A stretch of DNA of 64,000 nucleotides from Candidatus Saccharimonadales bacterium (GTDB lineage Bacteria > Patescibacteriota > Saccharimonadia > Saccharimonadales > Saccharimonadaceae). The notes under the pieces were generated by a model. The model had not been told where the DNA came from, did not search any database, and saw nothing but the letters and a program-made list of their open reading frames with translations. Of this stretch, positions 1 to 64,000 are shown in pieces; positions within the stretch are counted from its first letter, which is position 1; each line of letters begins with the position of its first letter. A program made the translations under genes and the position numbers. Where the stretch lies: positions 285-64,284 of the forward strand of contig JBAQEV010000017.1 of NCBI GenBank assembly GCA_049286925.1, read 5' to 3'.

Positions 1-31
1 AACAGCTGACAACGGCACAACTTGCTCATAA
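1..31 (+). CDS. 3' end of an upstream type IV pilin paralog (partial, cut by window edge)
   Basis: Frame 2..31 reads TADNGTTCS*. This nearly matches the C-terminus (TADNGTCS*) of the pilin at 190..642, and it is followed by the same kind of hairpin. Confidence 0.6.
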   Translation, partial: TADNGTTCS

Positions 32-59
32 ATTTAGTATAGTTAGTACGTAACATTTT

Positions 60-90
60 AATATCCCTCTTTAAGAGGGATATTAATTTT
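60..90 (+). terminator. Hairpin plus T-run after the partial pilin gene
   Basis: ATATCCCTC (61-69) pairs with GAGGGATAT (75-83) and is followed by TAATTTT. Confidence 0.6.
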
Positions 91-119
91 CAAGATTTAT
101 ACAATAATTTTATCAATAG

Positions 120-132
120 CGCTTGTGTTTAT
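120..132 (+). promoter_or_regulatory. Conserved upstream element CGCTTGTGTTTAT, 70 nt before the pilin start
   Basis: An identical 13-mer occurs at 120..132 and 735..747. Each copy lies exactly 70 nt upstream of a pilin start codon (190 and 805). Confidence 0.4.
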
Positions 133-189
133 AAAAACAGTCCTTTATAATACGGTTAGTTAAATATATAAATAATTAGGAGGCAAATA

Positions 190-642
190 ATGGCAAATTT
201 AAAAACTAACACAAAAGCGCGAGGTTTTACAATCGTTGAGCTTTTGGTCGTTATCGTAGTCATCGGTATTTTGGCTGCTATCACAATCGTTTCGTACAGC
301 GGTATTACTGCTCGTGCAAACACTCAAGCTAACAAATCTAACGCAAACAGCGTTATCCAAGCCGCTCAGGTTGTTTATGCAAACACTGGTGCATATCCAG
401 TAACTGATGCGTCAGCAGCAACCGTGTTATCACACTTGAATGCTAGCGATGCTAAGGTTCCTGCAACCTTGGTTGTAACAAGCGCCACAGTAACGGCAAC
501 ACCTGGTAGCCAATTGTCATACCGAGTAACCGCAACCGGAACAGGTTTCTGCGTAGGATACTGGGATTCAACTATTGCTACTCCAGCTCCTGCTTACATC
601 TACTCTGGTACAGCAACAGCTGACAACGGCACTTGCTCATAA
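190..642 (+). CDS. Type IV pilin / prepilin-type N-terminal cleavage-methylation protein
   Basis: N-terminus ARG|FTIVELLVVIVVIGILAAITIVSYSG is a class III signal peptide with Glu+5. RBS AGGAGG lies 8 nt upstream. Confidence 0.9.
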   Translation: MANLKTNTKARGFTIVELLVVIVVIGILAAITIVSYSGITARANTQANKSNANSVIQAAQVVYANTGAYPVTDASAATVLSHLNASDAKVPATLVVTSATVTATPGSQLSYRVTATGTGFCVGYWDSTIATPAPAYIYSGTATADNGTCS

Positions 643-670
643 ACCTAATATATTAAATATTAGTTCAGTA

Positions 671-700
671 TTATCCCCGCATAGGGGATATTACTTTTTA
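671..700 (+). terminator. Hairpin plus T-run after the first pilin gene
   Basis: ATCCCC (673-678) pairs with GGGGAT (684-689) and is followed by TTACTTTTT. Confidence 0.6.
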
Positions 701-734
701 TAAATACATAGAAAACCAAGGATATTTGCTAAAA

Positions 735-747
735 CGCTTGTGTTTAT
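735..747 (+). promoter_or_regulatory. Second copy of the conserved upstream element CGCTTGTGTTTAT
   Basis: Same 13-mer and same 70-nt spacing to the start codon as at 120..132. Confidence 0.4.
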
Positions 748-804
748 TAATTATTTAAATTAAAATTACGTTAAGAATTATATAACTTTAGGAGGCAACA
801 AGTT

Positions 805-1680
805 GTGATCAATAATAATAAAAGTAATCAAGCGCGCGGTTTCACGATTGTTGAGCTTTTGGTCGTTATCGTAGTTATCGGTATTTTGGCTGCTATTACG
901 ATTGTTTCGTACAGCGGCATCACTAACCGTGCGAACACTGCAGCCGGTAAATCAGACTCTAGCGCGGTTTTGGGTAAGATTGGCGCCTATTTAGCGGACA
1001 CGCAATATGGTGCTCCGACTTCATACGGATCACTAACAAACTCGGCGGCTACAGCAAGTTATGCTGTGACTGGAATGAATTTTACTACAGCATCGGGCAA
1101 CAAAGATATGACAGCCTTCCGTCCTACCGGAATTGCTACAGACGCACTTGATTTTTATCTTTGCGGCACAACCGGATCAGCAACTGCAGTATCTACATAC
1201 GGCGGTGCTACAACTGGCATCAACGTTGTAAGTGGTGTCAAAATTGGATATTGGGATTACACTTCAGGCGCTGGCGCTGAAAACAGCACTGACTTTAATT
1301 ACGGAACAGTTTCTGGCACATATGGCACCCCTGCATACAACGTTGGTTGTATAAAGGTCGGCATAGCCGAGTCAGTCGTTGCGGTAGCAAAAGCAATCCG
1401 CACCGAGACTGGCACATACCCAGCTACCGCAGCTGCTATTAACGCTAATACCGCAACAAGTGCGAAACTACCTGTCGGAGTAACAGCAACCCTTGTGAAC
1501 CCAACTACTGGCAACGGTACAACAAACGTACGTTTTGAATGTGGATCAGCAGTTGCTGCCACACTGCCCTGCAATAACACTGGTGGTCGTATTTCCTTCT
1601 GGGACTATTCACTTGGCACACCAGCTGTCGCAACAATTACTTTTGGCACAGCAGTCAACTTTGCATCTCCTGCATCATAG
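805..1680 (+). CDS. Type IV pilin paralog (larger, 291 aa)
   Basis: GTG start with GGAGG RBS. N-terminus ARG|FTIVELLVVIVVIGILAAITIVSYSG is identical to that of the 190..642 pilin. The C-terminal domain is variable and Thr/Ala/Gly-rich. Confidence 0.9.
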   Translation: MINNNKSNQARGFTIVELLVVIVVIGILAAITIVSYSGITNRANTAAGKSDSSAVLGKIGAYLADTQYGAPTSYGSLTNSAATASYAVTGMNFTTASGNKDMTAFRPTGIATDALDFYLCGTTGSATAVSTYGGATTGINVVSGVKIGYWDYTSGAGAENSTDFNYGTVSGTYGTPAYNVGCIKVGIAESVVAVAKAIRTETGTYPATAAAINANTATSAKLPVGVTATLVNPTTGNGTTNVRFECGSAVAATLPCNNTGGRISFWDYSLGTPAVATITFGTAVNFASPAS

Positions 1681-1700
1681 GATTATAAGCATAGATTTAA

Positions 1701-1730
1701 ATACCCACCTTATGAGGTGGGTATTTTATT
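1701..1730. terminator. Bidirectional terminator hairpin between the pilin gene and glyA
   Basis: ATACCCACCT (1701-1710) pairs with AGGTGGGTAT (1715-1724). It is T-rich on the + side and A-rich before it, and lies between convergent genes. Confidence 0.7.
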
Positions 1731-1743
1731 TGTAGATACTTAC

Positions 1744-3021
1744 CTATTTATCGCTAGGAAGCGGAAAGGTCCTAGCCAGTTTGACTACTTCCTTTTTAAT
1801 TTTGGCTAATTCAGTAGGCTTTTCGCGGTTATCGACTGCTTGTTTCATCCAATCAGCAATCTGGACCATATGTTCTTGTTTTAGCCCTCGTGTTGTAATT
1901 GCTGGAGTACCCAGACGAATACCACTTGGCTTGAATGGTGGCAGTGGATCATCGGGTACGGCATTGGCGTTAAGCGTCAATCCGATAGCGTCCAGTGCCC
2001 TCTCGACAACTTTGCCATCAACTCCAAAGCTCTTATATACATCAACCAACATCATGTGGTTGCTAGTACCGCCAGTTACTAACTGAAATCCGCGTTTTGT
2101 AAGCTCGTCAGCTAATGTTGATGCATTAATGACAATCTGCTGAGCATATTGCTTAAACTCGGGCTGTAGGGCCTCATAAAATGCCACAGCCTTGGCTGCA
2201 ATCGAATGCATATGCGGACCACCCTGCATGCCAGGAAAAATTGACCTATCGATTAATGTTGGGATATTCTCAAGTGTTTTTTCAGGAGCTTTTAGCGGGT
2301 TACCGACCGTTCCCATCGACAAAATCATACCACCACGTGGACCACGCAGTGTTTTGTGCGTCGTAGTTGTGATGACATGGAATCCGTAATCAAATGGGTT
2401 CTTAGCCACACCAGCGACAATCAGACCGGCAATATGCGCCATATCGGCCATCAACAGTGCCCCAACTTCGTTACCAATAGCGGCAAATTTAGCGTAATCT
2501 AACTCACGTGGATAGGCGCTAAAACCAGCCAAAATAATTTTTGGCTTATGTTTTATGGCCAGTTCGCGTAACTCTTCGTAATCAATCTCACCAGTCGAAA
2601 TATCTTTCATCTTGTAGCGTACAAAATTGTAAAGTTTGGCACTGCGCGTCACTGGCGCACCGTGGGTTAAATGTCCACCATGACCTAAATCCATCGCCAA
2701 AACAGTGTCGCCCGGTTCAAGCCATGCGCTGTAAACCGCTTCGTTTGCTGGCGCACCTGAATGTGGTTGCACGTTGGCGTGATCGCATCTAAATAATTTT
2801 TTAGCCCTATCAATAGCCAACTGCTCTACTTGGTCAGTAAACTCTTGGCCGCCGTAATAGCGCTTGCCAGGATAACCCTCGGAATACTTATTAGTAAAAA
2901 CACTGCCAAGCGCCGTTAGCACGTCTCGACTAACATAGTTTTCGCTTGGAATAAGCTCCAGCCCATCGCGTTGCCTTTTTTCCTCACCCTCAATACATTT
3001 CGCTATCTGCTTATCTTTCAT
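1744..3021 (-). CDS. glyA: Serine hydroxymethyltransferase
   Basis: Full-length SHMT signature (LELIPSENY, TTTTHKTLRGPRGG PLP-lysine region). RBS GGAGGTAGG. Confidence 0.97.
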   Translation of the reverse strand: MKDKQIAKCIEGEEKRQRDGLELIPSENYVSRDVLTALGSVFTNKYSEGYPGKRYYGGQEFTDQVEQLAIDRAKKLFRCDHANVQPHSGAPANEAVYSAWLEPGDTVLAMDLGHGGHLTHGAPVTRSAKLYNFVRYKMKDISTGEIDYEELRELAIKHKPKIILAGFSAYPRELDYAKFAAIGNEVGALLMADMAHIAGLIVAGVAKNPFDYGFHVITTTTHKTLRGPRGGMILSMGTVGNPLKAPEKTLENIPTLIDRSIFPGMQGGPHMHSIAAKAVAFYEALQPEFKQYAQQIVINASTLADELTKRGFQLVTGGTSNHMMLVDVYKSFGVDGKVVERALDAIGLTLNANAVPDDPLPPFKPSGIRLGTPAITTRGLKQEHMVQIADWMKQAVDNREKPTELAKIKKEVVKLARTFPLPSDK

Positions 3022-3151
3022 ACTACCTACCTCCTAAACTGTTAGTTAAAATTATACCACCCATCGCCTATAATTAAACATTAGTAGCGGCTTTGCGAGG
3101 TTTATCCTCGCAAACGAAGAAAATGTGTTAAAACCTCTAATTATGAGTTCC

Positions 3152-3196
3152 CACCTACCACCTACCACCTACCACCTACCACCTACCACCTACCAC
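3152..3196. repeat. Heptanucleotide microsatellite (CACCTAC) x 6.4
   Basis: Six perfect tandem CACCTAC units plus CAC, lying in the divergent glyA / HTH-murA intergenic region. Confidence 0.95.
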
Positions 3197-3238
3197 TCCG
3201 TATTGACACATATATCATCATTGATATACCATCGATAT

Positions 3239-4768
3239 ATGACAGTTATAGATTATAAAGCAAAAATCGGATCGTTAATTCAAGAGGCCAGACAATCAAG
3301 AGGTCTGACTCAATCTCAACTAGCCGAGGCTCTAAATACCAGCCAAAGCGCTATAAACCGCATCGAAAAAGGTGGCCAAAATATCAGTCTTGAGATGTTG
3401 GCTCGCATTAGTGACGTTTTGTCAAGCGAAATTATCAGCTTGAACAAGACTGGTAAGGTTAACTTTCGTATCAACGGTGGAAAAAAATTATCTGGTGAAA
3501 TAACTGTAAAAACCAGCAAAAATGCTGCTGTCGGACTACTCTGTGCCAGCCTGCTTAACCGTGGCACAACTACAATTAAGCGCGCAGCTAAAATTGAAGA
3601 AGTTAACCGAATCATTGAAGTGCTACAAAGCATCGGCGTAAAAATTCGCTGGTTAAACGACGAAAACGACCTAGAAATTACACCACCAGCTCGCCTAAAA
3701 CTTGACTCTATAAACGTTGAAGCAGCCAAGCGTACACGTTCGATAATTATGTTTTTGGGACCATTATTGCACCAGTATAAAGAATTTAAGATACCATTTA
3801 CCGGTGGATGCAACCTTGGAACGCGAACTGTCGAGCCTCATATGACCGGCTTGGCGCCATTTGGGCTTAATGTCACAGCAAACAACGACTTTTACCACGT
3901 CACTATCAATAAAAAACCAATAACTAAAACCATTTTGCTAACCGAACGTGGCGATACAACAACCGAGAACGTAGTCATGGCAGCCGCACTATACGACGGA
4001 GAAGTGACAATCAGAAACGCCAGCCCCAATTACATGGTTCAGGATGTTTGTTTTTATCTACAAAAGCTTGGCGTAAAAATCGAAGGCATCGGCACAACGA
4101 CTCTTAAAATTCGTGGTTTGCGCAGTATAAATAAAAACGTCGAATATTATCCAAGCGAAGACCCAATCGAAGCAATGAGCTTTATTGCCGCTGGCATCGT
4201 TACCGACTCTGAAATTACCATCAAACGAGTACCTATCGAGTTTGTCGAGATTGAGTTAGCAATTCTGTCGGGCATGGGCTTAAAATACGAAATAAGCGAC
4301 GAGTATATGGGCCGAAACGGCAAAACTCGACTAGTTGACCTTAAGGTTCTTAAATCAAAGTTACATGCCTCCAAGGACAAACTGCACAGCATGCCGTTCC
4401 CTGGTGTCAATATGGACAATTTGCCTTTCCTTGGTTTAATAGCAACCGTTGCCGAGGGTCGGACCCTCGTACACGACTGGACATACGAGAATAGGGCGAT
4501 TTACTTTACGGAATTAACCAAATTGAATGCGCAAATCGAACTAGCTGATCCACACCGTGTCTATATAACTGGGCCAACCAAGTGGAAACCGGCTGATATC
4601 ATTACACCGCCCGCCCTCAGGCCATCAGTTGTAATATTACTGGCCATGCTTGCCGCCCCTGGTACGTCAACACTACGCGACGTCTATTCGATTAATCGCG
4701 GCTATGAAGATTTTGCTAACCGCCTAAATACTCTTGGCGCTGATATTGATACTATTCGCGAAATCTAA
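3239..4768 (+). CDS. murA: XRE-type HTH domain fused to UDP-N-acetylglucosamine 1-carboxyvinyltransferase (MurA)
   Basis: Residues after Met39 of the tracked ORF form an HTH_3-like segment (LTQSQLAEALNTSQSAINRIEKG). A MurA/EPSP-synthase fold follows (SGEITVKTSKNAAVGLL..., loop TGGCNLGTRTVEPH with the catalytic-position Cys). I chose the 3239 ATG because the 3125 start would read through the microsatellite. Confidence 0.85.
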   Translation: MTVIDYKAKIGSLIQEARQSRGLTQSQLAEALNTSQSAINRIEKGGQNISLEMLARISDVLSSEIISLNKTGKVNFRINGGKKLSGEITVKTSKNAAVGLLCASLLNRGTTTIKRAAKIEEVNRIIEVLQSIGVKIRWLNDENDLEITPPARLKLDSINVEAAKRTRSIIMFLGPLLHQYKEFKIPFTGGCNLGTRTVEPHMTGLAPFGLNVTANNDFYHVTINKKPITKTILLTERGDTTTENVVMAAALYDGEVTIRNASPNYMVQDVCFYLQKLGVKIEGIGTTTLKIRGLRSINKNVEYYPSEDPIEAMSFIAAGIVTDSEITIKRVPIEFVEIELAILSGMGLKYEISDEYMGRNGKTRLVDLKVLKSKLHASKDKLHSMPFPGVNMDNLPFLGLIATVAEGRTLVHDWTYENRAIYFTELTKLNAQIELADPHRVYITGPTKWKPADIITPPALRPSVVILLAMLAAPGTSTLRDVYSINRGYEDFANRLNTLGADIDTIREI

Positions 4769-4770
4769 TC

Positions 4771-5103
4771 TTAAGCGTACGGGTTATAACTTTGCAGCTT
4801 TGGTGAAGCAACGCGCATTGAACCGCCAGCGTTGTATTGTTGGATTGAAGGTCGGCCGTTTACACCCAGCGGTCTGTTGATGTCAGTCGAAACCGGCTTT
4901 GCCCTAACCGCACTGTAAGAGTTGCCGATAGCTGAACGATGATAGCCCTTAATTAATTGGCGACTTGCGTCGATTTGTCGGCGCATACCAAAAGATTCTG
5001 TCGTTGTTGAGCCTACTCTGTCACCATAGGCTACCTTGGCGTAGCCGCTGCTGTGGAAATGCGAGGCGTTATCATTTGTTGCTATGTGTTTATTTAAATC
5101 CAT
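4771..5103 (-). CDS. Hypothetical small protein (110 aa)
   Basis: ORF with a weak AAGGT RBS and an extended -10 (TGTATAAT on the minus strand, + coordinates 5123..5130). No recognisable motif. Confidence 0.45.
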   Translation of the reverse strand: MDLNKHIATNDNASHFHSSGYAKVAYGDRVGSTTTESFGMRRQIDASRQLIKGYHRSAIGNSYSAVRAKPVSTDINRPLGVNGRPSIQQYNAGGSMRVASPKLQSYNPYA

Positions 5104-5137
5104 AATTTTACCTTATGTGTTTATTATACAGCAAAAT

Positions 5138-5295
5138 GAACGATGGGTTTTGGTCACGATAAATTTCCTTCGGAAATTTTCGCGACCCCGCCTCGCTTGG
5201 TAGCGTTCGCAATCCAGGCTCCGGCCTTGCGAACCGCCGACGTGGCGGTTCTCACCCACGACCTACGGTCGTGGTTTAAAACCCTATGGTACATC
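5138..5295 (-). other. GC-rich structured region containing an interrupted copy of the tRNA-His 3' half
   Basis: 5138..5152 equals tRNA-His 5342..5356 (15 nt). 5256..5266 equals 5358..5368 (11 nt). The two parts are split by a 103-nt GC-rich insert made of stacked hairpins (8-bp GAACCGCC/GGCGGTTC, 7-bp GTTCGCA/TGCGAAC, 8-bp AAATTTCC/GGAAATTT). Confidence 0.5.
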
Positions 5296-5339
5296 CCAAA
5301 ATAAAATGGCCAGGTTTTACCTGACCGTTTTATTTTGGG
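5296..5339 (-). terminator. Long hairpin immediately after (and overlapping the CCA of) tRNA-His
   Basis: CCAAAATAAAA-GG-CAGG ... CCTG-CC-TTTTATTTTGG is a near-perfect ~18-bp stem. Confidence 0.5.
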
Positions 5340-5413
5340 GCGAACGATGGGTTTTGAACCCACGACCTCTGGATCCACAGACCAGCGCTCTAACCAACTG
5401 AGCTACATTCGCC
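5336..5413 (-). tRNA. tRNA-His (GTG)
   Basis: Manual cloverleaf gives G-1, acceptor GCGAATG/CGTTCGC, anticodon loop CTGTGGA, T-loop TTCAAAA and an encoded CCA. Length 78 nt. Confidence 0.9.
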
Positions 5414-5443
5414 ACACAATAACACATCCCATTTAATACAAAA

Positions 5444-5518
5444 TGGTGCGGGCGGAGAGAATCGAACTCTCATCGTTTGCTTGGAAGGCAGACATATTAG
5501 CCTTTATACGACGCCCGC
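5444..5518 (-). tRNA. tRNA-Gly (TCC)
   Basis: Acceptor GCGGGCG/CGCCCGC, anticodon stem TCTGC/GCAAA with loop CTTCCAA, T-arm GAGAG-TTCGATT-CTCTC and an encoded CCA. Length 75 nt. Confidence 0.9.
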
Positions 5519-5566
5519 ATGTTGGTATATTATACCAGTTTATATCGGTTATCGTCCACCCATAAA

Positions 5567-5986
5567 TCACACTTCTTCAGCTTCGGCCTCATCAGCTTCT
5601 TCCCTGGTAGCATGAACTGTGCCGTGCGGGTGCTGAGGCGGTGCATAAATCGAGTAAACCTTCAGTGGCACGTCACCACTACTAATCAAATTATGCCATG
5701 TTCCGGACGGCACTACCACAATATCGTCGGCCGCTGCCTTCCAGGTTTGCAAGTCATCTTTACTTGGCCCCATCATTACTGTTGCTTGGCCCTGTTCTAG
5801 ACGCAAGAATTGATCATGAGTATCATGAACTTCCAACCCAATATCGCTGCCTGATTCAATCGACATCAATGTTATTTGCAGGTTTCTGCCCGTCCATAAC
5901 GTCGTTCGATAATTTGTGTTTTCGATTGTTGCCGTTTCGATATCCGTTACTAGTGGGCTTGGGCCGGTATCAATTATATCTGTCAT
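5567..5986 (-). CDS. Cupin domain protein
   Basis: Cupin_2-like motifs (GLEVHDTHDQFLRLEQG ... VVVPSGTWHNL). Confidence 0.8.
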   Translation of the reverse strand: MTDIIDTGPSPLVTDIETATIENTNYRTTLWTGRNLQITLMSIESGSDIGLEVHDTHDQFLRLEQGQATVMMGPSKDDLQTWKAAADDIVVVPSGTWHNLISSGDVPLKVYSIYAPPQHPHGTVHATREEADEAEAEEV

Positions 5987-6516
5987 TTCTTTACTCCTCT
6001 TTTTAATTTAGTTTTAGAAACTGCCTTTTTGGTAGCTTTATAAACCCTGTAGGTCCAATAACCCAGCCAAATCATCATCAATCCAAGCAATGCAAGCATT
6101 GCCCAGGTTGATAGTCCGGATTTTGCATCAAACGCCGACGCATTCATCTCGTACGTGATGTACGCGAAAAGCACGCTAATAAACAGTACTGTTCCTGTCA
6201 GCATTATGCGAATCATATCAAAAGCATTGTCGCGTTGTTTTTTGCCCAGTGCCATCAACCACATAGTTGTAGGAATATTTGAATATTGCGGTTTGTGATA
6301 CAGAAAAGCAAAACCCGCCAGCATCAAGGTCTGGATGACAGGCATTAAAAAGACATTGAATAGCGATTTGTCAGCCCAGCCATTGGGAAGACCATCGATT
6401 CCAAAGTGTACAGGAATGAACGCTGGCAACTTGTCCCAGTAATAAGCCGCTGTCATCCAACTGACTACAGCCAGTATAAATGCTATGAAGAAGATTATTT
6501 TGTGCTTTTGTTTCAT
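5983..6516 (-). CDS. DUF1648/SdpI-like membrane protein
   Basis: Motif YYWDKLPAFIPVHFGIDGLPNGWADKS plus 4 TM helices. I chose the ATG at 6516 because of the GGGAGGG RBS. Its stop overlaps the cupin start (ATGA). Confidence 0.7.
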   Translation of the reverse strand: MKQKHKIIFFIAFILAVVSWMTAAYYWDKLPAFIPVHFGIDGLPNGWADKSLFNVFLMPVIQTLMLAGFAFLYHKPQYSNIPTTMWLMALGKKQRDNAFDMIRIMLTGTVLFISVLFAYITYEMNASAFDAKSGLSTWAMLALLGLMMIWLGYWTYRVYKATKKAVSKTKLKRGVKK

Positions 6517-6623
6517 ATACCCTCCCGATACTTCTATTATATGCCAACTGCGCAAATATCGCCAAAAACAGATATAATTTGGTATAATAAGTCGCGTAGC
6601 ACGCCCAACCAATATCCAATTAC

Positions 6624-6699
6624 GCCCTGGTAGCTCAGTGGATAGAGCAGAGGACTTCTAAGCCTAAGGTCGTTGGTTCGATTCCAACCCAGGGTACCA
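6624..6699 (+). tRNA. tRNA-Arg (TCT)
   Basis: Canonical 76-nt layout with D-arm GCTC-AGTGGATA-GAGC, anticodon loop CTTCTAA, T-arm GTTGG-TTCGATT-CCAAC and CCA. The anticodon stem has only 3 Watson-Crick pairs. Confidence 0.85.
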
Positions 6700-6757
6700 A
6701 AATAAGATACTATTACAAATTAATATTTGCTCTGGAGTAAATATAATAAAACTTCGA

Positions 6758-7675
6758 TTGAATAAATTGATTGATTCTGTTGCAGTAATGATTGTTATAT
6801 TTATATTGCTGATAACTGCCGGTATTACCTATTACCAAAAAACTCACAAGCTCAAAGTTTCCAGCTCATTATTGCAAACTATCAAAATCGACAATATAGA
6901 TCGAACGTACACAATATATACACCCGCAAAAATAACTTACCCAGCCCCAATGGTTGTTATGCTTCATGGAGGCTATGGCAGCGGTGCCCAAGCAAAACAA
7001 ACTTATGGATGGGACCAACAAGCTGATAAATATAATTTTATCGTAGTTTATCCTGATGGATTTGAAAAATCATGGAACACTGGTGGCAATTGTTGTGGGC
7101 AAGCGGCAAAACAAAATATTGATGACGTTAAGTTCATCTCTACAATGCTACAAAAAATTACCAGTGAAATTGATATAGATAAATCGCGTATCTATGCAAC
7201 CGGTATCAGCAACGGAGGCATGCTCAGTTATACCCTTGCGTGCAACACAGATACTTTTGCGGCTATTGGGCCTGTTTCGGCTACATTATTGGATAATTGT
7301 AATAGCCCAAAACCTTTATCTGTCATCGCAATTCATGGGACATTAGACAAAATGATTCCCTATGACGGCAGTGAAGGGTCTGGTACACAAAAGATAGACG
7401 GCCCACCCATACTTAACCTAAATGCAACCTGGCGAAGTATAAATACATGCAAAAGCCCGTCTATTAATACCGAAGGTGACGTCATAACTTCAATAGCAAA
7501 TTGCATTGACAATAGATCAGTCGAACTAATAACCATTAACGGCGCAGGTCATCAATGGCCAGGATCTATGCCAAATAAACTAGCTCAACGTCTGTTGCAT
7601 ACCGATTCGCCATCAACAGCAATCAACGCAACCGACACTATTTGGCATTTCTTTGCAGCCCGTTACAAACAATAA
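6758..7675 (+). CDS. Secreted esterase, PHB-depolymerase (LpqC-like) family
   Basis: N-terminal TM/signal, HGGYGSG, SWNTGGNCCG and nucleophile elbow GISNGG. Confidence 0.8.
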   Translation: MNKLIDSVAVMIVIFILLITAGITYYQKTHKLKVSSSLLQTIKIDNIDRTYTIYTPAKITYPAPMVVMLHGGYGSGAQAKQTYGWDQQADKYNFIVVYPDGFEKSWNTGGNCCGQAAKQNIDDVKFISTMLQKITSEIDIDKSRIYATGISNGGMLSYTLACNTDTFAAIGPVSATLLDNCNSPKPLSVIAIHGTLDKMIPYDGSEGSGTQKIDGPPILNLNATWRSINTCKSPSINTEGDVITSIANCIDNRSVELITINGAGHQWPGSMPNKLAQRLLHTDSPSTAINATDTIWHFFAARYKQ

Positions 7676-7770
7676 AGTATCTGTAACTGTGATAGTTATG
7701 CGAACAAACGTTATGGTATGATTAATAGCATAAGCAATATTAGTATGCAATCCAATGAAAGATACTACAC

Positions 7771-8085
7771 ATGAAAAATTCTAGGCAAAAGCATATACAG
7801 TGGAATAAACAAATACCATGGTCATCAGTAATGCCAATAGTCACGATTGTTACTTTTTTCGTAACGATAGTGACAATAATCCTTTGCATCGTGGTAAATA
7901 GCAATAGTTATTGGATTTGGGTATATTCCGACCAGGAAATGCGCCACTCTATAGACAACTCCTATCAAACAAGTCGAATCACATATTGCTATGATAATGA
8001 AATCCATCCTTGTACTGACGATGCCATTACAACCTGGAACAAAAAACACCCCGCCGAAGCATCTTTTAGCCCAACTCAGAATTAG
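7771..8085 (+). CDS. Hypothetical small membrane protein
   Basis: One hydrophobic helix (VMPIVTIVTFFVTIVTIILCIVV). No other motif. Confidence 0.4.
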   Translation: MKNSRQKHIQWNKQIPWSSVMPIVTIVTFFVTIVTIILCIVVNSNSYWIWVYSDQEMRHSIDNSYQTSRITYCYDNEIHPCTDDAITTWNKKHPAEASFSPTQN

Positions 8086-10576
8086 ACTTCACCAACTTCT
8101 CTGCCTCAATCTTTGACCCCAGAATACTTTTTACTTGATCAAGTGAAATCTGTATATTACTGCCCGATTCGGCGTCACCGGATAGCATTTGTTTAGCCAC
8201 GGTGTTTTCGACTGCTCGCTGCACCACTCGACGCATTGGACGAGCGCCCAAACGTGGGTCATAACCTGCTTCAACCAGATACTTTTTAGCGTCAATGCTT
8301 ACTTCGACACTAATTTTTTGCGGTTCAAGCGTTTTATTAACGCCCGCCAAAATCAAATCAATTACTTGCAATAATTCATCTTTGGTTAGCGGCCTAAACA
8401 TCACAATCTCATCAAATCGGTTCAAAAACTCTGGCTTGAATTGATTACTGCTGATTAATTCATCGGTAAATTTGTCTTCAAATTGTTCGACATCATATCC
8501 GCGCTCGATATACTCGCGAATCCTGTCGGCGCCTGCGTTGCTGGTGGCGATAATTATGGCATCGCGAAAACTGACTTCGCGGTTTCTAGCATCCCGCAGA
8601 ATGCCTTCGTCCAACAGCTGTAGCAATGTGGACAAGACGTTTGGATGAGCTTTTTCGATCTCGTCAAACAAGACTACGCTGAAGGGCTGTTTCATTGCTT
8701 GGGCAGTTAGACTGCGGGGATTATCGACACCATCTTCGATTAGCCTATTTGCGTCACCTGCGTTGCTATATTCGTTCATATCCAGACGTATCAAGCGGTC
8801 TTCGCCACCAAAATACGCTTCACCCAAAGCTTTTGACAACTCTGTTTTGCCAACACCGGTTGGGCCAAGGAATAAGAATGTGCCAATTGGTCGATTCTGG
8901 TTGCGAACACCCGTCCTGGCGCGCCTCAACGCGTCGCTAACCACAGTAACCGCTCGCTTTTGGTTAATCATACGTTTATGAATTAGGTCCTCTAGATTCA
9001 GCAACCTATCACGCTCGTCTTCATTTGATGCCACACTGACTTTAACGCCTAATGTTTTTTCAATCGCCTCTTGGACGGATTTAGCCGTTACAAGACCATT
9101 CTCGTTATAAAGCGCTGCTGCTTCTAATAATTGGAGTGCTTTGCCTGGCATTGCCAAATCATGAATATATCTGTCGCTCAGCCGATATGCTTCGTCCAAA
9201 GCCTGATACATATAAGTAACATGGTTTTGGAACTCAAACAGCACTACTCTATCCTGCATAACAGATATAGTTTCGTCACGCGTAGCAGTAGAGATAGTGA
9301 TTCGATTTAGGCTATTTGCGACTTGTGGATCGCGTTTGTTAATCTGCAAATATTTTTGCTCGTCCATAGCCAAAATCATCCTGATACCACCAGATTTGAT
9401 AATCGGCAACAGTACATTCGTAATATCGACTGACCCAACACCCTCCTGGAAAAACAATTCGGCATTATCCAGACAAATTATGATATTTTTGGCCCGAGCG
9501 GCTTCACCTAAAATGCTTGGGATTATTTTTTCTAATTCTCCACGTCCTGGCGCTGCTGCAATCAGCGACGAAGCATCCAAAATAAAGACTTGGTTAAACC
9601 TAATCTTTGCCGGTTCATTCTCGGTAGCATCTAATAATTTTGATGCAAAAGTATGAACAATCTGCGTCTTTCCGACGCCACTAGGACCAACCAGCGCCAC
9701 ATTTTGTCGGCCTTCTTTTCCAAATATTTCCATCATCTTATCCAGCGTCTCGGTGTGCGAGACCAGTTGATGAATCGACATATCAAAATCACTCAAAGAT
9801 TGACTGATATTCTGTCCAAAACGGCCAAGCAGCGGAGTCCAGCCAAATGACCAGTCCCTGGCTATGCCACCCGTCATCTTTGGCTCTTTGGATTTATCAA
9901 TCATCAATCGCAGGTGGTTGTACCATTCGATGCCGCTGATTAAATCATTAATGTCCAGCTGCAAATGACTCAATAGTTTTTCACCACTAGTCGAACATTT
10001 AACTAGCGCTGTGACTAAAATAGTAGCTGACATGTTTTTGCTGTTGGTCTGCTGCCTAATATTCCAAGCTTCTTGCCACAATGCCTGTATGTCTTTTGGA
10101 TCATCTGACACTAGGTCCTGCAAAAACTGCCCGCTGATTCCGAAGCGCGCCGACAAAAATTGTCCACCGGTTACCATGCTGACTATGCCAGCAACCTCCA
10201 AAGGAGTTGGCCTTTTGGATAGCCTGCCTAAAATATCGACCGACAGTACATCATCAATAGTTGTCGGATTATTTTTTATCTTCATATGATGCAGCTCGCC
10301 CCTGTACCACTGAATCACCATCACTGGGATGAACGCCAAGCCAATAGCAATCCAACCAATCGCCATATAAAGCGAAAGCAAATAATATCCCACTGCCAAC
10401 ATCAAAACTGTCAATAAATACAAACCAACAATCTTAGGCCGGCTAAACCAGACACCGATACGCGCTTTTTCGCTACGCATACTGTGATGATTTAACTTTA
10501 GTTCGTCCACGACGGCACCCATTCTAGCGTAGAAGCTATCAGCCCTGCGATTGGCAACAATGGAATAACTAACCAA
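8066..10576 (-). CDS. Membrane-anchored ClpA/ClpB-family AAA+ ATPase (two nucleotide-binding domains)
   Basis: Walker A GPSGVGKTQ (NBD1) and GPTGVGKTE (NBD2), FDEIEKAH and the GARPMRR sensor region. The N-terminus has two TM helices instead of a Clp_N domain. The start is uncertain: TTG at 10576, or ATG at 10522 or 10480. Confidence 0.85.
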   Translation of the reverse strand: MVSYSIVANRRADSFYARMGAVVDELKLNHHSMRSEKARIGVWFSRPKIVGLYLLTVLMLAVGYYLLSLYMAIGWIAIGLAFIPVMVIQWYRGELHHMKIKNNPTTIDDVLSVDILGRLSKRPTPLEVAGIVSMVTGGQFLSARFGISGQFLQDLVSDDPKDIQALWQEAWNIRQQTNSKNMSATILVTALVKCSTSGEKLLSHLQLDINDLISGIEWYNHLRLMIDKSKEPKMTGGIARDWSFGWTPLLGRFGQNISQSLSDFDMSIHQLVSHTETLDKMMEIFGKEGRQNVALVGPSGVGKTQIVHTFASKLLDATENEPAKIRFNQVFILDASSLIAAAPGRGELEKIIPSILGEAARAKNIIICLDNAELFFQEGVGSVDITNVLLPIIKSGGIRMILAMDEQKYLQINKRDPQVANSLNRITISTATRDETISVMQDRVVLFEFQNHVTYMYQALDEAYRLSDRYIHDLAMPGKALQLLEAAALYNENGLVTAKSVQEAIEKTLGVKVSVASNEDERDRLLNLEDLIHKRMINQKRAVTVVSDALRRARTGVRNQNRPIGTFLFLGPTGVGKTELSKALGEAYFGGEDRLIRLDMNEYSNAGDANRLIEDGVDNPRSLTAQAMKQPFSVVLFDEIEKAHPNVLSTLLQLLDEGILRDARNREVSFRDAIIIATSNAGADRIREYIERGYDVEQFEDKFTDELISSNQFKPEFLNRFDEIVMFRPLTKDELLQVIDLILAGVNKTLEPQKISVEVSIDAKKYLVEAGYDPRLGARPMRRVVQRAVENTVAKQMLSGDAESGSNIQISLDQVKSILGSKIEAEKLVKSNSELG

Positions 10577-10884
10577 ATAATGACAGTAACAACACCATAA
10601 ATTGATTGCAAAAACATCACAACAAACCCAGCAATAATCATGAAAGTTCTGATAACCGCTCCGATTATCCTAGACAAAAGCCTGTCAAAAAACGCCCTTA
10701 TTATATCGCCAATAGTGCCCTGGACAGAGCCTGCAGATATTTGTTTGTATGGCGCGAACAAAGTGTTTATTAGCAGCTTGAATGAAAAGAAGTCGGACGA
10801 TATTTTAATGCGGTTTATAGCCAATTGAAAACGGCCAACTAATCCATTGCCGTACCACCATGACAATATGCCAACCAAAAACAT
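10498..10884 (-). CDS. Hypothetical membrane protein
   Basis: Hydrophobic ORF upstream of the Clp ATPase. I chose the ATG at 10884 so that it does not overlap divergent murT. Confidence 0.5.
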   Translation of the reverse strand: MFLVGILSWWYGNGLVGRFQLAINRIKISSDFFSFKLLINTLFAPYKQISAGSVQGTIGDIIRAFFDRLLSRIIGAVIRTFMIIAGFVVMFLQSIYGVVTVIIWLVIPLLPIAGLIASTLEWVPSWTN

Positions 10885-10920
10885 GTCACTATTATAACCG
10901 CTTACGTTATAATAGGCTAT

Positions 10921-12192
10921 ATGCCAAAACAACTTGTTACGATAATCGGAAAAACCGTAAAAGGCGTTGCTCGGTTGCGTGGCGGAGGCTCGGCGCTGCC
11001 AGGATTAGTCGTCGAACGTATCGACCCTAATTTTATCAGCCACACTCTTTCGACCTTGCCGATGGGCGTCGTCGTCATTAGTGGCACAAACGGAAAAACG
11101 ACTACAACGAAAATGGTTGTCGAATTACTAGAAAGCCAAGGCCTAAAAGTATTTACCAACCGAACAGGCAGCAATTTCACCCGTGGCATTGCAGCAGCCT
11201 TAATTGGCGACATTGATATTAGGGGACGCTTACACGCCGATATTGCAGTCTTAGAACTTGATGAAGCTTACGCCGTCCATTTTGTAGCCAAGATTCCGCC
11301 TAAGTTCTGCCTGATTTTGAACGTCATGCGCGACCAACTGGACCGCTTTGGCGAGATTGATCATACTGCTGACTTACTACTAAAAGTCGCCCAGGCCACA
11401 ACTGATACGGTGGTTTTGAACCGCGAAGATACCCTGGTTGCGAATATTGCCAAATCGCTAAACGACAAAAAAGTGCGCTTCTTTGGCCTTAGTGAAGAAT
11501 TGCTAGACACCTTCCCTAGTGACGATAATTTACATTCTGAATCTAAAAAACAGTCCTCAGAAGTCACAGCCGATGTTACGCTAACTAAATTCGCCAGCAA
11601 CTCCGCCACTTTTAAATTTGATGATAAAGAGTTTATTACCAATCTTCAGCTAACTGGTATTTATAACGTATTCAATGTCGCGGCTGCCCTAACACTAGTA
11701 AGGTCAATGGTCGGTAAAGATATAGACGAAGAGAAATTACTTGAAACCTTAGCAAAAATCACTCCCGCTTTTGGACGTGGAGAAAAATTAACTGTCGATG
11801 GGTTGCCGCTTGAGTTAATTTTAGTAAAAAACCCTTCCGGATTTCGTTTAGGCTTACAGTCATTTGACCCAGCAGATTGCGTTACAATGATAGCTATTAA
11901 CGACAATTACGCCGATGGTCGTGACATGTCGTGGCTGTGGGATGTGGATTTTTCGAGCCTTAGCGCAACTGGCACGGATTACATATCGGGTATCAGAGCA
12001 TACGACATAGCTTTGCGCCTGCAATACGACGAGGTTCCATTTAGAAAGATTAATACTAATCTAAAAAAAGCCTTAAAGTCGTTCATTGCCGAGAATCAAC
12101 AGCGCCCAAAGCGTATTTATTGCACCTACACCGCCATGTTAACAATCCGCCGCGAGTTGTCCAAGATAACAAAAGTTGAGGGTGGTATATGA
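10921..12192 (+). CDS. murT: Lipid II isoglutaminyl synthase, Mur-ligase subunit MurT
   Basis: Mur ligase P-loop ISGTNGKTTTT. Its C-terminal region is paired with a downstream GatD-type amidotransferase through an ATGA overlap. Confidence 0.85.
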   Translation: MPKQLVTIIGKTVKGVARLRGGGSALPGLVVERIDPNFISHTLSTLPMGVVVISGTNGKTTTTKMVVELLESQGLKVFTNRTGSNFTRGIAAALIGDIDIRGRLHADIAVLELDEAYAVHFVAKIPPKFCLILNVMRDQLDRFGEIDHTADLLLKVAQATTDTVVLNREDTLVANIAKSLNDKKVRFFGLSEELLDTFPSDDNLHSESKKQSSEVTADVTLTKFASNSATFKFDDKEFITNLQLTGIYNVFNVAAALTLVRSMVGKDIDEEKLLETLAKITPAFGRGEKLTVDGLPLELILVKNPSGFRLGLQSFDPADCVTMIAINDNYADGRDMSWLWDVDFSSLSATGTDYISGIRAYDIALRLQYDEVPFRKINTNLKKALKSFIAENQQRPKRIYCTYTAMLTIRRELSKITKVEGGI

Positions 12193-12923
12193 ATCCAGAA
12201 ATGAACGATAAAACAATCAATGTCGTACATCTATATGCCCGAGACATGAATATTTATGGAGACCATGGCAACACATTGGTTTTAATGCGTCGCCTTCAAT
12301 GGCACGGCTATAGACCGCGCCTAATCGAATATAATCCTGGTGACGAATTCCCAAATGACGCTGATATTATCGTTGGTGGTGGTGGCCAGGACAGCGGCCA
12401 AAGTAAGATCCAAGATGACCTACTGGTCATTGGACCCCAACTTTGCAAATTAGCTGATGGAGGCACTCCAATGTTGATGATTTGTGGACTTTATCAGCTA
12501 TTTGGTAAGTTTTTCAAAACTTCCGACGGCGAAATAATTAAAGGTATCGAGTTATTCGACATTGAAACTTACGGCAAATCCGAACGCATGATTGGCAATA
12601 TAGTCACCTACAGTAAAGAATTTGGCAATATAATTGGTTACGAAAACCACAGCGGACAAACTTTCCTTGGCAACAAAGTCCAACACTTGGGCAAAGTATT
12701 GTTGGGCGCCGGCAACAACCTTGAGGATGATAGTGAAGGCGCCAGATACAAAAATGTTATCGGCAGCTATTTACACGGCTCACTTTTGCCTAAAAATCCC
12801 AAAATTGCCGATTTTTTAATCGAACAAGCAGTTGTTAAAAAATACGGCGAGTTTAAAAGTAATGAGTTTGATGATAAAATTTCAGAACTGGCACGCAAAG
12901 TAGCAATGAAACTTCCAAGATAG
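12189..12923 (+). CDS. gatD: Lipid II isoglutaminyl synthase, glutaminase subunit GatD (CobQ-type GATase)
   Basis: Nucleophile context MICGLYQLFG and His region GSYLHGSLLP. Translationally coupled to murT. Confidence 0.85.
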   Translation: MNPEMNDKTINVVHLYARDMNIYGDHGNTLVLMRRLQWHGYRPRLIEYNPGDEFPNDADIIVGGGGQDSGQSKIQDDLLVIGPQLCKLADGGTPMLMICGLYQLFGKFFKTSDGEIIKGIELFDIETYGKSERMIGNIVTYSKEFGNIIGYENHSGQTFLGNKVQHLGKVLLGAGNNLEDDSEGARYKNVIGSYLHGSLLPKNPKIADFLIEQAVVKKYGEFKSNEFDDKISELARKVAMKLPR

Positions 12924-12948
12924 TTGAAAACTAAAAAAGGAGAATCGT

Positions 12949-13389
12949 ATGATCGAACAAATACAAAAAGTACTAGAAAGCTATGGTGGAACCTGGAAAA
13001 ACAAAAAAGGAATATTTGAGTTTTCAGCGACTATCGCTGAGAGAAAAGCTTTTTTATCGACAAAAAAACTTACTTATCAAGCTAGATTAAATATCGATGA
13101 CCAAGCAAAACAAATTAAATTCTCGGAGATGCTAATCGAAGCCGGATCCGGCTTATCTTCAGGTGGCGGATTCGATGGCGACATGGGAATGAGTCCAGGT
13201 TTTGGATTCAAAACCGAAACATACAACACAATGGGCGGCGACCGCAAAGGCAACATCGAAGAACAATCGAATTTATTTGGTAAAAAGTTTGAATATAAGT
13301 TTAACTATCACGAAATCCGATCCAAAACAGAACAGACGGCAAAAGATGACGGTTATACATTTGAGTACAAGATACTACCTGTAAAATAA
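12949..13389 (+). CDS. Hypothetical protein
   Basis: RBS AAGGAG. Gly-rich central segment. No family recognised. Confidence 0.55.
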   Translation: MIEQIQKVLESYGGTWKNKKGIFEFSATIAERKAFLSTKKLTYQARLNIDDQAKQIKFSEMLIEAGSGLSSGGGFDGDMGMSPGFGFKTETYNTMGGDRKGNIEEQSNLFGKKFEYKFNYHEIRSKTEQTAKDDGYTFEYKILPVK

Positions 13390-13400
13390 AACTCAACAGC

Positions 13401-14969
13401 TTAATCGGCGATTTTATATTCGATGGCTTTGTATTCTGGACCGCCATTTATTGGGTCGTCGAGCGTGATTTCTTGAATAACTTGCCAATTATCATAAGGC
13501 TTCGTAACGTTGCCCGACTTTGAAAAAGCAATATACCAAAAAGTCGGATGCTCTGCTGTAAACGCTGTAATTTCCTTAATTTTGCCATGATCATTATTTT
13601 TCAACATCTCAAGTGACCCGAAATTATATTCAATCGGGTCAATATAATAGACTGGGTGGTCGTTAGTTGAATAAAAAACTGCTTCATAAAACAGCCATGG
13701 CGATTCAGCAATAATTGGCTGTCCGACTGAACTATTGGCCGAAGCTTCTTCGACAATCTGCCTTGTTTGTTTTGAGCTTTGCTCGTTCTTGTTATAATTG
13801 CCCAATTGCCATACATTCGATACACCAACTGTCATCATGATAACCAATATCGACGGTATAATAACCCGCCATCTTGAACCCAAATACTTAGACCCAAGCG
13901 CAAAAGTAACGCCAATAAATAAAGCGACTCCGACAACTGATGTCATCAAATATCTATCGATAAACGACGACCTAAGCGGCGGCATAGATAATGCGATAAG
14001 TAATATCATGGGCACAAAAGCGACCGCCATAATCAAACAATAAGACTGTTTTCTTAAATCATCTAGCGATTTATATATCTTATAGGCCAAAATACCCAGT
14101 ATCACAGCCATAACGACAAAAGCCGCCGCCATCCAACCCGTTACCTGACCGACATCTTGATAATAAATTAAGTTTGTCAAAAAATTAATCGGCGTATTTG
14201 GCGTTACTGGTGGTATCCAAAAGCCAAAAGCCTGAACTATAGTCAGCTGAGTAAGCATATATGGCAACCACGGCAAAAATAGACCAATAGCCAACAGATG
14301 AGATAGTATCCAATTCTTTGAAAAGAAAGATTTAATAAACTTGCCCTTTTTAGCAGTTCGCCTGATGACATCAGCTCGCCAAATCCAATGCGCCAGCCAA
14401 ACAATCGCCACAAAATAATGCGTCCACATACCTAAAGAAACCAGTATTCCATAAATAACCCATGGCAGACGTCTCTTTGAATTCATTGCAAAAATTAAAG
14501 CATAAGTTGCCGCGAGGGCAATCGTCGCAACTAGTGTGTACATGCGGGCCTCTTGACCATAACGCACCAACATTGGCGATAAGGCCATAAATATCAAACT
14601 CATTGCTGCGGCTTTTTGTCCGAACAAACGCTTGACCAGCAGATAACCTAGAATAATGGCGGTTATACCGAAAAATACACTCATCGAGCGCAATGCCAAC
14701 TCGCCAGTGCCAAACATCATGCTCCACAGTTTAAGCAACCAATACGACATTGGCGGATGAACATCGGCAGCAGTATATTTGGCAATATCAAAAAAATCAA
14801 AACGGATGAGATAGGCTCCAAACGCCTCATCGAACCAAATTGAAGATTTGGTGATTGTCCATAGCGTAACTGCCAAATAGACAGCCAGGCCTGGCGCCAA
14901 AAATAGGTAGTCAAACTTATCTAACAGCGCAAGCTTTTTACGACCGAATAATCGATTAAATAGTTTCAT
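13401..14969 (-). CDS. Glycosyltransferase family 39 (ArnT/PMT-like) membrane protein
   Basis: About 12 TM helices, an early DEA motif (IWFDEAFGAY) and a C-terminal soluble domain. Confidence 0.75.
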   Translation of the reverse strand: MKLFNRLFGRKKLALLDKFDYLFLAPGLAVYLAVTLWTITKSSIWFDEAFGAYLIRFDFFDIAKYTAADVHPPMSYWLLKLWSMMFGTGELALRSMSVFFGITAIILGYLLVKRLFGQKAAAMSLIFMALSPMLVRYGQEARMYTLVATIALAATYALIFAMNSKRRLPWVIYGILVSLGMWTHYFVAIVWLAHWIWRADVIRRTAKKGKFIKSFFSKNWILSHLLAIGLFLPWLPYMLTQLTIVQAFGFWIPPVTPNTPINFLTNLIYYQDVGQVTGWMAAAFVVMAVILGILAYKIYKSLDDLRKQSYCLIMAVAFVPMILLIALSMPPLRSSFIDRYLMTSVVGVALFIGVTFALGSKYLGSRWRVIIPSILVIMMTVGVSNVWQLGNYNKNEQSSKQTRQIVEEASANSSVGQPIIAESPWLFYEAVFYSTNDHPVYYIDPIEYNFGSLEMLKNNDHGKIKEITAFTAEHPTFWYIAFSKSGNVTKPYDNWQVIQEITLDDPINGGPEYKAIEYKIAD

Positions 14970-15156
14970 CTGTTATTATTTTAACCCTATATTGCGCAAG
15001 CTACAAGCAAATACAGCGTCAAAAGACTGGAAATCAAAGATATTTTAGGTTATAATCCATATTGTTCTGCAATTTTTTTGATTGCAGCTCCTCGAATGTT
15101 CAAACCAAGCTTTAGCTGTTTGAAAATTCGGAAGGAGGAACCGCCAACAAAGTGAA

Positions 15157-15178
15157 GTTATCGAACTTGTTCGATAAC
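15157..15178. promoter_or_regulatory. Perfect 10-bp inverted repeat GTTATCGAAC-TT-GTTCGATAAC, 25 nt upstream of tRNA-Pro
   Basis: Read directly from the sequence. It coincides with the stop codon of the recombinase ORF on the other strand. Confidence 0.35.
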
Positions 15179-17086
15179 GAACAAAAAGGCGAGTTCCGAC
15201 GACGGGGTGTGGCGCAGTTGATCGCGCGCGCGGTTTGGGACCGTGAGGTCGAAGGTTTGAGTCCTTTCACCCCGACCAGTAGATATTTCGTCTAAATCCG
15301 TCATCAAATTGTATGGCGGATTTAGCTTTATAACAGAGGTAGAATCATTTCCAACACGTAGGTTCGCAATAAACTCATTGCATATAGTATCCAGAACCAT
15401 GATGTCAGTCGTTTTTAGCATAGTTAACACCTTAGAACGTGTGAGTTCGTAGAATTGTTTCTCAGTAGGTAGTGCTATATCAAGTTTAGCTAGTTCAGCC
15501 TTATTGCTAACCATAGCTTCTTCATCAAGGCGTATCAGTTGTTGGTACTCTTCTAACTTGCCCTCATGGTACTTCTTGTAATCATCAGGACTGTTTACTT
15601 GGAACTCTTGATAACGTGCATACTGCTGTTCGTTATTCTTTTGTGACTGCTTAGCCTCAGCAAGCTTACGTTGTAGTATAGCCCTATCGGAAGCAATGTG
15701 TTGCTCAAGGCTGTTGATGTATATGCGGTATGCTTGCTCACTCTTTTTAGTTAAGTGACGTAGTTGCCATTCAATACCTGCTAGTACGAACTTACCACGA
15801 ATACTCTTAGAGAGTTTGATGTTGAGATTTTTCTGCTCTGTCTCATTGTGTCGTAAACAAGCCTTATTACGACAGTAGAAACTAATAACCCATTTGCCAG
15901 CATTTTTACCACGCTTAAGTGGTGTGTGTTGAAACCTCATAGTGTTATCACAGTAATCACAGATAACTTTATTATGTAGTAACCCATAGTCTAATCTTTG
16001 TGAACGGTTAGTTTTTACGCTTGTCGTTCTACCAAAATCTTTAGCAATATCGGCGTTTAGCTGTATGTACTCATCTGCTGTTATTAAAGGCTTAAAGTTA
16101 TACAAGTCTACGAGGTTTGCGAGGTTATCTCCGTAGCTGTATAAACCAGAGTAAAACGAATCTGCAAAGATGTTGCCAACCATTTGCTTAGTAACCTTTA
16201 TTAGCTTTGGCTTGTCGTCTTGGTCTTTACGTTCAGTGAGTTTTACGCTATTCAAAAACTCTGCAATATCTGTGTTATTCATGTCCCCATACAACCTCAT
16301 ATCTACTGCCTGACGTAGAACATTCCAGTTATATTCATCAGGGGTAAAGTATCCAGTAGTAGAGTCCACATAGTAGCCTTTCTTCACTACACCGTTATAC
16401 TTACCCTCTACGATATTACCGACAGTACCACGCTTCACATCAACCGCTAGTTTATCCGAGTATTGCTTAGAAGTAGCAAACAATATACCGAGCATCATCT
16501 TCCCATTTGGCGAATTGTCGAACTGATACGTAACAAATGCAAGGTCTTGAATCTCTTCATCGTCAATCATTTCTATGACTTCACCAGCTTCTTTCATGTT
16601 GCGAGATAGACGGTCAGGAGACCACGATATAAGCCCATGATATTTACCAGTCTTAAAACCAAGTAGCATTGTGTCAAAGATTGGACGATTACCAGAGGTT
16701 TTAGCAGAGGCACTTTCAACAAATATGTCTTCATCACGGATAAAAACCTCTAGGTGTTTTGCTTTTCTCAGACACTCAGTACGTTGGTCATCTAGTGAGC
16801 GTACTTGCTTAGCCTCATCATCAGTAGACTTACGTAGATATATAGCGTAACGGCGTTTTTCTTTTGGTAGTATTTTTTTAGCACCCTCTGTTGTAGCAGA
16901 GAAGTAATTTAGCAGGTCATTGACACTACGTTCACTGCTCCCGAAGGCTTTATTACGGTACTCAGATGTATATAGGTGCTGTTCTTGTACACTTGCAAGC
17001 TCAGCCTCATCTGCGAGAACTTTAGTGCGTTTTTTGCGATTAGTTGTACCTTTTGGCATATAGTTATTCCTACTAATATTGTACAA
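15158..17086 (-). CDS. Large serine recombinase (resolvase domain, recombinase domain, zinc ribbon)
   Basis: YAIYLRKSTDDE...SLDDQ catalytic Ser region, SWSPDRLSRN, and the Cys pairs CDYCDN...FYCRNKAC. The last ~40 codons are antisense to tRNA-Pro. Confidence 0.9.
   Translation of the reverse strand: MYNISRNNYMPKGTTNRKKRTKVLADEAELASVQEQHLYTSEYRNKAFGSSERSVNDLLNYFSATTEGAKKILPKEKRRYAIYLRKSTDDEAKQVRSLDDQRTECLRKAKHLEVFIRDEDIFVESASAKTSGNRPIFDTMLLGFKTGKYHGLISWSPDRLSRNMKEAGEVIEMIDDEEIQDLAFVTYQFDNSPNGKMMLGILFATSKQYSDKLAVDVKRGTVGNIVEGKYNGVVKKGYYVDSTTGYFTPDEYNWNVLRQAVDMRLYGDMNNTDIAEFLNSVKLTERKDQDDKPKLIKVTKQMVGNIFADSFYSGLYSYGDNLANLVDLYNFKPLITADEYIQLNADIAKDFGRTTSVKTNRSQRLDYGLLHNKVICDYCDNTMRFQHTPLKRGKNAGKWVISFYCRNKACLRHNETEQKNLNIKLSKSIRGKFVLAGIEWQLRHLTKKSEQAYRIYINSLEQHIASDRAILQRKLAEAKQSQKNNEQQYARYQEFQVNSPDDYKKYHEGKLEEYQQLIRLDEEAMVSNKAELAKLDIALPTEKQFYELTRSKVLTMLKTTDIMVLDTICNEFIANLRVGNDSTSVIKLNPPYNLMTDLDEISTGRGERTQTFDLTVPNRARDQLRHTPSSELAFLFVIEQVR
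15203..15278 (+). tRNA. tRNA-Pro (TGG)
   Basis: Acceptor CGGGGTG/CACCCCG, anticodon stem CGCGG/CCGTG with loop TTTGGGA, T-arm GAAGG-TTTGAGT-CCTTT and CCA. Length 76 nt. Confidence 0.9.
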
Positions 17087-17116
17087 AAATTGTACTGTAA
17101 TGTAAACTATTGTTAT

Positions 17117-17299
17117 ATGGAAAATGAACTACCAGAATATCTAACCTTGCCAGAAGTAGTGAAGATATTAAAGGTACACCCAAATACTCTACGCAACTGG
17201 GATAAGGACGGTACGCTTAAGGCAATACGCATAGGCAAACGTAACATACGACGATGGAAGAAATCTGATGTTCTAAGATTCTTAGAGGCTGGTAAGTAG
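17117..17299 (+). CDS. Excisionase-family / MerR-like HTH DNA-binding protein
   Basis: LTLPEVVKILKVHPNTLRNWDKDGTLKAIRIGKRNIRRWKKSDV. It is divergent from the recombinase. I chose the ATG at 17117 because the longer ORF overlaps the recombinase start. Confidence 0.8.
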   Translation: MENELPEYLTLPEVVKILKVHPNTLRNWDKDGTLKAIRIGKRNIRRWKKSDVLRFLEAGK

Positions 17300-17301
17300 A
17301 T

Positions 17302-17859
17302 ATGACAAAAAAGAAAGATGACTACATGGCGACCAACTCACAAGTCATGCTTGCCACTACCAAGCCGTATATCGCTGGTGCAAAAATCCAATTAGAGCGT
17401 TATCTAGAAGCACAAAGAATAATGAAAACTCACAAGATGGTTTTGGGCGGTGGAATAGATAAATGTACATATGAACTATCTGCACTGCTAGAACATTTAG
17501 ACAGCATAGAGGTGCAGCTAAGAAACAGAGGCATAACGTTGCCGACAGGTGAAATAATTCGACAATTCCGTAATCATTTACGACATGATGGTAGAGGCGA
17601 AAAAGACCGTAGCAATGGCAAACGAGGTCAGGCAATAGGCTTGAATGATAAACTACTGGTACATATAGGTTTTACTGATAGTGGTGTAAAGATGGGTTCA
17701 GTTGTACTAACTGCCCAACAGATAGATACATACATTACGACCGCCGAAACAATAATGTGGGCACTAGTGTTGGGTGGCAAGCTAGAGATTAACGGTGAAA
17801 CAGTGACCGTCTATCAACAACCTACAGACATAACCACTAAAAACACCCCAGAGGCGTAA
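17302..17859 (+). CDS. Hypothetical protein with an RNxxxH (HEPN-type) motif
   Basis: RNHLRH at residues 90-95 (nt 17569..17586). The TAATG stop/start overlaps the next gene. Confidence 0.6.
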   Translation: MTKKKDDYMATNSQVMLATTKPYIAGAKIQLERYLEAQRIMKTHKMVLGGGIDKCTYELSALLEHLDSIEVQLRNRGITLPTGEIIRQFRNHLRHDGRGEKDRSNGKRGQAIGLNDKLLVHIGFTDSGVKMGSVVLTAQQIDTYITTAETIMWALVLGGKLEINGETVTVYQQPTDITTKNTPEA

Positions 17860-18734
17860 TGGACAGTCTATTTAATAGCAGAGAGATTGCTACTGGACTA
17901 TGGCTGGTAGCACTGATAATCTTTGCTTCACGCTTCAAAGTAGTGCGTTCATCAATTGTGGATGTCCTTAAAGCATTATTCACGCCAAAACTGATTATAC
18001 CGTTACTTATATCATTTATTCCGACTACTGTGGTTGTCCTTGTGCTAGCTTATTTTGATTTGTGGGACATGTCTGTATTAAAAGAAACGATTTATTGGGT
18101 CATCGGTACTGGACTCGTAATGTTCGGTAGTTTCACTGACGTTAAAAGTGTTAAGGCACTGTACAAAAAGACAGCAAAAGACACGCTAGCATTGATTGTT
18201 GTGCTTGAGTTCCTGATTTGGTTTTATGTATTTCCACTGTGGGCTGAACTATTGTTCGTGCCGTTCGTGACCCTGCTTGTCTTATTAACGACAATGGCAC
18301 AATACATGAAGACAGAAGGCATCGACCTAACACGCAAGGTCTTAAACGGGGTTCAGGTATTTGTGGGATTGGTGATATTAATGTTTGTGATGGTAGCACT
18401 TATAAAAGACCCGAGACCGCTATTCACGTATCAGAACCTAGAGTTGTTCTTGTTGCCTCTAGTTTTGTCGTTCACATATGCACCCTCTGTGTACCTACTA
18501 GCCCTGTACAGCAAGTATGAGCTAGCTTTTAACCGTATAAACCACTTTACGACTCTAAGCAAAAAAGATAAAAATGCTATCAAATGGGCTACCATCAAAC
18601 GCTGTGGTTTAAGTGTGTCTGTAACGGGTGAGATAATACGACACTTAGCAATAAACCTAAGCAACGACACTACAAAGGCTCAAGCCCTGAAGCTTGTAAG
18701 AAACTTTGACCCGAAACAACCGTCGTTCCTATAG
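17859..18734 (+). CDS. Polytopic membrane protein (about 7-8 TM)
   Basis: Hydrophobic throughout. Translationally coupled to 17302..17859. Confidence 0.65.
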   Translation: MDSLFNSREIATGLWLVALIIFASRFKVVRSSIVDVLKALFTPKLIIPLLISFIPTTVVVLVLAYFDLWDMSVLKETIYWVIGTGLVMFGSFTDVKSVKALYKKTAKDTLALIVVLEFLIWFYVFPLWAELLFVPFVTLLVLLTTMAQYMKTEGIDLTRKVLNGVQVFVGLVILMFVMVALIKDPRPLFTYQNLELFLLPLVLSFTYAPSVYLLALYSKYELAFNRINHFTTLSKKDKNAIKWATIKRCGLSVSVTGEIIRHLAINLSNDTTKAQALKLVRNFDPKQPSFL

Positions 18735-19181
18735 CCTAGAAAATACCTAACTTTGTTAGAAACGCCCCTAGACTTGATTCATTTTTTACGTTTTTATTTG
18801 CAAAACGTACTAATACTCAACTTTCAATTTTAGACGCAAAATAATTGACGAACATACTATAAAAAACGGCAAAAAACACGCTTTTATATGCGAGATGGGT
18901 ATAACATCAACTTTTGACTTAGGACGAGAGTTTTGCGTTTTGGCTCAGGGGTGAGAAATTGCAAAACGGCATGTTTTCGAGGCTACTTGTTGTATAATAA
19001 TGCCATAGACCTAAACCAGACATATGTTTGGCATGGTCTCAAATCATCAAGAAGAAACAGCTCGTCGTGAGTACTTCTTCTTGATGTTACTACTGGAAAC
19101 GGTGGTAGGTAGCTTCGGCTATCGCTCATGGCGGGCTTTTTAGTTTGCCTGAGATACTACTAACCCGTGGAGAATCTACCA

Positions 19182-19946
19182 ATGAAGAAGGCAAACAAAG
19201 ACAACAAGAGTAAATCATTATTGAAGTGGATACTACTAGGATTGGCTGTTGTACTATTGGGGGCTGGTGGATACTTTGGCTATAAATATTACCAAGACTA
19301 TAAAGCAAATAAAGTTTACTCTGTAGGTGAATCTGTTAGTTTCTCCGACTTCGATATGCAAATTACAAAAGCAGAGTTTAAGCCAGTTAATCTAGAACTC
19401 AAATCAGATTACGTAAAGAAGTATGGAGATGTAAACTCTAAGGAAAATTGTGATACATTCTCAAAAGACAAAACATATGATATCCAGCTAAAATCTAATG
19501 TTGGAGCTTCCGAGTACAACATATGTATTAGGCGAAATGACATCAGAGATAGTGCGACTAAGTACATCAGCGACAACTCCCAATTAGTTGTAGACTACGC
19601 TATTCGCTCTAATGGAAACGTTAATAGTAAAGATATTCAATTAAGCCTCACACCTGATAGTGGTCGTGATGTTATGAAAGACAGTGGGCTGTACCTAGGC
19701 GGTTTTCAGAAAGATGCACAAGAAGAGTTCACTACAAGCAGTCTATTTCCTGCACCCGTTTACCAATTGTTTGGTTCACCGACATTTACGCATTCTGCAT
19801 ATAACAAAAGTGAACTTACTGGGGATATAAACAAAGGTCTTGAGCGTACAGGCTATATCTACACTGATGTTCGCAACTCAGAGAGCAGTGTTGATGTTAA
19901 GATAACGTATAAGGGCGAGACACGTTTAGTGCGTATTAGCAGGTAA
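19182..19946 (+). CDS. Membrane-anchored/secreted protein (possibly DUF4352-like)
   Basis: Lys-rich N-terminus plus a TM helix (WILLGLAVVLLGAGGYFGY), followed by a beta-rich domain. ATG at 19182 has GGAGA 8 nt upstream. The tracked ORF starts at GTG 19167. Confidence 0.6.
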   Translation: MKKANKDNKSKSLLKWILLGLAVVLLGAGGYFGYKYYQDYKANKVYSVGESVSFSDFDMQITKAEFKPVNLELKSDYVKKYGDVNSKENCDTFSKDKTYDIQLKSNVGASEYNICIRRNDIRDSATKYISDNSQLVVDYAIRSNGNVNSKDIQLSLTPDSGRDVMKDSGLYLGGFQKDAQEEFTTSSLFPAPVYQLFGSPTFTHSAYNKSELTGDINKGLERTGYIYTDVRNSESSVDVKITYKGETRLVRISR

Positions 19947-19951
19947 ACAAT

Positions 19952-20728
19952 ATGAAAATCACACACCACCTAGGACGATTCACTACATTCTTCAAGGAGA
20001 GCAGTCTTGTTATACAGCTAGTAATTGTAACTTCTGCTATTGGCATTATTGCAGGAACTGCGACAGTTGCAGCGATGGTAGTAACACCAAACAATAACGA
20101 AGGCTCAACCAATAGCACGACTAGCGAAAGTAGTGATGTTGCAAGCGATACCGTTAGTCAACAATCTACAAGTAATGAAGATGAACAGACAACAGATACT
20201 GACTCTGCTACAGCTACACCACAGGCAAACGAGACTACACCACAGAACAACGCACAGCAGAATACGCCCCAAGACTCTAGCAACAATAGCAAGCCAGAGA
20301 CACAGCCTCAGACACCCGCACAGCCTACTTACACAGACTCTTATTCGTTTAAGGCAAACTGCTCAAGTAGCCCACAGCAAACAAGCACACAAATGGACTC
20401 ATGGGGCTATAACAAATGCTATAGCTCAAGCTATACAGCATGGAAGGTTCAAGAGAAGTTTGGCACAGCACCTCTCAACTGGGGAGACCCTAAGAACTGG
20501 TTACAAGCAGCTGACAATGCGAATATCTCAAGAGGTACTACTGCTAAGCTGCATTCAGTAGGTATACAGACAACTGGCGGTGCTGGTTGGTCTGTATGGA
20601 TTGAAGCAGTTAATAACGATGGAACAGTAGATATAAGCTACTACAACTTCAACAATAATCTAGCTTACGGTAAACAATATAGTGTTAGTCCATCTGTATT
20701 TAATAGCTACATCTACTTTGGTGAATAG
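19952..20728 (+). CDS. Membrane-anchored protein with a T/S/Q/P-rich linker and a CHAP-like C-terminal domain
   Basis: The C-terminus resembles the CHAP layout (NKCYSSSYTAWKV ... WGDPKNWLQAA ... GGAGWSVWIEAVNNDGTVDISYYN). The expected GHVA His position reads GWSV. Confidence 0.55.
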   Translation: MKITHHLGRFTTFFKESSLVIQLVIVTSAIGIIAGTATVAAMVVTPNNNEGSTNSTTSESSDVASDTVSQQSTSNEDEQTTDTDSATATPQANETTPQNNAQQNTPQDSSNNSKPETQPQTPAQPTYTDSYSFKANCSSSPQQTSTQMDSWGYNKCYSSSYTAWKVQEKFGTAPLNWGDPKNWLQAADNANISRGTTAKLHSVGIQTTGGAGWSVWIEAVNNDGTVDISYYNFNNNLAYGKQYSVSPSVFNSYIYFGE

Positions 20729-20959
20729 TCGTATACAGGTATAAATAGACATAGCCAAAAGCTGCTAGGAATCGGGCGATTTACAGGGGTAGAAGTATGG
20801 ATTTTTCGTTTTTTACTTATGTCATGCTTATGGTATAAAGTAGTACTCCTATAAACAGGACTTACACTGCTATGCTTGTACACCCCTACCGCACCCCAGT
20901 ACTACAGCTATAACAAATCCAAGATATATAATTTTGAAATATAAATTCAGTAGATTGTT

Positions 20960-21592
20960 TTACGATACTTTTTTAGGCGGTGTTAAATCCCAGTATTCAC
21001 ACATGTGCTCAAACAGGTATTTTGCAAAGAAGCTGTCACGTTGTTCGGTAGCTATAAGCAAGACCTCGAGTCGAATTAGTTCTTCTGCGATTGTTTGGGT
21101 TTTCTCCTTCGTTTCCAAGTTCTGCGTAAAGAGATTGTGGATGATTTGATTTCTATTCTTTATAAAATTGCTTAACTGTTGTAGGTAGTCTTGGTACTTC
21201 TGCTCACTAGCATCGTCAGTGTAACGGAAAAGCTTGAGGGCTATTAGTTTAGTACCAAGCGTTAAGTCTGCAAAACCAATAGTCTTACCGTTCCGCTTAA
21301 AATTATTTGCGATTTTACCTGAAGCCTTCTCGCCGACTACATGTGGGTTAGGCTGACCACTTGTAACTGCAACCCTGTCGTAGAAGTCGTTAAGTGCACG
21401 TTCAAGCCATTGAGTTTTTATATTGAATAGACAGATAAGTTTAGTTAGCCCATCCATATTTGAGTCATTAATGTCCTTAGTGAATTTCTTATATAGTTCG
21501 TCTGCTTCTGCATATAAACGGTATTTCTTATCCATTGCCGTTTCTGGGTGAGATGACACGTAAGGAATGTCTAGTCTGTTTTCATCAATCAT
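20960..21592 (-). CDS. Hypothetical protein with an RNxxxH (HEPN-type) motif
   Basis: RNQIIH at residues 147-152 (nt 21137..21154). I chose the ATG at 21592 because it forms an ATGA overlap with the upstream gene. Confidence 0.6.
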   Translation of the reverse strand: MIDENRLDIPYVSSHPETAMDKKYRLYAEADELYKKFTKDINDSNMDGLTKLICLFNIKTQWLERALNDFYDRVAVTSGQPNPHVVGEKASGKIANNFKRNGKTIGFADLTLGTKLIALKLFRYTDDASEQKYQDYLQQLSNFIKNRNQIIHNLFTQNLETKEKTQTIAEELIRLEVLLIATEQRDSFFAKYLFEHMCEYWDLTPPKKVS

Positions 21593-22152
21593 TGTTTTAA
21601 GCCAAGTTTGAGTGCAATAAATAGGACTAGTAAAGATGACGCAACACCAAGCACGAATCCTACCAAGACCTGCACCCACTTAAAGCTCCTGTCTGAAATT
21701 AAGTGTTTATGTGTTCCGTAGCGACTCTTATACTCCTGAGAAATTCCACGCATCTCCATGAGCGTATATAGGTTATCTCTAATTCCACCCTCTATAATCT
21801 CTCGCTTTCTGAAAAGGTCAGGGTTTACTTCACGGATATGATTGCTATCGGGGAATTTCCAAGCTTGACCACACTCAAGTACATGACCAGACATTTCGCT
21901 ACCAATCGTCTGCATGTTTTTAATCATGAGGGGGTGTGCACGCCTTCGCTTAAAACGCCACATCTTCCAAGTACTAAATACGTCCTCCTTAGCTCTTTTT
22001 GCGAGACCTTCAGTTCTCCGCATACGCATATCTACATCAACTGTATGCTCCCCAAGTTTACGAAAATCTTGGATTTGGCGAAGCATTTGTTTGTTCCACT
22101 TTTTGAGTGAATCTAGTTCTTCAAATAGTTCTTTTTTGGTATAGTCTTTCAT
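21589..22152 (-). CDS. Hypothetical protein with a C-terminal TM anchor
   Basis: Charged helical N-terminal part and a C-terminal helix WVQVLVGFVLGVASSLLVLFIALKL. Coupled to 20960..21592. Confidence 0.55.
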   Translation of the reverse strand: MKDYTKKELFEELDSLKKWNKQMLRQIQDFRKLGEHTVDVDMRMRRTEGLAKRAKEDVFSTWKMWRFKRRRAHPLMIKNMQTIGSEMSGHVLECGQAWKFPDSNHIREVNPDLFRKREIIEGGIRDNLYTLMEMRGISQEYKSRYGTHKHLISDRSFKWVQVLVGFVLGVASSLLVLFIALKLGLKQ

Positions 22153-22243
22153 CTACTTACATCTTATCAGTTATTAGGAAGAGATTGGCAAACTAGAAAT
22201 GACACGAATATACGTAGGTTCAACATAATTCTCGTTAATCAAC

Positions 22244-22447
22244 TTACGACTTCTTTTTATGTGCAATATCTGGGTTTTTAGAGGTTCTTTGCTTTTTACG
22301 TTCAGGGGCATTTAGTATCATAGTGCGTCTCTCAATACTCTTTTTGACTTTATCAACACTAGTAATTTTAGGTGCACTAAAAGCCCTGTTATCCCAATTA
22401 GATGTGTCAGCAGGTGATTCTTGAGGTGGTAACTTTATCTCACTCAT
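22244..22447 (-). CDS. Hypothetical small basic protein (67 aa)
   Basis: ORF only. It lies 8 nt downstream of the stop of the open frame 22459..22615. Confidence 0.35.
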   Translation of the reverse strand: MSEIKLPPQESPADTSNWDNRAFSAPKITSVDKVKKSIERRTMILNAPERKKQRTSKNPDIAHKKKS

Positions 22448-22614
22448 TAACTTTATTATAACAAGAAGTCCATACTAGAAGCACGTTCAGACCGTACAAG
22501 GCTATCAAGTCGTGAATCTAATGAATCAAGGCTAGTTTTGATACTACCAAAGTTAACTAGCAGGTTATGCAGGGTTTTTAGAATAGGTTCGTTTGAGGAC
22601 GCAGTACGCCGACC

Positions 22615-22654
22615 AAATAAAAAAGACCATCCGTAAGGATAGTCTTTTTTATTT
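22615..22654. terminator. Strong bidirectional terminator (17 of 18 bp stem, GTAA loop)
   Basis: AAATAAAAAAGACCATCC-GTAA-GGATAGTCTTTTTTATTT. Confidence 0.75.
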
Positions 22655-22655
22655 G

Positions 22656-22800
22656 GACCGCCGGGTGGCAGGCCTCAAACCTTCGACTTTTTGTCAAAGA
22701 CAAAAATAGTCGGAGGTTTGGCGTAGCGCCATGCAGCAAAATTAGTTTACTCATTTTGCAAACAAGCGGAGGAGCCGCAGGCGATGTCCTTTCGCTCTCC
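22656..22800 (-). other. GC-rich structured region with a ~50-bp imperfect palindrome carrying an inverted copy of the tRNA-Pro T-arm
   Basis: 22674..22687 (CTCAAACCTTCGAC) is the exact reverse complement of tRNA-Pro 15248..15261. This 14-mer forms one arm of the long hairpin 22672..22722. The ends pair (GGAC-CGCC with GGCG-GTCC), and the region lies directly upstream (minus strand) of the 22615..22654 terminator. Confidence 0.45.
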
Positions 22801-23475
22801 CTAAAACATCTCCCCATCACCCCCAATACTCCCCGCTCCAAAATCACCATTTGATAAGGTTGCTCCACTAATATTTCCTTTGAATGTCTTTTTAGTCATT
22901 GTTCCATCATCAAATTTTACAGCGATGTCAAATGAAATCGATCTTGTCAAAGATGCTGGCGTTAATCCACCATAACTCAAAAGTTTTGATGAGTCATAAG
23001 TGCCAACAGTCTCTAAAATACTCTCAACCGTGTAATTTACACCTGTGCGGCAAGTCATATCAAAGCTAGCATAGCCCGCTTGTTGCACACCCGAAGTATA
23101 TGTACCGACACTGGCTTTCTTGTCGCTGACGTTACAATCGCCAACCGCATTCAAATTGTTGACATGCAATTCTTCGATAGCAACCTTGGCCATCTTTTTG
23201 CCTGAATGCAACGTAACCTGAGCTGGCGCCCTATAACCAGAGACTACGTTTTTATCATCGGTCGCAAAATTAGCTGGACTGGCCTGAAGAAGAGCCGAAT
23301 AAACCTCGACGTTTTCACCCTCAGCTTGCGTGCCAGTGATCTTTTCGTCTGTCGTGGATTCGGTGTTGTTTTGCGTTTTATTATTACCCGCCACCGAAGC
23401 ATTGTAAACGGCATACCCGCCGCCACCGACAACGACTACCGAAGCAATAATTAATACAATATTTTTTATTAGCAT
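22801..23475 (-). CDS. Secreted/anchored hypothetical protein
   Basis: Signal-anchor MLIKNIVLIIASVVVVGGGG followed by a beta-rich domain. The start at 23475 was chosen over 23523. Confidence 0.6.
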   Translation of the reverse strand: MLIKNIVLIIASVVVVGGGGYAVYNASVAGNNKTQNNTESTTDEKITGTQAEGENVEVYSALLQASPANFATDDKNVVSGYRAPAQVTLHSGKKMAKVAIEELHVNNLNAVGDCNVSDKKASVGTYTSGVQQAGYASFDMTCRTGVNYTVESILETVGTYDSSKLLSYGGLTPASLTRSISFDIAVKFDDGTMTKKTFKGNISGATLSNGDFGAGSIGGDGEMF

Positions 23476-23560
23476 TTTTTCACTTTCAATTGGTATGAAA
23501 ATATAGTGGTTTTGATTTACCATTTCTCAAAGCCTAATTAGATTTTACCATTTAAATTAA

Positions 23561-23587
23561 AAAGAGGCCGACATGCAGCCTCTTTTT
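23561..23587. terminator. Terminator hairpin between 23611..24027 and 22801..23475
   Basis: AAAGAGGC (23561-23568) pairs with GCCTCTTT (23578-23585) and is followed by T-runs. Confidence 0.65.
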
Positions 23588-23610
23588 AATAAATTTATAT
23601 TAAATTTTTA

Positions 23611-24027
23611 TTATCTGTTGGAACGACCGTGCTGTCCGCCACCCATACCGGTGCCAGTGCCGTCGCAACTTGCTTGCCTGTCCTTCATATCTTGGAGTCG
23701 ATTTGCAACTTCTTCCTCGCTTAAACCATTGTCAGCCCATCTTTTTTGAGCAGCTGACTGCATAGCATCATGTACCTTATCAATATTGACGCCTTTTTCA
23801 TCAGCAATTTGCTGAAGCGTCTTGGTCTCGAGCTCCGTTTTAAGTTCATCACTTGTCATGCCCAGTGACTCTGCTTTGGCTGTCAATGATTGCGTATATC
23901 CATAACGTCCACCATTACCGTTAATATTTGCGTTTGTACTTTGGGCACCCGCAAAACTTGGTATCAGCATTAATCCTGCTGTTGCCAAGGTAAATACCCC
24001 GCTACCTATTACTAATTTTTTATTCAT
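23611..24027 (-). CDS. Secreted hypothetical protein
   Basis: GGAGG RBS before ATG 24027. Signal peptide ...IPSFAGAQS. Last gene of the ECF sigma operon. Confidence 0.65.
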   Translation of the reverse strand: MNKKLVIGSGVFTLATAGLMLIPSFAGAQSTNANINGNGGRYGYTQSLTAKAESLGMTSDELKTELETKTLQQIADEKGVNIDKVHDAMQSAAQKRWADNGLSEEEVANRLQDMKDRQASCDGTGTGMGGGQHGRSNR

Positions 24028-24079
24028 TTGTTTTGCCTCCTTCCGGCATATGTAGTACAAATGGCCGAAGAGTTTTATT

Positions 24080-24544
24080 TCATTTTAAATTATTACAAAC
24101 GATACAGGCTGGGTCATGCCTGTTAAACGTACTAGGTAGCGAGCTATATGAAAACACAAAACCTAACATGGCAGCTATCGTAACAACTATCAATATCAAA
24201 TACCCTAGTTTTATTTTATACAGACCCCTAAACTTTCGTATCATGTAAATAATTGCGACCAGCGATATTGCCCCCAACAGTAACGCCCACCAAGGAAAAA
24301 CATCAACCAAATTAGCCAGATTGCGCTTTGCCCCATATGCCGGCCCCTGAGCGGCTTGTATGCGCAGCCAGAACGTCAAAACACTCATAGAGTACGCACT
24401 GACTACGCCCAGCAGCAATATTGTCAGTATGCTAAGAAAACTAAGCATCGAAAAATAAATTCGTGGATGCATTTTCGCCTTGCCCGTTTTAATGCGGGAC
24501 ATGACGTTTTCTTCAATTGGGCTAATTGGTTTTTTACTATTCAT
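24080..24544 (-). CDS. Membrane protein, putative anti-sigma factor
   Basis: Overlaps the sigma gene stop by 8 nt. Four TM helices and a C-terminal Cys pair (CIVC). The function is inferred from position only. Confidence 0.5.
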   Translation of the reverse strand: MNSKKPISPIEENVMSRIKTGKAKMHPRIYFSMLSFLSILTILLLGVVSAYSMSVLTFWLRIQAAQGPAYGAKRNLANLVDVFPWWALLLGAISLVAIIYMIRKFRGLYKIKLGYLILIVVTIAAMLGFVFSYSSLPSTFNRHDPACIVCNNLK

Positions 24545-25112
24545 GTTTTACTCCGCGTTCTTCACACACTTTCTTTAATTCGACCTTGGCCCGTTTAATT
24601 CTGATTCCTACAGTTGAGGTTGGCATTTGCAAAATATCACTTATCTCATCATATTTTAAATGATCAAAGTAATACAGCATAATCACCTCTCTATACTTTA
24701 TACTCAAATTGCCTAGACACTTTTTAACATTGTCTTTTAGAAAATTCTTATCGATAGTTTTATCGGTCGAAAATTTAACAAAAATTTCATCTCCTGTCAT
24801 TCCTCTGTCGCTAAATGTCGGTGACTTTTTGTTGCGTTTTATCAAATTCATAGCCTCATTGTGCAATATTCGATAAATCCACGACGAAAATGACCTATTT
24901 AAATCAAATCCCCTAAGGTTGGTGTAGGCTTTGATGAATGATTCTTGGACTAAATCCGAGGCCATGTCGTAATCTTTAATCAAAAAATTAGCATATCGAA
25001 GCAGCTTGGCCTCATATCTTTCGACAATCAAAGCATACTTATCGATATCGCCCTCCAAAATAATTGAGACGATTTGCGAATCCGAAACGTTTTCCGATTT
25101 TTCATCTACCAT
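24537..25112 (-). CDS. ECF-type sigma-70 family RNA polymerase sigma factor
   Basis: Region 2 (DLVQESFIKAY...WIYRILHNEAMNLIKR) and region 4 (YREVIMLYYFDHLKYDEISDILQMPTSTVGIRIKRAK). Confidence 0.9.
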   Translation of the reverse strand: MVDEKSENVSDSQIVSIILEGDIDKYALIVERYEAKLLRYANFLIKDYDMASDLVQESFIKAYTNLRGFDLNRSFSSWIYRILHNEAMNLIKRNKKSPTFSDRGMTGDEIFVKFSTDKTIDKNFLKDNVKKCLGNLSIKYREVIMLYYFDHLKYDEISDILQMPTSTVGIRIKRAKVELKKVCEERGVKHE

Positions 25113-25205
25113 TACCTGTTATTGTACAACTAAATGCATAAAATTATTTCAAACCTCTGTTTAATATTTGACGTACACAAGCTCTTATAGCATAATATAT
25201 ACCTT

Positions 25206-25454
25206 ATGTCAGAGAAGCCACTAATGCCAACCGAAAGCAAATTGCCGGCAGTTATCTACCCAGAATCGAATCAGATTAAGGTTGGCTATGAACGCGCGCT
25301 TAAAGACGATATTAATCTTAGACTATCAGACATTATAAAAGACCTTAATGAATTAAATGACTGCCTGAACAAGTTTGAAGAAGATTTAAAGGACCTAAGA
25401 AGGCCACGTGGTTTGCTGGGACGGATAGCAACTTTTTTTACTTTTAGACAATAG
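25206..25454 (+). CDS. Hypothetical small protein
   Basis: ORF only, with a coiled-coil-like composition. Confidence 0.4.
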   Translation: MSEKPLMPTESKLPAVIYPESNQIKVGYERALKDDINLRLSDIIKDLNELNDCLNKFEEDLKDLRRPRGLLGRIATFFTFRQ

Positions 25455-26076
25455 TATCTTTAATTACCATTCGAGCTGTTTCGTTTGGCACTATTTTAAA
25501 TACCAACAGAGTGGTCGCAAACCCCAACCCCACGCCAGTTACCGCGTCCAAGAAGAAGTGTTGCTTTGTAAACAAAGTCGAGACAATAATCAACGCGGCC
25601 ATTGATACAAAAGCTAGGGCCCATTTGCTTTTACGAAGAACAAAATATGTCGCCGCCACTGCCGATAAGCCGCTGTGCAGGCTTGGCATTGCAGCGTATG
25701 GCAAATCATTCTCATAGATTAGTCGCAAAATACTCGAAAATATGTCATTCCCAACCACCGGATCCCTAGGCACAATTGTTTGAAAAGACAGATAGACAAC
25801 ATAGGCGACTAGATTCACGATTGTTAGCGACAAAGCCAGTTGATAGAAAGACTTCTTCTTTAGCCAAGCATAAATTACAATCAGCCACAACCACGGCAAA
25901 AACAACAGATATGGTACGACAAAAACTGGCAAACGTGGGATTGAATTATCGAATGCGATTTTGACATTGTTTATCACATCTGCGGGTGCATTAAATACAA
26001 AATACAACTCGGCTACTGCAAAAGTAATTGCCAAAACCAGTGTGTCGATTATCCATTCCCTGCAAGTTCGCTGCAT
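25444..26076 (-). CDS. PAP2-superfamily membrane phosphatase/transferase
   Basis: AMPSLHSGLS and QHFFLDAVTG motifs. Six TM helices. Confidence 0.75.
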   Translation of the reverse strand: MQRTCREWIIDTLVLAITFAVAELYFVFNAPADVINNVKIAFDNSIPRLPVFVVPYLLFLPWLWLIVIYAWLKKKSFYQLALSLTIVNLVAYVVYLSFQTIVPRDPVVGNDIFSSILRLIYENDLPYAAMPSLHSGLSAVAATYFVLRKSKWALAFVSMAALIIVSTLFTKQHFFLDAVTGVGLGFATTLLVFKIVPNETARMVIKDTIV

Positions 26077-26095
26077 AATCGCCTAACTCCACGTC

Positions 26096-27040
26096 CTAAG
26101 ACTTTATGATATTGTCCACTTCAATTTGTCCACGATAAATCTTGGCTGCCTCTTCTGGCGCTACCGGATTAATAATTACACCAGTCCCCAATTCAAGCCC
26201 AGCCCAAATATTTGGTCGCGGTGCAACTTTGATATGCATATGATAATCTTCACTATTAATAGCATTCTCGACAAAATAATTGTACGAGATACCAAATTCA
26301 TCCATTTTTCCGAGGACAATCTTAAGCGCCATGGCAATCGATTCTTTTTCGGCGTGATTCAAATCCGATATTGAATGGATATGTCGCCTTGGTATCAACC
26401 AAGCACCGTACGGTGCATCACTGGCATATGGTGCCAGAACAAACAAATGATCATCCTCCCATATCACTCTTGGCCTATCAGTTTCAAGAGCGATAATATC
26501 GCAATATGGACAAGAATCATTTTCTAGGCGGTATTTGCCATAGGCCCTCGCCTCACTTTCAACCTTCGGTGGCAATATAGGCAAAGCCATAATCTGTGAA
26601 TGAGAGTGTGGAATTGATGCTCCAGCTCTACCGCCTTCGTTTTTAAACACTATGACGTGCTTGACTCCTGGTATCGCTTTCAATTCGTTGAACCTGGATA
26701 TATATGCGTTAAAAATACGAATAATATGATCAACTGAAAATTCACTCAGATTTACACCATGTCGCCTGGTTTCGATTATCACTTCGGCTTGGCCATAGGC
26801 GCTGTGATTATCTTTATCAAGCGCAGCATATTTGTTTAGAATCGAAACAATCTCCCACTCACCACCCCGCCCATTATCCTGGTATGTGATAGTTTCATTG
26901 TGAAAGCTGTCCGGACAAAAATGACATGTGCCGCCAGTCTCAATAACATCACCAATATTATGTGGCCTATTAGCCCTACCGGGGGCAATAATGACGTATT
27001 CGTTTTTAAAATAGTCCTTACGAATTTCTGGCTTAATCAT
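26096..27040 (-). CDS. galT: Galactose-1-phosphate uridylyltransferase family (HIT-like nucleotidyltransferase)
   Basis: CHFCP zinc motif and an active-site HSHSQ (His-x-His-x-Gln) motif. Confidence 0.75.
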   Translation of the reverse strand: MIKPEIRKDYFKNEYVIIAPGRANRPHNIGDVIETGGTCHFCPDSFHNETITYQDNGRGGEWEIVSILNKYAALDKDNHSAYGQAEVIIETRRHGVNLSEFSVDHIIRIFNAYISRFNELKAIPGVKHVIVFKNEGGRAGASIPHSHSQIMALPILPPKVESEARAYGKYRLENDSCPYCDIIALETDRPRVIWEDDHLFVLAPYASDAPYGAWLIPRRHIHSISDLNHAEKESIAMALKIVLGKMDEFGISYNYFVENAINSEDYHMHIKVAPRPNIWAGLELGTGVIINPVAPEEAAKIYRGQIEVDNIIKS

Positions 27041-27090
27041 TTACAACCATAATAATGCATATGGTTAAATAAAAAAACTGTCTATCGCAA

Positions 27091-27131
27091 CTAAAACACT
27101 CCGCATTTGTTGCAGAGTGTTTTAGTTTTTT
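27091..27131. terminator. Hairpin between rny and galT
   Basis: CTAAAACACTC (27091-27101) pairs with GAGTGTTTTAG (27115-27125) and is followed by TTTTTT. Confidence 0.5.
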
Positions 27132-27142
27132 CGTATTTTACG

Positions 27143-28630
27143 TTATTTAGCGTATTCTATGGCTCGAGTTTCGCGAATAACGTTAACTTTGATCGTACCA
27201 GGATATTGCATAGTACTTTCAATTTTGACAGCTATATCACGTGCTAATTTAATAGCGCTCAGGTCATCAATAGATTTTGGACTGACGATTACACGCACTT
27301 CGCGACCAGCGCTAATTGCATATGCCTTGTCTATTCCATTAAATCCTAACGCGATGTTTTCCAAATCACGCATTCTTTCAACGAAGTTTTCAGCACTGAT
27401 ATTACGAGCACCTGGACGTGCAGTTGAAAGGGTATCACAAACACGAACAACCAATGCTTCTGGAGTTGTAGCCTCGATATCATCATGGTGAGCTTCAATT
27501 GCATGCGCAATATCTTCGCTCATTCCATATTTGCGTGCCAGTTCGGCGGCAATATGATGGTGCTTACCTTCCATTTTGTGGGTAACGGCTTTGCCGGTAT
27601 CGTGTAGTAATGTTGCAATTTTAGCAACACGTACATCTGCGCCAATTTCTTCGGCAATCAACCCCGCCAGATGTGCCATCTCGACACTATGCATCAAGAC
27701 ATTTTGTCCATAGCTAGTTCGATATTTCAACTCGCCCAAAAGACGTAGCATTTCTTTTGGAATACCAACAACGCCAACTTCACGGGCTGCGTCTTCACCA
27801 GCACGATTGATTTCTTTGTTGATTTCAGTCTCTGCCTTGGCAACAACTTCTTCAATTCGTCCCGGGTGAATTCGACCGTCTTTCATCAAGAATTCCAAGC
27901 TCATCCTGGCAACTTGGCGACGTACTGGATCAAATGAACTCAGAACAATCATACCTGGAGTGTCATCGACTAAAATATCAACGCCAGTAGCACGTTGCAA
28001 AGCCTGAATATTACGACCTTCCTTGCCAATAATTCGGCCCTTCATCTCATCATCAGTCAACTTGACAGCCGTAACTGTACGCTCGGCAGTGACTTCAGAC
28101 GACATTCTTTCCATCGCGGTCAGTAAGATTGTTTGCGCAACATCTTCGGCAGTTTCAGTAGCATCATTTTGTAATTTATTAACCAATTCAACTAGATCTT
28201 GCTTGACATCACGTTCAGTCATTTGCAACAATTTTTCAGCTGCTTCGGCCTTGGTCAACTTAGAAACTTTTTCTAGTTTCTCTTGTTGCTTGATGCGAAT
28301 TTCACGAATTTCGTCTTTTAGATTTTCGACATCACGTTCATGCTCGCGAAGTTTTTCAGATCGCTTGTCTAACTCGTCCATTTTTCTATCAAGCGAATTT
28401 TCACGCTCAACCAGACGGTTTTCAGTCCTCTTCCACTCGCTACGTCGTTCGTTCTCGAGTTTGATAGCTTCATCCTTGGCATGCAAAACAATGTCACTTG
28501 CTTTTGTTTTGGCACTTGCTAACTCTTTTTCTACCTTTGACTTTGTACTGTACTGACGCTGTTTTTCATACGCGAAAGTACCGCCAACTCCCGCTAAAAC
28601 CGAGACGACGGCAATAATAACCTCTAACAT
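27143..28630 (-). CDS. rny: Ribonuclease Y
   Basis: N-terminal TM, long coiled coil, KH domain (IIGKEGRNIQAL) and HD domain (LLHDTGKA...AHHDD). Confidence 0.95.
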   Translation of the reverse strand: MLEVIIAVVSVLAGVGGTFAYEKQRQYSTKSKVEKELASAKTKASDIVLHAKDEAIKLENERRSEWKRTENRLVERENSLDRKMDELDKRSEKLREHERDVENLKDEIREIRIKQQEKLEKVSKLTKAEAAEKLLQMTERDVKQDLVELVNKLQNDATETAEDVAQTILLTAMERMSSEVTAERTVTAVKLTDDEMKGRIIGKEGRNIQALQRATGVDILVDDTPGMIVLSSFDPVRRQVARMSLEFLMKDGRIHPGRIEEVVAKAETEINKEINRAGEDAAREVGVVGIPKEMLRLLGELKYRTSYGQNVLMHSVEMAHLAGLIAEEIGADVRVAKIATLLHDTGKAVTHKMEGKHHHIAAELARKYGMSEDIAHAIEAHHDDIEATTPEALVVRVCDTLSTARPGARNISAENFVERMRDLENIALGFNGIDKAYAISAGREVRVIVSPKSIDDLSAIKLARDIAVKIESTMQYPGTIKVNVIRETRAIEYAK

Positions 28631-28789
28631 TTTCTATCCTTTCCTCGCCAAGTTTCCGTCATTTAACTACTAGTACAAAATATGTTCGTAAAAAATCAGT
28701 CAGTCAAGGCGTCGGTTTCAAAATTATTCAAAAGTCCAAAAAATTAAGGACTATATACAGTGTAGCTTTTTTTATATATATTAAGCAAG

Positions 28790-29176
28790 CTATTTTCGCG
28801 AAACCGTGATATGCGCTTCGCTACCATAAAATGGCAGGACGATTTTTTCGTTTTTGCCATCGTTGATTTTAGTAAGAGCAATGTTTTTCCAGTCATCACC
28901 ACGCGCACCAACAATCGGTATGTTCTGGGCATCTGCAAAAGTATTGACGACAGTTAGTCCAATGCGTAATCCCGTGAAGCTTCCAGGTCCTTCGTATGCG
29001 CCAATAGCCGCAATATCCTGCCAGGTCTTATCGCAAGAGCTAAGCAGCCCCTGGATATGTTTTAATAGCCCCTTTGCTAAAGTTCGTCCGGCCTCCCATT
29101 TATCATTTTTGCGCCAATCACCATCAATCAATGTAATTTTACAAATAGGCGTACTGGTATCAATTAAAAAAATCAT
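28790..29176 (-). CDS. tsaB: tRNA t6A37 biosynthesis protein TsaB (short form)
   Basis: FLIDTST...GPGSFTGLRIGLTVVNTFA. Only 128 aa. Confidence 0.8.
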   Translation of the reverse strand: MIFLIDTSTPICKITLIDGDWRKNDKWEAGRTLAKGLLKHIQGLLSSCDKTWQDIAAIGAYEGPGSFTGLRIGLTVVNTFADAQNIPIVGARGDDWKNIALTKINDGKNEKIVLPFYGSEAHITVSRK

Positions 29177-29631
29177 TATTTTATTTCCCCAATCAGCTTT
29201 TCACTTTTCTGACCACCTGACTTTACGCTTAGTCGTCGCGAATCATCACTGGTTGCAATAATTTCGATTGTTAATCTGTCGGCGGGCAAAACATTTTGGA
29301 CCGCCTCAGCCCATTCAATAACCGTTATAGTTTGGGGGGCACTTATAACCTCTGTCAATTCATCGGCCATAATTCCGGCATCGTTTAATCGATAGAAATC
29401 ATAATGCGAAAGAATAATCTCATCTCTGCCACTATAAACACGATTTATCGTAAAACTTGGACTTTGAACATTATCAACAATACCCAAACCAACCGCAATA
29501 CCTTTTACAAGAGTTGTTTTGCCAGCACCAATATCACCGACTAATTCGATAATTTCGCCGCCATTCAAACTCATTCCGAGAGCCTGCCCGAATGAGCGCA
29601 TTTTCTTTTCGTTCTCTACCTCTATAATCAT
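29176..29631 (-). CDS. tsaE: tRNA t6A37 biosynthesis ATPase TsaE
   Basis: P-loop GDIGAGKTTLVKG and SPSFTI, HYDFYRL. I chose the ATG at 29631 because the longer ORF overlaps divergent pilB. Confidence 0.85.
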   Translation of the reverse strand: MIIEVENEKKMRSFGQALGMSLNGGEIIELVGDIGAGKTTLVKGIAVGLGIVDNVQSPSFTINRVYSGRDEIILSHYDFYRLNDAGIMADELTEVISAPQTITVIEWAEAVQNVLPADRLTIEIIATSDDSRRLSVKSGGQKSEKLIGEIK

Positions 29632-29695
29632 CACAAAAAATATTATAGCACCTGGTACTTTTTTAATCTGTAGATTACAATAGAGCACAAGCATT

Positions 29696-31486
29696 ATGCG
29701 AATACAAGACGCTACAATGGAGAAATTGCTGGTTCGCAGTGGAGTTGCCACTGTTGATCAGGTTGCAGCCTTAAAAGAAGAGGCGGTCCGTTCAAAGCGC
29801 TCGCTTCAAGAAGTATCCATGCAAAACGACACCATGAACGAAGAAGCTCTAGCAAAGGCATTTGCTGACTACGCCCAAATACCGTACATAGAGCTTGTTC
29901 CTCATGACATCCCAATTGATGTTTTAAACCAAATCCCAGAACGTGTTGCACGGCAATACAACGCTGTCTTATTCAAAATTGATGATGCCGGAGTACACCA
30001 CTTAGCGATGGAAGATCCTGACGATGTTCAGGCAGAAAACTTCATCGAAAAACAAATTGGTACAAATACCAAGATATATATAGCTGCGCCTCAAAACATT
30101 TTAGCCGCTCTTGAAGTCTATCGCGGCGATGTTAACACCGAGCTAAACGAAGTCATCGATATTCAACGAGCCGACAACACAGAAAACGAAGGTGTAACCG
30201 CTCAAGAGATCGCAGAAGACTCACCAATAGCTAAAACTATTAGTCTGCTTTTGGAATACGCCATTAAATCGCACGCCAGCGATATTCACATTGAACCACG
30301 CGAAAATTTCGTTCAGGTTCGTTATCGAATCGACGGTGTTTTACGTGAAGTAAACCGTTTACCAAAGAGCGTAATCGGCGCTCTTGTTAGCCGTATTAAA
30401 ATTTTATCTAATTTAAAGATTGACGAACACCGTGTGCCACAAGACGGCAGGTTTAAGATTAAAGTTGGCGGCAAACAATACGCTCTTCGTGTTAGCACAT
30501 TGCCAGTTTCTGATGGCGAAAAGACTGTCATGCGTATCTTGGATGAATCCAACCAGGCTGTTACATTGGAAGAACTTGGTTATTGGGGCAAGTCAATCAA
30601 TACAGTTAGGCCGGCCCTAAAAGAAGCCAACGGTATGATTTTGATTACTGGTCCAACTGGTAGTGGTAAGTCAACCAGCTTATTTAGTATCTTGACTGTC
30701 CTCAATACCCCAGATGTTAATATATCCACAGTCGAGGATCCAGTTGAGTATAAAATTCCTGGCGTCAATCAAACTCAGACCAATTCTAAAGCCGGAATGA
30801 CATTCGCCAACGGCCTCAGGGCGCTCCTCCGCCAAGATCCGAATATCATTATGATTGGTGAGATTCGAGACAAAGAAACCGCCGACCTTGGCGTGCAGGC
30901 AGCACTTACTGGCCACTTAGTTTTTAGCACCCTCCACACCAACGACGCAGCGACCTGTTTGCCGCGACTTCTAGACATGGGTATCGAACCATTTTTGATT
31001 GCAAGTATTATGCGTATTGTCGTAGGTCAGCGCCTTGTACGATGTGTCCGTCCAGAGACAAGGATAAAATATGTACCATCCGAGGAAGAAAAAAAGCTTA
31101 TCATCAGTATGTTTAGCCTGCGCCCAGGTCAGGATTTTAAATATATTCATGAGCTAGAAAAGCAAGCTGCAGACAACGGGGTTGGTGGCGATACTCCGCT
31201 TTCAACAGACGAGAATGGTATTATATGTATGTATAAATCTAATTTAGACGACAACAATGATGGTGCCTTGAACGGTTATCGCGGTCGAATCGGTATTTAC
31301 GAAGTCTTAAACAACTCACTAGCTATCCAAAAGCTTATCGTAGCTAACGCCACAAGCAACCAGATCAAAGAACAAGCAATCTCTGAGGGTATGGTAACAA
31401 TGCAAACAGATGGTCTAATCAAGGTTCTGCGCGGAATCACTACTCTAGAGGAGGTCATTAGGGTGACAAAGGATCAACAATCATGA
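29696..31486 (+). CDS. pilB: Type IV pilus assembly ATPase PilB (GspE family)
   Basis: GspII_E N-domain, Walker A GPTGSGKST, Asp/His boxes and a tetracysteine-region remnant. Confidence 0.95.
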   Translation: MRIQDATMEKLLVRSGVATVDQVAALKEEAVRSKRSLQEVSMQNDTMNEEALAKAFADYAQIPYIELVPHDIPIDVLNQIPERVARQYNAVLFKIDDAGVHHLAMEDPDDVQAENFIEKQIGTNTKIYIAAPQNILAALEVYRGDVNTELNEVIDIQRADNTENEGVTAQEIAEDSPIAKTISLLLEYAIKSHASDIHIEPRENFVQVRYRIDGVLREVNRLPKSVIGALVSRIKILSNLKIDEHRVPQDGRFKIKVGGKQYALRVSTLPVSDGEKTVMRILDESNQAVTLEELGYWGKSINTVRPALKEANGMILITGPTGSGKSTSLFSILTVLNTPDVNISTVEDPVEYKIPGVNQTQTNSKAGMTFANGLRALLRQDPNIIMIGEIRDKETADLGVQAALTGHLVFSTLHTNDAATCLPRLLDMGIEPFLIASIMRIVVGQRLVRCVRPETRIKYVPSEEEKKLIISMFSLRPGQDFKYIHELEKQAADNGVGGDTPLSTDENGIICMYKSNLDDNNDGALNGYRGRIGIYEVLNNSLAIQKLIVANATSNQIKEQAISEGMVTMQTDGLIKVLRGITTLEEVIRVTKDQQS

Positions 31487-32715
31487 CAATGTTCGCTTAC
31501 ATAGCCATTGATGCCAAAGGAGTATCTCTTAAGGGCACCGTCGAACAACCTGACCGCACAAGCGTTATTAACGCTATAACCAAACAAAATCTGCGTCCAA
31601 TTAGTATTAGAGAGATTAAGACCAAAAATAGTGGCGCAAGCTTTGGTAACATAATGGGCAGCAACAAGGTTAAGGCTGACCAGTTGGTTATGTTTACTAG
31701 GCAGCTTGCTGCCATGGTTGGGGCTGGAGTCCCGTTACTTCGAGCTTTAACTGCTCTCGCCGAGCACATTACCGAAAGTCCAGTTCTTCAAAAAATTCTT
31801 CTCGGAATTATTCGTGATGTCGAAGGCGGCACTTCACTTGGAGACGCTCTGGCAAAATACCCAAATACGTTCAACCCTGTATATGTCAACATGGTTCGTG
31901 CTGGTGAAGCCGCCGGAATCTTGGACGACATCCTAAACCGATTAGCATTACAACAAGAAAAAAATACATCAATGCGTAAAAAAATAAAAAGCTCCATGAT
32001 GTATCCAATGGTTCTGATGGTCATTACAGTTTTAGCATTCTTTGGATTGATGATTTTTATTGTTCCACAGATTGGCTCAATAGTTAAGAGTCTAAGTGGC
32101 GATTCTGATGCAAAATTACCATTCATTACCGAAGTTATGCTTGGTATAAGCAGTTTTATGATCTCGTATTGGTATATCGTTATTGGCGGATTTGTCGGGA
32201 CGATTTACGCATTTATGACATACATCAAGACGCCGAAGGGCAGATATCAATTTCATTACTTATTGCTAAAGATACCTGGTCTTAAAACAGTTATCACCAA
32301 GGTCGCCGTTGGATACTTCACGCGTACTTTCTCGGCCCTGATTGAAGCCGGTGTAGCCGTATTGGAAGCCTTGGATGTTACATCAAGGGCTGTTGGTAAT
32401 GCTATTTTCGAACAAGCTCTTGTCGAAGCCGAGGCACAAGTTAAAATAGGCAAATCTTTATCTTCGGTTATTGAAGCTCAGAATCTATTTCCGCCAATCG
32501 TACCCCAGATGTTACTTGTTGGCGAAGAAACTGGACAAACCGCTCAGGTCTTGGTCAAGGTCGCAGATTTCTATGAAGAAGAGGTTAGCCGTTCAATCGA
32601 AGGTCTTAGCTCGATAATCGAGCCAATCATGATTGTCATCATGGGAACGATGGTTGGGTTAGTTGCCGCAGCCGTTATGTTGCCAATCGCTGGCCTTGCA
32701 ACTTCAATTAAATAA
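31483..32715 (+). CDS. pilC: Type IV pilus platform protein PilC (GspF family)
   Basis: Two T2SSF repeats (FTRQLAAMVGAGVPLLRAL; FTRTFSALIEAGVAVLEAL). ATGA overlap with pilB. Confidence 0.95.
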   Translation: MTMFAYIAIDAKGVSLKGTVEQPDRTSVINAITKQNLRPISIREIKTKNSGASFGNIMGSNKVKADQLVMFTRQLAAMVGAGVPLLRALTALAEHITESPVLQKILLGIIRDVEGGTSLGDALAKYPNTFNPVYVNMVRAGEAAGILDDILNRLALQQEKNTSMRKKIKSSMMYPMVLMVITVLAFFGLMIFIVPQIGSIVKSLSGDSDAKLPFITEVMLGISSFMISYWYIVIGGFVGTIYAFMTYIKTPKGRYQFHYLLLKIPGLKTVITKVAVGYFTRTFSALIEAGVAVLEALDVTSRAVGNAIFEQALVEAEAQVKIGKSLSSVIEAQNLFPPIVPQMLLVGEETGQTAQVLVKVADFYEEEVSRSIEGLSSIIEPIMIVIMGTMVGLVAAAVMLPIAGLATSIK

Positions 32716-32764
32716 TAATGATATATGAATATGCTCATGCTATAATATTGTTAGTAATTTATTA

Positions 32765-33829
32765 GTGGGCACAATGACAAAGTTATTTTTTACAGATAAG
32801 CAAATTATTGGTCTTGATATCAGCAATACTGGTATTAAGGTTATGGCTATCGATACAAAACGATGGCTTGTACTTGGTTATGGTGCAATTGACTTAGATC
32901 CAATCAAAGTAAAAGAGTCGCTTGAAGGCGACAGCCAATACTTGGCCGAAAATATAAAATTGCTTATCAAAGAAAAAGTCGTTGGTAGCCTACCAAGCAA
33001 CCACGCTGTAATTGGTTTCCCTACTGCACGTAGCTATTCTAGGACTTTTAATATGCCGTCCGACGTTGAAAAACATCTAACCGAGGCTGTCGAGCTAGAG
33101 GTGGACCAATATGTCCCAGTACCTTCATTAACGTTATATATAGATTATAAAATTATTGAACGTCACAAAAAAGAAATTACGGTTTTAATGAGCGCCGTAC
33201 CTCAGATGATAGTGGATAAGTGCGTCGCTGCTGCCGAAAGCGCTGGGTTAAGCACTGTTTTAGTCGAGCCTGGAATAAATGCGGTAGCCAGATTATTAGA
33301 GACGGTCGAAGATGACAGCTTACCAAGCGTAATTGTTGATATTGGACCAAATAATACCGACATTGTGGTATTAGACCACGGCAATATCCGAGTAACTGGT
33401 AGCTTGCCGATTGGCGGCAACACTCTCACTCACGATATTGCCCGCAGACTAGAAATAACTATCGAAAACGCCCACCAGCTAAAGGTATTGAATGGGCTAA
33501 GCGCTGGGCCAAGACAGGCAAAAATAAAAAGCGCTGTCGAACCTAGTCTAAATAAGATTATTACCGAAACTCGCAAAGTTATGCGCTATTATAATGAGCG
33601 GATCAGCGACGATCGTAAACTTGAACAACTTCTGGTAGTCGGTATTGGCAGTAATATGCCCGGAATCGGTGAGTATTTTACGAATGAATTAATTATGCCA
33701 GCCCGCGTCGCCAGCCCATGGCAAAAACTAGATTTTGGCAAACTACCTGAACCAGCTCGACAATTCCGCTCAAGATACATAACAGTCGCTGGGTTGGCCA
33801 GTGTTAATATGGATAGTATATGGGAATGA
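32765..33829 (+). CDS. pilM: Type IV pilus assembly protein PilM (actin-like ATPase fold)
   Basis: IGLDISNTGIKVMAI start of an actin-like fold. Position after pilC. The start is GTG 32765 or ATG 32774. Confidence 0.85.
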   Translation: MGTMTKLFFTDKQIIGLDISNTGIKVMAIDTKRWLVLGYGAIDLDPIKVKESLEGDSQYLAENIKLLIKEKVVGSLPSNHAVIGFPTARSYSRTFNMPSDVEKHLTEAVELEVDQYVPVPSLTLYIDYKIIERHKKEITVLMSAVPQMIVDKCVAAAESAGLSTVLVEPGINAVARLLETVEDDSLPSVIVDIGPNNTDIVVLDHGNIRVTGSLPIGGNTLTHDIARRLEITIENAHQLKVLNGLSAGPRQAKIKSAVEPSLNKIITETRKVMRYYNERISDDRKLEQLLVVGIGSNMPGIGEYFTNELIMPARVASPWQKLDFGKLPEPARQFRSRYITVAGLASVNMDSIWE

Positions 33830-34383
33830 TAAACCTATTACCAAGAGAATCAAAAAAACAGTTGCGCGCCGCCCATACTAATGTTGCATTGATTCGATAT
33901 CTAGCACTACTGAGCGCTGGAATTACATTCTTGATTTTGGCCTGTGCTGTTTCGTACTTTATCCTTCTTGGCATTAGCAATACAAACGAAGAAGCAAAGG
34001 AAAATCAACAAAGCACAAATATTTCCTATAGTACCGCCAAGGCCCAATTTGACCAAATGGCCGCCTCAATGCAGTCGGCAAGCGAAATAATGAATAAACA
34101 AGTGCTATTCAGTAACATAATTACTGGGTTAGCTTCTGCGTTGCCGGTAGGTGTAATAATCGATAATCTTACTGCAAGCGCTGAAGGCCTTAGCACGCCA
34201 ACAGTTATCAAAGCGCATGCTGTTTCTGACAGTAGCGTGTCAAAATTAAGAGAGAACCTGACGAAATCGCCGCTATTTTCAAGCTCAGAAGTTCAAATAA
34301 CAACTAACGACCCGAATGCTGTAACTGGATATCCAATTGCCGTCACTATTACCGCAACAATCAACAAAGGCGTAGCGCAATGA
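33820..34383 (+). CDS. pilN: PilN-like bitopic pilus assembly protein
   Basis: INLLP motif, one TM helix, overlap with pilM. Confidence 0.7.
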   Translation: MGMINLLPRESKKQLRAAHTNVALIRYLALLSAGITFLILACAVSYFILLGISNTNEEAKENQQSTNISYSTAKAQFDQMAASMQSASEIMNKQVLFSNIITGLASALPVGVIIDNLTASAEGLSTPTVIKAHAVSDSSVSKLRENLTKSPLFSSSEVQITTNDPNAVTGYPIAVTITATINKGVAQ

Positions 34384-34937
34384 GAAGTAAAAACCTTCAA
34401 GCAACTTCTATGCGCAGTATCCTGATGTTTCTTTTGGCAACCCTGATTATTATCTCGGCTGCGGGATTCTATTTTGCCCAAGATTGGCTAGATAATATGG
34501 CGGACGATGTTAGCAATAGCTCATCAAGTGCCAACCCTAGTGACAGTAACGCCCAAGCACTGTCAAGTATCAAAACCGAGATAGCAAAAAATAAAAGCGC
34601 TGCAGATAAGGCCAACAGCCTAGTGTCAACCAACGCAAATTACAAAGCCCAGATGGCTAAAGATATAAATAAGTACGCGTCCCAAACCGGCGTTTCGATA
34701 AAAAGTATCAATGTCAACCAACCACCCACTGCTTCAGACATAAGCAATGACATCCAAACTGGATATGCTACTGTTGTATTTAATAATCCTGTTTCTATAC
34801 AAAATTTACTATTATTCATTAAGTGCATCGAGACTAATTCACCTAAAATGCAAATATCCGAAATCGACATCACCGCGCAAAAATCAAGCAGTTCAGTTAT
34901 CGTAAAACCAATAACAATCAGAGGGTATTTTAAATAA
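34380..34937 (+). CDS. pilO: PilO-like bitopic pilus assembly protein
   Basis: One TM helix followed by a coiled coil and a beta domain. ATGA overlap with pilN. Assignment is by position and architecture. Confidence 0.6.
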   Translation: MRSKNLQATSMRSILMFLLATLIIISAAGFYFAQDWLDNMADDVSNSSSSANPSDSNAQALSSIKTEIAKNKSAADKANSLVSTNANYKAQMAKDINKYASQTGVSIKSINVNQPPTASDISNDIQTGYATVVFNNPVSIQNLLLFIKCIETNSPKMQISEIDITAQKSSSSVIVKPITIRGYFK

Positions 34938-34938
34938 T

Positions 34939-35223
34939 ATGAAAAACAAACCCCACAAAGATATTATGAAATTAATCTCCCGTTTTTTCAGACACGCAAA
35001 TTTGATACTTTTTGTAATTGTCCTTGGGCTGGGCCTGGTCGCATATATTATTGTGCTCAACAGCATTCTTCAAAAAGCAACCAGCGATAACAACTCCTCT
35101 CTTAACGCCAATTCTGCTACTTTCGATCAATCCATAATTAATAAAATAAATCTATTAAAACCAAGCAGCGACAACTCTGTGCACAATTTACCTTCCGGCA
35201 GAATAAATCCATTCTCTGAATAG
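34939..35223 (+). CDS. Small bitopic membrane protein in the pilus operon
   Basis: One TM helix (ILFVIVLGLGLVAYIIVL). Starts 2 nt after the pilO stop. Confidence 0.55.
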   Translation: MKNKPHKDIMKLISRFFRHANLILFVIVLGLGLVAYIIVLNSILQKATSDNNSSLNANSATFDQSIINKINLLKPSSDNSVHNLPSGRINPFSE

Positions 35224-35261
35224 TTGGCGCCTAGACGAAAAACGCTTATACTATAAACACA

Positions 35262-35849
35262 ATGCTTTTACACGGATCGCAATTAATCGGCACGCCAATA
35301 ATGAGCTTGCAGACTGGTACTGAGCTAGGCAGAACCAAAGCTCCTGTTATTGATCCCGCAAATCTAAAAATTCTAGCCTACCAGGCCGAGGGGCCGATGC
35401 TAGTCGATAACCCATCTTACATAAGAATTGCTGACGTTCGCGAGCTAAGTAATATAGGAATGATTATCGATAGTAACGATGAATTTGTCACGCCTGAAGA
35501 TGTAATTAGTCTAAAAAAAATAATCGACCTCAACTTTAATCTGGTTGGATTGAATGTAATTGACGAAACAAAACGCAAGCTTGGCAAAATTGATGGCTAC
35601 AACATTGACAGCGAAAGTTTTGTAATCCAGCAAATCGTTATCAAACAGGGTGTTATTAAAAGTTTGTCCGAGACCGAATTATTGGTTCACCGTTCACAAA
35701 TTGTTGAAATTAACGACCAAGAAGTCATAATAAAATCTGGCGTTAAAAAATTAGCTCCAATCACAAAACCATCCCAGCTTGACTATATAAATCCTTTCAA
35801 ATCACCGTCGCCACAACCCGAAGGCGCTGAAGCCGCTAAAACCAACTAG
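35262..35849 (+). CDS. PRC-barrel domain protein (two copies)
   Basis: LHGSQLIGTPIMSLQTGTELGRTKAPVIDP and a second similar half (LVGLNVIDETKRKLGKIDGYNID). Confidence 0.7.
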   Translation: MLLHGSQLIGTPIMSLQTGTELGRTKAPVIDPANLKILAYQAEGPMLVDNPSYIRIADVRELSNIGMIIDSNDEFVTPEDVISLKKIIDLNFNLVGLNVIDETKRKLGKIDGYNIDSESFVIQQIVIKQGVIKSLSETELLVHRSQIVEINDQEVIIKSGVKKLAPITKPSQLDYINPFKSPSPQPEGAEAAKTN

Positions 35850-36508
35850 CTGTCACTCAATGCGTCTTTAATATCGTCATAACTAAAGCCTAGCCGTGCC
35901 AAGTAAGCCATGAGTTTTTGATTGTCCGGATACCTTAATCGTTTTTTATTTATTATTTTTTGAATCTCTTCTTTGTCATTACGAGACGTATCGCTTAGGG
36001 TTTCATCAATAATCTGGCTATTTACACCTTTTTTGCGCAACTCAAACATTAATTTACGCTGACTAGCACCCGCAATCATCGACCGGTTCTCTACCCAAAA
36101 CTCAGCAAATTTCTTATCATCGACATATCCCTTATTTTGCAGCCTTTCTAATACTCGTTCAGCCAGTTCGACGGAAGCACCCATCCTTAATTCGCCAGTT
36201 TTACCTCGCGATGGCATCGTTTTCTTTTTTAAATAGTCACGAACTTCACGCAGGCTTCGCAGCCGAATCATACAATAATTTAGAGTTCGAATATATAACT
36301 TTCCAAATTCGCTCTCGGCCTCTAATCGCTTTATTTCTTCTTCGCTGTAGTCTCGACCTACTTTAATAGCCAGTTCGCCAACTTGGGCGATATCAAGACT
36401 AAAACGGTATTTTCCATCAACCAACACATTCACACGATTTACGTCGCGTACCTGTGGGCTGATTGAAGTTATCTTCATAACTTGACTACTATTTAGCTTC
36501 TTCGGCAA
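35846..36508 (-). CDS. recX: RecA regulator RecX
   Basis: Three-helix-repeat pattern, located immediately downstream of and overlapping recA. Confidence 0.85.
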
Positions 36509-37529
36509 CTTTCAAACGTACTTTGGTTTCAATTTCTTTTAGAAGTTTTGGATTTGCTTTCAAAAATTCTTTACTTGCTTCGCGACCTTGGCCAATTTTG
36601 GCATCCGCGTAATCAAACCAAGCACCTGATTTGCCGACAATTCCGTGCAATGCCGCCAAGTCAAGCACGTCACCGGTTTTGCTGATACCTTCGTTGTACA
36701 TAATGTCGAATTCAGCAACTCTAAACGGCGGAGCAATCTTGTTTTTAACAATCTTGACCTTGGTTCGGTTGCCAATAATCTCTTCACCTGATTTAATCTG
36801 GCCAGTTCGGCGAATGTCAATCCTAACTGACGCGTAAAACTTCAAGGCATTGCCACCAGTTGTCGTCTCTGGGTTGCCAAACATCACGCCAATCTTCATA
36901 CGAATCTGATTGATAAATACGACTGTTGACTTGCTTTTGCTGATAATACCGGTCAATTTACGAAGAGCCTGGCTCATTAGCCTAGCTTGAAGCCCCATGT
37001 GACTCTCGCCCATTTCGCCATCAATTTCGGCTTGAGGTACTAGCGCAGCGACTGAGTCAATTACCACGATATCAACAGCATTTGATCGAACCAAAGTTTC
37101 AACAATCTCTAATGCTTGTTCACCATTATCTGGCTGAGAGACTAATAGGTTGTCTGTATCCACGCCAAGTTTACGCGCATAAGCTGGGTCTAAGGCATGC
37201 TCGGCATCGACAAATGCTGCCGTGCCACCATTTTTTTGAATTTCAGCAATGGCATGCAGGGCAATCGTGGTTTTACCAGATGATTCAGGCCCAAATATTT
37301 CAATAACTCGGCCTTTTGGATAACCACCACCCAGCGCCAAGTCAAGCGACAAAGCACCGCTACTAATCAATTCGACGTCAGACGTTTTTGTATCACCAAG
37401 CCGGCGAATCGCACCGTCACCAAATTGTTTGTTAATCTGTTCTTGCGCTAGTCCTAGCGCTTTTAGCTTGCCCTCAAGCGCCGTGGGCTTCTCGCCCATC
37501 TCGGCTTTTTCAGTCTTTTTAGCTGTCAT
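36489..37529 (-). CDS. recA: Recombinase RecA
   Basis: GPESSGKTT Walker [10 protein letters not shown], the L1/L2 regions. Confidence 0.98.
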
Positions 37530-37671
37530 ATAACCCCTCTTTCTTATCTAATATTAATTATACTTTGGTTTGAAGTAATTTACTACAAGATGAGCAAGCG
37601 AGAGAAGAAATAATGAATTTTTTTCCAAGTCTTTCGTAATGTTGCATAGTGCAGTGATATAATATAACCAG

Positions 37672-38064
37672 ATGAAAAAATCAAATGGTTTCACTGTAGT
37701 AGAAATAATTTTTGTAGCCTTATTAACAGGACTTGCTAGTATCCTGTTTTTTGTTCAAAAAAATAATATTGAAGTCATTGCTAGGGATGATAAGCGAAAG
37801 ATTGCTATCAATGCTATGTATTACAGCCTGGAGGAAGTCTTTTACAAGACTAACAAATATTACCCACAGACCATCTCTAGTGATAATCTAAAATCAGTTG
37901 AGCCGGCGCTACTAACCGACATGAACGATATTAAAATCGGCGAAGCTGGCAGTGAATACACCTACACGCCTACCAATTGCAGCAGCAATAAATGCAAAAG
38001 TTATACATTAAAAACCACCCTCGAAAACGAGAGTGATTATACAAAAACCAGCGTTAACGATTAG
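37672..38064 (+). CDS. Minor pilin-like prepilin-type protein
   Basis: MKKSNG|FTVVEIIFVALLTGLASILFF has the class III signal peptide pattern. Confidence 0.75.
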   Translation: MKKSNGFTVVEIIFVALLTGLASILFFVQKNNIEVIARDDKRKIAINAMYYSLEEVFYKTNKYYPQTISSDNLKSVEPALLTDMNDIKIGEAGSEYTYTPTNCSSNKCKSYTLKTTLENESDYTKTSVND

Positions 38065-38813
38065 TCGTCTTCGATTGGGCGACCGTTTTTAAATGCCTCA
38101 ACGGCATTATTAAGTCGTATAATTGCTTCTTTTGGCTTTGGTACATAAGTCATTCGATATGTAGTCTCTTCACCCTCGGTGCTAAGTCTAATTGAGCCAT
38201 AATTAAACAACTGCTGCAAAATACCCTCTTGTGCAAAGCTAGCATCTTCAATATTCAATAGGCTAACGGTTTGCTCCGACTTGAACAACAAACTATTTTG
38301 TATTTCTTGAATCACACTTTCATTGGTCAGATAAAAGCGATTATTCTCATATACATAATAAGCGACATACATTCCGATTACGACCAACAAAATAAAACCC
38401 ATGATTGGCAAAGTTACCCAAGCTGAATCAAGATTTTCAGTTGGCACTTGAATTGATTTAAAAATCGCCTCGTAATTAAACAAAAGTATTAACGCCAAAG
38501 AGATAATAAACGCGCCTACAGCAAACGGCGGAATTAGACCAATTGGATGCCGTCTAATATCTCTGACAATGTATTCTCCGGCACTCAAGTTAAGTGTTGG
38601 ATAAGCTTTAGTAGATCGATCATGCTTCAGCTGAGTCGTTGGACTAATAACCATTTTTTCAGGATCAGTTGACCTGGTCATATGAACAACTTGTGTGTGA
38701 TCTTTTTCATGCTTGTCAGAAGCCTTTGGCGGATGGGCGTACAGCGGATTGCCATCCTTGTCGTAGGCTACTGGCTTGTCGTAATCTGTTTGAGTATCTG
38801 ACTTTGAATCCAT
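38061..38813 (-). CDS. Membrane protein with a bacterial PH (bPH_2/YdbT-like) domain
   Basis: Two TM helices followed by a YLTNESVIQ...RLSTEGEE pattern. Confidence 0.6.
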   Translation of the reverse strand: MDSKSDTQTDYDKPVAYDKDGNPLYAHPPKASDKHEKDHTQVVHMTRSTDPEKMVISPTTQLKHDRSTKAYPTLNLSAGEYIVRDIRRHPIGLIPPFAVGAFIISLALILLFNYEAIFKSIQVPTENLDSAWVTLPIMGFILLVVIGMYVAYYVYENNRFYLTNESVIQEIQNSLLFKSEQTVSLLNIEDASFAQEGILQQLFNYGSIRLSTEGEETTYRMTYVPKPKEAIIRLNNAVEAFKNGRPIEDD

Positions 38814-38820
38814 GCTGTTA

Positions 38821-39855
38821 TTATACCAATTTTTGTTGTTTTATGTCCGATATTAATTCTTTGCCAACATGTTCAAATGCTCGTTTTGTCACGCGACGGC
38901 CTCTTGGCGTTCGTTCAATAAAACCAATCTGCAATAAATACGGTTCATAAAAGTCTTCTATTGTTGTTGCCTCATCACCAGTCAAAGCAGCAATTGTGTT
39001 AAGCCCAACTGGATTATTACCATAATTATCAATAATGCTGACCAAAAGATTGCGATCACCTGGGTCCAGGCCAATGCTGTCAATCTCAAGCAACCCAAGC
39101 GCTGATTGCGTTATTAATTTATCAATCATCCCATCGCCATTCACATCAGCGAAATCGCGAACCCTTTTTAGTAATCGATTAGCAACACGTGGCGTCAGCC
39201 TAGCCCTAGTTGACAGCAGATCGGCTGCCATTGGTTCAATTTTGCTGCCCAAAATATTGGCTGCTCGCGTAATAATCTGCGATATTTCGTTCGGTGTATA
39301 AAATTCGAGTCGATGAATTAACCCAAATCGATCGCGCAGTGGCGCCGATAATGCACCAGTCCTGGTGGTGGCACCGATTACTGTAAACTTTGGCAAATCC
39401 AAGCGTACACTTCTGGCAGCCGGACCCTTGCCAATCATAATATCCAATTTAAAATCTTCCATCGCACTGTACAAAACTTCCTCAACAGTACGACCCAAGC
39501 GGTGGATCTCGTCAATAAACAAAATATCACCATCGCCCAGGTTGGTAAGAATGCTCGCCAGGTCGCCAGGTCGCTCAATCGCGGTTCCGCTAGTAATACG
39601 AATATTCGTGCCCATCTCGTTGGCGATAACCGTTGCCATGGTAGTTTTTCCAAGCCCTGGAGGGCCATAAAGCAAAATATGATCAACTGGTTCACCACGT
39701 TTTTTGGCAGCATCAATTGCCAGCTGAAGATTGTTTTTCAGCCTATCTTGGCCAATGTATTCATCAAATCTTTTAGGACGAAGAGTATTCTCGATTTGCT
39801 TTTCATCGCTATCGTCATTGTGCACAGTCGCATCAATTATTCGTTCAATTGCCAT
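38821..39855 (-). CDS. ruvB: Holliday junction branch-migration helicase RuvB
   Basis: [15 protein letters not shown], a sensor region and a C-terminal winged helix. Confidence 0.97.
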
Positions 39856-40436
39856 TATACCTTCCCCTTAAGTGCGTGAGTTACACGCTCTGCGGTCGAT
39901 AAATCAAGGCCGACGCCCTCGAGCGCCTTGGCGGCATCGTTTAAATTATAGCCAAGCGCCATCAAAGCCTCTAACGCCTCATCATTGATAACCTCTTTTT
40001 CTGGCATATTCATTCGTCCACCGCTTGTCTTTGTGGCATAGCCGACCTTGTCAGACAAATCAATAATCACACGTTCGGCAGTTTTTTTGCCGATACCACT
40101 TGCCTGTGTCACAAACGTTACATCGCCCAGCGCAATGGCGTTGCGTACAGTTTCGCCGTCACCTAATGACAAAATTGCTAGCGCCGCTTTTGGACCAACT
40201 CCCTGTACCGTAATAAATAACTCAAACAATCTCTTGGCTATCAAACTAGAAAAACCATACAAATCTTGGCTTTGTTCGCGGATATGATGATAGGTATAAA
40301 ATTTGGTAGTTGAGTCTAGCAAAGCCGCCTCATAGTCACCAACCGCAACTTGAACTTCATAGCCCACTCCGTGGACATCAATAATAAGAGATGATCCAAA
40401 TTTTTCAACTACTATCCCAAAAACATGCGCAATCAT
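39855..40436 (-). CDS. ruvA: Holliday junction DNA-binding protein RuvA
   Basis: OB fold, HhH pairs ([11 protein letters not shown]; [10 protein letters not shown]) and domain III. Confidence 0.95.
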
Positions 40437-40508
40437 ATAGTTATTATAACACTAGGAGTTGAGAGAAATGATTACTTGTAAGCATTTCCGAAACGACGAC
40501 GTGTTATA

Positions 40509-41000
40509 TTAGCACGGTAGTACTAATATACCAGGGGTCATCATGTAATGTGTAATCGCAACGGCCAATGCATCGGCACAATCGTCTGGCTTTGGCACTT
40601 GAGATAGCCCAAGTTGGATTTTAACCATCTCTTGAACTTGCTTTTTGTCAGCCTTGCCATAACCAGTAACGGTTTGTTTTATCTGTAGCGGCGTGTACTC
40701 ATGAATCGGCAATCCGCCTTTTCGACCAGCCAACATTGCCACGCCCCTGGCGTGCGAGACACTCATAGCCGTAGTAACATTACGTGTAAAAAATAACTTT
40801 TCAATCGACATACAGTCTGGCTTTGTGCTGGCGATTATCTCGCTCAAACTATCAAAAATGTCCTCAAGGCGCACATCCAGCGGCGTATGGGCCGGCGTGG
40901 TTATTACCCCAGCATCAACCATCTTGATTTTGTCTTTGACAATATCAATAACACCAAAACCCAAAATACCAGTGCCTGGATCGATACCAATGATTCTCAT
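40509..41000 (-). CDS. ruvC: Holliday junction resolvase RuvC
   Basis: MRIIGIDPGT... acidic catalytic residues and the ADALAVAI motif. Confidence 0.95.
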   Translation of the reverse strand: MRIIGIDPGTGILGFGVIDIVKDKIKMVDAGVITTPAHTPLDVRLEDIFDSLSEIIASTKPDCMSIEKLFFTRNVTTAMSVSHARGVAMLAGRKGGLPIHEYTPLQIKQTVTGYGKADKKQVQEMVKIQLGLSQVPKPDDCADALAVAITHYMMTPGILVLPC

Positions 41001-41021
41001 ATCAATAAGTATAATCTATTT

Positions 41022-42866
41022 TCACCCATTCAGCACGCCGACAACTTTTTTGACTAGTTGCATAATCTCTTGTCGCCATTCCCAAATTCCATAGATAACA
41101 GCCAAAACCCCAACACCAGCCAATGACCACCAAACAATACTATTATCAGGTGACGTGTTGGTTTGCTCAACGGCAAAACCTACTGTTGGCATATCGCTAA
41201 TAATATTTCGACAACGATTCGTTTCGGGATTCCTTTCTTGACCTTCTTTGCATGGTACCAGACTAGTGGCAGCTAATACCGCAGAAACTGACCGACATCG
41301 ATTTGTCGCAGGATTACGCTCTTGGCCTTCCGCGCAAGGAATCAAATTTGATACATCCGATGCAAGATTACGACATCGACCCGTTTCTTCGCTGCGATAT
41401 TGCCCAACCTTACACGGCGTCAGATTTGAGGACACTGTCGGAATTAATTTACACCGATTCGTTTCGGGATTGCGATACTGATTCGCGGCACAAGGTTTTA
41501 AAGTACTGGCTGCCGGCTTCACCACTACTGGTTCGATATACGAAGGTATATTACCACCCCCAGGCGTAGGCCGATTTGTAAACTGCCAAATGCCGTCAAT
41601 TAATGCCCAAGCCATACCGTCTTTGGGATCTGAGTAGTATGGAGTTTCATCGATAAGCACATTATCCAAAGACCTTAATGTCACACTGCTTGTTGTGTTA
41701 ACTAGTGTGAATTTAATATCGTCACTGTAAAATGCCATATACTCACCAGGCCCAATGATCAAACCAACCGGAAAACTATAAAAATGCTCAAGGTTTGAAC
41801 CTATATATAAAACATAGTACATTAAATCCACGGCACTAGAATTTGGATTATAAACCTCGATATATTCATTACCGTCATCCGACCCGTTGGCATTTGGCAG
41901 CAGCTCATTCAGTTTTAGAGGTAACAGTTTTAATACACAGTTATTTCCTGATTCCGTAAAGCCATCCGGCACGACGCCCTGAACGCCCGTAAGATTCAGA
42001 CACACATCGTGCGGCAGACAATCGCCCGCGCTATCCAATTCCATGCCATCGGGCAGCACCAGTTGTAAACCATCAAGATTTGAACAAAAATCAGCTTGAC
42101 AGTTACTATTTTCATCAAACAAATATCCACCTGGTACTACAATCTGTAATCCATCAATATTTTTACATACATCGACCGGCGACGGACTACACTGATTGTC
42201 TTCATATAATGTGTATTCTTCGGGCAATACTTCTTGAACACCATCAATGTTTGAACAAATGTCCTGCAATTCATATAAAGAACCGTACGAATACGCCTCA
42301 TCAGGGTAATCAATAGCAAAATCAACCATATTATCATCGGTATCCTGAAGTACTCCATCCTTGCTTAAACGCTTCATGATTTGACCAATCTCTGGGACGG
42401 GCGCTGGATTACCTTCAGGCATAGTCGCCAATCCCCAGCCAACCCTGTCTATTTCAGTGCTCAAACTATCGACTAGTTTTACGTGCCCACCAGTCCCCGA
42501 CATCCCACCGTTGAAGTTAAAATCGCTACCCAAACCAGGCTCAGCAACACTCAGCTGATTTGAAACAATAAATATAGACTCGCCAGCCGGTAAGTATAAA
42601 TGCGCTAAAGCGTTCTGGGCCACAAAACAAACTAATTTTGTAGTCGTTTTAGCTGAAGCACTGATATAGAAAAGACACAAATCAGTCACTTCTATGTTTT
42701 TGTTATTTTTGTTAGCAATCTGGATAAATTCATTGCTTGCCGAAAGCGAGTCACCTAATTGAATCTGACTAATTACAATATTGTCGCTTGCGGCATTAGA
42801 AAAAGGCACATTTAACATACAAGTCGAAACAATACATGCAATCAATACCACATACAGCTTACGCAT
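41022..42866 (-). CDS. Secreted, C-terminally anchored protein with two lamin-tail domains and a Cys-pair repeat stalk
   Basis: Signal peptide. LTD-like segments (ISQIQLGD...NEFIQIANKNN; LNELLPNANGSDDGNEYIEVYNPN). Four PCxxGQxRNPxTNRC(R/K) repeats. C-terminal TM helix. Confidence 0.8.
   Translation of the reverse strand: MRKLYVVLIACIVSTCMLNVPFSNAASDNIVISQIQLGDSLSASNEFIQIANKNNKNIEVTDLCLFYISASAKTTTKLVCFVAQNALAHLYLPAGESIFIVSNQLSVAEPGLGSDFNFNGGMSGTGGHVKLVDSLSTEIDRVGWGLATMPEGNPAPVPEIGQIMKRLSKDGVLQDTDDNMVDFAIDYPDEAYSYGSLYELQDICSNIDGVQEVLPEEYTLYEDNQCSPSPVDVCKNIDGLQIVVPGGYLFDENSNCQADFCSNLDGLQLVLPDGMELDSAGDCLPHDVCLNLTGVQGVVPDGFTESGNNCVLKLLPLKLNELLPNANGSDDGNEYIEVYNPNSSAVDLMYYVLYIGSNLEHFYSFPVGLIIGPGEYMAFYSDDIKFTLVNTTSSVTLRSLDNVLIDETPYYSDPKDGMAWALIDGIWQFTNRPTPGGGNIPSYIEPVVVKPAASTLKPCAANQYRNPETNRCKLIPTVSSNLTPCKVGQYRSEETGRCRNLASDVSNLIPCAEGQERNPATNRCRSVSAVLAATSLVPCKEGQERNPETNRCRNIISDMPTVGFAVEQTNTSPDNSIVWWSLAGVGVLAVIYGIWEWRQEIMQLVKKVVGVLNG
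41208..41495 (-). repeat. Four in-frame repeats encoding PCxxGQ(Y/E)R(N/S)(P/E)(E/A)T(N/G)RC(R/K)
   Basis: Residues 458-553 of the 41022..42866 protein. Each repeat has two Cys spaced by 13 residues. Linkers are 9-14 aa. Confidence 0.85.
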
Positions 42867-42908
42867 AGCTGTATGATATGCTATTTTTAAGCTAAATACA
42901 AGTTTTGT

Positions 42909-43634
42909 TTATTCTGGCAAGTCAACAGTAATGTCAGCGTTATGATAAACGTTCATTACGTCGTCTTGATCGTCAATCGCATCCAACAATTTAATTAATT
43001 TTTCGGCGGTTTCAACGTCATTGATTTGAATCATCATATTTGGAACAAATTGAAGTTCGGCTCCCATTACCGTAAGACCAGACTCGACAATCGATTTTCT
43101 GACACGCGCGAGGTCTTTTTGGTCGGTATAAATAACCAGTTCGCCATCTTCTTCAACAGCATCCATTGCCCCTGCGTCAAGAACTTGCAACAAGGCATCT
43201 TCGCCAATTTCGCTAACCCGAATAACACCTTTTCTAGTGAATTGAAAGGCTACACTGCCAGCATCGGCTATGCGCCCACCAGCTTTGGATACAATACTCT
43301 TAATCTCTGGGAATGTACGGTTTTTGTTGTCAGTTGCGGCCTCAATAATAATGCCAATGCCGCCTGGGCCCATAGATTCATAAGTCGCTTCTTCCATGAC
43401 AGTGGCGTTTTTGTCGCTAACGCGATCAATCGCGCGTTGGATATTGACTGCCGGCATATTAGCTTGTTTAGCTTTTTCAATCGCCATATATAATGTCGAA
43501 TTCATCATCGGATCGGTACCGCTTCGAGCAGCTATTGCAATTAGATTTCCTAATCTTGTAAAAATAGCACCCCGTTTAGCGTCTTTTAGACCTTTTTCGC
43601 GTTTAATAGTTGACCACTTGCTATGACCGGACAT
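42909..43634 (-). CDS. yebC: YebC/PmpR family DNA-binding regulator
   Basis: MSGHSKWSTIKREKG... canonical N-terminus. ATG at 43634. Confidence 0.95.
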   Translation of the reverse strand: MSGHSKWSTIKREKGLKDAKRGAIFTRLGNLIAIAARSGTDPMMNSTLYMAIEKAKQANMPAVNIQRAIDRVSDKNATVMEEATYESMGPGGIGIIIEAATDNKNRTFPEIKSIVSKAGGRIADAGSVAFQFTRKGVIRVSEIGEDALLQVLDAGAMDAVEEDGELVIYTDQKDLARVRKSIVESGLTVMGAELQFVPNMMIQINDVETAEKLIKLLDAIDDQDDVMNVYHNADITVDLPE

Positions 43635-43771
43635 AATGAGGACTCCCAAGCCTTATTGATATTTGAACCTATTATATCAGTTCTGCCGCTCTGATGTAAC
43701 ACTTCGTCACCTCGGGAATGCTTGCTAACAATCATTTCACTCGGGTTCCTAGTGTTATAACAGACAACGGA

Positions 43772-45223
43772 TTATTCGACCAGGTTCGAATTGCGCAAGT
43801 TATAGCCAGTTACTCTCCATAAATACAGGCAAATTGTCACGATAAATACATAGCAAATCACAACACCCCACCATTCCAGCCTGACCGTAGCGATAGCCCA
43901 GGGCAGACCCGCAAATAATTGTGCTACATTTACCATATATCCCAACAACCACGTGGCTGGAGCCGCAATAACGACTGCCAGCGACGGTAAGGCTAGGCTC
44001 CCCAGCCCTGCAATAAAAGTTAGCAACATAGCAAGCGGTACTAACGGCAACACTAACAAATTCGTAATAATCGCAACATTCGATATCTGACCAAACGCCG
44101 CAATTAAGATTGGCGCGGTTAGTATTTGAGCCGATACCGTTTCAATTAAAACTTGTCCAATAAAACCTGGTTTTTTATCGCCAAACAAATACCGGCTGGC
44201 TAGGGGTGCCAGTATCATAACTCCCCCGAAAGCCATGAACGACAGTTGCCAGCCCAAATCACCCCAGGCATAACTTGGGTCGATTATTATTGTCAAAGCC
44301 ACCGCAACAGACAGCAATGTGATAGGATGAAAACTTCGGCCATAATACCAAGCAGTTAAACTTAAGGCAGCTACCAACCCCGCTCGCATCATACTCGGGC
44401 TGAGTCCGGTTATTAATATAAAGGCAATTATCATAAACCCAGCCACCATAACTGACAAATATTTGGATATTTTCGTCAATAATCGACGAGACATCCTAAC
44501 TAAAATCGTCAAGTTATAGCCGCTAGCCACAACCACGTGAGTCAACCCCGCCATTTGCAATGCCAATGCTAAATCAACTGGCAATGACCGACGTTGACCA
44601 ACTAAATAACCAATACCTAGGCTTGATTCTGGTTCGGGAATTGCCACTCGTACTAAATTCGCAAACCAATCACGCAAAACCCGCGCCATATCACCAGGCC
44701 GTAGTTGTACAATTTTGATAACATCCGCTTTGCGCACAACACCAGCAAAGCTGCCAAATCCTTTGATAATTTGCCCACGAATCGTCAAAATATCCCCACG
44801 TTTTATATCCGCCGATGATGATGTCGCCACCCATAAGGTACCTGGTATTTTTTTGTCTTCAATCACCAAGTTGTCTAATCTGATTACCAGTTTTTCTGGC
44901 GTACCATCGACATCGTCTTTAACCGAACCTTGCAATGTAACATTTTTGCCATATAAGAGTTCATAAGCTTCCAGATTATTTATCATAATCGAGCCCCTCC
45001 ATAATCCAAACAATACCGAACCAATAATTATAATTGGCAATAAGTATAGATATCTGCCGCCAAATCCTACTATTATCAAAGCAATTGATAATAACAACCA
45101 AACATATGACATACAATAATCACCAAAATATCTAGCCAAAACCACACCAATAAAGACGCCTATGCACGCCAGTGTAATCAGCCACGATATATGCAAGCGA
45201 CGTTTAAATACCCACCAATACAT
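43772..45223 (-). CDS. comEC: ComEC/Rec2-family DNA internalisation channel (no beta-lactamase domain)
   Basis: DUF4131-like N-terminal part plus the Competence domain (GLTHVVVASGYNLTIL). Polytopic. Confidence 0.85.
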   Translation of the reverse strand: MYWWVFKRRLHISWLITLACIGVFIGVVLARYFGDYCMSYVWLLLSIALIIVGFGGRYLYLLPIIIIGSVLFGLWRGSIMINNLEAYELLYGKNVTLQGSVKDDVDGTPEKLVIRLDNLVIEDKKIPGTLWVATSSSADIKRGDILTIRGQIIKGFGSFAGVVRKADVIKIVQLRPGDMARVLRDWFANLVRVAIPEPESSLGIGYLVGQRRSLPVDLALALQMAGLTHVVVASGYNLTILVRMSRRLLTKISKYLSVMVAGFMIIAFILITGLSPSMMRAGLVAALSLTAWYYGRSFHPITLLSVAVALTIIIDPSYAWGDLGWQLSFMAFGGVMILAPLASRYLFGDKKPGFIGQVLIETVSAQILTAPILIAAFGQISNVAIITNLLVLPLVPLAMLLTFIAGLGSLALPSLAVVIAAPATWLLGYMVNVAQLFAGLPWAIATVRLEWWGVVICYVFIVTICLYLWRVTGYNLRNSNLVE

Positions 45224-45259
45224 ATTGGTAGTATATCAAATTCTTAAAACCGGCTTAAA

Positions 45260-45943
45260 CTATCCGATAAAATCTTGAACCGTGTCCAAAAAAGCTTCTC
45301 TTCCCTGGGTCACCAAATAAAGATGGCCGCCATCAAATTCGACCATTTCTGATCCTTTGATGTTTTTATGAATCTCACTTACTAATTCAAACGGGGTTAT
45401 TTTGTCCTTACGTCCATGCAATATCAATGTAGGCACCTTAATTTGGCCCATTTTTGATGAACAATCATAAAAAACAGGCGCAAGGTGTTGTTTTTGCCTG
45501 GCGCCTATAGATTGTGTGTATTTGCCTTTCACGAAAGTGGTCAAAGAATTGAGAGCCAAAAAACGACGGTTGTTTGTTGTGTTACAAACCGTCGCTGCTA
45601 GAATCAATCGTTTTACTCTTTCTGGGTGTCTGAATGTAATTTCCATTGCAATCCGACTACCCATCGAAATTCCCAAAATATTTGCATTATTTATGTTTAA
45701 TTCTTCAATCAAAATAGCGGCATCATCCGCCATTGTTTCTATTAAGTTATCACTGTCTGTCTTTTGGCTGCGTCCACACCCGCGTTGATCATAGGCAACC
45801 ACTTGGTGGTGTTTTGCCAATTCCTTAATCAATAAGGTCCATTCAGAAATGTTAGTATCTGGGCCTAAAACCAAAAGTACGGTCTTGCCTTCGCCCTTGA
45901 CCTCGTAATAAATATTCGTACCATTAATTTCCACCTTTGGCAT
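45260..45943 (-). CDS. Alpha/beta hydrolase
   Basis: Nucleophile elbow GISMGS and a C-terminal GGH. Confidence 0.85.
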   Translation of the reverse strand: MPKVEINGTNIYYEVKGEGKTVLLVLGPDTNISEWTLLIKELAKHHQVVAYDQRGCGRSQKTDSDNLIETMADDAAILIEELNINNANILGISMGSRIAMEITFRHPERVKRLILAATVCNTTNNRRFLALNSLTTFVKGKYTQSIGARQKQHLAPVFYDCSSKMGQIKVPTLILHGRKDKITPFELVSEIHKNIKGSEMVEFDGGHLYLVTQGREAFLDTVQDFIG

Positions 45944-45984
45944 AATCTAGTTATACCACCGGTTAGGTGATTTGGCAATGGGGA

Positions 45985-46231
45985 GGCAAGGCTGATTCTT
46001 GGTCGAACCTCGCCAATATGACAGAATTAATCGACAACGCAAAGAACATACGCAAAGCTAGCGACCCGCCCGATTCCAATACTTTATTTCAATAGGATGT
46101 GGCGGTAGCCAGCCAAACGCCACGTGCTGACCACATAGTGGTCACACGTAGAGTGGCCTGTTGGAATAAATGTATTGGGAGCGGGCGGCGGGTGGAGGTG
46201 TCGTGAGTTTGAGGCTCGCTGGTCCTTGCCA
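45985..46231 (+). ncRNA. Structured ncRNA with a tRNA-like end, possibly tmRNA (ssrA). Uncertain.
   Basis: 5' GGCAAGG pairs perfectly with 3' CCTTGCC, followed by A. GGCTGATTCTTGGTCGAAC resembles the tmRNA 5' consensus (E. coli GGGGCUGAUUCUGGAUUCGAC). A T-arm-like GTGAG-TTTGAGG-CTCGC sits near the 3' end. There are long-range helices (CCGCCCG/CGGGCGG, CCAATA/TATTGG) and a dedicated terminator. No G3-U70 pair and no convincing tag ORF were found. Confidence 0.35.
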
Positions 46232-46239
46232 AAAAAATA

Positions 46240-46269
46240 CACCCATCCAAAGGATGAGTGAATTTTTTT
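46240..46269. terminator. Bidirectional terminator between the ncRNA candidate and tRNA-Lys
   Basis: CACCCATCC-AAA-GGATGAGTG is flanked by an A-run and a T-run. Confidence 0.7.
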
Positions 46270-46345
46270 GGTGAGGCCAGTGAGACTTGAACTCACGACA
46301 CCCTGCTTAAAAGGCAGGTGCTCTAACCAGCTGAGCTATGGCCTC
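46269..46345 (-). tRNA. tRNA-Lys (TTT)
   Basis: Acceptor GAGGCCA/TGGCCTC, anticodon stem CCTGC/GCAGG with loop CTTTTAA, T-arm GTGAG-TTCAAGT-CTCAC and CCA. Length 77 nt. Confidence 0.92.
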
Positions 46346-46429
46346 ATACGAGCAATAAATGCGACCTACCCTGTCGGATGACGGGGTGGCCTCATATCTG
46401 GAAAATATACCATTTTTAGGTGTAATTTG

Positions 46430-46912
46430 TCAATGTTTTGGCTTTTTGTCATGTAACCCAGCTGGTCGCGTAAAGAACAAATCTGCTACAGCCAGCGGCA
46501 ATCCCAACCCAATAATCGTGTCTTTGTTATTAAGCATCCAATTATACACATCGACTCCGAATCCTTGAAGATTTAGGATATGTCCCAGCGGAACAACCAA
46601 AAACGCCAATGCTAAAACCGTAAATAACGCCGCCCCAACAACTCGACCAATAAATGATTTGTAGGTATATCCATGGAACAACAATACTACCGGTGGCAAC
46701 ATCGTAATTGCCGCCAAAATAATAGCCGACGTCAACGGATTATAGGGCACTCCAAATACTCCAGCCACAAGTCCAGCGTTATAGCCCCAGATGCTACTCA
46801 GTAAATATCCCGAAGCCAGTGACAATCCCAATAGGCCAAATCGTCGTTTTGTGATATAGGATGCCACGAACAGCGACACCGCAAGTACCACAACGACAAT
46901 TATCACTTGCAT
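46430..46912 (-). CDS. Hypothetical membrane protein (5 TM)
   Basis: Hydrophobic ORF whose start overlaps the upstream gene's stop codon by 1 nt (46912). Confidence 0.6.
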   Translation of the reverse strand: MQVIIVVVVLAVSLFVASYITKRRFGLLGLSLASGYLLSSIWGYNAGLVAGVFGVPYNPLTSAIILAAITMLPPVVLLFHGYTYKSFIGRVVGAALFTVLALAFLVVPLGHILNLQGFGVDVYNWMLNNKDTIIGLGLPLAVADLFFTRPAGLHDKKPKH

Positions 46913-47403
46913 TACTTTACTCCACTCTCATCAAATTGAAACGAAGCCAGCGAATCGGACAAAATAGCTCTGCTGTCAACTGTTCCTGCTGGCAGCTCGA
47001 TAACGTATTTTGCCGATGTACGAGGAGTAAAAGTCTGCGGCGTCGAATCACCTGGCGGTTCAGCGTTTTTGACTATATAGACAACTTTTTTATTGCTGTC
47101 CAGCCAAATAATATCAATCGGCACTTTCATATCTTTCATCCAAATTGGCCACTTATCGGCCACTGGGAAAACCATCAAAAGCGCCTGGTCTGGCGTCAAT
47201 GAAGTTATATCAGAAAGACCTTTTTCCCGACTATAATCAGTTTTCGCGACCTGAGCTCTAAAAATACCATCGCCCAAGCGTACGTTAGTAGTTGACTGAG
47301 GCAAATTTGGGATAATCACAAATAACACCGCAGCAACAACAATCGCCGCGATTATTAGAATCACCATCCATTTATTAAGATCACGTCGCATTTTTAAACC
47401 CAA
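46912..47403 (-). CDS. DUF192 domain protein with an N-terminal anchor
   Basis: TM helix followed by a ...MKDMKVPIDIIWLDSNKKVVYI... pattern. Confidence 0.7.
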   Translation of the reverse strand: MGLKMRRDLNKWMVILIIAAIVVAAVLFVIIPNLPQSTTNVRLGDGIFRAQVAKTDYSREKGLSDITSLTPDQALLMVFPVADKWPIWMKDMKVPIDIIWLDSNKKVVYIVKNAEPPGDSTPQTFTPRTSAKYVIELPAGTVDSRAILSDSLASFQFDESGVK

Positions 47404-47463
47404 TACCTATGTATTACCATAAACATATTGTAACACTAGAAGCAGAGCGATGCGATTACTTAG

Positions 47464-48375
47464 TTAGGCGCCGACTTTGTCTTTTTTGTTGCGTCGTTTG
47501 GCATTCATTTCGACGTATTCGATAATTGGACCAGCAACGTTTCGCCCGGTAACTTTTTCAATACCAAATCCTGGGCTGGCATTAACCTCCAAAATCAACG
47601 GTCCGCGCTCGGATCGCATCATATCAACACCGGCAACGTTAAGCCCCATGGCCTTAGCTGCTTTGACTGCGATCTTTTTTTCTTCATCTGTTAGTTTAAC
47701 GATTTTGCCTTCTCCACCCTTGTGCAGATTTGACCTAAAGTCATCATCAAGACTCTGACGTTTCATGCTGGCAACTACACGGCTGCCCACTACGAAAGCA
47801 CGAATGTCGGTTCCGGCAGACTCTTCAACGAATTCTTGCAACAAAATATTAGTACCATCGTCATCAGTCAAATAAAATGCTTGCAAAACTGATTTAGCGG
47901 CTTTTTTGGTTTCGGCCAAAACAACTCCATTACCATGAGTTCCACGAGCCAACTTGATAATTACTGGCATTTTGCCGAGGCTAGCTAAAAGATCATCGAT
48001 GTCAGTCGTGTTGCGTGAAACAACCGTCTTTGGAATGCCAACACCTGATTTAGCTAACAGTTGCAGACTGCGCATTTTGTCACGCGATCTACTGATTGCA
48101 ATCGAGCTAGACGCTGTATAAACACCTTGCATTTCAAGCTGGCGAACAATCGCCGTGCCATATTTGGTCATATACGAAGCGATACGAGGAATAATTGCAT
48201 CAAATTTGCTTAGGTCTTGGCCACGATAATTCACGGTTGGATTGTTTTGCTCAATTGAAGCGTAACATTCTTTGTATTTAACTACTGTCACTTCATGGCC
48301 ACGTTTTTCGGCCTCTTCTTTTAGCCTTTTAGTCGAATAATTTCCTGGTCCATTTGATAAAATTGCGATTTTCAT
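47464..48375 (-). CDS. rimK: RimK-family ATP-grasp ligase (ribosomal protein S6 glutamate ligase-like)
   Basis: MKIAILS..., VIIKLARGTHGNGVVL, DIRAFVVG, EVNASPG. Confidence 0.9.
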   Translation of the reverse strand: MKIAILSNGPGNYSTKRLKEEAEKRGHEVTVVKYKECYASIEQNNPTVNYRGQDLSKFDAIIPRIASYMTKYGTAIVRQLEMQGVYTASSSIAISRSRDKMRSLQLLAKSGVGIPKTVVSRNTTDIDDLLASLGKMPVIIKLARGTHGNGVVLAETKKAAKSVLQAFYLTDDDGTNILLQEFVEESAGTDIRAFVVGSRVVASMKRQSLDDDFRSNLHKGGEGKIVKLTDEEKKIAVKAAKAMGLNVAGVDMMRSERGPLILEVNASPGFGIEKVTGRNVAGPIIEYVEMNAKRRNKKDKVGA

Positions 48376-48377
48376 AA

Positions 48378-48815
48378 TTATAATTTCTTCTTTCTATCGA
48401 TATCTAAATCTTGATTTATGCGGACATCAACCAGGATGTTATGTTCGCTCAAAAAACGTCTTCCTATCAGCACTTCATAATTCATATCTGATCTATTCGA
48501 TAAACCAATGCGAATACTGTATGCTATCCCTTTTATATCAATATTTGTTTCAAATAGATAGCGTTTAATTCTGTGTCCAGTCGAGCTACGGATATGGGTT
48601 CGCCAGTATTTATACAGCTCGGCTTTATGTCCATCAGGAAAGGTAATTTTAAGAGTTTTTCTACCATCAGCTTTGCTAATATATTCACGAATACGTGAAC
48701 AATGCAAAGCACCAGAGTAAGCTCCAGTATCAATCTTGGCTGACACATTAAATATACCGACTTCGGGCAAACTGATATTTTCGACAATACCAAAAACTGC
48801 TTGTATATCTTTCAT
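48378..48815 (-). CDS. Retropepsin-like aspartic protease (DUF785, 'ATP-dependent zinc protease' family, RimB-like)
   Basis: KIDTGAYSGALH (DTGA motif). Located directly upstream of rimK. Confidence 0.75.
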   Translation of the reverse strand: MKDIQAVFGIVENISLPEVGIFNVSAKIDTGAYSGALHCSRIREYISKADGRKTLKITFPDGHKAELYKYWRTHIRSSTGHRIKRYLFETNIDIKGIAYSIRIGLSNRSDMNYEVLIGRRFLSEHNILVDVRINQDLDIDRKKKL

Positions 48816-48884
48816 TTTGACCTAATTGCCCTTATGATTAGTATTTATTATATTGTATCACTTTTTTATGTTTTAGTCAATGTT

Positions 48885-49790
48885 CTATAGTAGCTTTTTG
48901 TCTATCATGGCAGCATAGGCGGTAATCTTTTCATTAATAAACGAGCCACCGTTAATCTGTGGTGCTCGGTTAACCTCCAGAATATACAACTTACCTGTAT
49001 TTTGGCTTATGATAATATCCACCCCCGCCGCGTCTAAAGCTTCTAGATTGACAGCTTTTAATATGTCAGATTTTACATTCTCATCAAAAATATCCACATT
49101 CTCTAGTCGTGGCGGCTCTTGGACCAAGCCATCTCGAAGTTGTTTATAAATTGAAGCCTGTGACCTTTTAATAATCACCGATATCTTGCCGCCGAATACC
49201 AAAACTCGATAAACGCCGTCATTCGGAATATACTCCTGAACAACAAATTGAATATCAGATTTTCTGGCAAGTTTTTTATCAAGTTTGCCTGAGTCCATTA
49301 TTAGATAATTGCCATGGCTTTTTTTGCTAATATTAGCCTTTAGGACTATCGGATAATTAAGACCTGCTTCATTAATATACTTTTCCAGATGTTTCGGATC
49401 AGCATAAATAGTTCGAGGAGTTGGGGTCACTAGGCCTAGTCGAAACCTTTGCATAGCGCAAGACAGTTTGCCAGCGCCGCGCATCTCGAGATAACTATCA
49501 ATAAATGGCACGTTTTTCATCCGCAGATAGTGCGCCAAGGCAATTCCCTGGTCTAATGATTTGCCGACGCTTCGGATAATTACCAAATTATAGGACGCAA
49601 TATCGTTACCGGTGACGACGTCAAACACTTTGCAACCATCAACAGATAAATCAAATACTAAGTCTGGCATCAAACTGATGTCAATAATGGGGTGCGACGA
49701 GATTTTTTCGTGCAGGGCATCAGGAAAAGATCGCCTATCGAAATCAGGCTTGGTTGATGCCGTTGACGATATTAGCAGTATTCTTTTCAT
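48885..49790 (-). CDS. Second RimK-like ATP-grasp enzyme
   Basis: ATP-grasp layout (PIVLKANISKKSHGNYL, YRVLVFGG, LEVNRAPQ). Confidence 0.75.
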   Translation of the reverse strand: MKRILLISSTASTKPDFDRRSFPDALHEKISSHPIIDISLMPDLVFDLSVDGCKVFDVVTGNDIASYNLVIIRSVGKSLDQGIALAHYLRMKNVPFIDSYLEMRGAGKLSCAMQRFRLGLVTPTPRTIYADPKHLEKYINEAGLNYPIVLKANISKKSHGNYLIMDSGKLDKKLARKSDIQFVVQEYIPNDGVYRVLVFGGKISVIIKRSQASIYKQLRDGLVQEPPRLENVDIFDENVKSDILKAVNLEALDAAGVDIIISQNTGKLYILEVNRAPQINGGSFINEKITAYAAMIDKKLL

Positions 49791-49831
49791 CGTGATGCCA
49801 CTTTATATCTTTAATAACAAGATAGCAAGGC

Positions 49832-50935
49832 TTAAAATACGCCGAACTTTTTGCTGCCACTGAATTGTTCGAGTAATTCTTTTTGCTTTTTTGAAAGTTT
49901 GGTAGGCGTATCGACGATAATGCTGACGATGTGTGGACCACGTTTGTCGTTTTTAATATGAGGTAAGCCATGGTTAGACAGTTTAAAGTCAGTTCTTGAT
50001 TGTGTGCCAGCCGGAACTTTCATGCGGACCTTGCCATCAACTGTGTCAACATCGATTTCGGTTCCCAAAGTAGCATCAACCATGCCGATGTGTTGCTCGG
50101 ACAAGATAATATCACCTTCACGAGTAAAATGTTTGTGGGCCTTGACGCGGATATGAACATATAGATCACCTTTTTCGCCCTTGCCGATTGCCTCGCCATA
50201 ACCATTCAGACGAATAGTCGCGCCATCATCAATGCCAGCCGGTATTTTAAGTTTAACGGTCTTTTTGCGCCTTTCGACGCCAGTTCCGCGACACACCGTA
50301 CAGACTTTTTCAGGGACCTTGCCACTACCACCGCAGGTGTCGCAAACAACTGCCTGTTGGATTTGACCAAAGATAGTATTTACAACTCGGTTGACCTGAC
50401 CAGCACCGCGACATGTTGGACAGGTTTTCATCTCATATCCAGGCTCGACTGTCGTGCCGTGACAATGTGAGCATTGATCGTTCATATCAAGCTCAATTTT
50501 TTCTTCAATACCAAATACTGCCTCTTCAAAAGTTAGCTGCATCGTTGTTTCGACGTCGCGACCACGCCTTGGTCCGCGCTGTTGGCCACCACCACCAAAG
50601 AATTGTCCAAAGATGTCGCCTAATCCACCGTCACCGAAGTCAAAGTGAACATTTTGGCCATTAAAGCCGCCGCCGAATGGGTTTCCACCCGGTGCGCCAC
50701 CGTTGTTACCACCGACACCAGCATGGCCAAATTGGTCGTAGCGTTGACGCTTTGAACTATCTTTTAATACTTCATAGGCTTCGCTGGCTTCTTTAAATTT
50801 AGTCTCGTCACCACCATCTTTATCGGGGTGGTGTTTAACAGCCGCCTTGCGATAAGCTTTTTTAATCTCATCATCCGAGGCGTCTTTGGAAATCCCTAAT
50901 ATTTCATAATAATCACGTTTTGTCATCTGTATCAA
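49832..50935 (-). CDS. dnaJ: Co-chaperone DnaJ
   Basis: J domain (HPD), G/F region, four CxxCxGxG zinc motifs. Confidence 0.97.
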   Translation of the reverse strand: MIQMTKRDYYEILGISKDASDDEIKKAYRKAAVKHHPDKDGGDETKFKEASEAYEVLKDSSKRQRYDQFGHAGVGGNNGGAPGGNPFGGGFNGQNVHFDFGDGGLGDIFGQFFGGGGQQRGPRRGRDVETTMQLTFEEAVFGIEEKIELDMNDQCSHCHGTTVEPGYEMKTCPTCRGAGQVNRVVNTIFGQIQQAVVCDTCGGSGKVPEKVCTVCRGTGVERRKKTVKLKIPAGIDDGATIRLNGYGEAIGKGEKGDLYVHIRVKAHKHFTREGDIILSEQHIGMVDATLGTEIDVDTVDGKVRMKVPAGTQSRTDFKLSNHGLPHIKNDKRGPHIVSIIVDTPTKLSKKQKELLEQFSGSKKFGVF

Positions 50936-50945
50936 TTGTAATAAA

Positions 50946-50972
50946 TTAGCACTCTTATTTCAAGAGTGCTAA
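50946..50972. promoter_or_regulatory. CIRCE operator (perfect) upstream of dnaJ
   Basis: TTAGCACTC-TTATTTCAA-GAGTGCTAA. Confidence 0.9.
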
Positions 50973-50996
50973 TAGTTAGATTAGTCAATTGTTTAT

Positions 50997-52907
50997 TTAT
51001 TTCTTTTCGTCAACGATTTCACCTTCGACGGGTTCATCTTTTTTAGAATCACCTTCTGGCGCTCCCTCGTTTCCCTTTTCTGGATCCCCAGCCCCGGCAT
51101 CCTTGGATGCCTGTTCGTACATTTTGGCACCGATTGGCATAATAATGTCATTCAATGCCTTAATGGCTGCTTCCAGCTCTTCTTTGTCTTCGCTGGCCTG
51201 ATGTTTTTTGGCTTCTTCGACGGCGTCAGTGATAACTTTTTTGTCTTCGTCACTGATTTTATCTTTGAATTCATCCGGCATTTTGCTGGCTTGATAAATT
51301 GCGCTTTCGAGTTGGTTGCGTACGTCAATCACTTCACGCTTTTTCTTGTCTTCATCGGCGTGCATTTCAGCCTCTTTTTGAGCTTTTTCGATATCTTCTT
51401 TTGATAAGTTACCACTGTTAGATATGGTGATGCTTTGTTCTTTGCCTGTACCTTTATCTTTGGCGGTAACATTCATGATACCGTTGGCATCAATGTTGAA
51501 CGTAACCTCAATCTGTGGAACGCCGCGTGGCGCAGGTGCGATGCCATCCAAAGTAAAGCGACCGAGTGACTTGTTGTCGCGGGCAAACTCGCGCTCACCC
51601 TGCGTAACATGGATTTCAACTTGCGGCTGGCTGTCTGATGCAGTCGAGAACGTTTCTGACTTAGAGGTTGGGATAGTCGTATTGCGATCAATTAGTTTGG
51701 TTGCAACACCGCCCATAGTCTCGATTCCAAGCGAAAGTGGAGTAACGTCCAGCAGCAGAACATCTTTGACATCACCGGCCAAAACACCACCTTGAATAGC
51801 AGCACCAACGGCTACAACTTCATCTGGGTTAACGCCTTTTAGCGGTTCTTTGCCGAATAATTCTTTGACTTTTTCGACAACGATTGGCATTCGGGTCATA
51901 CCACCGACTAGGACGACTTCATCAATTTGACTAGCTTTCAGACCAGCATCTTTTAGGGCCTTGTTGACTGGATCAGCTAGGCGAGTAATCAGGTCGGCAA
52001 TCAGCTCTTCGAGTTTTGAACGAGTCAATTTGTACTCAAAATGTTTTGGTCCTTCGGCATCAGCGGTAAGGAACGGCAGATTAATCTCGTACTCATTAGT
52101 TGATGAAAGTTCTTTTTTCGCCTTCTCTGCTTCGTCTTTAAGGCGCTGCATGGCTGCCTTGTCACCTTTTAGATCAATGCCTTGGTTTGCCTTAAATACG
52201 TCCAGGAAGTGATTTACAATACGATTATCGAAGTCTTCGCCGCCAAGGTGTGTATCGCCGTTGGTAGATTTGACTTCAAAGACACCATCACCAAGTTCAA
52301 GGATCGAGATGTCGAACGTACCACCACCAAGGTCAAAAACAGCTATCTTTTCTTCTTTTTTGCTTTCTAGCCCATAGGCTAACGCCGCAGCAGTTGGTTC
52401 GTTAATAATTCGCTTGACCTCTAGGCCAGCGATTTTACCAGCATCCTTGGTTGCTTGACGTTGACTATCGTTAAAGTAAGCCGGAACAGTAATGACGGCC
52501 TCAGTAACTTTTTCGCCCAAGAACGCTTCGGCGTCGGCTTTTATTTTTGACAAAATCATTGCTGATACTTCTTCTGGAGTGTAGTCCTTGTCGCCCATTT
52601 TTAATGCTACACCATCACCTTTTTTGACGATTTCGTATGGCATGATATCTAGGTCCTTTTGGACTTCTGAATCGCTAAATTTGCGACCGATTAAACGCTT
52701 AACACCATAGATAGTGTTTTTAGCATTAGTCACACGTTGACGTTGAGCTACTTGCCCAACTAAACGCTCACCACTTTTATTAATAGCGACAACACTTGGC
52801 GTTGTACGGTTGCCTTCAGCATTAGCGATAACATCTGGCTTACCAGCTACCATGTACGCGACGGCGCTGTTAGTTGTACCGAGGTCAATTCCTATAATCT
52901 TACCCAT
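50997..52907 (-). CDS. dnaK: Chaperone DnaK (Hsp70)
   Basis: [17 protein letters not shown] and a C-terminal acidic tail. Confidence 0.98.
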
Positions 52908-53003
52908 TATTTTATATCTCCTATTCGTTAATGCTTACTAAATATCTTGTTACAATTTTAGCACTCAAGTACCTTGATTGCCAATATCCTAATTGTAAAT
53001 TAA

Positions 53004-53030
53004 TTAGCACTCGTATGTCAAGAGTGCTAA
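53004..53030. promoter_or_regulatory. CIRCE operator (perfect) upstream of dnaK
   Basis: TTAGCACTC-GTATGTCAA-GAGTGCTAA. A degenerate second copy starts at 52958 (TTAGCACTC-N9-GATTGCCAA). Confidence 0.9.
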
Positions 53031-53060
53031 TTAATTATATAATTTTATCAGTATAAAAAA

Positions 53061-54263
53061 CTATTTTGCAACACGGAACCCTATATATGTACCTGGGTAA
53101 CTAGGCGCATTGTTCAAGCCCAAATACAGAACACCTGAACCTGTTGCGCTACCCCAACCTCCACTACGCAAGAACCCACGAAGTGTCGTGTCTTCATAGC
53201 TACTATAGATATTTCCTATGCCATTTGCCGTAGTCCACGTATTTGCTCCTGATATTCCAGTTGCGCTTGGAGATGGATCAATTGCTAAAGTACCAGGATA
53301 GGTTATAGCGGTCCATTCACGAACAGCCCAGCCAGCACCTATTACGCCTGGTTTACGAATTGTATTTGTTCCAGACGTCCACTCAAAAACATTACCAGCT
53401 AAATCCCAAATAACTTCACCATTTGTCAACGTCAAAGTACGACGTTGCGAATCTCCAGTCGTCCCCCATGTAACAGTGCTATCCCCAGCAAAATTACTAG
53501 TGCCAAAATAGCCATTATTATCATCGGTATCAGCCGCTAATTGAGTATTGGGCGTCTGGTCACTATGGCCTATATAAATATAGCCACTACCAACCGTGCC
53601 ACCACTCCAGTTGCTATTAACACTTAGAACGTTTTGAGCAACAGTTAGCCATTCAGCTTCGGTGACTAAATGACAGCCAGTGCATGCTTCGTTTGCCCTA
53701 TTAATCGCAGTGCTTTGATTAATGACAGACCAAGGAAGACCAGCTGCCTGACTGGTAGCAGTACCGGTGTTTTTTGCCTCGTACTTCATGATACAAAAAT
53801 CACTTGTTCCATAAGTAGCACTGCCTGGCACAACAATAAAGCCTGTTGGACAAGACAAAGCAAGAGTTGGTATCGAATCATTCGTAATCTTATAAGTTAA
53901 ATCCCCATTCACAGCATTCAAAGTAAAAGTCTTGGGATTAGTAGTATTATTAGCGCTATAAGAAGTAAAACTGTTATCGGAACTGGCCTTTAGACACATA
54001 TTATCAGCACCAGCTGGTACAAAGCATTTGCTGCCGTCTAAGGAGTCAGGGTAGTTACCGTTAATATCAGATACTTGATAAAGTCTAAGTTGTTGAGAGG
54101 CACCGGTTAAATCTGATTGTAATGAGGCTATTTTAGCTCTTTGTTGTATGCCTGAGTAGGATATTATGACTAATGTAGCTAGGGTGCCGATGACGACTAT
54201 TACGACGAGAAGTTCGACGATAGTGAAGGCGGATTGAGTGGATGATTTTGTTTGCTTAAACAT
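53061..54263 (-). CDS. Prepilin-type N-terminus fused to an FGE-sulfatase (SUMF1) domain
   Basis: N-terminus QSA|FTIVELLVVIVVIGTLATLVIISYSG. The C-terminal part has CIMKYEA, NVFEWTSG, LRSGGWGS and YIGFRVAK, the typical SUMF1-domain landmarks. Confidence 0.8.
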   Translation of the reverse strand: MFKQTKSSTQSAFTIVELLVVIVVIGTLATLVIISYSGIQQRAKIASLQSDLTGASQQLRLYQVSDINGNYPDSLDGSKCFVPAGADNMCLKASSDNSFTSYSANNTTNPKTFTLNAVNGDLTYKITNDSIPTLALSCPTGFIVVPGSATYGTSDFCIMKYEAKNTGTATSQAAGLPWSVINQSTAINRANEACTGCHLVTEAEWLTVAQNVLSVNSNWSGGTVGSGYIYIGHSDQTPNTQLAADTDDNNGYFGTSNFAGDSTVTWGTTGDSQRRTLTLTNGEVIWDLAGNVFEWTSGTNTIRKPGVIGAGWAVREWTAITYPGTLAIDPSPSATGISGANTWTTANGIGNIYSSYEDTTLRGFLRSGGWGSATGSGVLYLGLNNAPSYPGTYIGFRVAK

Positions 54264-54320
54264 TGTATTATTCCATGGTTAGTTTTGATTATATTATTAA
54301 AACACAACTCTATATGTACA

Positions 54321-55535
54321 TTAACTACATAAGGGCGGATCCTTTAAACAATTGTTAATATATTGCTCGGCTCTTCGAGCAATTTCGGATGCTTCGTTGG
54401 TTGATATTACGTAGATCGGTTTTTTGCGTAGTGCCGAGATATTAGTTGGCTCAGTTGGCTCGTATGTATGGTCGTTTGTCTTGTGATTATGTTTGAAGCC
54501 TAAAAATCCCAATTCTTCAATGATTCGGCCACGAATAATATATGATCTTTCGCCGACAGTGCCAGTGAAAACAATCGAATCTACCCCGCCCATGCCAGCT
54601 GCCATCTGTCCAATCGCCTGTTGAATACGATAAACATACATTTTTAATGCCAGACTAGCTCGCTCATCACCGTCGTTTTCAAGTGTTATTAATTGACGAA
54701 TATCATTTGAGCTGCCGCTGATGCCCAAAAGGCCACATTTAGTATTTAGGTAATGCTCGAGTTCGTTATCGGTAAAATGAAGCCGGCGTTTGATTGCCAG
54801 CGCTGCCGTAACATCGATGCTGCCGCTGCGCGAAGCCATCACCAGACCCTCAAGTGGCGTATAGCCCATGGTCGTATCATAGCTGTCGCCATTATAGACT
54901 GCTGTTACGCTGCTGCCACTGCCCAGGTGGCAGACAATGGTCTTGGGCTGCAAAATATCACTGTCTTTTAACTTCTCAACAACCGAAGCAATCGATATGC
55001 CATGATAGCCAAAACGTTTTATGTCGTGCCTTTCGGCCATTTCGGTGTCAATTCCATAGTTTGAAGCCCAGGTTGGTTTAGTGGCATGAAAGGCACTGTC
55101 AGATACCGCAACAATTGGTGTGCCCGGCAGATGTTTTTTAAGTTGTCTCACTTCAGCCAAAAAAGTAGTAATATGCAATGGAGCAACTTCTTTGACTTTT
55201 TCTAAAACCACTTCAATCTCTGGAGAAATCAATTCATCCTGCATAAAAAGACGACTTGGAGCAACCAGCCTTATACCAATAGCAGCAATCGTCCCAATAC
55301 TACTGATTAAGTTATTTTCTAACAAAATAGGCTCGACATAACGCGAAACCCTTGATAAATCAATGTCTTCGCAAGGTATGGTTATTTTACTGCCGCCAAA
55401 CTCAACCTCGTTAACAACCCTGCCGTCTATAAATTCAAAATAAATACTGGCTTTTTCTTGATTACCAGAATACAAGGCATATTTACGACTGGCGCTGCCG
55501 GGGTTTACGACAAGTACCATTGGTCTATTTGTCAT
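54321..55535 (-). CDS. ackA: Acetate kinase
   Basis: VLVVNPGSASRKYALY, FGYHGIS and VFTGTVGE motifs. ATG at 55535. Confidence 0.9.
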   Translation of the reverse strand: MTNRPMVLVVNPGSASRKYALYSGNQEKASIYFEFIDGRVVNEVEFGGSKITIPCEDIDLSRVSRYVEPILLENNLISSIGTIAAIGIRLVAPSRLFMQDELISPEIEVVLEKVKEVAPLHITTFLAEVRQLKKHLPGTPIVAVSDSAFHATKPTWASNYGIDTEMAERHDIKRFGYHGISIASVVEKLKDSDILQPKTIVCHLGSGSSVTAVYNGDSYDTTMGYTPLEGLVMASRSGSIDVTAALAIKRRLHFTDNELEHYLNTKCGLLGISGSSNDIRQLITLENDGDERASLALKMYVYRIQQAIGQMAAGMGGVDSIVFTGTVGERSYIIRGRIIEELGFLGFKHNHKTNDHTYEPTEPTNISALRKKPIYVISTNEASEIARRAEQYINNCLKDPPLCS

Positions 55536-55580
55536 TGCCACCCCCCCATTAAGCTTAAGTATTACCAATATTGTATCATA

Positions 55581-56090
55581 TTACTGCCTGGTCACTTTAA
55601 CCATAGCGTGACGAATTGGATATTCGTCCAGCGTGTAACCTGGTTGCAATTCTTCGGAAATAACCTCTTGTTCGCCGGTTGCTTCTTCGTCAAATTGAAT
55701 CGCATCATGCAGCTCGGGGTCGAAAATAGCACCTGGTTTTGCATCGATTCGCCTTAAACCCAAACCTTCCAATGATTTTTCAAGATTCTTAGTCAGTCCA
55801 GTGACGCCCTGAACCCAAATATTATCCTTGATGTCGTCAGGTGCATGATTCAGCGCGCGCTCGATGTTGTCAATAACTGGCAATAATTTCAAAATAGCAC
55901 TGGCCCGTCCAGATTCGCGAGCTGATGCCTTTTCGGCCTCGACACGTTTACGATAATTTTCAAAATCCGCCCTGGTGCGCTGCAAATCCTGCATCAGTTC
56001 ACCCAGTTTTTGCTCAAACTCAATCTCTTTTTTCGACTTCTTCATCTTTCCCGCCATATTTTCTTTGTTATTTTCCTTATCCTCTACCAT
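55581..56090 (-). CDS. grpE: Nucleotide exchange factor GrpE
   Basis: RTRADFENYRKR and a C-terminal beta domain. Confidence 0.95.
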   Translation of the reverse strand: MVEDKENNKENMAGKMKKSKKEIEFEQKLGELMQDLQRTRADFENYRKRVEAEKASARESGRASAILKLLPVIDNIERALNHAPDDIKDNIWVQGVTGLTKNLEKSLEGLGLRRIDAKPGAIFDPELHDAIQFDEEATGEQEVISEELQPGYTLDEYPIRHAMVKVTRQ

Positions 56091-56118
56091 ATACTACCTA
56101 CCACCTACTATCTACCAA

Positions 56119-56832
56119 CTAAAGTATCTCCTCTAGCATTGCGCCAGCATGCCTGACAAGGCGCATAACCTTGGCATAGCTTTGCCTGGTTGGGCCTAAA
56201 ACGCCGATATAACTTCTGTCGCTGTACGGCGAACGATAACGGCTAATAATCAAACTGACGCCGCTGGTCTTGCCAATTGGGTTTTCGGCTCCAATATAAA
56301 CATTCAGCGGTTCGTTTGGTGCAGCCTCACGCAACCATGGTTCAAGGTTATCAAGCAATCTAGCAACCGACTGCGCATGGTTGACCTGCAAGAATTCAGG
56401 TTGAGAGAAAAGATTACCAATACCACTCATATATAATTCATCGCCAATCGTAGCAATACCCAGGTTGTGAGTTAATTCAACCAGACTGTCAACGGCACTC
56501 CGAATTGCACGATTGGTATGTTCGCTGTGATTAGAAACCCTAGCTTCTAATGCCTTAAACCCACGGTCTGATCCACCAGTTGGAAGGTTTTTGTCGTAGC
56601 CTTCGTTAATCATATTGACGTAAAAACGATATCCCAGATCTGTTGGTATTCGGCCAGCACTGGTGTGCGGCTGCATAATTAAGCCCATTTCTTCCAGTTT
56701 TACCATTTCGCTGCGAATAGTCGCACTGGACACACCAAATAGTTTTGCCAACATCACACTCCCAACCGGTGCCGCAATTTCGGCATGCTGCTCGATGATA
56801 CTGGCGAGTATTTGAATCTGGCGGTCTGTCAT
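56119..56832 (-). CDS. hrcA: Heat-inducible repressor HrcA (short, ~237 aa)
   Basis: Winged HTH (LAKLFGVSSATIRSEMVKLEEMGLIMQPHTSAGRIPT). A CIRCE-like site lies upstream. Confidence 0.85.
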   Translation of the reverse strand: MTDRQIQILASIIEQHAEIAAPVGSVMLAKLFGVSSATIRSEMVKLEEMGLIMQPHTSAGRIPTDLGYRFYVNMINEGYDKNLPTGGSDRGFKALEARVSNHSEHTNRAIRSAVDSLVELTHNLGIATIGDELYMSGIGNLFSQPEFLQVNHAQSVARLLDNLEPWLREAAPNEPLNVYIGAENPIGKTSGVSLIISRYRSPYSDRSYIGVLGPTRQSYAKVMRLVRHAGAMLEEIL

Positions 56833-56851
56833 AACGTTATTATAACTTGCC

Positions 56852-56878
56852 CTGGCACTCAGTGTCAACGAGTGCCAA
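56852..56878. promoter_or_regulatory. CIRCE-like operator upstream of hrcA
   Basis: CTGGCACTC-AGTGTCAAC-GAGTGCCAA (variant of TTAGCACTC-N9-GAGTGCTAA). Confidence 0.7.
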
Positions 56879-56882
56879 GATG

Positions 56883-56954
56883 GCTATTGGCTATTGGAAT
56901 TTAGCTATTGGCGAGATTTGTGCTGCCATATTCTAATAGCCACATTCCAATAGC
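56883..56954. promoter_or_regulatory. Cluster of GCTATTGG motifs (3 direct, 2 inverted) in the hrcA / kinase divergent region
   Basis: GCTATTGG occurs at 56883, 56890 and 56904. The inverted CCAATAGC occurs at 56947, with a near copy at 56934. GCTATTGGAAT / ATTCCAATAGC form an 11-bp perfect inverted repeat. Confidence 0.45.
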
Positions 56955-56986
56955 ACCCAGTTATTCTAACTGCTATACTTAGGTGA

Positions 56987-57607
56987 ATGAATAACGACGA
57001 AAAAATTGTCGCAATAAAAGACTGGCTCGGATCGGGATCGATTAATATATTTGGCCGTCCTTTTTCAGGTAAAGATACACAGGGTGCTCGCCTAGCAGAA
57101 TTACTCAATACTCGAATGATTGGTGGTGGCGAGGTATTGCGCAGCAATAATATACCAAAGCGCGCCTTAGAATGCTTACATACTGGAAAACTCATCCCGA
57201 CCGAAGATTATATCAATATTGTCCTGCCTTTTTTGTCACAGTCCAGCTTAGTCGGCAAACCACTTGTTCTCAGCTCTATTGGACGTTGGAAAGGTGAAGA
57301 ACAAGGCGTTATCAAGGCGCTTTCAGAGTCCTTACACCAGCTAAAAGCCGTAGTTTATCTGGATATATCGACTGATGACTCTTTTAATCGGTGGAAGGCC
57401 CTAGGAATTGTCAAGGACCGCCAAAATCGCCAAGACGATACCGAAGAAGTATTAAAAACTCGCTTTGACGAGTTTCAGCAAAAGACGATTCCGGTTATCG
57501 AATACTACCGTATGGTTGGGTTATTAATCGAAATTGACGGCACACGGACGCGCGAAGAAGTTAACCAAGACATAATTGACGCTCTTTATAGTCGCGCAAC
57601 CAATTAA
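56987..57607 (+). CDS. Adenylate-kinase-like nucleoside monophosphate kinase
   Basis: P-loop variant GRPFSGKDTQ and an ADK-like LID-less layout. Specificity is unknown. Confidence 0.65.
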   Translation: MNNDEKIVAIKDWLGSGSINIFGRPFSGKDTQGARLAELLNTRMIGGGEVLRSNNIPKRALECLHTGKLIPTEDYINIVLPFLSQSSLVGKPLVLSSIGRWKGEEQGVIKALSESLHQLKAVVYLDISTDDSFNRWKALGIVKDRQNRQDDTEEVLKTRFDEFQQKTIPVIEYYRMVGLLIEIDGTRTREEVNQDIIDALYSRATN

Positions 57608-57612
57608 TAAGA

Positions 57613-58089
57613 CTAGACCTTTCGTGGTTTTCGATGCTGAGGTTTGCACGACCCAAATCTACGATCAAATATATCCCCTCCCCAAAAACCCAGCGTCATT
57701 GCAACAGCAACAATATACAATGGCACAGGCGTTATAAACCAGATTACATTTGATGTTTTTGTCTCATCAGGAACAGTCACCTGTCCATTATCAGGCACGG
57801 TTGCACTAATTGACACAGATCCACTATCTGCTATTGCCCGCACGGCATTATCGCCTATCAACAGAAAAAAGCCAATAAATATCAAAATCATAACCAAAGC
57901 CAAATGAGATGTGTGCCAATAATGTATAAGCTTGCCGGTATGTTTATGCTCGACTAATCTGAAATGACGTAGTCCAACCCATTTAGTATTAGCCAAAATC
58001 ACTGCATGCGAAGTTGATCTAGTTCGTTTATTAATTCTTTGCGTTTTTATGTTTTTGGTTGATTGAGCTTTCATTTTTTGCTTTTTCAA
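57613..58089 (-). CDS. Small membrane protein (His-rich basic N-terminus, 2 TM)
   Basis: LRHFRLVEHKHTGKLIHYWHTSH followed by TM helices. Its start region overlaps the 3' end (stop region) of the upstream gene 58031..59041 by 59 nt, so the start is uncertain. Confidence 0.5.
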   Translation of the reverse strand: MKKQKMKAQSTKNIKTQRINKRTRSTSHAVILANTKWVGLRHFRLVEHKHTGKLIHYWHTSHLALVMILIFIGFFLLIGDNAVRAIADSGSVSISATVPDNGQVTVPDETKTSNVIWFITPVPLYIVAVAMTLGFWGGDIFDRRFGSCKPQHRKPRKV

Positions 58090-59041
58090 TTATGTGTCTA
58101 TTATACACTTTTATCATGCGCGACAAAATATAGATAATAGTTCCCAACATGAATAATACGATCAGAATTAGCTTATACGGTATAACCCAAAAATAAATCG
58201 TACCCGTTATCGCTTGGCCTGTAGTACCGTAACCTAGCGTCAGATTCGCCGTATAACGACCAATCATCCATCCACTTTTATATTGCGTTTCAAATCGTCG
58301 GATACTACTAGGCAAAACGTTTGATTGATCATCTCCAACGCTTAATTTCGTAACAAAATTACCGAACATATCGCGGATTTCAATATTGCCAATTGGTTTT
58401 ATATAAATATTGCCCTCATTTTTGATTCGGGTAACAAATGTAATTGGACTATTCTCGAAAAATGAACTTTGCTTGTCATTCAGAGCAGAATAAAATGACG
58501 CAAGACCAGCTTTTTCGGTGATAGCTCCGTCAACTCGAATCAACAACAACACTCCGGCACTAGCATTTAATCCTACACTATTACCCGACAATTCAGGCGT
58601 TGTTCCAGAAAAACTTATAACGCCATAATGTCCGCCCGGTTCGGCATCATTCGGAATAGTCACATTTACATTAACAACTCGCGACTTGTGAGCCGTTAAT
58701 GTAAATTGTGGAATTTCGTCAACCCAGGTTATTATCGAAGCCGTTGCTGGCAATTTACTATCCAAAATAATATACGGCGAACCGCTCTCGTCCGCCGAGT
58801 CAAAGTCATTAACTAATGAACTATACACTAAATCCGATGCCGTAACGTTCATAACTTTTAGTGTTAAATTGTAGGTTTTGCCCTTGGACGCATTAAGCTC
58901 AACCAAGGTCGGACTAATCTCGATGCCCTGTGCGGCGTTAGTAACTATTGCTTGAGCGTTAACACGCGTAACAACAAATCCACTAATCATTATTATGGCG
59001 GCTAAGCTTAATGAGATTCTTAACAGCCGCATATGTTTCAT
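58031..59041 (-). CDS. DUF916/DUF3324-like cell-surface protein
   Basis: Signal peptide, IEISPTLVELNASKGKTYNLTLKVMN, AEPGGHYGVISFSG, a second Ig-like half, then a C-terminal TM helix and a basic tail. Confidence 0.65.
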   Translation of the reverse strand: MKHMRLLRISLSLAAIIMISGFVVTRVNAQAIVTNAAQGIEISPTLVELNASKGKTYNLTLKVMNVTASDLVYSSLVNDFDSADESGSPYIILDSKLPATASIITWVDEIPQFTLTAHKSRVVNVNVTIPNDAEPGGHYGVISFSGTTPELSGNSVGLNASAGVLLLIRVDGAITEKAGLASFYSALNDKQSSFFENSPITFVTRIKNEGNIYIKPIGNIEIRDMFGNFVTKLSVGDDQSNVLPSSIRRFETQYKSGWMIGRYTANLTLGYGTTGQAITGTIYFWVIPYKLILIVLFMLGTIIYILSRMIKVYNRHIIEKAKNESSINQKHKNAKN

Positions 59042-60090
59042 TAAAAGTTAGCTGTTGCCGTATAGGTTAGAATTGTTGAGTACGCACCAGCCGCGGTCGC
59101 ACCGTCTATATTGGCAATATAGCTGGTTGTAAAGACATTACTGTTGGTTGGGACTGTGGCAGATGCAATAACATCGCCAGTGGTGAGAAACTTGAAACTA
59201 TTAGCTGTACCGTAGCCTGTCGCTGGCGCACCAGAGCCACTACCAGATACACTAGAGCCAATTGCAGGGGTTGTATTTAGCATAAGGTTCATACCAAACT
59301 GTTTACTATTCATGACCGAAGCAGCCCCCGCCATCGCTGTAATCGTATTCGTACCAGACGTTAATGTGGTACCGCTATAACTGACCGAATAGCCAGTCGC
59401 CGAGTTAGTCGCAACGGTCATCGACGATGTTCCTGTCCCAGTGGCACCCGTGGAAAGCGTGCCTAATGCAACGGTGGCATTGGCAAGCGTAAAGGTTAAT
59501 GTTTCATCAACAGATGCAGTGACTGTAATCTGACCGGCAGTTGAAGCGGCAACCGCACCAGTATCAATAACTGCAGTCCAAGCAGCATCAGAATATGTAG
59601 TTATACGCATAAAAAATGTAGAGTTAGTCGCACTCGGATTAGTAACCATCGAAAAACCGACTGTTTGGCTACCGGTTGGTGCCGCCACATTACCTGATTT
59701 AGACAAACGTAGTTCACCAACAGTCGCGTTATTTATCGTCCAACCGGACACATCACCCAAATTAGTTGGTTGAGCAGTTAAAGTTGCATTGCTTGCCGAA
59801 AAACCAGGTACTGGCGTGCAAACACCACTAGCAGTCGTACAAGCGACAAACCCTGCCGATTGAATCACGGTTGCCGATGGAACCGTAAATGTAAACGAAT
59901 AAGTCGTACTGGCGCTTGCCACCGAACTACCGATCGTGACCTTGCGTCCAGTAATCTCGGCTGCATTAGCAATATTTGGATAATAAGAAAACAACAAAAT
60001 CATAGCGAAAAGCGCGTAACCAATTCGTTTTGATATCAATATAATTTTCATCTTATCCACTCCAAGTTTTACAACGACCCATAGCACCAC
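59041..60090 (-). CDS. WxL-like secreted surface protein (349 aa)
   Basis: Signal peptide, Thr/Ser/Ala/Gly-rich beta repeats, and a C-terminal AAGAYSTILTYTATANF that resembles the terminal WxL motif with Tyr in place of Trp. Confidence 0.55.
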   Translation of the reverse strand: MVLWVVVKLGVDKMKIILISKRIGYALFAMILLFSYYPNIANAAEITGRKVTIGSSVASASTTYSFTFTVPSATVIQSAGFVACTTASGVCTPVPGFSASNATLTAQPTNLGDVSGWTINNATVGELRLSKSGNVAAPTGSQTVGFSMVTNPSATNSTFFMRITTYSDAAWTAVIDTGAVAASTAGQITVTASVDETLTFTLANATVALGTLSTGATGTGTSSMTVATNSATGYSVSYSGTTLTSGTNTITAMAGAASVMNSKQFGMNLMLNTTPAIGSSVSGSGSGAPATGYGTANSFKFLTTGDVIASATVPTNSNVFTTSYIANIDGATAAGAYSTILTYTATANF

Positions 60091-60123
60091 TGAACAACGC
60101 CTAGATGCTATAATAACATAAGC

Positions 60124-60666
60124 GTGAAAAAAAATATGTTGTATCTTTTGTCCACAATAATCGCCGTTGCGATTTTGGCATCATCAGTTGGTTATGCCCA
60201 GCCGTACGGCAAAGGTGTTTATGACGCAAATGTACCGTATGGCAACCAAACATCACTCTCGATCGCAACTAATGGCAATATTAATATCCCAATTACGCCG
60301 ACAATTGCTGGCGTATTGGCTACTGGTACTAGCACTATAACTGTCACGTCAACCGACGTTATGGGATATCAGCTTTATATTAGAGCACTTGATAATACAA
60401 ATATGAACAACCTAGGGTCACTACTGCCTGCATCAGCCAACGTTTCGCCCGCGTCATTGACTGTCAACACCTGGGGTTATAATACCGACGCATCAACAAA
60501 CTTTACTGGCATCACATTAAATGACGTGCTGATTCACTCGATTACCACACCGGCATCAACTGGCGACATTACGAACATAACATACGGCGTTAAACTGGAT
60601 ATGGCAAAGCCCGCTGGGAAATATACGGCGAATATCGTCTATACTGCCGTTCCTCAAACCGATTAA
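60124..60666 (+). CDS. Small WxL-like secreted protein (180 aa)
   Basis: Signal peptide. The C-terminus PAGKYTANIVYTAVPQTD follows the same pattern as the 59041..60090 protein. Confidence 0.55.
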   Translation: MKKNMLYLLSTIIAVAILASSVGYAQPYGKGVYDANVPYGNQTSLSIATNGNINIPITPTIAGVLATGTSTITVTSTDVMGYQLYIRALDNTNMNNLGSLLPASANVSPASLTVNTWGYNTDASTNFTGITLNDVLIHSITTPASTGDITNITYGVKLDMAKPAGKYTANIVYTAVPQTD

Positions 60667-61538
60667 CGTTTACTTAATCGTCTGTACACTAATCTAATAA
60701 TTGCCATACCGACAACAATAAATATCAAGATTACCGCTGGTGGTACATATAGTATATATCGTATCTTGGTTGTTGCAGGCGTATCACCTAGCCCAATCAT
60801 ATAAATAACTTTATAAATCCCCGGAAATTGAGGCAATGGCAATATATCAGGCACCAATCGAACAGTGCCAGGTAATATCAATACATCACCTGAATTACTG
60901 GCAACTACGCCACCCCATAAGTTCGTTATATCGACATTATAACGACTATGAAAATGCGTCGTGCCTGTATTTTGCAACGCCATGCTCCAAACGCTTTTGC
61001 CACTTACCGCCCACGGTGAAACTAATGAAATCAGATGACCTGTTCGCGATACATCCCCCAAAACTGTAATATATAAAAGCGATGCAATGCGCTGACGCGA
61101 GCTTACAGAACCGTCCGACGCCAAAATATCAGTACTAACAAATAAACTAATGTATTGTCCACTGGGTTCAGCCGACAATGGCACACTAACATTGTAATGT
61201 ATATTTTTCGTCTGATTTGCTGTTAAATTAACCGTGGAAGAACTAAACCTTACCCATTTCGTTATATCCGAATCAATCGTAAACGCATAATCGTATTGTT
61301 GATTAATCACATTGAACTCTTGTGCGTCAAAACTCACCGTCATTGATTTATCGGTTGAATTCGTCACCATCAACGTACCATCCAGCGATGTGCCTGGCGT
61401 GATTTGCAATTCACTTCGGAGTGGTGATACGGTTAAACCCTTAGGCTCTGTTGATGTAACAGCTTGGACCGGCATCGTATTGCAATATACCGCAAATAAA
61501 AAGATAAAAAAACAAATGTAATTACAGTATCTACTCAT
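60663..61538 (-). CDS. Second DUF916-like surface protein (291 aa)
   Basis: Signal peptide, LTVSPLRSELQITPGTSLDGTLMVTN, AEPSGQYISLFV, C-terminal TM helix and basic tail. Confidence 0.6.
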   Translation of the reverse strand: MSRYCNYICFFIFLFAVYCNTMPVQAVTSTEPKGLTVSPLRSELQITPGTSLDGTLMVTNSTDKSMTVSFDAQEFNVINQQYDYAFTIDSDITKWVRFSSSTVNLTANQTKNIHYNVSVPLSAEPSGQYISLFVSTDILASDGSVSSRQRIASLLYITVLGDVSRTGHLISLVSPWAVSGKSVWSMALQNTGTTHFHSRYNVDITNLWGGVVASNSGDVLILPGTVRLVPDILPLPQFPGIYKVIYMIGLGDTPATTKIRYILYVPPAVILIFIVVGMAIIRLVYRRLSKR

Positions 61539-61635
61539 ACAGATTGGCTAATGCCACTAGATTAAGCCAATGATTATCGAGCGTGCCCTTTATATTTAAT
61601 TCTTTGATGTCATTCATTCCCATTGTTTTATATCA

Positions 61636-63849
61636 TTAAACTATTTGGACTCTTGTTAATACTCCCGATACGTTGAGCGTAATATACAGATGCCCATTTG
61701 TTCCGTCATCCGTAAACTCGACTGCTCCTAACTCGGGAGTGGCTAGGAGCTCGCCAGGGGTTAATTTCAAAGGTGCTGTGCCTGCAGTGGCTGTGCCTGC
61801 TGGGATATGAAGTTTAGCGGTTGGAGCATCTATTCCAATTCCTACATTTCCAAATAATCTAGTAATAGTGTGGTCTGTGTTTCCTAAAACTATTGTATTT
61901 GAGCCAAGCCCAAGTGCACCTTTACCTATAACGATTGCGTTTGTTTCATTATTAGCTAGTGCTTTCGTGTTCTGACCAATATAAATTCCATAACTCGGTA
62001 CTGTTAAATTTCCTCCTCCTGCCAATGAATTACCAGAAGAATTGCCAATGAATATATTATATAAACCACCAGTTATGAATCTACCAGCGTTATTTCCAAG
62101 CATTGTATCTCCATAACTTGAAATAGCAGAAGCTCCTGCCAAATCTCCCATGATAGTATTGTAACTCCCAGTTGTCAGAGAATACCCAGCTTGACCGAAT
62201 ATATTATTACCAGCTCCTGTTGTTATATATCTACCAGCATTAGTTCCAAATAAAGATGTCCTAGTCGCTGGTAAGCCTCCACTAGCTAATAACGCTCCGC
62301 CTGCATTAGCACCCATAGCGACTAAATTATTGTCTATAATCATTGCTTGAACACCAGCTTTTGTAATATATTTTGTTGTAGTGTCAACCTTGTAAAATTG
62401 TCCTGCTTGACCTGTCAATGAAGCGTCTGGTGTTGTATCAGTATAAGTTGTTGCTGTATTATTATTGATTGTTGCTAGATAATATTGATTATCATTAGAA
62501 GCACCAACTTTTGTTCTATAAATTTTCCTAGCTGTGACATCTGGGTCTGTCGATACTGGAATACCTGTAAGATTCACAACTTGATTTCCAGCTGTTGTTG
62601 TCACTAACAATGGTGTTCCACTTGCAAAGCCAGTAGTCCCAGAGGCAGTCACATAAGCTACAATATAATAATAATTACCAATCTCCAAGCTTGTTCCAGC
62701 TGATAATGTATAGCCTCCGATTGCAACTGCTGGCGTCACAGGATTAAAATTAAATCCGATTCTTGAGCTTATTAAATCAGTCGAAGCAGAACCTCTAATA
62801 TCTAATTTATATGCTGGCGTTGCCGTTCCAATACCGACGTTGGCATTTATCGCTAATGTCTGATTAGCTGGCAGTGCCGCCATTACTCCATAAAGAATAG
62901 CGTTGGTTGCTTCGGTGGCTGTGTCCGCTCGTTGCTGGTTATCTATGATTAAAAGATTTGAGTTTGTTGTTTGTCGACTACCTGCATAATATCCAATAAA
63001 TACATTACTGTTTCCAGAAGTTAAAGATGTACCAGAGTATGTTCCCAGTGCCATATTATATGAGCCTTTTGAGTCGTGTAATGTACTATATCCCATCGCA
63101 ACATTGAATGTCCCTGCAAGATTACTGTATAAAGCGGCTCCACCCAAAGCTGTATTATTTGACCCAGTAGTGTTTGAGAACATAGACATATAACCAAGCG
63201 CGAAATTACCACCGCCAGAAGTGTTATATGCTAAACTGTCATTACCAATAGCTGTATTCATATAGCCTAATGTATTTCTAGATAAAGCGGAACTACCAAT
63301 CCCAATATTATTACTTGCAGATTGACTCCAGGTAGCAGTTGACCCCATTGTTAAATTACCAGCATTTATTCCAATAAAGGTATTCCTTCCTAATGGAACT
63401 ACTGTTTGACCAGTCGGGTGATGAAAGTTGTGCAAAAATGTATAAGCACCTTTATAAATAACTCCTGAAGTTGCCGTGGTTGTATCATCTAAATGAATAG
63501 AGCCTACTATATCTAAAGCTTGACTTGGTGTTGTTGTTCCTATTCCTACCCTCTTATTTGTATCATCCCAAAACATTTCAGAAGTTTCCGTGTAAGTCCA
63601 ATCAGTCCCGTTCCAGAAAGTCATCTGACCTGCGGTTGTTCCATTGTCTAACAAAGTAATAATTGATGACCAATCAGAACCATTATAAATATAGGCCAAA
63701 TTTAAATCACTTCGATAAAACCATTGTCCTACTGCCGGTGAGGCTGGAAATGTTGCCCCGTTGTCGCAGACCATTGCCACTGCTTTAAACTTTGCAAAGT
63801 CTTGGTCTGATGTACTTGGATTAGTTGTGATTTTACGCCTAGTAGCCAT
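61636..63849 (-). CDS. Tail-fibre-like / beta-helical repeat protein (737 aa, no signal peptide seen)
   Basis: N-terminal FWDDTNKRVGIGTTTPSQALDIVGSI. Many short repeats of the NxAxGxxAL type. C-terminal AGTATAGTAPLKLTPGELLATPELGAVEF. AGGAG RBS. Confidence 0.75.
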   Translation of the reverse strand: MATRRKITTNPSTSDQDFAKFKAVAMVCDNGATFPASPAVGQWFYRSDLNLAYIYNGSDWSSIITLLDNGTTAGQMTFWNGTDWTYTETSEMFWDDTNKRVGIGTTTPSQALDIVGSIHLDDTTTATSGVIYKGAYTFLHNFHHPTGQTVVPLGRNTFIGINAGNLTMGSTATWSQSASNNIGIGSSALSRNTLGYMNTAIGNDSLAYNTSGGGNFALGYMSMFSNTTGSNNTALGGAALYSNLAGTFNVAMGYSTLHDSKGSYNMALGTYSGTSLTSGNSNVFIGYYAGSRQTTNSNLLIIDNQQRADTATEATNAILYGVMAALPANQTLAINANVGIGTATPAYKLDIRGSASTDLISSRIGFNFNPVTPAVAIGGYTLSAGTSLEIGNYYYIVAYVTASGTTGFASGTPLLVTTTAGNQVVNLTGIPVSTDPDVTARKIYRTKVGASNDNQYYLATINNNTATTYTDTTPDASLTGQAGQFYKVDTTTKYITKAGVQAMIIDNNLVAMGANAGGALLASGGLPATRTSLFGTNAGRYITTGAGNNIFGQAGYSLTTGSYNTIMGDLAGASAISSYGDTMLGNNAGRFITGGLYNIFIGNSSGNSLAGGGNLTVPSYGIYIGQNTKALANNETNAIVIGKGALGLGSNTIVLGNTDHTITRLFGNVGIGIDAPTAKLHIPAGTATAGTAPLKLTPGELLATPELGAVEFTDDGTNGHLYITLNVSGVLTRVQIV

Positions 63850-63857
63850 TTGTTCTC

Positions 63858-64000
63858 CTACACCGTTAAAAAGAAATCTGTTCCGTCATATTCTATCGTT
63901 CCCGATTCGGGTGTGTCCAAAAGTGGGCCCGAAGTAAATTTAATTGGTGCCGTACCGGCCGTTGTTGTACCGGGCTGAAGTGTGATGTGTTGATGTCCAC
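63858..64000 (-). CDS. 3' end of a paralogous tail-fibre-like gene (partial, cut by window edge)
   Basis: Translates to ...LQPGTTTAGTAPIKFTSGPLLDTPESGTIEYDGTDFFLTV*. It shares the C-terminal motif of the 61636..63849 protein. Confidence 0.65.
   Translation of the reverse strand, partial: GHQHITLQPGTTTAGTAPIKFTSGPLLDTPESGTIEYDGTDFFLTV

Follow-up and report, generated by a model that had tools for sequence, protein, structure and literature searches.

Saccharibacteria integrative elements with an apparent attachment site inside the 3' end of their large serine recombinase gene

The island adjoining tRNA-Pro in the window (the whole 64-kb stretch of DNA analysed; Table 1) very probably represents, in integrated form, a family of small (3-10 kb) Saccharibacteria integrative elements that move by means of a large serine recombinase (LSR) and have attP within the 3'-terminal part of the LSR gene. 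Judged by related loci, this design is family-wide in Saccharibacteria and shared by dozens of related elements. Sequence comparison centres attP in the LSR gene some 52 codons upstream of the stop and places the crossover in a 6-10-nt core equal to the CCA end of a tRNA, here TGGTCGG, the antisense of the ...CCGACCA of tRNA-Pro. By the same comparison, integration keeps the tRNA whole and splits the LSR ORF, leaving at attL the gene body with all canonical LSR domains, which runs on into the antisense tRNA, and stranding the last ~50 codons 7.3 kb off at attR without a start codon; excision re-fuses body and tail.

The first-pass annotation of this region (15158-22615), which described an LSR ORF antisense through the whole tRNA-Pro gene, a repeat of the last bases of the tRNA at the far end of the accessory block, and 50 more codons of recombinase frame on joining the two ends, with a stop 8 nt before the next gene, is confirmed in all its coordinates. 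Codon 603 of the LSR spans the tRNA-Pro 3' end; the residues read from 15279..17059 are island-encoded, and the last 40 codons (15158..15278) are the antisense of tRNA-Pro and of the 45 nt upstream of it. The joining of 22615 to 15279 yields an in-frame LSR ending in ...ISTGR-RTASSNEPILKTLHNLLVNFGSIKTSLDSLDSRLDSLVRSERASSMDFLL and a stop codon. The tRNA, which provides the B arm of attB, is still intact once the island is integrated, as seen by ARAGORN and Rfam at attL, and the island is of the tRNA-targeting kind, inserted at the 3' end of a tRNA gene that is kept intact by identity supplied by the element. Taken alone, these window features are only weakly beyond chance: CCGACCA occurs 5 times in the 64-kb window versus 3.9 expected, and in random sequence of the island's composition an open frame of 51 codons has p ~0.035 and one of 40 codons ~0.07. 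The evidential weight lies in the comparison with related loci.

Table 1. Features of the island and its junctions (positions in the window)
Feature	Position	Strand	Basis or remark
Island unit	15279..22615		7,337 bp, attR core included
Integrated-form LSR gene	15158..17059	-	likely start ATG 17059
Mechanical LSR ORF	15158..17086	-	642 aa, TTG start at 17086
tRNA-Pro(TGG), host, CCA encoded	15203..15278	+	ARAGORN; Rfam tRNA 56.2 bits
attL core CCGACCA (recombinase sense TGGTCGG)	15272..15278	.	last 7 nt of tRNA-Pro; crossover within
Conserved inverted repeat in LSR 3' coding region (codes KLNPPY...DL)	15292..15325	.	ends 13 nt from core
HTH_17 / MerR-type (excisionase-like) gene, divergent	17111..17299	+	PF12728 E = 7.5e-13; phrog_66
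Variable cargo region	17302..22152	.	ORFs and LOOT RNA
Cargo ORF	17302..17859	+	
Cargo ORF	17859..18734	+	
LOOT RNA	19008..19123	+	
Cargo ORF	19167..19946	+	
Cargo ORF	19952..20728	+	weak CHAP match
Cargo ORF	20960..21679	-	
Cargo ORF	21589..22152	-	
Small conserved gene, 67 aa, motif LPPQxSxxDTSNWDxR	22244..22447	-	directly after LSR tail in circular form
Extended -10-like motif TGTTATAAT over last tail codons and stop	22455..22463	-	read from sequence
Orphan LSR 3' end, 50 codons and stop (22456..22458)	22456..22608	-	re-fused frame; homology; dN/dS
attR core CCGACCA	22609..22615	.	right end of island
Hairpin terminator, host, originally 3' of tRNA-Pro; B' arm of attB	22616..22655	+	inverted repeat I2
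Predicted circle junction of window island			reads ...ATATCTACTGGTCGGCGTACTGCG...
Predicted empty site of window island			reads ...CACCCCGACCAAATAAAAAAGACC...

The window protein is a serine recombinase with a resolvase-type catalytic domain and a zinc ribbon/coiled coil. Residues 81-228 match PF00239 Resolvase (Pfam, E = 1.3e-17) and residues 65-581 the phrog_95 integrase (E = 2.5e-43), with a weak phmmer match to the Sin recombinase 5c35; the catalytic motif reads YLRKSTDD, and both S78 and the four zinc-ribbon cysteines (C367/C370/C396/C401) are invariant in the family alignment. The PF07508 Recombinase domain, precomputed for many close homologues, is absent from the Pfam output for the window LSR at E <= 0.01. 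The AF2 model of the homologue P0040 matches the SPbeta, Bxb1 and phiC31 integrases over ~600 aligned columns (Foldseek, E down to 3e-17); in this model, predicted strands flank long helices at 450-535 (the embedded coiled coil), the zinc-ribbon/coiled-coil domain ends near residue 590, and residues 601-615, which are the core codons, are disordered. The tail is predicted to be a single long helix following all canonical LSR domains (612-654 in P0040, at a mean pLDDT of only ~65-75). Moreover, the inverted repeat in the 3' coding region overlaps the P' arm of attP; its arms pair at a mean of 11.55 of 13 positions in 74 unique sequences, versus 2.8-5.9 with one arm shifted, and covary from A-T to G-C between the third codon base of Pro and the second codon base of Val/Thr. 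The repeat could be a DNA site or an RNA hairpin.

Among the 120 best homologues, the antisense tRNA-Pro peptide forms the C-terminus in 106 (95 and 11, in two reading frames), and 4 carry a tail homologous to the orphan tail of the window. An orphan tail located 3.0-9.9 kb upstream re-fuses in frame via the core in 39 of 45 locus/tail pairs (~35 distinct loci), the other 6 being partial HMM hits or degenerate second remnants. The core in the 39 pairs measures 6-10 nt, is identical to the tRNA CCA end and is present at both junctions, with Pro, Gln, Val or Leu tRNAs as targets; in-frame re-fusion through it is seen in L008, L009 and L010, and also holds for the frame-B subfamily (L021, L030), whose junction is in a different reading frame. 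Between subfamilies whose recombinases are 52-60% identical, the tail is stable in length and pattern; the tails of the integrated state vary arbitrarily in length, from 3 to ~60 residues. The alignment of homologues, proposed earlier as a way to see which C-terminus is conserved, singles out one extension, the tail. As a separate observation, the L015 recombinase is fused to a different tail, and L096/L097 hold a second, degenerate one.

The orphan tail of the window is homologous to the fused tails of P0039, P0040, P0058 and P0090 and to orphan tails in L008, L009, L010, L015 and others. By their substitution pattern, the tails are judged to be under purifying selection and to evolve as coding sequence: dN/dS is 0.12-0.39 (pS 0.25-0.50 vs pN 0.05-0.18), codon-position entropy is 0.94, 0.69 and 1.31 at positions 1, 2 and 3 (3 > 1 > 2), and none of 23 unique tails contains an internal stop codon. 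The tail lacks a start codon of its own, and its translation would need the fusion to 15279.. that the excised circle provides. Conservation lies partly in the DNA itself, because the first ~8 codons of the tail share bases with the P arm of attP and a conserved TGnTATAAT motif reaches into the last 3. Across loci, TGnTATAAT or TATAGT is kept at the position of the -10-like motif, which in the window stops 7 nt short of the small-gene ATG, a spacing that suggests a possibly leaderless transcript; a generic promoter scan did not flag the motif because it has no -35.

Free forms and empty sites are found in relatives. L001-L004 are circular permutations of one ~6.9-kb relative, recovered from four samples as contigs of 6.8-7.1 kb, of which L003 spans precisely one complete turn; terminal overlaps of 127 nt occur in L002 and L127. 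The free/circular contigs carry the fused recombinase gene with no stop at the junction, and no tRNA was found on the circular contigs scanned (L001, L002, L007). In a pair of elements at 90% identity, the attP of the free L119 equals the left part of attL (59/60), TGGTCG and the right part of attR (56/60) of the integrated L117, so that attL and attR read as attP-attB hybrids with a short core. The two alignments overlap on exactly TGGTCG, in agreement with the proposal that the short repeat is the crossover region; the crossover is placed within the core, and sequence alone gives no exact dinucleotide. The tRNA-Pro gene lies next to a glycosyltransferase in ~19 related species and is mostly unoccupied (~16 empty); these empty sites match the reconstructed attB with the same terminator, reading ...CCCCGACCA followed by AATAAAA-hairpin-TTTTATTTGG in L016, L022, L023, L026, L034 and L043. 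The expectation of a circular junction and of empty sites is hence borne out in relatives (L001-L004, L119; ~16 species) and not for the window island, whose own junction pattern has 0 matches in JGI metagenomes and for which no same-species empty site was recovered. The same-species contigs found are only L013, which carries attR, and L014, a Logan contig from a different run that ends exactly at the core, at the last base common to attR and attB. Fused tails, in-frame re-fusion, dN/dS, empty sites and the L119/L117 pair uphold the central claim of the first-pass annotation, namely an attachment site internal to the recombinase gene and a C-terminus swapped by integration.

The family could be mobile and the window copy a fixed island that excises no more, as the lack of a junction match and of a same-species empty site, with L013 and L014 as the sole same-species contigs, would fit; this is rather unlikely, given an undamaged recombinase body, orphan tail, pair of cores and small gene, and given that the end of L014 fits a fork in the assembly graph between the occupied and the empty allele. 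Tandem and composite arrangements do exist (L015; L096/L097), and the free contigs might have arisen artificially when integrated copies in tandem or duplicate were assembled. This is very improbable in view of four independent samples with mutually rotated contigs devoid of host genes or tRNA, of the single full turn in L003, and of end overlaps in L002 and L127 that are typical of circular assembly. As for the 150-nt tail, its conservation might be that of DNA (attP arm plus small-gene promoter) or of an independent small ORF, with in-frame continuity incidental, a reading that would draw on the two DNA elements at its ends and on the chance level of a lone 51-codon frame. It is hardly credible: within the window the tail itself offers no in-frame start except a terminal MDFLL; free contigs from many samples show it joined to the recombinase with no intervening stop; it is in frame in the 39 pairs, including the subfamily with the other junction frame; and its synonymous changes far exceed the non-synonymous ones, third codon positions varying most.

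The other genes of the element bear on how direction might be set. The cargo varies among related elements, whose sizes range from 3.0 to 9.9 kb, and the HTH_17 gene is not family-universal, being absent from the ORF list of the 3.0-kb element in L116. The small gene is the sole family-wide conserved partner of the recombinase and starts 1-22 nt (mostly 7-9) beyond the stop of the tail at almost every related locus. Its product matched no Pfam or PHROG family, and neither this protein nor the HTH_17 gene matches known directionality-factor families; from its position and conservation, the small LPPQ..DTSNWD protein may serve as an accessory or directionality factor.

With attP inside the ORF, the two DNA states encode two different isoforms. 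Since the integrated element can encode only the tail-swapped isoform, it follows that this isoform has to perform excision and that the tailed isoform, encodable only by the circle, performs integration. The tail, for which a single long, conserved helix carried by a flexible linker is predicted, would modulate activity, directionality, partner binding or stability, and the DNA state would thereby set the enzyme state; we infer a possible role for the C-terminal swap in switching directionality or activity, which the first-pass annotation put as a toggle between an integration-competent and an integrated state. The stronger proposal, that the helix is a built-in directionality determinant, with the tailed isoform able to perform, or confined to, attP x attB integration and the tail-swapped one performing attL x attR excision, partly or wholly in place of a directionality factor, is tentative and on balance doubtful. 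The architecture may instead be real and functionally neutral, attP overlapping the gene end through compactness, the tail being dispensable or having a role unrelated to direction, and a conventional factor (the LPPQ..DTSNWD or the HTH_17 protein) setting direction. This is a weighty possibility, if somewhat short of an even one: in the P0040 model the canonical LSR domains all precede the junction, known LSRs rely on separate directionality factors, the family-conserved small gene adjoins the tail, and the integrated state tolerates tails of arbitrary length. The view of a dispensable appendage is hard to reconcile with the tail, because it is under purifying selection and its length and pattern persist between subfamilies 52-60% identical in the recombinase, in both junction frames and at four target tRNAs; this says nothing on a role in direction.

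Direction-setting in serine integrases is a key issue in phage biology and for genome-engineering tools, and a natural family whose integrated and excised forms necessarily differ in the isoform they encode would offer a direct test system for directionality. If the helix does determine direction, the element would possess a self-toggling serine integrase, in which DNA topology writes into the enzyme which way the next reaction runs; such an integrase would be conserved throughout Saccharibacteria and could be redirected from one tRNA CCA end to another. To our knowledge, the mobile DNA of Saccharibacteria is little described; these widespread and very small elements, with att sites precisely defined at tRNA CCA ends, could become integration vectors for these hard-to-manipulate bacteria. 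Most database entries of the recombinase family have artefactual C-termini derived from antisense tRNA, with the true C-terminus lying kilobases off and unannotated.

The large serine integrases (phiC31, Bxb1, SPbeta SprA, Listeria A118/LI, TP901-1) resemble the island LSR in the resolvase domain, in the zinc ribbon with embedded coiled coil and, judged by close homologues, probably in the recombinase domain, and also in short att sites with few bases of attP/attB identity and no long direct repeats. In contrast to them, the island LSR has attP inside its ORF and two isoforms, and its family adds a ~75-residue N-terminal extension and a ~43-residue C-terminal helix. In the serine integrases that we know to be described, attP is located beyond the integrase ORF, and one protein serves both directions together with a separate directionality factor. 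The tRNA CCA end is an unusual target for this class. No earlier description of an attP internal to the recombinase gene was found for serine recombinases, the known analogues, Mx8 and the SSV-type systems, being tyrosine recombinases. In mycobacteriophages BPs and Brujita, reportedly described by Broussard and colleagues in 2013, attP is said to lie inside the repressor gene, and integration by a tyrosine recombinase reportedly changes the C-terminus of the product, removing a degradation tag from the repressor. The likeness is an attP in a regulatory gene whose C-terminal change sets the state of the element; there the repressor is split, whereas in the island it is the recombinase itself. 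Mx8 IntP/IntX share with the island an attachment site within the integrase coding sequence that integration alters: attP of Myxophage Mx8 lies within int, and integration creates a new int 3' end, the altered protein being active with modified properties (PMC6070905). Mx8 is a single phage, whereas the island family is large and retargeted among tRNAs, and the proteins have no homology. The 'suicidal' SSV-type integrases of archaeal viruses and plasmids also have the attachment site within an integrase ORF that is split on integration, but they are tyrosine recombinases, restricted to archaea, and their integrated state encodes no intact catalytic protein, whereas the island keeps the catalytic and DNA-binding domains whole at attL and exchanges only a C-terminal helix. 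The island works like the Mx8 and SSV-type systems and is a member of neither family, because its integrase is a serine, not a tyrosine, recombinase.

The large serine recombinase (LSR) of the island reads antisense through tRNA-Pro, codon 603 spanning the last base of the tRNA and the final 40 codons running antisense to the tRNA gene and the 45 nt that precede it, and it matches PF00239 (E = 1.3e-17) and, over residues 65-581, the phrog_95 'integrase' family (E = 2.5e-43). The final 7 nt of the tRNA, including its encoded CCA, form the core CCGACCA that recurs at the far end of the island, and joining 22615 to 15279 lets the LSR frame run on for 50 codons (RTASSNEP...MDFLL*; hereafter, the tail), up to a stop that lies 8 nt short of the start codon (ATG) of the minus-strand gene that follows. 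The first-pass annotation had proposed that the attachment site lies inside the recombinase gene, with integration swapping the C-terminus of the enzyme; every statement of that finding is correct, from the read-through, the repeat and the alternative C-terminus to the divergent HTH gene beside the recombinase, and the finding extends to a large family that seems not to have been described. The signals in the window are weak when taken in isolation: CCGACCA occurs 5 times versus 3.9 expected, which is not significant alone, an open frame of 51 codons has p ~0.035 in random sequence with the composition of the island, and the island is not set off by base composition (GC 0.398 vs 0.41-0.42 in the flanks).

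Features of the island and of its host-side junction in the window
Feature	Coordinates	Strand	Remarks
tRNA-Pro(TGG)	15203..15278	+	ARAGORN, Rfam agrees
LSR ORF	15158..17086	-	642 aa; likely start, ATG at 17059
Core, attL copy	15272..15278		CCGACCA
Inverted repeat	15292..15325		12-13 bp, within the LSR coding region
HTH_17 gene	17111..17299	+	divergent
LOOT RNA (Rfam RF03000)	19008..19123	+	82 bits vs gathering score 46
Terminator-like hairpin	19122..19134		downstream of LOOT RNA
ORF	19167..19946		follows the terminator-like hairpin
Small gene	22244..22447	-	ATG at 22447; 67 aa, largely low-complexity protein, motif LPPQxSxxDTSNWDxR
Stop codon of the tail	22456..22458		
Core, attR copy	22609..22615		CCGACCA
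Host hairpin	~22660..22735		host side of attR
Circle junction			reconstructed, GATTTAGACGAAATATCTACTGGTCGGCGTACTGCGTCCTCAAACG
Empty-site junction			reconstructed, GTCCTTTCACCCCGACCAAATAAAAAAGACCATCC

A search with the hypothetical fused protein retrieved 443 relatives, and all those with a source name come from Saccharibacteria or Patescibacteria. When the C-termini were read on an alignment of the best 120 of these relatives, 95 showed S/T-G-R-G followed by ERTRTFDLTVPNRAR(YQLRHTP), or by a truncated version, which corresponds to the translation of antisense tRNA-Pro, and 11 ended in WSG*, the tRNA-Pro end in another reading frame. Four homologues (P0039, P0040, P0058, and P0090; 57-62% identical) carry, fused and conserved, a tail homologous to the one stranded in the window, with the pattern GR-xT-x3-EPxL-x2-L-x2-LLLNY...SERA...FLL*, and all four are encoded on small contigs of 3.7-7.1 kb. 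Specifically, P0058 is present on contigs of six samples, among which L001-L004 (6.8-7.1 kb) are mutually rotated, L003 being exactly one turn and L002 closing into a circle of ~6.9 kb through a 127-nt terminal overlap; the P0090 contig (L127) likewise closes through a 127-nt overlap into a circle of ~4.55 kb. A tRNA scan detected none on the free contigs L001, L002, and L007 and none overlapping the recombinase 3' end on L127, and on the free contigs the recombinase frame passes uninterrupted through ACTGGTCGA into the tail. A circular junction of the kind that the first-pass annotation proposed to search for is present in free circular relatives. A degenerate junction pattern for close relatives had no match in the JGI metagenomes; IMG/VR, searched with the recombinase, yielded no relatives. 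Deposited entries such as P0002-P0120 mostly bear C-termini translated from antisense tRNA (e.g., ...GRGERTRTFDLTVPNRAR); on each island the true C-terminus of the recombinase is encoded at the opposite end and is unannotated.

Integrated relatives repeat the arrangement of the window. In three separate genomes with recombinases 84-87% identical (L008, L009, and L010), a second copy of TGGTCGG, the core in the recombinase sense, lies upstream of the tRNA junction at a distance of 6.6-7.5 kb, and joining there gives a 646-aa ORF with the conserved tail; in two loci of the WSG* subfamily (L021 and L030; 55% identical) the junction lies in a different frame, and joining still restores a conserved tail of ~50 aa. 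A tail profile run against 80 metagenome loci and the earlier loci detected orphan tails upstream of most integrated recombinases, and in-frame re-fusion was obtained for 39 of the 45 locus/tail pairs (~35 distinct loci; elements of 3.0-9.9 kb) across a 6-10-nt core that exactly matches the CCA end of whichever tRNA is occupied, namely TGGTCG(G) at tRNA-Pro (anticodons TGG, CGG, and GGG), TGGCTG at tRNA-Gln, TGGTGG at tRNA-Val, and TGGTGGGCG at tRNA-Leu. The six pairs that were not re-fused are either hits to part of the profile or second remnants that have degenerated. In L015 (ERZ28655887 scaffold_2635, 394..6453), the recombinase P0001 (88% identical to that of the window) is joined to a 53-aa tail of another, seemingly unrelated kind, with other genes behind it, and its own orphan tail lies 4 kb upstream at a normal attR; two elements may be present here, in tandem or as a cointegrate. 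L096 and L097 (Ga0209542) have a second, degenerate orphan tail (5382..5537) with its own small gene 1.5 kb past the functional attR, apparently left by an earlier element that had occupied this tRNA-Pro; a second element would have had to integrate there without a regenerated attB.

The adjacency of a glycosyltransferase gene and tRNA-Pro seen in the window is kept in ~19 other Saccharibacteria species, and only three of those sites hold an LSR. Several empty sites read ...CACCCCGACCA followed by AATAAAA, a hairpin, and TTTTATTTGG, like the attB rebuilt from window positions 15249..15278 and 22616 onwards. The crossover region is delimited by a free (L119) and an integrated (L117) element that are ~90% identical: their two BLAST segments overlap exactly at TGGTCG, and the attP of L119 consists of the left arm of attL (59/60) and the right arm of attR (56/60) of L117, a relationship that is the hallmark of conservative site-specific recombination with its crossover in the core. 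L014, a Logan contig from the same strain as the window, stops exactly at ...ATTTGGTCGG, the last base common to attR and attB, as it would if the assembly graph branched there between the occupied and the empty allele; this is suggestive only. Exact-sequence look-up of same-strain contigs gave no match for the 146-aa left-flank protein and, for the right-flank protein, only one occupied contig and L014 ending at the core. An inverted tRNA-Pro-like fragment at 22660..22690 was considered as an att remnant or second tRNA and rejected, being an arm of the host hairpin, which empty sites have as well. This long hairpin lies behind the shared terminator, its arms resemble the tRNA-Pro T-arm (GTCGAAGGTTTG), and in other species (L016, L018, L034, and L035) it recurs at empty tRNA-Pro sites, where both arms carry base changes. 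Neither the fragment nor the whole hairpin has an Rfam match, and the hairpin may be an undescribed small RNA or 3'-UTR structure.

The tail bears the marks of coding sequence. In the window, L008, L009, L010, and L015, the orphan tails have pS of 0.25-0.50 and pN of 0.05-0.18 (dN/dS 0.12-0.39), and 23 unique 52-codon tails show entropies of 0.94, 0.69, and 1.31 at codon positions 1, 2, and 3 and zero stops, a pattern that argues for translation. Since the window tail lacks an in-frame start codon of its own, it would be translatable only after fusion. P0040 was modelled with AlphaFold2 on an alignment of 45 sequences (mean pLDDT 75), and the model has the usual LSR layout, with catalytic and recombinase domains and a zinc ribbon with long coiled-coil helices (450-535), followed by the last strands (573-588), a linker modelled at low confidence (601-615) that corresponds to the codons across the att core, and a tail predicted as one helix (612-654). 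Foldseek matched the model best to full-length SPbeta, Bxb1, and phiC31 integrase complexes (E down to 3e-17). Integration therefore leaves every canonical domain in place and swaps only the flexibly tethered helix for an antisense-tRNA peptide, the replacement tails ranging from 3 to ~60 residues. At the other end of the protein, LSR residues 1-75 form an extension before the catalytic domain that is unusual among LSRs; the corresponding region of P0040 is modelled as two helices (20-46 and 53-68).

Two more conserved features lie at the site. The inverted repeat in the LSR coding region ends 13 nt from the core and is shared, at the same place, by 74 unique related sequences, with compensatory A-T to G-C changes that pair a synonymous Pro position with a Val/Thr replacement. 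The repeat may act as a binding site in the DNA or as a hairpin in the RNA. The small gene, which starts 1-22 nt (mostly 7-9) past the tail stop in related loci, is the sole partner that accompanies the recombinase throughout the family, even in 3-kb elements, and its product belongs to no Pfam or PHROG family. An operon in which the recombinase promoter alone drives it in circles was considered; this reading is weakened by a conserved TGnTATAAT motif that overlaps the FLL* codons of the tail and ends 7 nt before the ATG, so that the small gene may be transcribed from a promoter of its own, as a leaderless RNA, and not depend on recombinase read-through. HTH_17 was rejected as a core component, as minimal elements lack it, and the LOOT RNA was rejected as a hallmark because it is missing from 8 related loci, which marks it as cargo and not as part of the integration module.

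At the sequence level, the architecture, both DNA states in the family, and the crossover region are established, and the swap of the C-terminus by integration holds structurally across homologue tails, free forms, orphan tails, and the L119/L117 pair. The switch that the first-pass annotation had built on it is a well-motivated hypothesis. By logic, the integrated element can encode only the tail-swapped LSR, which must then be the form that excises, and the tailed enzyme, encodable only by the circle, is the form that integrates; the conserved helix would be expected to affect activity, direction, partner binding, or stability. As to stability, the conserved hydrophobic end of the tail (...FLL) may be a degradation signal. 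In a structural preprint on phiC31, acidic residues at the very C-terminal end of the integrase are reported to contact its directionality factor (10.1101/2025.05.02.651858), and a role of C-terminal appendages in direction control therefore has precedent. That the tail itself controls direction is rather doubtful, and that it has some functional role is considerably more likely.

Mycobacteriophages BPs and Brujita follow a related logic, with attP inside the repressor gene. The enzyme described here belongs to the large serine recombinases; the integrases of myxophage Mx8 and of the SSV type are both tyrosine recombinases without homology to it. In a literature search of incomplete coverage, no serine recombinase with attP in its own gene and no Saccharibacteria elements of this type were described; given that coverage, absence of description is not proof of novelty, and the serine-recombinase version of the design is apparently undescribed. 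The placement of attP within the integrase gene is common to the window island, to Mx8, in which attP lies inside int and integration creates a new int 3' end and an enzyme that is active but altered (PMC6070905), and to the archaeal 'suicidal' SSV-type integrases (PMC8371274).

Follow-up and report, generated by a model that had tools for sequence, protein, structure and literature searches.

A mobile element of a Saccharimonadales genome has two adjoining genes of unnamed families in its conserved core. What do they do, and do they act together? The genes, called A and B here, lie in a window of 64,000 nucleotides, the term window meaning the whole stretch of DNA that was analysed. The features of the locus are the following.

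15203..15278, plus strand: tRNA-Pro(tgg) (ARAGORN; Rfam tRNA, 56 bits), the probable integration site of the element
15158..17086, minus strand: large serine recombinase (Pfam Resolvase, E=1.3e-17)
17117 (ATG)..17299, plus strand: small DNA-binding protein of HTH_17/MerR type, excisionase- or regulator-like (Pfam HTH_17, E=3.4e-12)
17302..17859, plus strand: gene A, a 185-aa soluble protein, predicted HEPN-like RNase (ORF, AlphaFold model, homologues)
17569..17586, plus strand: RNHLRH (R90-H95; CGT AAT CAT TTA CGA CAT), candidate catalytic Rx4H motif in A
17859..18734, plus strand: gene B, a 291-aa membrane protein with 6-7 TM helices (ORF, topology prediction, homologues)

The HTH_17 gene is the first of an HTH-A-B operon, with 2 nt between its end and the start of A. 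The junction of A and B reads GCG TAATG GAC, so that the TAA stop of A and the ATG start of B have one base in common. The tRNA-Pro gene abuts the 3' end of the recombinase gene and, because the listed recombinase ORF runs into the tRNA, the true 3' end of that gene is probably near 15279. An earlier, sequence-only reading had placed RNHLRH in the 185-aa protein, had reported the TAATG overlap of its stop with the start of the 291-aa ORF and had put the pair behind a recombinase/excisionase module; the position of the motif was confirmed exactly, as was the overlap, and the Resolvase and HTH_17 genes do lie upstream by Pfam. A second pair that it had described, an RNQIIH protein with a TM protein, exists as well.

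20960..21679, minus strand: RNQIIH protein, weakly HEPN-like (RiboL-PSP-HEPN, E=0.087; PADLOC Csx1/Csm6, E=0.002)
21589..22152, minus strand: partner ORF ending in a TM helix, overlapping the ORF at 20960..21679

Whether A is a HEPN protein was approached through its motif, its conservation and its predicted fold. By itself, the RNHLRH motif is weak evidence for HEPN; among shuffles of A's own composition, Rx4-6H arises in 56% and R[NDH]xxxH in 3%. Conservation in 31 diverse A homologues makes it more than a chance occurrence, with R90, H95 and D96 invariant down to 22% identity and H92, R94 and R98 each kept in 90% or more of the same set. R90 and H95 are also invariant in 25 close homologues. 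The position after R90 is N91 in the window protein, N, D or H in most of the 31 and T or R in a few. E58 and E64, both in predicted helix 2, are invariant, and position 65 is variable (H, D or N). The A family is confined to Patescibacteria. A itself gave no tblastn match among GenBank phages and is evidently under strong purifying selection (dN/dS 0.04-0.08, with dS saturated at 1-2.5 or undefined).

In the HEPN active site, the motif ends helix 3, or begins the loop to helix 4, of an up-down bundle of four helices, a conserved acidic residue is contributed by helix 2 and a polar residue (N, D or H) directly follows the motif arginine (Anantharaman et al., 2013; PMC3710099). A has the Rx4-6H motif (RNHLRH, residues 90-95) and the polar residue after its arginine. 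In the AlphaFold model (pLDDT 76), long helices span residues 13-43, 50-74 and 81-96, the motif forming the C-terminal end of the third; an insert of a short helix and a beta-meander (pLDDT 57-68) follows, and then a helix at 138-157, an order that fits a HEPN motif site at the end of helix 3. The typical helix-2 Ex3[K/R] is absent, neither E58 nor E64 having K/R at +4.

Similarity of A to an established HEPN family, in profile or structure, was not found. Scans of Pfam, PADLOC, PHROGs and NCBIfam gave zero HEPN matches, and two profiles, A1 and A2, had 0 matches among PDB sequences even at E<=10. A Pfam scan of 31 members of the A family returned no recurrent family and a single weak match, to YaaC (E=0.0056), which is absent from the HEPN survey (PMC3710099). 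Foldseek with the A model gave nothing significant in BFVD or in the PDB (best E 0.9), where the top matches were GPCRs and designed bundles with TM-scores <=0.35. The nearest toxin-antitoxin entry in the PDB search was 7bxo_G (E=2.8), which we take to be HEPN-MNT. As to toxin-antitoxin systems of the HEPN-MNT type (II/VII), no nucleotidyltransferase domain was found in the ORFs scanned between 15 and 23.5 kb, and the neighbours of A are the HTH_17 gene and a membrane protein, not an MNT antitoxin. HEPN membership of A is plausible but unproven, because no profile or fold search ties A to HEPN families, and we therefore infer the name HEPN for A from motif and topology. The HEPN-type claim made earlier is partly supported, by the invariant motif, its place at the end of the third predicted helix and the helix-2 acids; the profile and structure searches then proposed showed the motif to be conserved among homologues but gave no HEPN match in Pfam, PDB, PADLOC or Foldseek.

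The same residues allow A to be seen as a metal-dependent hydrolase, with an HD-like or other His/Asp/Glu site, instead of a metal-independent HEPN RNase, a type whose cleavage leaves 2',3'-cyclic phosphate. The conserved cluster of H92, H95, D96, E58, E64 and H/D65 could bind metal, the spacing of about 30 residues from H65 to H95-D96 is reminiscent of H...HD, and the want of a HEPN profile or fold match fits such a protein too. We consider it highly improbable, given that position 65 varies and that the specific signature of HEPN is an R-[N/D/H]-x3-H pattern closing helix 3. The HD-domain reading of the RHD motif was ranked low, Pfam giving no HD match and the family having no conserved downstream Asp/His to complete an HD site.

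The element that carries the two genes was traced by comparison among genomes. tRNA-Pro, serine recombinase, HTH_17, A and B make up the conserved backbone of an integrative element in five genomes. Recombinase, HTH_17, A and B recur in the window, L005 (RAAC3_TM7_1), L033/34 and L119, and HTH_17, A and B are present in L035 too, where tblastn shows the recombinase to be truncated; the tRNA-Pro was confirmed next to the recombinase in the window, L005 and L034. The elements share 80-90% nucleotide identity over the backbone and homology stops directly after B, beyond which the genes differ (RAAC3 has helicase-MTES and a TIR-like gene there, L034 a MauJ-like gene). The window recombinase is 84-90% identical to those of L005 and L119. 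Between the window and RAAC3, recombinase and A are about 90% identical, and the flanking housekeeping genes, MurT and GatD, 65%. A Resolvase domain, an adjoining tRNA and a shared backbone beside different cargo are thus all present, as in a serine-recombinase integrative element; a search for a right-hand att repeat, as a direct repeat of tRNA-Pro, gave only a 14-nt inverted match at 22674. The mobile-element setting proposed earlier is borne out by the recombinase, the tRNA-Pro and the backbone kept in other genomes, and the label of island cargo has to be given up, since A and B belong to the backbone, homology among the elements ending after B.

HTH_17 precedes A at every closest-A locus examined (window, L005, L007/8, L033/34, L035, L119) and is absent at L009, L117 and L118. 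A large serine recombinase lies within a few kb of A homologues in about 10 of about 20 distinct loci, from several Patescibacteria classes, and in L015 and L018 A is directly downstream of one on the same strand; Shedu SduA and type I HsdR are further neighbours of A homologues. Such proximity would suit an A that is no nuclease but an accessory of the recombinase element, such as a recombination directionality factor or excision regulator, with B serving in element maintenance or entry exclusion. Serine integrases have mutually unrelated directionality factors, which can have enzyme-like folds; A and B sit in the backbone beside recombinase and HTH_17, and a gut-metagenome clade of B lies 182 nt downstream of a serine recombinase. 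This role is nevertheless improbable in our view: no recombinase occurs within 5-6 kb of A at L117, L012, L014 and L017 or in the conserved chromosomal context of L021-L026, the invariant R, H, D and E of A look catalytic, the HTH_17 protein is already there as an Xis-like candidate, and most B relatives adjoin defence genes, not recombinases.

The B protein consists of 6-7 hydrophobic helices, fewer than the 7-8 or so counted earlier in what is indeed a polytopic protein, followed by a basic, soluble, helical C-terminal tail of about 70 aa; the charges, by the positive-inside rule, point to an N-out/C-in topology. R8, E9, W15, K75, E130 and G170 are invariant in the family. The structure model is only moderate (pLDDT 72, pTM 0.58), and Foldseek found no fold relatives in the PDB (TM-scores about 0.15). 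Pfam, PADLOC, PHROGs and NCBIfam held nothing usable for B, neither A nor B had a match in PADLOC-DB 2.0.0 at E<=1, and PADLOC gave none when 10 diverse homologues of B and 10 of its unannotated partners were scanned. The earlier statement that no named system is involved agrees with this, neither family being in Pfam, NCBIfam or PADLOC. Relatives of B occur in Patescibacteria, Bacteroidota (Mucilaginibacter) and human-gut metagenome contigs, and also on plasmids of Arcobacter, Clostridium and, weakly, Salmonella. A long B homologue had no tblastn match in GenBank phages, and plasmid tblastn gave four weak B matches, annotated only as 'hypothetical' or 'membrane protein'.

Genomic neighbours of the B family were collected from 45 non-redundant clusters. 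They include Endonuclea_NS_2 (4-nt overlap), Mrr_cat, an MmeI/Eco57I-type restriction-modification enzyme (4-nt overlap), GmrSD_N+HNH, N6_Mtase+Methylase_S, AIPR, DUF6602 and weak matches to HEPN_Apea and patatin. The upstream partners also include a RES toxin domain, and MmeI, HsdM and OLD-like nucleases lie downstream of B. A reverse transcriptase is found two genes upstream of B in L037. Besides A, at least seven other, unrelated families of upstream partners are overlapped or nearly abutted by B homologues, with gaps of -29 to +5 nt. A MauJ-like protein with an RNKSAH motif adjoins B in three loci; hhalign found no relation between the A family and these MauJ-like RNxxxH proteins (probability 0.1). 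A literature search on MauJ with HEPN found nothing relevant.

The pairing of A with B was observed in 5 distinct loci, all of one element lineage, and the 1-nt stop/start overlap is kept in all five. More than 20 loci have A but no B (L007/8, L009, L117, L118 and the 17 distant loci L010-L026), close homologues of 66-77% identity included. B occurs without A in L036-L038, which hold close B homologues, and in about 40 other clusters; in place of A, the partner of close B homologues is an MmeI-like enzyme, a GmrSD-HNH protein or a MauJ-like protein. An obligate two-gene system is not supported; the coupling is facultative, since both families also function apart, and because the pair is seen in one element lineage only, co-occurrence may reflect shared ancestry rather than function. 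The co-occurrence check suggested earlier thus had a divided outcome, the pair recurring in other genomes with the same overlap, but A being mostly without B and B having other partners.

Facultative pairing bears directly on the question of joint action. There is a real, though minor, chance that A and B are functionally independent and merely on one transcript, A acting alone as an Abi- or toxin-like protein, perhaps under control of the toxin-antitoxin kind by HTH_17, and B acting alone in membrane defence or superinfection exclusion, with a tendency to be inserted behind other defence genes. Each family is mostly without the other, the partners of B include fully self-sufficient enzymes (MmeI-type restriction-modification, GmrSD-HNH), and HTH_17 precedes A even where B is missing (L007/8). 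Some B homologues are preceded by a spacer of their own, of about 180 nt, some stand alone, and one lies in a viral contig beside a tape-measure gene. Non-synonymous divergence within the same element pairs is about four-fold higher for B than for A, and identity steps down at the A/B junction, a difference for which faster evolution and allele exchange are not separable because dS is saturated (1-2.5 or undefined). Independence fits less well with the overlap kept in all five A-B loci, with the close junctions of B to so many unrelated partner families, which would be unusual for unrelated systems, and with distant A homologues, which lack HTH_17.

The opposite extreme, a toxin-immunity pair in which A is the toxin and B its cognate membrane immunity protein or antitoxin that sequesters it, appears very unlikely. 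It would account for the order of the genes, toxin first, immunity second and translationally coupled, as in polymorphic-toxin loci, for the classic toxin domains among the upstream partners of B (Endonuclea_NS_2, RES, Mrr-type nucleases) and for the Imm27 and Imm7 genes that follow one B locus. A toxin needing B could not tolerate the loci in which A homologues of 66-77% identity are without it, however, and restriction-modification enzymes have their own protection. B homologues 72-74% identical to each other have different partners, A in one case and an MmeI-type restriction-modification enzyme in another, which argues against partner-specific neutralisation.

The reading that we prefer, held tentatively and at somewhat short of an even chance, is that of a defence or addiction module in which a HEPN-like RNase, A, is facultatively coupled to B as a promiscuous, defence-associated 7TM partner. 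HTH_17, A and B constitute one tightly packed operon in the backbone of a tRNA-Pro-inserted serine-recombinase element of Saccharimonadales. For A, the likeliest prediction is a divergent HEPN-type RNase that needs no metal, in which R90 and H95 would be the catalytic residues, paired probably across the interface of a dimer, with help from N91 and from E58 and E64 of helix 2. A may lie latent and, once triggered, cleave RNA as an effector of abortive infection or addiction. B is a 7TM-type membrane protein, predicted to be N-out and C-in with a cytoplasmic tail, of a family that attaches to many different self-sufficient effectors of defence, often via translational coupling. In this operon it is most likely a membrane-level accessory, which could either sense envelope perturbation and relay it via the cytoplasmic tail or add a membrane-depolarising arm; any interaction with A is presumptive, as is the defence role.

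A bolder form of the preferred reading, and an unlikely one as matters stand, is that the B family is a hitherto unrecognised cross-phylum 7TM 'plug-in' immunity module of prokaryotes with interchangeable effectors, and A a new, Patescibacteria-specific clade of HEPN RNases using it. A membrane sensor or channel, conserved except for a cytoplasmic tail that varies, would then be translationally coupled to the effectors and tie envelope events to cytoplasmic nucleases, the effectors being HEPN-like RNases, Endonuclease_NS_2, Mrr, GmrSD-HNH, MmeI-type restriction-modification enzymes, AIPR and patatin-like proteins.

The genomes of Patescibacteria (CPR) are tiny, their recognised defence systems are few, and culturing them is difficult. 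A module of two unnamed families that is conserved and borne on an element would be an addition to a very short list of immunity or addiction candidates from this group. A literature search on defence systems in Saccharibacteria found nothing relevant. The B family is missing from the family databases yet recurs beside many unrelated defence effectors across the groups and plasmids named above, and a neighbourhood of this sort typically marks a defence component that has yet to be discovered. B loci suited to work in tractable hosts include the Mucilaginibacter Endonuclease_NS_2-B pair, the gut recombinase-linked long form and the Arcobacter plasmid homologue. If B is indeed a general-purpose sensor or channel of the envelope, it would be relevant to the way in which infection is perceived at the membrane by defence systems.

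Among known systems, A is closest in character to the single-gene HEPN Abi proteins and toxins (Abi2/AbiD/AbiF, AbiJ, AbiU2, ApeA, HepT; Butters gp57r). It is likewise small and mostly helical, with an invariant R-[N/D/H]-x3-H ending helix 3 and a conserved helix-2 acid (PMC3710099), lies on mobile elements and beside defence genes, and can be a solo gene. Like mycobacteriophage Butters gp57r, it is recognisable mainly by its motif, with weak profile support (bioRxiv 10.1101/2023.01.03.522681). It differs from these proteins in having no detectable profile or fold similarity to HEPN families, in the extra conserved residues in and after the motif (H92, R94, D96, R98), in the short helix and beta-meander inserted between motif and last helix, in having no MNT partner and in belonging to a family confined to Patescibacteria.

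Cas13b, of about 1,100 aa, is far larger than A with its 185 aa, and A has no Cas13 or Cas-type PADLOC match. Type VI-B systems, in which Cas13b occurs with Csx27/Csx28, likewise have a HEPN RNase gene adjoining that of a defence-modulating or defence-amplifying membrane protein, and Csx28 is a Cas13b-activated membrane pore (bioRxiv 10.1101/2021.11.02.466367). B, with its 6-7 TM helices, has no similarity to Csx27/28 (no PADLOC match) and partners with many non-HEPN effectors. In HEPN-TM fusions (DUF4145-type, Abi2/SWT1-type), a HEPN nuclease is tied to the inner membrane, and the proposed logic leads from surface sensing to RNA degradation (PMC3710099). These are single polypeptides with 1-2 TM helices, whereas A-B comprises two genes and a 6-7 TM protein. 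HEPN with a membrane partner had earlier been called unrecognised as a system, which holds in that no named system is matched, but Cas13b-Csx27/28 and the HEPN-TM fusions are precedents.

Lambda RexAB and, from mycobacteriophages, Sbash gp30/31 and Butters gp30/31 are likewise soluble and multi-TM proteins co-expressed from a mobile element, and their proposed outcome is membrane potential loss or exclusion (PMC6426596, PMC7542560, PMC12894663). They have no sequence similarity to A-B and their partners are dedicated, whereas the B family swaps partners widely and A carries a nuclease-type motif. Kiwa (KwaA/KwaB) and Zorya (ZorAB plus nuclease) combine a polytopic membrane component with a cytoplasmic effector and lie in defence islands. 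A and B have no PADLOC match to the components of either and differ from them in size and topology, and the B family stands apart from both in its dozens of alternative partners.

The pair comprises A, a soluble protein gene with a HEPN-like RNHLRH motif, and B, a polytopic membrane protein gene, arranged with their upstream neighbours as follows.

15158..17086, minus strand: large serine recombinase (Resolvase, E=1.3e-17)
15203..15278, plus strand: tRNA-Pro, abutting the recombinase 3' end
ending 2 nt before A: small HTH_17/MerR-type DNA-binding gene
17302..17859, plus strand: A, 185 aa
17569..17586, within A: RNHLRH, encoded CGT AAT CAT TTA CGA CAT
17859..18734, plus strand: B, 291 aa

Both ORFs and the TAATG described in the sequence-only reading were seen, the junction GCG-TAATG-GAC having one base common to stop and start. 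The placement right after a recombinase/excisionase module also held, with the serine recombinase and HTH_17 genes directly upstream of A. B is polytopic as proposed, but 6-7 hydrophobic helices were found rather than about 7-8, with some 70 aa of basic tail behind them; judged by loop charge, B is predicted to be N-out/C-in. In GC content both genes sit at the window mean (0.41-0.42 against 0.42), and by the NCBI names of identical proteins the window belongs to Candidatus Saccharimonadales. Within 15158..15278 the recombinase ORF (-) reads across tRNA-Pro (+), and its last 30-40 listed codons are tRNA/att sequence; the true recombinase stop or the integration junction thus lies there.

The order recombinase (-), HTH_17, A and B, with the same 1-nt A/B overlap, is also present in Ca. 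Saccharibacteria RAAC3_TM7_1 (L005), L033/34, L035 and L119. The tRNA-Pro directly adjoins the recombinase in the window, L005 and L034; none was called in L035, where the recombinase gene is truncated at the contig end. Recombinase and A share about 90% identity between the window and RAAC3, against only 65% for the flanking MurT and GatD, which fits horizontal mobility. Nucleotide identity among elements is 80-90% over recombinase, HTH_17 and A and 65-73% over B, and drops to noise right after the B stop. Since identity extends through B and ends there, A and B are conserved backbone and not variable cargo, contrary to their earlier label of island cargo. Further downstream the gene content varies by element, with a TIR-like gene and one for a 1,294-aa helicase-MTES protein in RAAC3 and a MauJ-like gene in L034.

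At non-synonymous sites B has diverged about four-fold more than A between the window and L005 and L119 (dN 0.20-0.26 vs 0.05-0.07), and the drop in nucleotide identity in these comparisons falls exactly where A meets B; with dS saturated, faster evolution of B and allele swapping are indistinguishable. A full-length match to the Rfam LOOT RNA (RF03000) lies at 19008..19123 (+), within the 430 nt that separate B from the next ORF. It scores 82 bits, where the gathering score is 46 (E=9e-15), and is followed by a terminator-like hairpin at 19122..19134; backbone homology with other elements stops before this RNA. At about 22620..22740 (-) there is a tRNA-like T-arm fragment, of which 14 nt at 22674 match the T arm of tRNA-Pro exactly in inverted orientation. 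Alignment gives a partial tRNA-like 3' half, and ARAGORN and Rfam call no tRNA; the fragment may mark an island boundary or be left over from another integration event.

When the composition of A was shuffled, 56% of the sequences contained Rx4-6H and 3% R[NDH]xxxH. The motif alone is no more than chance; the real evidence is conservation. A relatives comprise 39 close clusters and 50 more distant representatives (50% clustering), and those from the genome scan belong to Roizman-, Levy-, Moran- and Shapirobacteria, Saccharibacteria and two bins labelled otherwise. In 31 sequences, down to 22% identity, R90 and H95 are invariant, together with G26, R33, E58, L62, E64 and D96; conservation reaches at least 90% at Y34, A37, C55, S60, L66, H92, R94, R98, R108 and G132. 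The dN/dS of A is 0.04-0.08.

In HEPN proteins, the site R is usually followed by N, D or H, and helix 2 bears a conserved acidic residue (Anantharaman et al., 2013, PMC3710099). In the AlphaFold model of A (pLDDT 76, pTM 0.73), helices span residues 13-43, 50-74 and 81-96, with E58 and E64 within helix 2 and the motif at the end of the third; a lower-confidence insert (short helix and three strands), a helix at 138-157 and a C-terminal hairpin follow. This modelled topology would fit the HEPN description. Similarity searches gave nothing for the proposed HEPN-type RNase: A had no match in Pfam, PADLOC, PHROGs or NCBIfam, its profile hit no PDB sequence at E<=10, its model gave nothing significant with Foldseek against PDB and BFVD, and a Pfam scan of the 31 members returned no recurrent family. 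HEPN is the best reading of the motif and predicted topology of A; with every similarity search negative, membership of the family remains unproven.

The pair recurs in four other places, and the two families also occur apart. A is found without B at L007/8 (tRNA-Asn, recombinase, HTH_17, A), L009, L117, L118 and all 17 distant loci. A serine recombinase lies within a few kb at about half of the distinct A loci, and Shedu SduA, type I HsdR and a weak Mrr match are among the other neighbours. Directly downstream of two other A homologues are proteins with Rx4H-type motifs of their own, a 291-aa Zn-ribbon protein with RHKEQH (L118, 5565..6440) and a 257-aa protein with RDSFSH (L015, 1771..2544), both without a Pfam HEPN match. 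In oral/host-associated Saccharibacteria (Nanosynbacter-type bins, L021-L026, about 5989..6549), a distant A homologue with no recombinase nearby comes after an SPFH/band-7-like gene and a gene for an 82-aa membrane protein, with a D-Ala-D-Ala-ligase-like gene in the vicinity; this context is conserved and apparently chromosomal, its neighbours being identified from sequences only.

A metagenome scan with the B alignment gave 80 loci and 4 viral contigs; with earlier loci, B homologues occur in 93 loci (45 clusters at 90% identity). They measure 243-803 aa, with a conserved 7TM part and variable C-terminal extensions. B had no match in Pfam, NCBIfam or PADLOC, a fold search found no relatives, and annotated plasmids list it only as 'hypothetical' or 'membrane protein'. 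Close homologues without A (55-74% identical) are preceded by GmrSD_N+HNH (L036), by a reverse transcriptase (RVT_1, E=4.6e-13) and then a MauJ-like gene (L037), or accompanied by a 1,012-aa MmeI/Eco57I-type enzyme with a 4-nt overlap (L038). In two Mucilaginibacter species, Endonuclea_NS_2 lies immediately upstream on the same strand with a 4-nt overlap, on different islands with SIR2, HNH, AbiU2 and PLD genes. Other immediate same-strand upstream neighbours are A, Mrr_cat, RES (weak), GmrSD_N+HNH, an MmeI-type enzyme, N6_Mtase+Methylase_S, a weak HEPN_Apea match with RNAVEH, AIPR, DUF6602, a weak patatin match and an nSTAND-like NTPase; in a gut clade of 40 loci the neighbour is a serine recombinase. 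About a dozen clusters have a gap of -29 to +5 nt to the upstream gene. Downstream are MmeI, HsdM, an OLD-like AAA_15+TOPRIM protein, a phage tape-measure gene or a MauJ-like RNKSAH protein, and Imm27 and Imm7 lie further along one locus.

The 275-aa MauJ-like proteins (Pfam MauJ, E about 1e-9 to 1e-10) lie directly beside B homologues in three Saccharimonadales-like contigs (L034 and L038, both 4890..5717; L037, 1820..2647). They carry an RNxxxH-type motif, I/V-R-[N/H]-x-S-A-H-F, and may be another HEPN-like defence family. On a Salmonella IncHI2 plasmid (NZ_CP110658.1, L121, 6031..7314), the 427-aa 'membrane protein' WP_010989066.1, flanked by integrase-domain genes, matches the B family weakly (E=6e-4, 25% identity across the TM part) and may be a tractable enterobacterial relative. 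The second pair reported in the window, at 20960..22152 (-), consists of a 239-aa RNQIIH ORF overlapping by 91 nt a 187-aa ORF that ends in a TM helix; the former has weak HEPN matches (Pfam RiboL-PSP-HEPN, E=0.087; PADLOC Csx1/Csm6, E=0.002; phrog_9497, E=5.7e-5). The 258-aa protein at 19952..20728 (+) has a TM helix at its N terminus and a weak CHAP match at its C terminus (E=8e-4), joined by a long S/T/Q/P-rich linker of low complexity; its PADLOC PD-T4-6 match (E=6.5e-6), over the low-complexity part, is probably compositional.

The original observation is confirmed and its interpretation supported in part. Genes of conflict systems usually show just this pattern: a conserved component beside interchangeable nucleases, set in defence islands and on mobile elements. 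B is unlikely to be a partner-specific antitoxin, since it often accompanies self-sufficient enzymes and near-identical B proteins take different partners; it is better seen as a generic membrane accessory (sensor or channel) or as a defence gene acting independently at the membrane. The best view of A is as a latent RNase of HEPN-like type, by predicted activity, also able to work alone. Their pairing is facultative; in the lineage of the window element, where they form a fixed translationally coupled pair behind HTH_17, cooperation is plausible. As a lead, the membrane family is the most interesting, its many partners being interchangeable.

Neither family is named or characterised, and the kind is already known: a nuclease borne by a mobile element with a membrane defence module. 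There are precedents for joining a HEPN nuclease to a membrane partner: HEPN-TM fusions (PMC3710099), Cas13b-Csx28 (10.1101/2021.11.02.466367), and the two-gene RexAB-like, Butters gp30/31 and Sbash gp30/31 systems, in each of which a soluble protein goes with one in the membrane (PMC7542560, PMC6426596, PMC12894663).

Follow-up and report, generated by a model that had tools for sequence, protein, structure and literature searches.

The locus studied here raises the question of whether two overlapping genes carried by an integrative island of a Saccharibacteria genome encode an RNase effector and a membrane-bound protein that regulates or delivers it. Saccharibacteria (TM7), which live as ultra-small episymbionts, have reduced genomes, and to our knowledge little has been charted of how they defend themselves against phages and mobile elements. 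The stretch of DNA that was analysed (the window) is 64,000 nt of a Candidatus Saccharimonadales contig. An earlier reading made without database searches had described in it a gene for a protein ending in a TM helix, coupled through ATGA to a gene for a protein with an RNxxxH motif, on a mobile element. The open reading frames agreed with this arrangement. The two genes share the ATGA (Table 1), and they are cargo at the distal end of an island of about 7.4 kb, which bears a serine recombinase and lies at tRNA-Pro. The downstream frame starts with the ATG at 21592, and the coordinates given earlier for it and for RNQIIH stood, while the length of its product had to be corrected from 211 to 210 aa, since the 211 codons include the stop. 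The two protein families, a HEPN-like RNase candidate and a tail-anchored helical partner, are recognised by no curated library.

Table 1. Features of the gene pair and its island (window positions)
Feature	Position	Strand	Basis
Large serine recombinase of the island	15158..17086	-	Pfam Resolvase, E 1.3e-17; same arrangement in L008
210-aa HEPN-like protein gene, probable metal-independent endoRNase (predicted)	20960..21592	-	AlphaFold, family alignments, weak HEPN profile matches
RNQIIH, residues 147-152 (R147, N148, H152), putative catalytic Rx4H motif, end of helix 3	21137..21154	-	Invariant in 25 close and 11 distant members; position matches the description in PMC3710099
ATGA stop/start overlap, translational coupling	21589..21592	-	Sequence; 1- or 4-nt overlap in 8/8 pair-bearing loci
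187-aa tail-anchored partner gene	21589..22152	-	ORF call; AlphaFold pLDDT 84, helices throughout; 26 homologues
C-terminal transmembrane helix of the partner, residues 154-182	21607..21693	-	Kyte-Doolittle and AlphaFold helix; hydrophobic in all homologues
67-aa basic ORF upstream of the pair	22244..22447	-	Homologous ORFs in L008 and L017; no family assignment
Distal island end, start-less coding fragment (..FGRRTASSNEPIL...SSMDFLL*), attR-like sequence at its 5' end	22456..22616	-	Conserved in L008 and L017, the changes being of synonymous type

Motif, fold and profile matches of the 210-aa protein

The 210-aa protein belongs to an unannotated family of 27 clusters at 90% identity, with 11 representatives among 1.84 billion proteins, and all of its named members came from Saccharibacteria. 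A full HMMER scan of the 1.84 billion representatives with the family profile returned 11 clusters only, without a bridge to any annotated family, and a word-indexed search with a wider profile (A3) found no further members.

The Rx4-6H pattern by itself is not significant, as it appeared in 40% of shuffles of the 210-aa protein and in 23 of the 57 window ORFs of at least 150 aa. The RNxxxH form was rarer (1.1% of shuffles and 2/57 ORFs), and the two ORFs carrying it are exactly the two island proteins named in the sequence-only reading. The decisive point that takes the motif beyond chance is its conservation. R147, N148 and H152 are kept without exception by 11 sequences of a family diverged to 27% identity, in which only 16 columns are invariant in all. 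The motif is thus kept in homologues, as the proposal of a HEPN-type Rx4H protein in that reading had required.

HEPN domains are defined by a layout of four helices, an insert between helices 2 and 3, and a motif that ends helix 3, with a polar residue after the arginine of the motif and a conserved acidic residue in helix 2 (PMC3710099). The AlphaFold model of the 210-aa protein (pLDDT 84.8, pTM 0.80) has four long helices (H1, residues 19-43; H2, 48-78; H3, 127-154; H4, 161-195). R147-N148-x3-H152 is located at the C-terminal end of H3, and the 48 residues between H2 and H3 (79-126) form an insert of short strands and helices, which is the most variable stretch of the family alignment. D72 in H2 is present in at least 90% of family members, and in the close set E64, D69 and D72, all within H2, are invariant. 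The insert, the position of the motif and the acidic D72 therefore each have their counterpart in the HEPN layout.

Profile searches pointed in the same direction at low scores. Pfam HEPN_RiboL-PSP was matched weakly by family members (best E 1.6e-4), with 12 bits for the window protein against a cut-off of 28.4. The PADLOC models Csx1, Csx1/Csm6 and CARF_HEPN were also matched by family members, the best being Csx1 with a sub-threshold E of 4.8e-4, and no match of the family to a HEPN model attained the curated threshold. Foldseek comparison of the model with PDB and BFVD gave nothing at E <= 0.001; Csm6 (6tug) was listed with an E of about 1 and a TM-score of 0.26. When PDB sequences were searched with the profiles A1 and A3, nothing relevant came up.

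These scores bear on the reading that the 210-aa protein, though helical, has an unrelated function, such as element maintenance, RNA binding or a structural role, in which RNxxxH would be binding or structural and the likeness to HEPN superficial. In favour of this reading, no significant structural neighbour was found, and the profile matches are all sub-threshold and centred on the motif helix. The same stretch weakly matches unrelated helical families (bMERB, DUF2714), spurious matches are frequent among long-helix proteins, and certain genuine HEPN domains are non-catalytic (PMC3710099). However, a single HEPN family was matched by 9/11 members and the unrelated families by 1 to 4, and an independent library also gave HEPN-containing Csx1/Csm6 proteins. 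The motif type (R, polar, x3, H), the end of helix 3, the helix 2-3 insert and the acidic residue of helix 2 coincide in one protein, and the R-M and nuclease neighbourhoods described below are typical of HEPN genes (PMC3710099). We consider an unrelated function unlikely. The 210-aa RNxxxH protein is probably a HEPN-type domain, judged from the invariant motif, the predicted helix layout and the repeated weak profile matches. The earlier assignment to HEPN thus gained evidence of three kinds, although every profile match stays below the curated cut-off; its expectation of a HEPN-like fold was not cleanly borne out, since Foldseek found no significant match in PDB or BFVD.

The sequence-only reading had seen the same architecture twice in the island, in this pair (pair 2) and in another RNxxxH pair (pair 1). 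It was right that the two are unrelated in sequence, since hhalign gave a probability of 0.1% between the two RNxxxH proteins. Pair 1 offered no HEPN evidence except the motif, and its proteins look like conserved core genes beside the recombinase. A repeated theme, which leans on pair 1, was not sustained.

The membrane-anchored protein and its replacement

The 187-aa protein has an all-helical, net-basic N-terminal domain (residues 1-153) followed by one C-terminal TM helix. Its 19-residue Kyte-Doolittle maximum is 2.7 (residues 162-180), no second stretch has a 19-residue mean above 1.2, and a C-terminal helix is modelled by AlphaFold at the same end, so that the single terminal TM helix read earlier was confirmed by both methods. 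The hydrophobic tail is present in 24 of 24 aligned homologues. In a subfamily at 48% identity the tail is hydrophobic, though its sequence differs. GxHTxDVDxRM and AWKxPDS motifs are invariant among the 26 homologues, and G165 and G169, a GxxxG-like pair, are invariant in the TM helix of the family.

No Pfam, NCBIfam, PHROG or PADLOC family was found for this protein. When its family was compared with PADLOC-DB v2, the sole match was AbiB, by 1/25 members with E 0.005; neither the 187-aa nor the 210-aa protein matched a system component of this database above threshold. The Csx27 and Csx28 models were not matched, Foldseek of the model against PDB returned generic helical bundles and designed proteins only, and neither a DNA-binding nor a known antitoxin domain was found. 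An R66-x6-H73 pattern in this protein is a poor candidate for a HEPN-like motif: chance alone gives Rx4-6H in about 40% of proteins, and the helix bearing the pattern here has only 9 residues.

The pair recurs in eight distinct loci, with genes overlapping by 1 or 4 nt in every one of them, and the co-occurrence in other genomes that the sequence-only reading had required was thereby observed. Scans of genomes and metagenomes for loci gave five only, two of which were already known. A partner truncated to 169 aa in L022 proved to be an artefact of an N-gap in the scaffold.

The HEPN-like gene was also found without the TM-tail gene, in five distinct loci (L010, L012/L013, L017, L018 and L024). 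In L010, a DUF6602 nuclease takes the place of the TM gene, and the ..AAGCAATGATTGATGA junction is the same. The HEPN-like gene lies just 3' of type I hsdR in L012, L013 and L018, with a gap of 17 nt in the former two. The TM gene of L017 is cleanly deleted except for its last 4 codons, and the HEPN-like gene there is intact with all invariant residues. A distant HEPN-like member stands alone in L024. A subfamily of the TM-tail protein occurs in turn without a HEPN-like neighbour, in one case with a different upstream partner.

This distribution bears on whether the pair is a classical TA addiction module that stabilises the island, composed of a constitutively active HEPN toxin and an obligatory membrane-anchored antitoxin. 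Type II TA operons typically show this gene order and an ATGA overlap, the pair is kept in eight loci that are mostly recombinase-bearing islands, and there are well-known cases of a HEPN toxin paired with a protein antitoxin, such as RnlA/RnlB and HepT/MntA. While the overlapping two-gene operon of type II TA was found, a constant cognate antitoxin was not, as the five loci above show. L017 retains every invariant residue of the HEPN gene after the loss of the TM gene; L010, L012, L018 and L024 have solo or otherwise partnered HEPN genes; and the TM-tail subfamily lives without any HEPN-like neighbour. Furthermore, the partner lacks a DNA-binding or known antitoxin domain, and 187 aa with a membrane anchor is atypical of a labile antitoxin. 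An addiction module is, on this evidence, distinctly unlikely. Since the membrane partner is not obligatory, the simple model of a neutralising partner, which had been put forward from the sequence, is disfavoured, and so is a strict antitoxin role for the TM protein.

The roles might also be reversed, with the membrane protein as the effector (a pore-former or disruptor, as Csx28 or many Abi TM proteins), the HEPN-like protein as its sensor or activator, and arrest caused by membrane damage. The TM-tail family was found independently, in an island with CBASS and DUF6602 and with the other upstream partner, which suggests a function of its own. The invariant G165/G169 pair is compatible with oligomerisation, and Csx28, an RNase-linked membrane pore, is a precedent. 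However, a mere sensor would not need an invariant HEPN catalytic motif, and the HEPN gene stays intact without the TM protein in five loci. One tail-anchor helix with 5 residues after it would be a minimal pore former, and the TM-tail protein has no fold or family match to a known pore or holin. We regard this reversal of roles as very improbable.

The same HEPN gene is thus accompanied by a DUF6602 nuclease or a type I restriction enzyme, or by nothing, which suggests that the HEPN protein is the constant effector and its partner a replaceable regulator or first-line module. Because neither partner requires the other, a direct physical interaction between them is suggested by the gene overlap only.

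Defence neighbourhoods, proposed mechanism and related systems

The sequence-only reading had asked whether homologs lie beside known defence genes, and this was the case: the neighbours include type I R-M (with a reverse transcriptase), a DUF6602 nuclease, Mrr_cat, HNH, ImmA/IrrE with DUF4411, and CBASS. CBASS and DUF6602 adjoin a TM-tail relative in a defence island. The linkage of HEPN genes to R-M is a documented theme (PMC3710099), and DUF6602 is the only named domain of Damona, a validated anti-phage protein (bioRxiv 10.1101/2024.07.02.601686). Serine recombinases or tRNA genes were found near the pair or the HEPN-like gene in most loci; L019 has neither a recombinase nor a recognised defence gene within 8 kb, and the island of the window has no R-M gene among its ORFs and Pfam matches. 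Scans of IMG/VR with both families found no relatives, nor did tblastn of both proteins against a phage collection and of the HEPN-like protein against a plasmid collection, so that an origin from phages or plasmids is not supported. As the family is absent from these collections and from PADLOC systems, only the gene neighbourhood points to a defence role. The delivery of an effector, which had been part of the earlier theme, found no support, as neither protein has a signal peptide and no link to a secretion system is conserved across the loci.

We consider it slightly better than an even chance that the module comprises a latent HEPN RNase effector, in a defence/abortive-infection or toxin-like two-gene unit on an integrative island, with a swappable slot for an upstream regulator. 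The 210-aa protein would be a minimal free-standing HEPN domain, probably dimeric like other HEPN RNases, and would act as a metal-independent endoribonuclease through R147, N148 and H152, cutting cellular or invader RNA once triggered. The overlapping stop and start would keep production of the 187-aa protein in step with that of the HEPN protein, and the C-terminal helix is predicted to anchor the 187-aa protein in the cytoplasmic membrane, with the basic helical domain most likely facing the cytoplasm. There it may bind the HEPN protein and hold it latent at the membrane; alternatively, it may link HEPN activation to a membrane-proximal infection signal. The upstream position would be an exchangeable slot that can hold the TM-tail gene, a DUF6602 nuclease or a type I restriction enzyme, or be empty.

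Free-standing HEPN RNases of abortive infection include AbiV (about 201 aa), AbiB, AbiJ and AbiD/F, and AbiV and AbiF are restrained by upstream RNAs (type III TA). Here, in contrast, the upstream element is a membrane-anchored or other protein gene. The 210-aa family, which is not known to confer phage resistance, also differs from the Abi RNases in that it matched none of Pfam AbiV, Abi_2 and Abi_C; SWT1 was not matched by the HEPN-like protein either.

Membrane-associated HEPN fusions, for example Salmonella gi 16762698, consist of a conserved all-alpha domain, a single TM helix and an Abi2/SWT1-type HEPN domain, and were proposed to cleave RNA at the inner membrane face under control of the membrane-linked module (PMC3710099; Anantharaman et al. 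2013). The pair has the same order of helical globular domain, one TM helix and HEPN, and the logic proposed would be the same (PMC3710099). Unlike the fusions, in which the soluble domains are on opposite sides of the membrane, it consists of two separate, translationally coupled proteins whose soluble domains can both be cytoplasmic, and its HEPN domain is not of the Abi2/SWT1 family.

The subclade in L012, L013 and L018 resembles PrrC/RloC, as its gene directly follows type I hsdR in the way that prrC is located inside the EcoprrI locus (PMC3710099). By analogy, the RNase may act as a second line that is set free once the first-line system has been disabled. It differs from PrrC/RloC in being a bare 210-aa HEPN-like domain without the N-terminal ABC-ATPase domain (no ATPase domain was found in the 210-aa protein), and the locus in the window is not within a type I R-M locus.

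Cas13b-Csx28 of type VI-B2 CRISPR likewise joins HEPN RNase activity and a small membrane protein in one defence module (bioRxiv 10.1101/2021.11.02.466367). In contrast, no cas genes were present among the Pfam-matched genes of the related loci or the window ORFs near the pair, and Csx28 itself carries a TM helix together with its own divergent HEPN domain, whereas neither the Csx27 nor the Csx28 models are matched by the TM-tail protein. HepT-MntA and RnlA-RnlB are also two-gene operons, in which a HEPN RNase toxin has an upstream or adjacent protein regulator. The partner here differs from those regulators: it lacks a nucleotidyltransferase or RnlB-like domain, it has a membrane anchor, and natural variants do without it.

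A wider form of the favoured reading, which we consider rather unlikely, is that the HEPN-like gene is a universal second-line RNase of Saccharibacteria with an upstream plug-in slot. Modules, of which a tail-anchored protein, a DUF6602 nuclease and a type I restriction enzyme were seen, would be swapped by recombination in the last codons of the upstream gene, with coupling preserved (..AAGCA ATGA TTGATGA). The tail-anchored protein, found in the commonest form, would then be an infection sensor of a new kind that resides in the membrane, keeps the RNase there and sets it free when a phage attacks. If true, this lineage of ultra-small episymbionts would have a two-component abortive-infection system of its own that has not been described before. 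Were the latent RNase effector confirmed, the repertoire of Saccharibacteria would be extended by a compact immune or toxin module based on an RNase. The pair, nuclease-swap, R-M-linked, solo and deletion variants, in which the effector is constant and the upstream partner is exchanged at a fixed junction, would then make a clean natural experiment on the latency of HEPN RNases. It would not be a conceptual surprise, since HEPN domains are among the commonest effectors of conflict systems and their links to membranes and R-M were predicted in 2013.

Ends of the island

The proximal end of the island is at tRNA-Pro (15203..15278, plus strand), through which the last 40 or so codons of the recombinase run in antisense. 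GGTCGG is read in one and the same frame in the coding fragment at the distal end and in the recombinase ORF at the tRNA-Pro end. We infer that, once the island is excised as a circle, this fragment would provide the recombinase with an alternative C-terminal tail. Conservation of the 67-aa basic ORF between this fragment and the pair is confined to the most closely related islands, and by this comparison of sequences the ORF is not core to the module.

A promoter and terminator scan of 20600..22800 gave nothing informative. The conserved stretch of about 175 nt upstream of the pair (22449..22623) was considered as an RNA antitoxin or regulatory RNA. We rejected this, since its substitutions follow the synonymous pattern of coding sequence and it reads as a start-less C-terminal peptide; Rfam found nothing in it. 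A 25-nt inverted copy of the 3' end of tRNA-Pro at 22663..22687 was rejected as the island end, because the break of homology with L008 and the copy at 22589..22616 fit better. The latter is a weaker, direct tRNA-like copy.

The HEPN-like protein of pair 2

Pair 2 consists of a gene for a protein with a C-terminal transmembrane (TM) helix (TM-tail) and a gene for an RNxxxH protein (HEPN-like). Both open reading frames (ORFs) were present as described in the sequence-only reading, with the stop codon of the former and the start codon of the latter sharing ATGA, and RNQIIH was located where that reading had placed it. The HEPN-like ORF stood but its length did not, since the stop codon had been counted to give 211 aa. 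By its best database matches, the stretch comes from a Candidatus Saccharimonadales (Saccharibacteria/TM7) MAG.

Features of pair 2 and the proximal end of the island in the window
Feature	Position	Strand	Remark
TM-tail gene	21589..22152	-	187 aa, ORF
HEPN-like gene	start ATG 21592, end 20960	-	210 aa, ORF
ATGA, stop of TM-tail gene / start of HEPN-like gene	21589..21592	-	sequence
RNQIIH of HEPN-like protein, residues 147-152	21137..21154	-	
tRNA-Pro, proximal island end	15203..15278		

The pattern Rx4-6H by itself carries no weight, because it was present in 40% of shuffles of the HEPN-like protein and in 23 of the 57 window ORFs of at least 150 aa. RNxxxH was rarer, being found in 1.1% of the shuffles and in 2 of the 57 ORFs, which were exactly the two island proteins flagged in the sequence-only reading. 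Conservation of the motif is a stronger argument against chance than its rarity. The HEPN-like family is very small: a set of 5.8 billion proteins yielded 27 clusters at 90% identity, and 1.84 billion proteins, all of them read by HMMER, yielded 11 representatives at 50% identity. The family alignment, which reaches down to 27% identity, contained only 16 invariant columns; R147, N148, and H152 were three of them, bearing out the motif as a conserved one. N68, Y71, and D72 in helix 2 were retained in at least 90% of the sequences.

The HEPN domain was defined as a four-helix up-down bundle, with a polar residue after R that contributes to catalysis and a conserved acidic residue in helix 2 (Anantharaman et al., PMC3710099). 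The HEPN-like protein showed all features of this definition that are checkable from sequence and secondary structure. Its AlphaFold model was confident (pLDDT 84.8, pTM 0.80) and had four long helices (19-43, 48-78, 127-154, and 161-195), with 48 residues of short strands and helices inserted between helices 2 and 3. RNxxxH was placed at the C-terminal end of helix 3, right before the helix 3-4 loop. In profile searches, the window protein matched a PADLOC Csx1/Csm6 (CARF+HEPN) model (E 0.0015), 9 of the 11 family members matched Pfam HEPN_RiboL-PSP (best E 1.6e-4), and family members matched several PADLOC Csx1 and CARF_HEPN models (best E 4.8e-4). These weak matches agree with a HEPN identity. 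The HEPN-type reading was thus supported by the helix layout, the position and conservation of the motif, and the profile matches, but none of the Pfam and PADLOC HEPN matches passed a curated cut-off, and Foldseek of the model against PDB and BFVD gave nothing significant, with Csm6 (6tug) matching at an E of about 1 only (TM-score 0.26). Sequence-profile searches of PDB with the family were empty.

We noticed a D-I-P-Y peptide at residues 8-11 (21560..21571, -), within the low-confidence N-terminal tail. Close members of the family all had it, and in distant members it was almost invariant (at least 90% for D8 and Y11), regardless of the type of partner. The peptide may serve in docking or regulation.

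The TM-tail partner and its replacements

The single TM helix described at the end of the TM-tail protein corresponded to one strongly hydrophobic stretch at the extreme C-terminus (Kyte-Doolittle 19-residue mean of 2.7 at residues 162-180), lying in a helix of residues 154-182 in the AlphaFold model and followed by five residues. The other 153 residues were helical and net basic, and no signal peptide was present. The protein is most simply read as tail-anchored, with the charged 153-residue N-terminal domain in the cytoplasm. Its 26 homologues had two polar motifs in common, G34-x-H-T-x-D-V-D-x-R-M and A97-W-K-x-P-D-S, which were invariant, as were G165 and G169 of the TM helix. No family match was found in Pfam, NCBIfam, PHROG, or PADLOC, and the model resembled generic helical bundles only.

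Eight distinct loci had the two genes side by side, overlapping by 1 or 4 nt, namely the window and L001, L004, L008, L009, L016, L019, and L022 from other genomes, and six more pairs were implied by matching entries across the homologue lists of the two proteins. The co-occurrence was, however, not obligatory for either gene. In L010, a 276-aa DUF6602 nuclease-like protein filled the upstream slot and its gene overlapped the HEPN-like start via the same ..AAGCAATGATTGATGA junction, so the swap lies within the last codons of the upstream gene. In L012, L013, and L018, the HEPN-like gene directly followed type I hsdR (gap of 17 nt in L012 and L013), with a reverse transcriptase, hsdS fragments, and two resolvase genes nearby. 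In L017, located at the tRNA-Pro site that is also occupied in the window, a clean deletion had removed the TM-tail ORF, leaving its last four codons and an intact HEPN-like gene. A distant HEPN-like member in L024 was solo, flanked by ftsK and an RNase J gene. Conversely, a TM-tail subfamily at 48% identity had no HEPN-like neighbour in any locus seen and its gene came after an unrelated 169-175-aa protein; on one contig, a TM-tail relative of this subfamily was located between a CBASS operon (SMODS, HORMA, AAA, DUF6602) and another DUF6602 gene.

Homologues were indeed found beside defence genes, including type I hsdR, DUF6602, Mrr_cat, HNH, and ImmA/IrrE with DUF4411, and CBASS in the case of the TM-tail relative. 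Serine recombinases or tRNA genes were usually present within a few kb; one exception was L019, where no mobile or defence gene could be recognised within 8 kb. No member of either family turned up in IMG/VR or the phage collection, nor did the HEPN-like protein turn up in the plasmid collection.

Several of these loci showed further features. In L012 (300..6119), a 504-aa reverse transcriptase (RVT_1) gene was immediately upstream of split hsdS genes and an hsdR; after these came the HEPN-like gene, two resolvase genes, and tRNA-Glu, an arrangement that may represent a type I R-M defence island associated with the RT. In L022 (5761..7433, -), ImmA/IrrE (Peptidase_M78) and DUF4411 genes were divergent from and adjoining the pair, a candidate for a further toxin or defence module in the same hotspot. 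DUF6602 nuclease-like genes recurred around both families, coupled to the HEPN-like gene in L010 (9174..10004), and as a CBASS effector and a second copy flanking a TM-tail relative on a JGI contig (P0047). Together, the HEPN-like, TM-tail, and DUF6602 genes look like a small exchange network within the defence islands of Saccharibacteria.

Proposed mechanism and comparison with known systems

The best-supported reading is a constant HEPN effector with an exchangeable, coupled upstream gene. The 210-aa protein would be a minimal HEPN endoRNase, the constant effector of a conflict module, and the translationally coupled gene directly upstream would supply regulation or the first line of defence, the slot being open to a tail-anchored membrane protein, a DUF6602 nuclease, or type I R-M. 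The TM-tail protein of the window probably binds the RNase and holds it latent, or ties its release to a membrane-proximal signal. For this module we infer RNase activity, physical interaction, topology, trigger, and defence phenotype alike. The natural deletion in L017 and the solo HEPN-like genes speak against a strict toxin-antitoxin pairing with the membrane protein as indispensable antidote. Nothing supported the suggested delivery, in the sense of export of the RNase from the cell.

In R-M-linked HEPN nucleases such as PrrC, activity is suppressed by the R-M complex, and the nuclease provides a second line of defence. At least 16 HEPN clades are linked to R-M, and proteins that join a helical domain, one TM helix, and a HEPN domain in a fusion have also been described (PMC3710099). 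DUF6602 is the only named domain of Damona, an experimentally validated anti-phage protein (bioRxiv 10.1101/2024.07.02.601686). The proposed mechanism follows the known logic of R-M-linked HEPN proteins and membrane-HEPN fusions, the window pair resembling a split version of the latter, and the locus is taken to work like known HEPN-based Abi, TA, and R-M-linked modules. In membership tests, the HEPN-like protein fell outside every specific family tried (RiboL-PSP and Abi2/SWT1), and the locus fell outside PrrC/RloC, Csx28, HepT/MntA, RnlAB, and all PADLOC systems. The HEPN-like family is best filed as new and lineage-restricted, and its tail-anchored partner as new too. In principle the result is no surprise; it is of value for an immune or toxin module of Saccharibacteria that had no annotation, and for a natural series of partner swaps at one fixed junction.

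Island setting and pair 1

At the proximal end of the island, the gene of a 642-aa serine recombinase overlaps tRNA-Pro on the opposite strand. It is followed by an HTH_17 excisionase-like gene, pair 1, a LOOT RNA, a 259-aa ORF, and a CHAP-domain ORF, and then on the opposite strand by the HEPN-like gene, the TM-tail gene, and a 67-aa ORF. The same island was found in L008, also at tRNA-Pro, in a differently arranged chromosome. The distal end is placed at about 22589..22616, giving an island of ~7.4 kb, because homology among the window, L008, and L017 ends at about 22623 and the sequence at the break resembles the 3' end of tRNA-Pro (GTTTGAG...CCGACCA).

Both RNxxxH proteins of the 64 kb fall in this island. 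Pair 1 (17302..18734, +; L008 13075..14501, -) encodes a 185-aa protein with RNHLRH, a motif that its L008 homologue retains, together with a multi-TM protein of 291 aa; no family match was found for either protein. Since pair 1 accompanies the recombinase and the excisionase-like gene in the window as well as in L008, it may be core of the element rather than cargo. The claim that the same architecture occurs twice draws on the sole two RNxxxH proteins sharing one island. The 185-aa protein had no match in any library searched and was unrelated to the HEPN-like family, in agreement with the earlier remark that the pairs are not obviously related in sequence. The two-pair theme is suggestive but unproven.

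The recombinase ORF runs antisense through tRNA-Pro (15158..15280, -), and in L004 the 3' end of a recombinase likewise overlaps a tRNA fragment. At the far end of the island, a strongly conserved, start-less 52-codon fragment was observed (22456..22616, -; L008 9025..9192; L017 5840..6006). As in-frame GGTCGG (Gly-Arg) at the 5' end of this fragment is common to the recombinase, the enzyme would gain another C-terminal tail in the excised circle, and integration would swap its tail. Just beyond the inferred island end, there was a 25-nt inverted copy of the tRNA-Pro 3' end (88% complementary, 22663..22687), adjoining a hairpin with a 25-bp stem and T-runs (22608..22661). A similar tRNA-like piece and hairpin were present in L017 and absent from L008. 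A remnant of another integration and a terminator of the flanking gene are candidate readings of these elements.

The LOOT RNA (Rfam RF03000) was full length in the window (19008..19123, +) and in L004 (13124..13239, -), with scores of 82 and 81 bits (gathering score, 46). In both, it was directly upstream of homologous genes, a 259/263-aa ORF and then a CHAP-like ORF, and is a candidate 5' leader or small RNA of that operon in Saccharibacteria islands. The CHAP-domain ORF (19952..20728, +) combines a Ser/Thr/Gln-rich low-complexity linker with a sub-threshold CHAP peptidoglycan-hydrolase domain (E 8e-4), and was conserved in L004.
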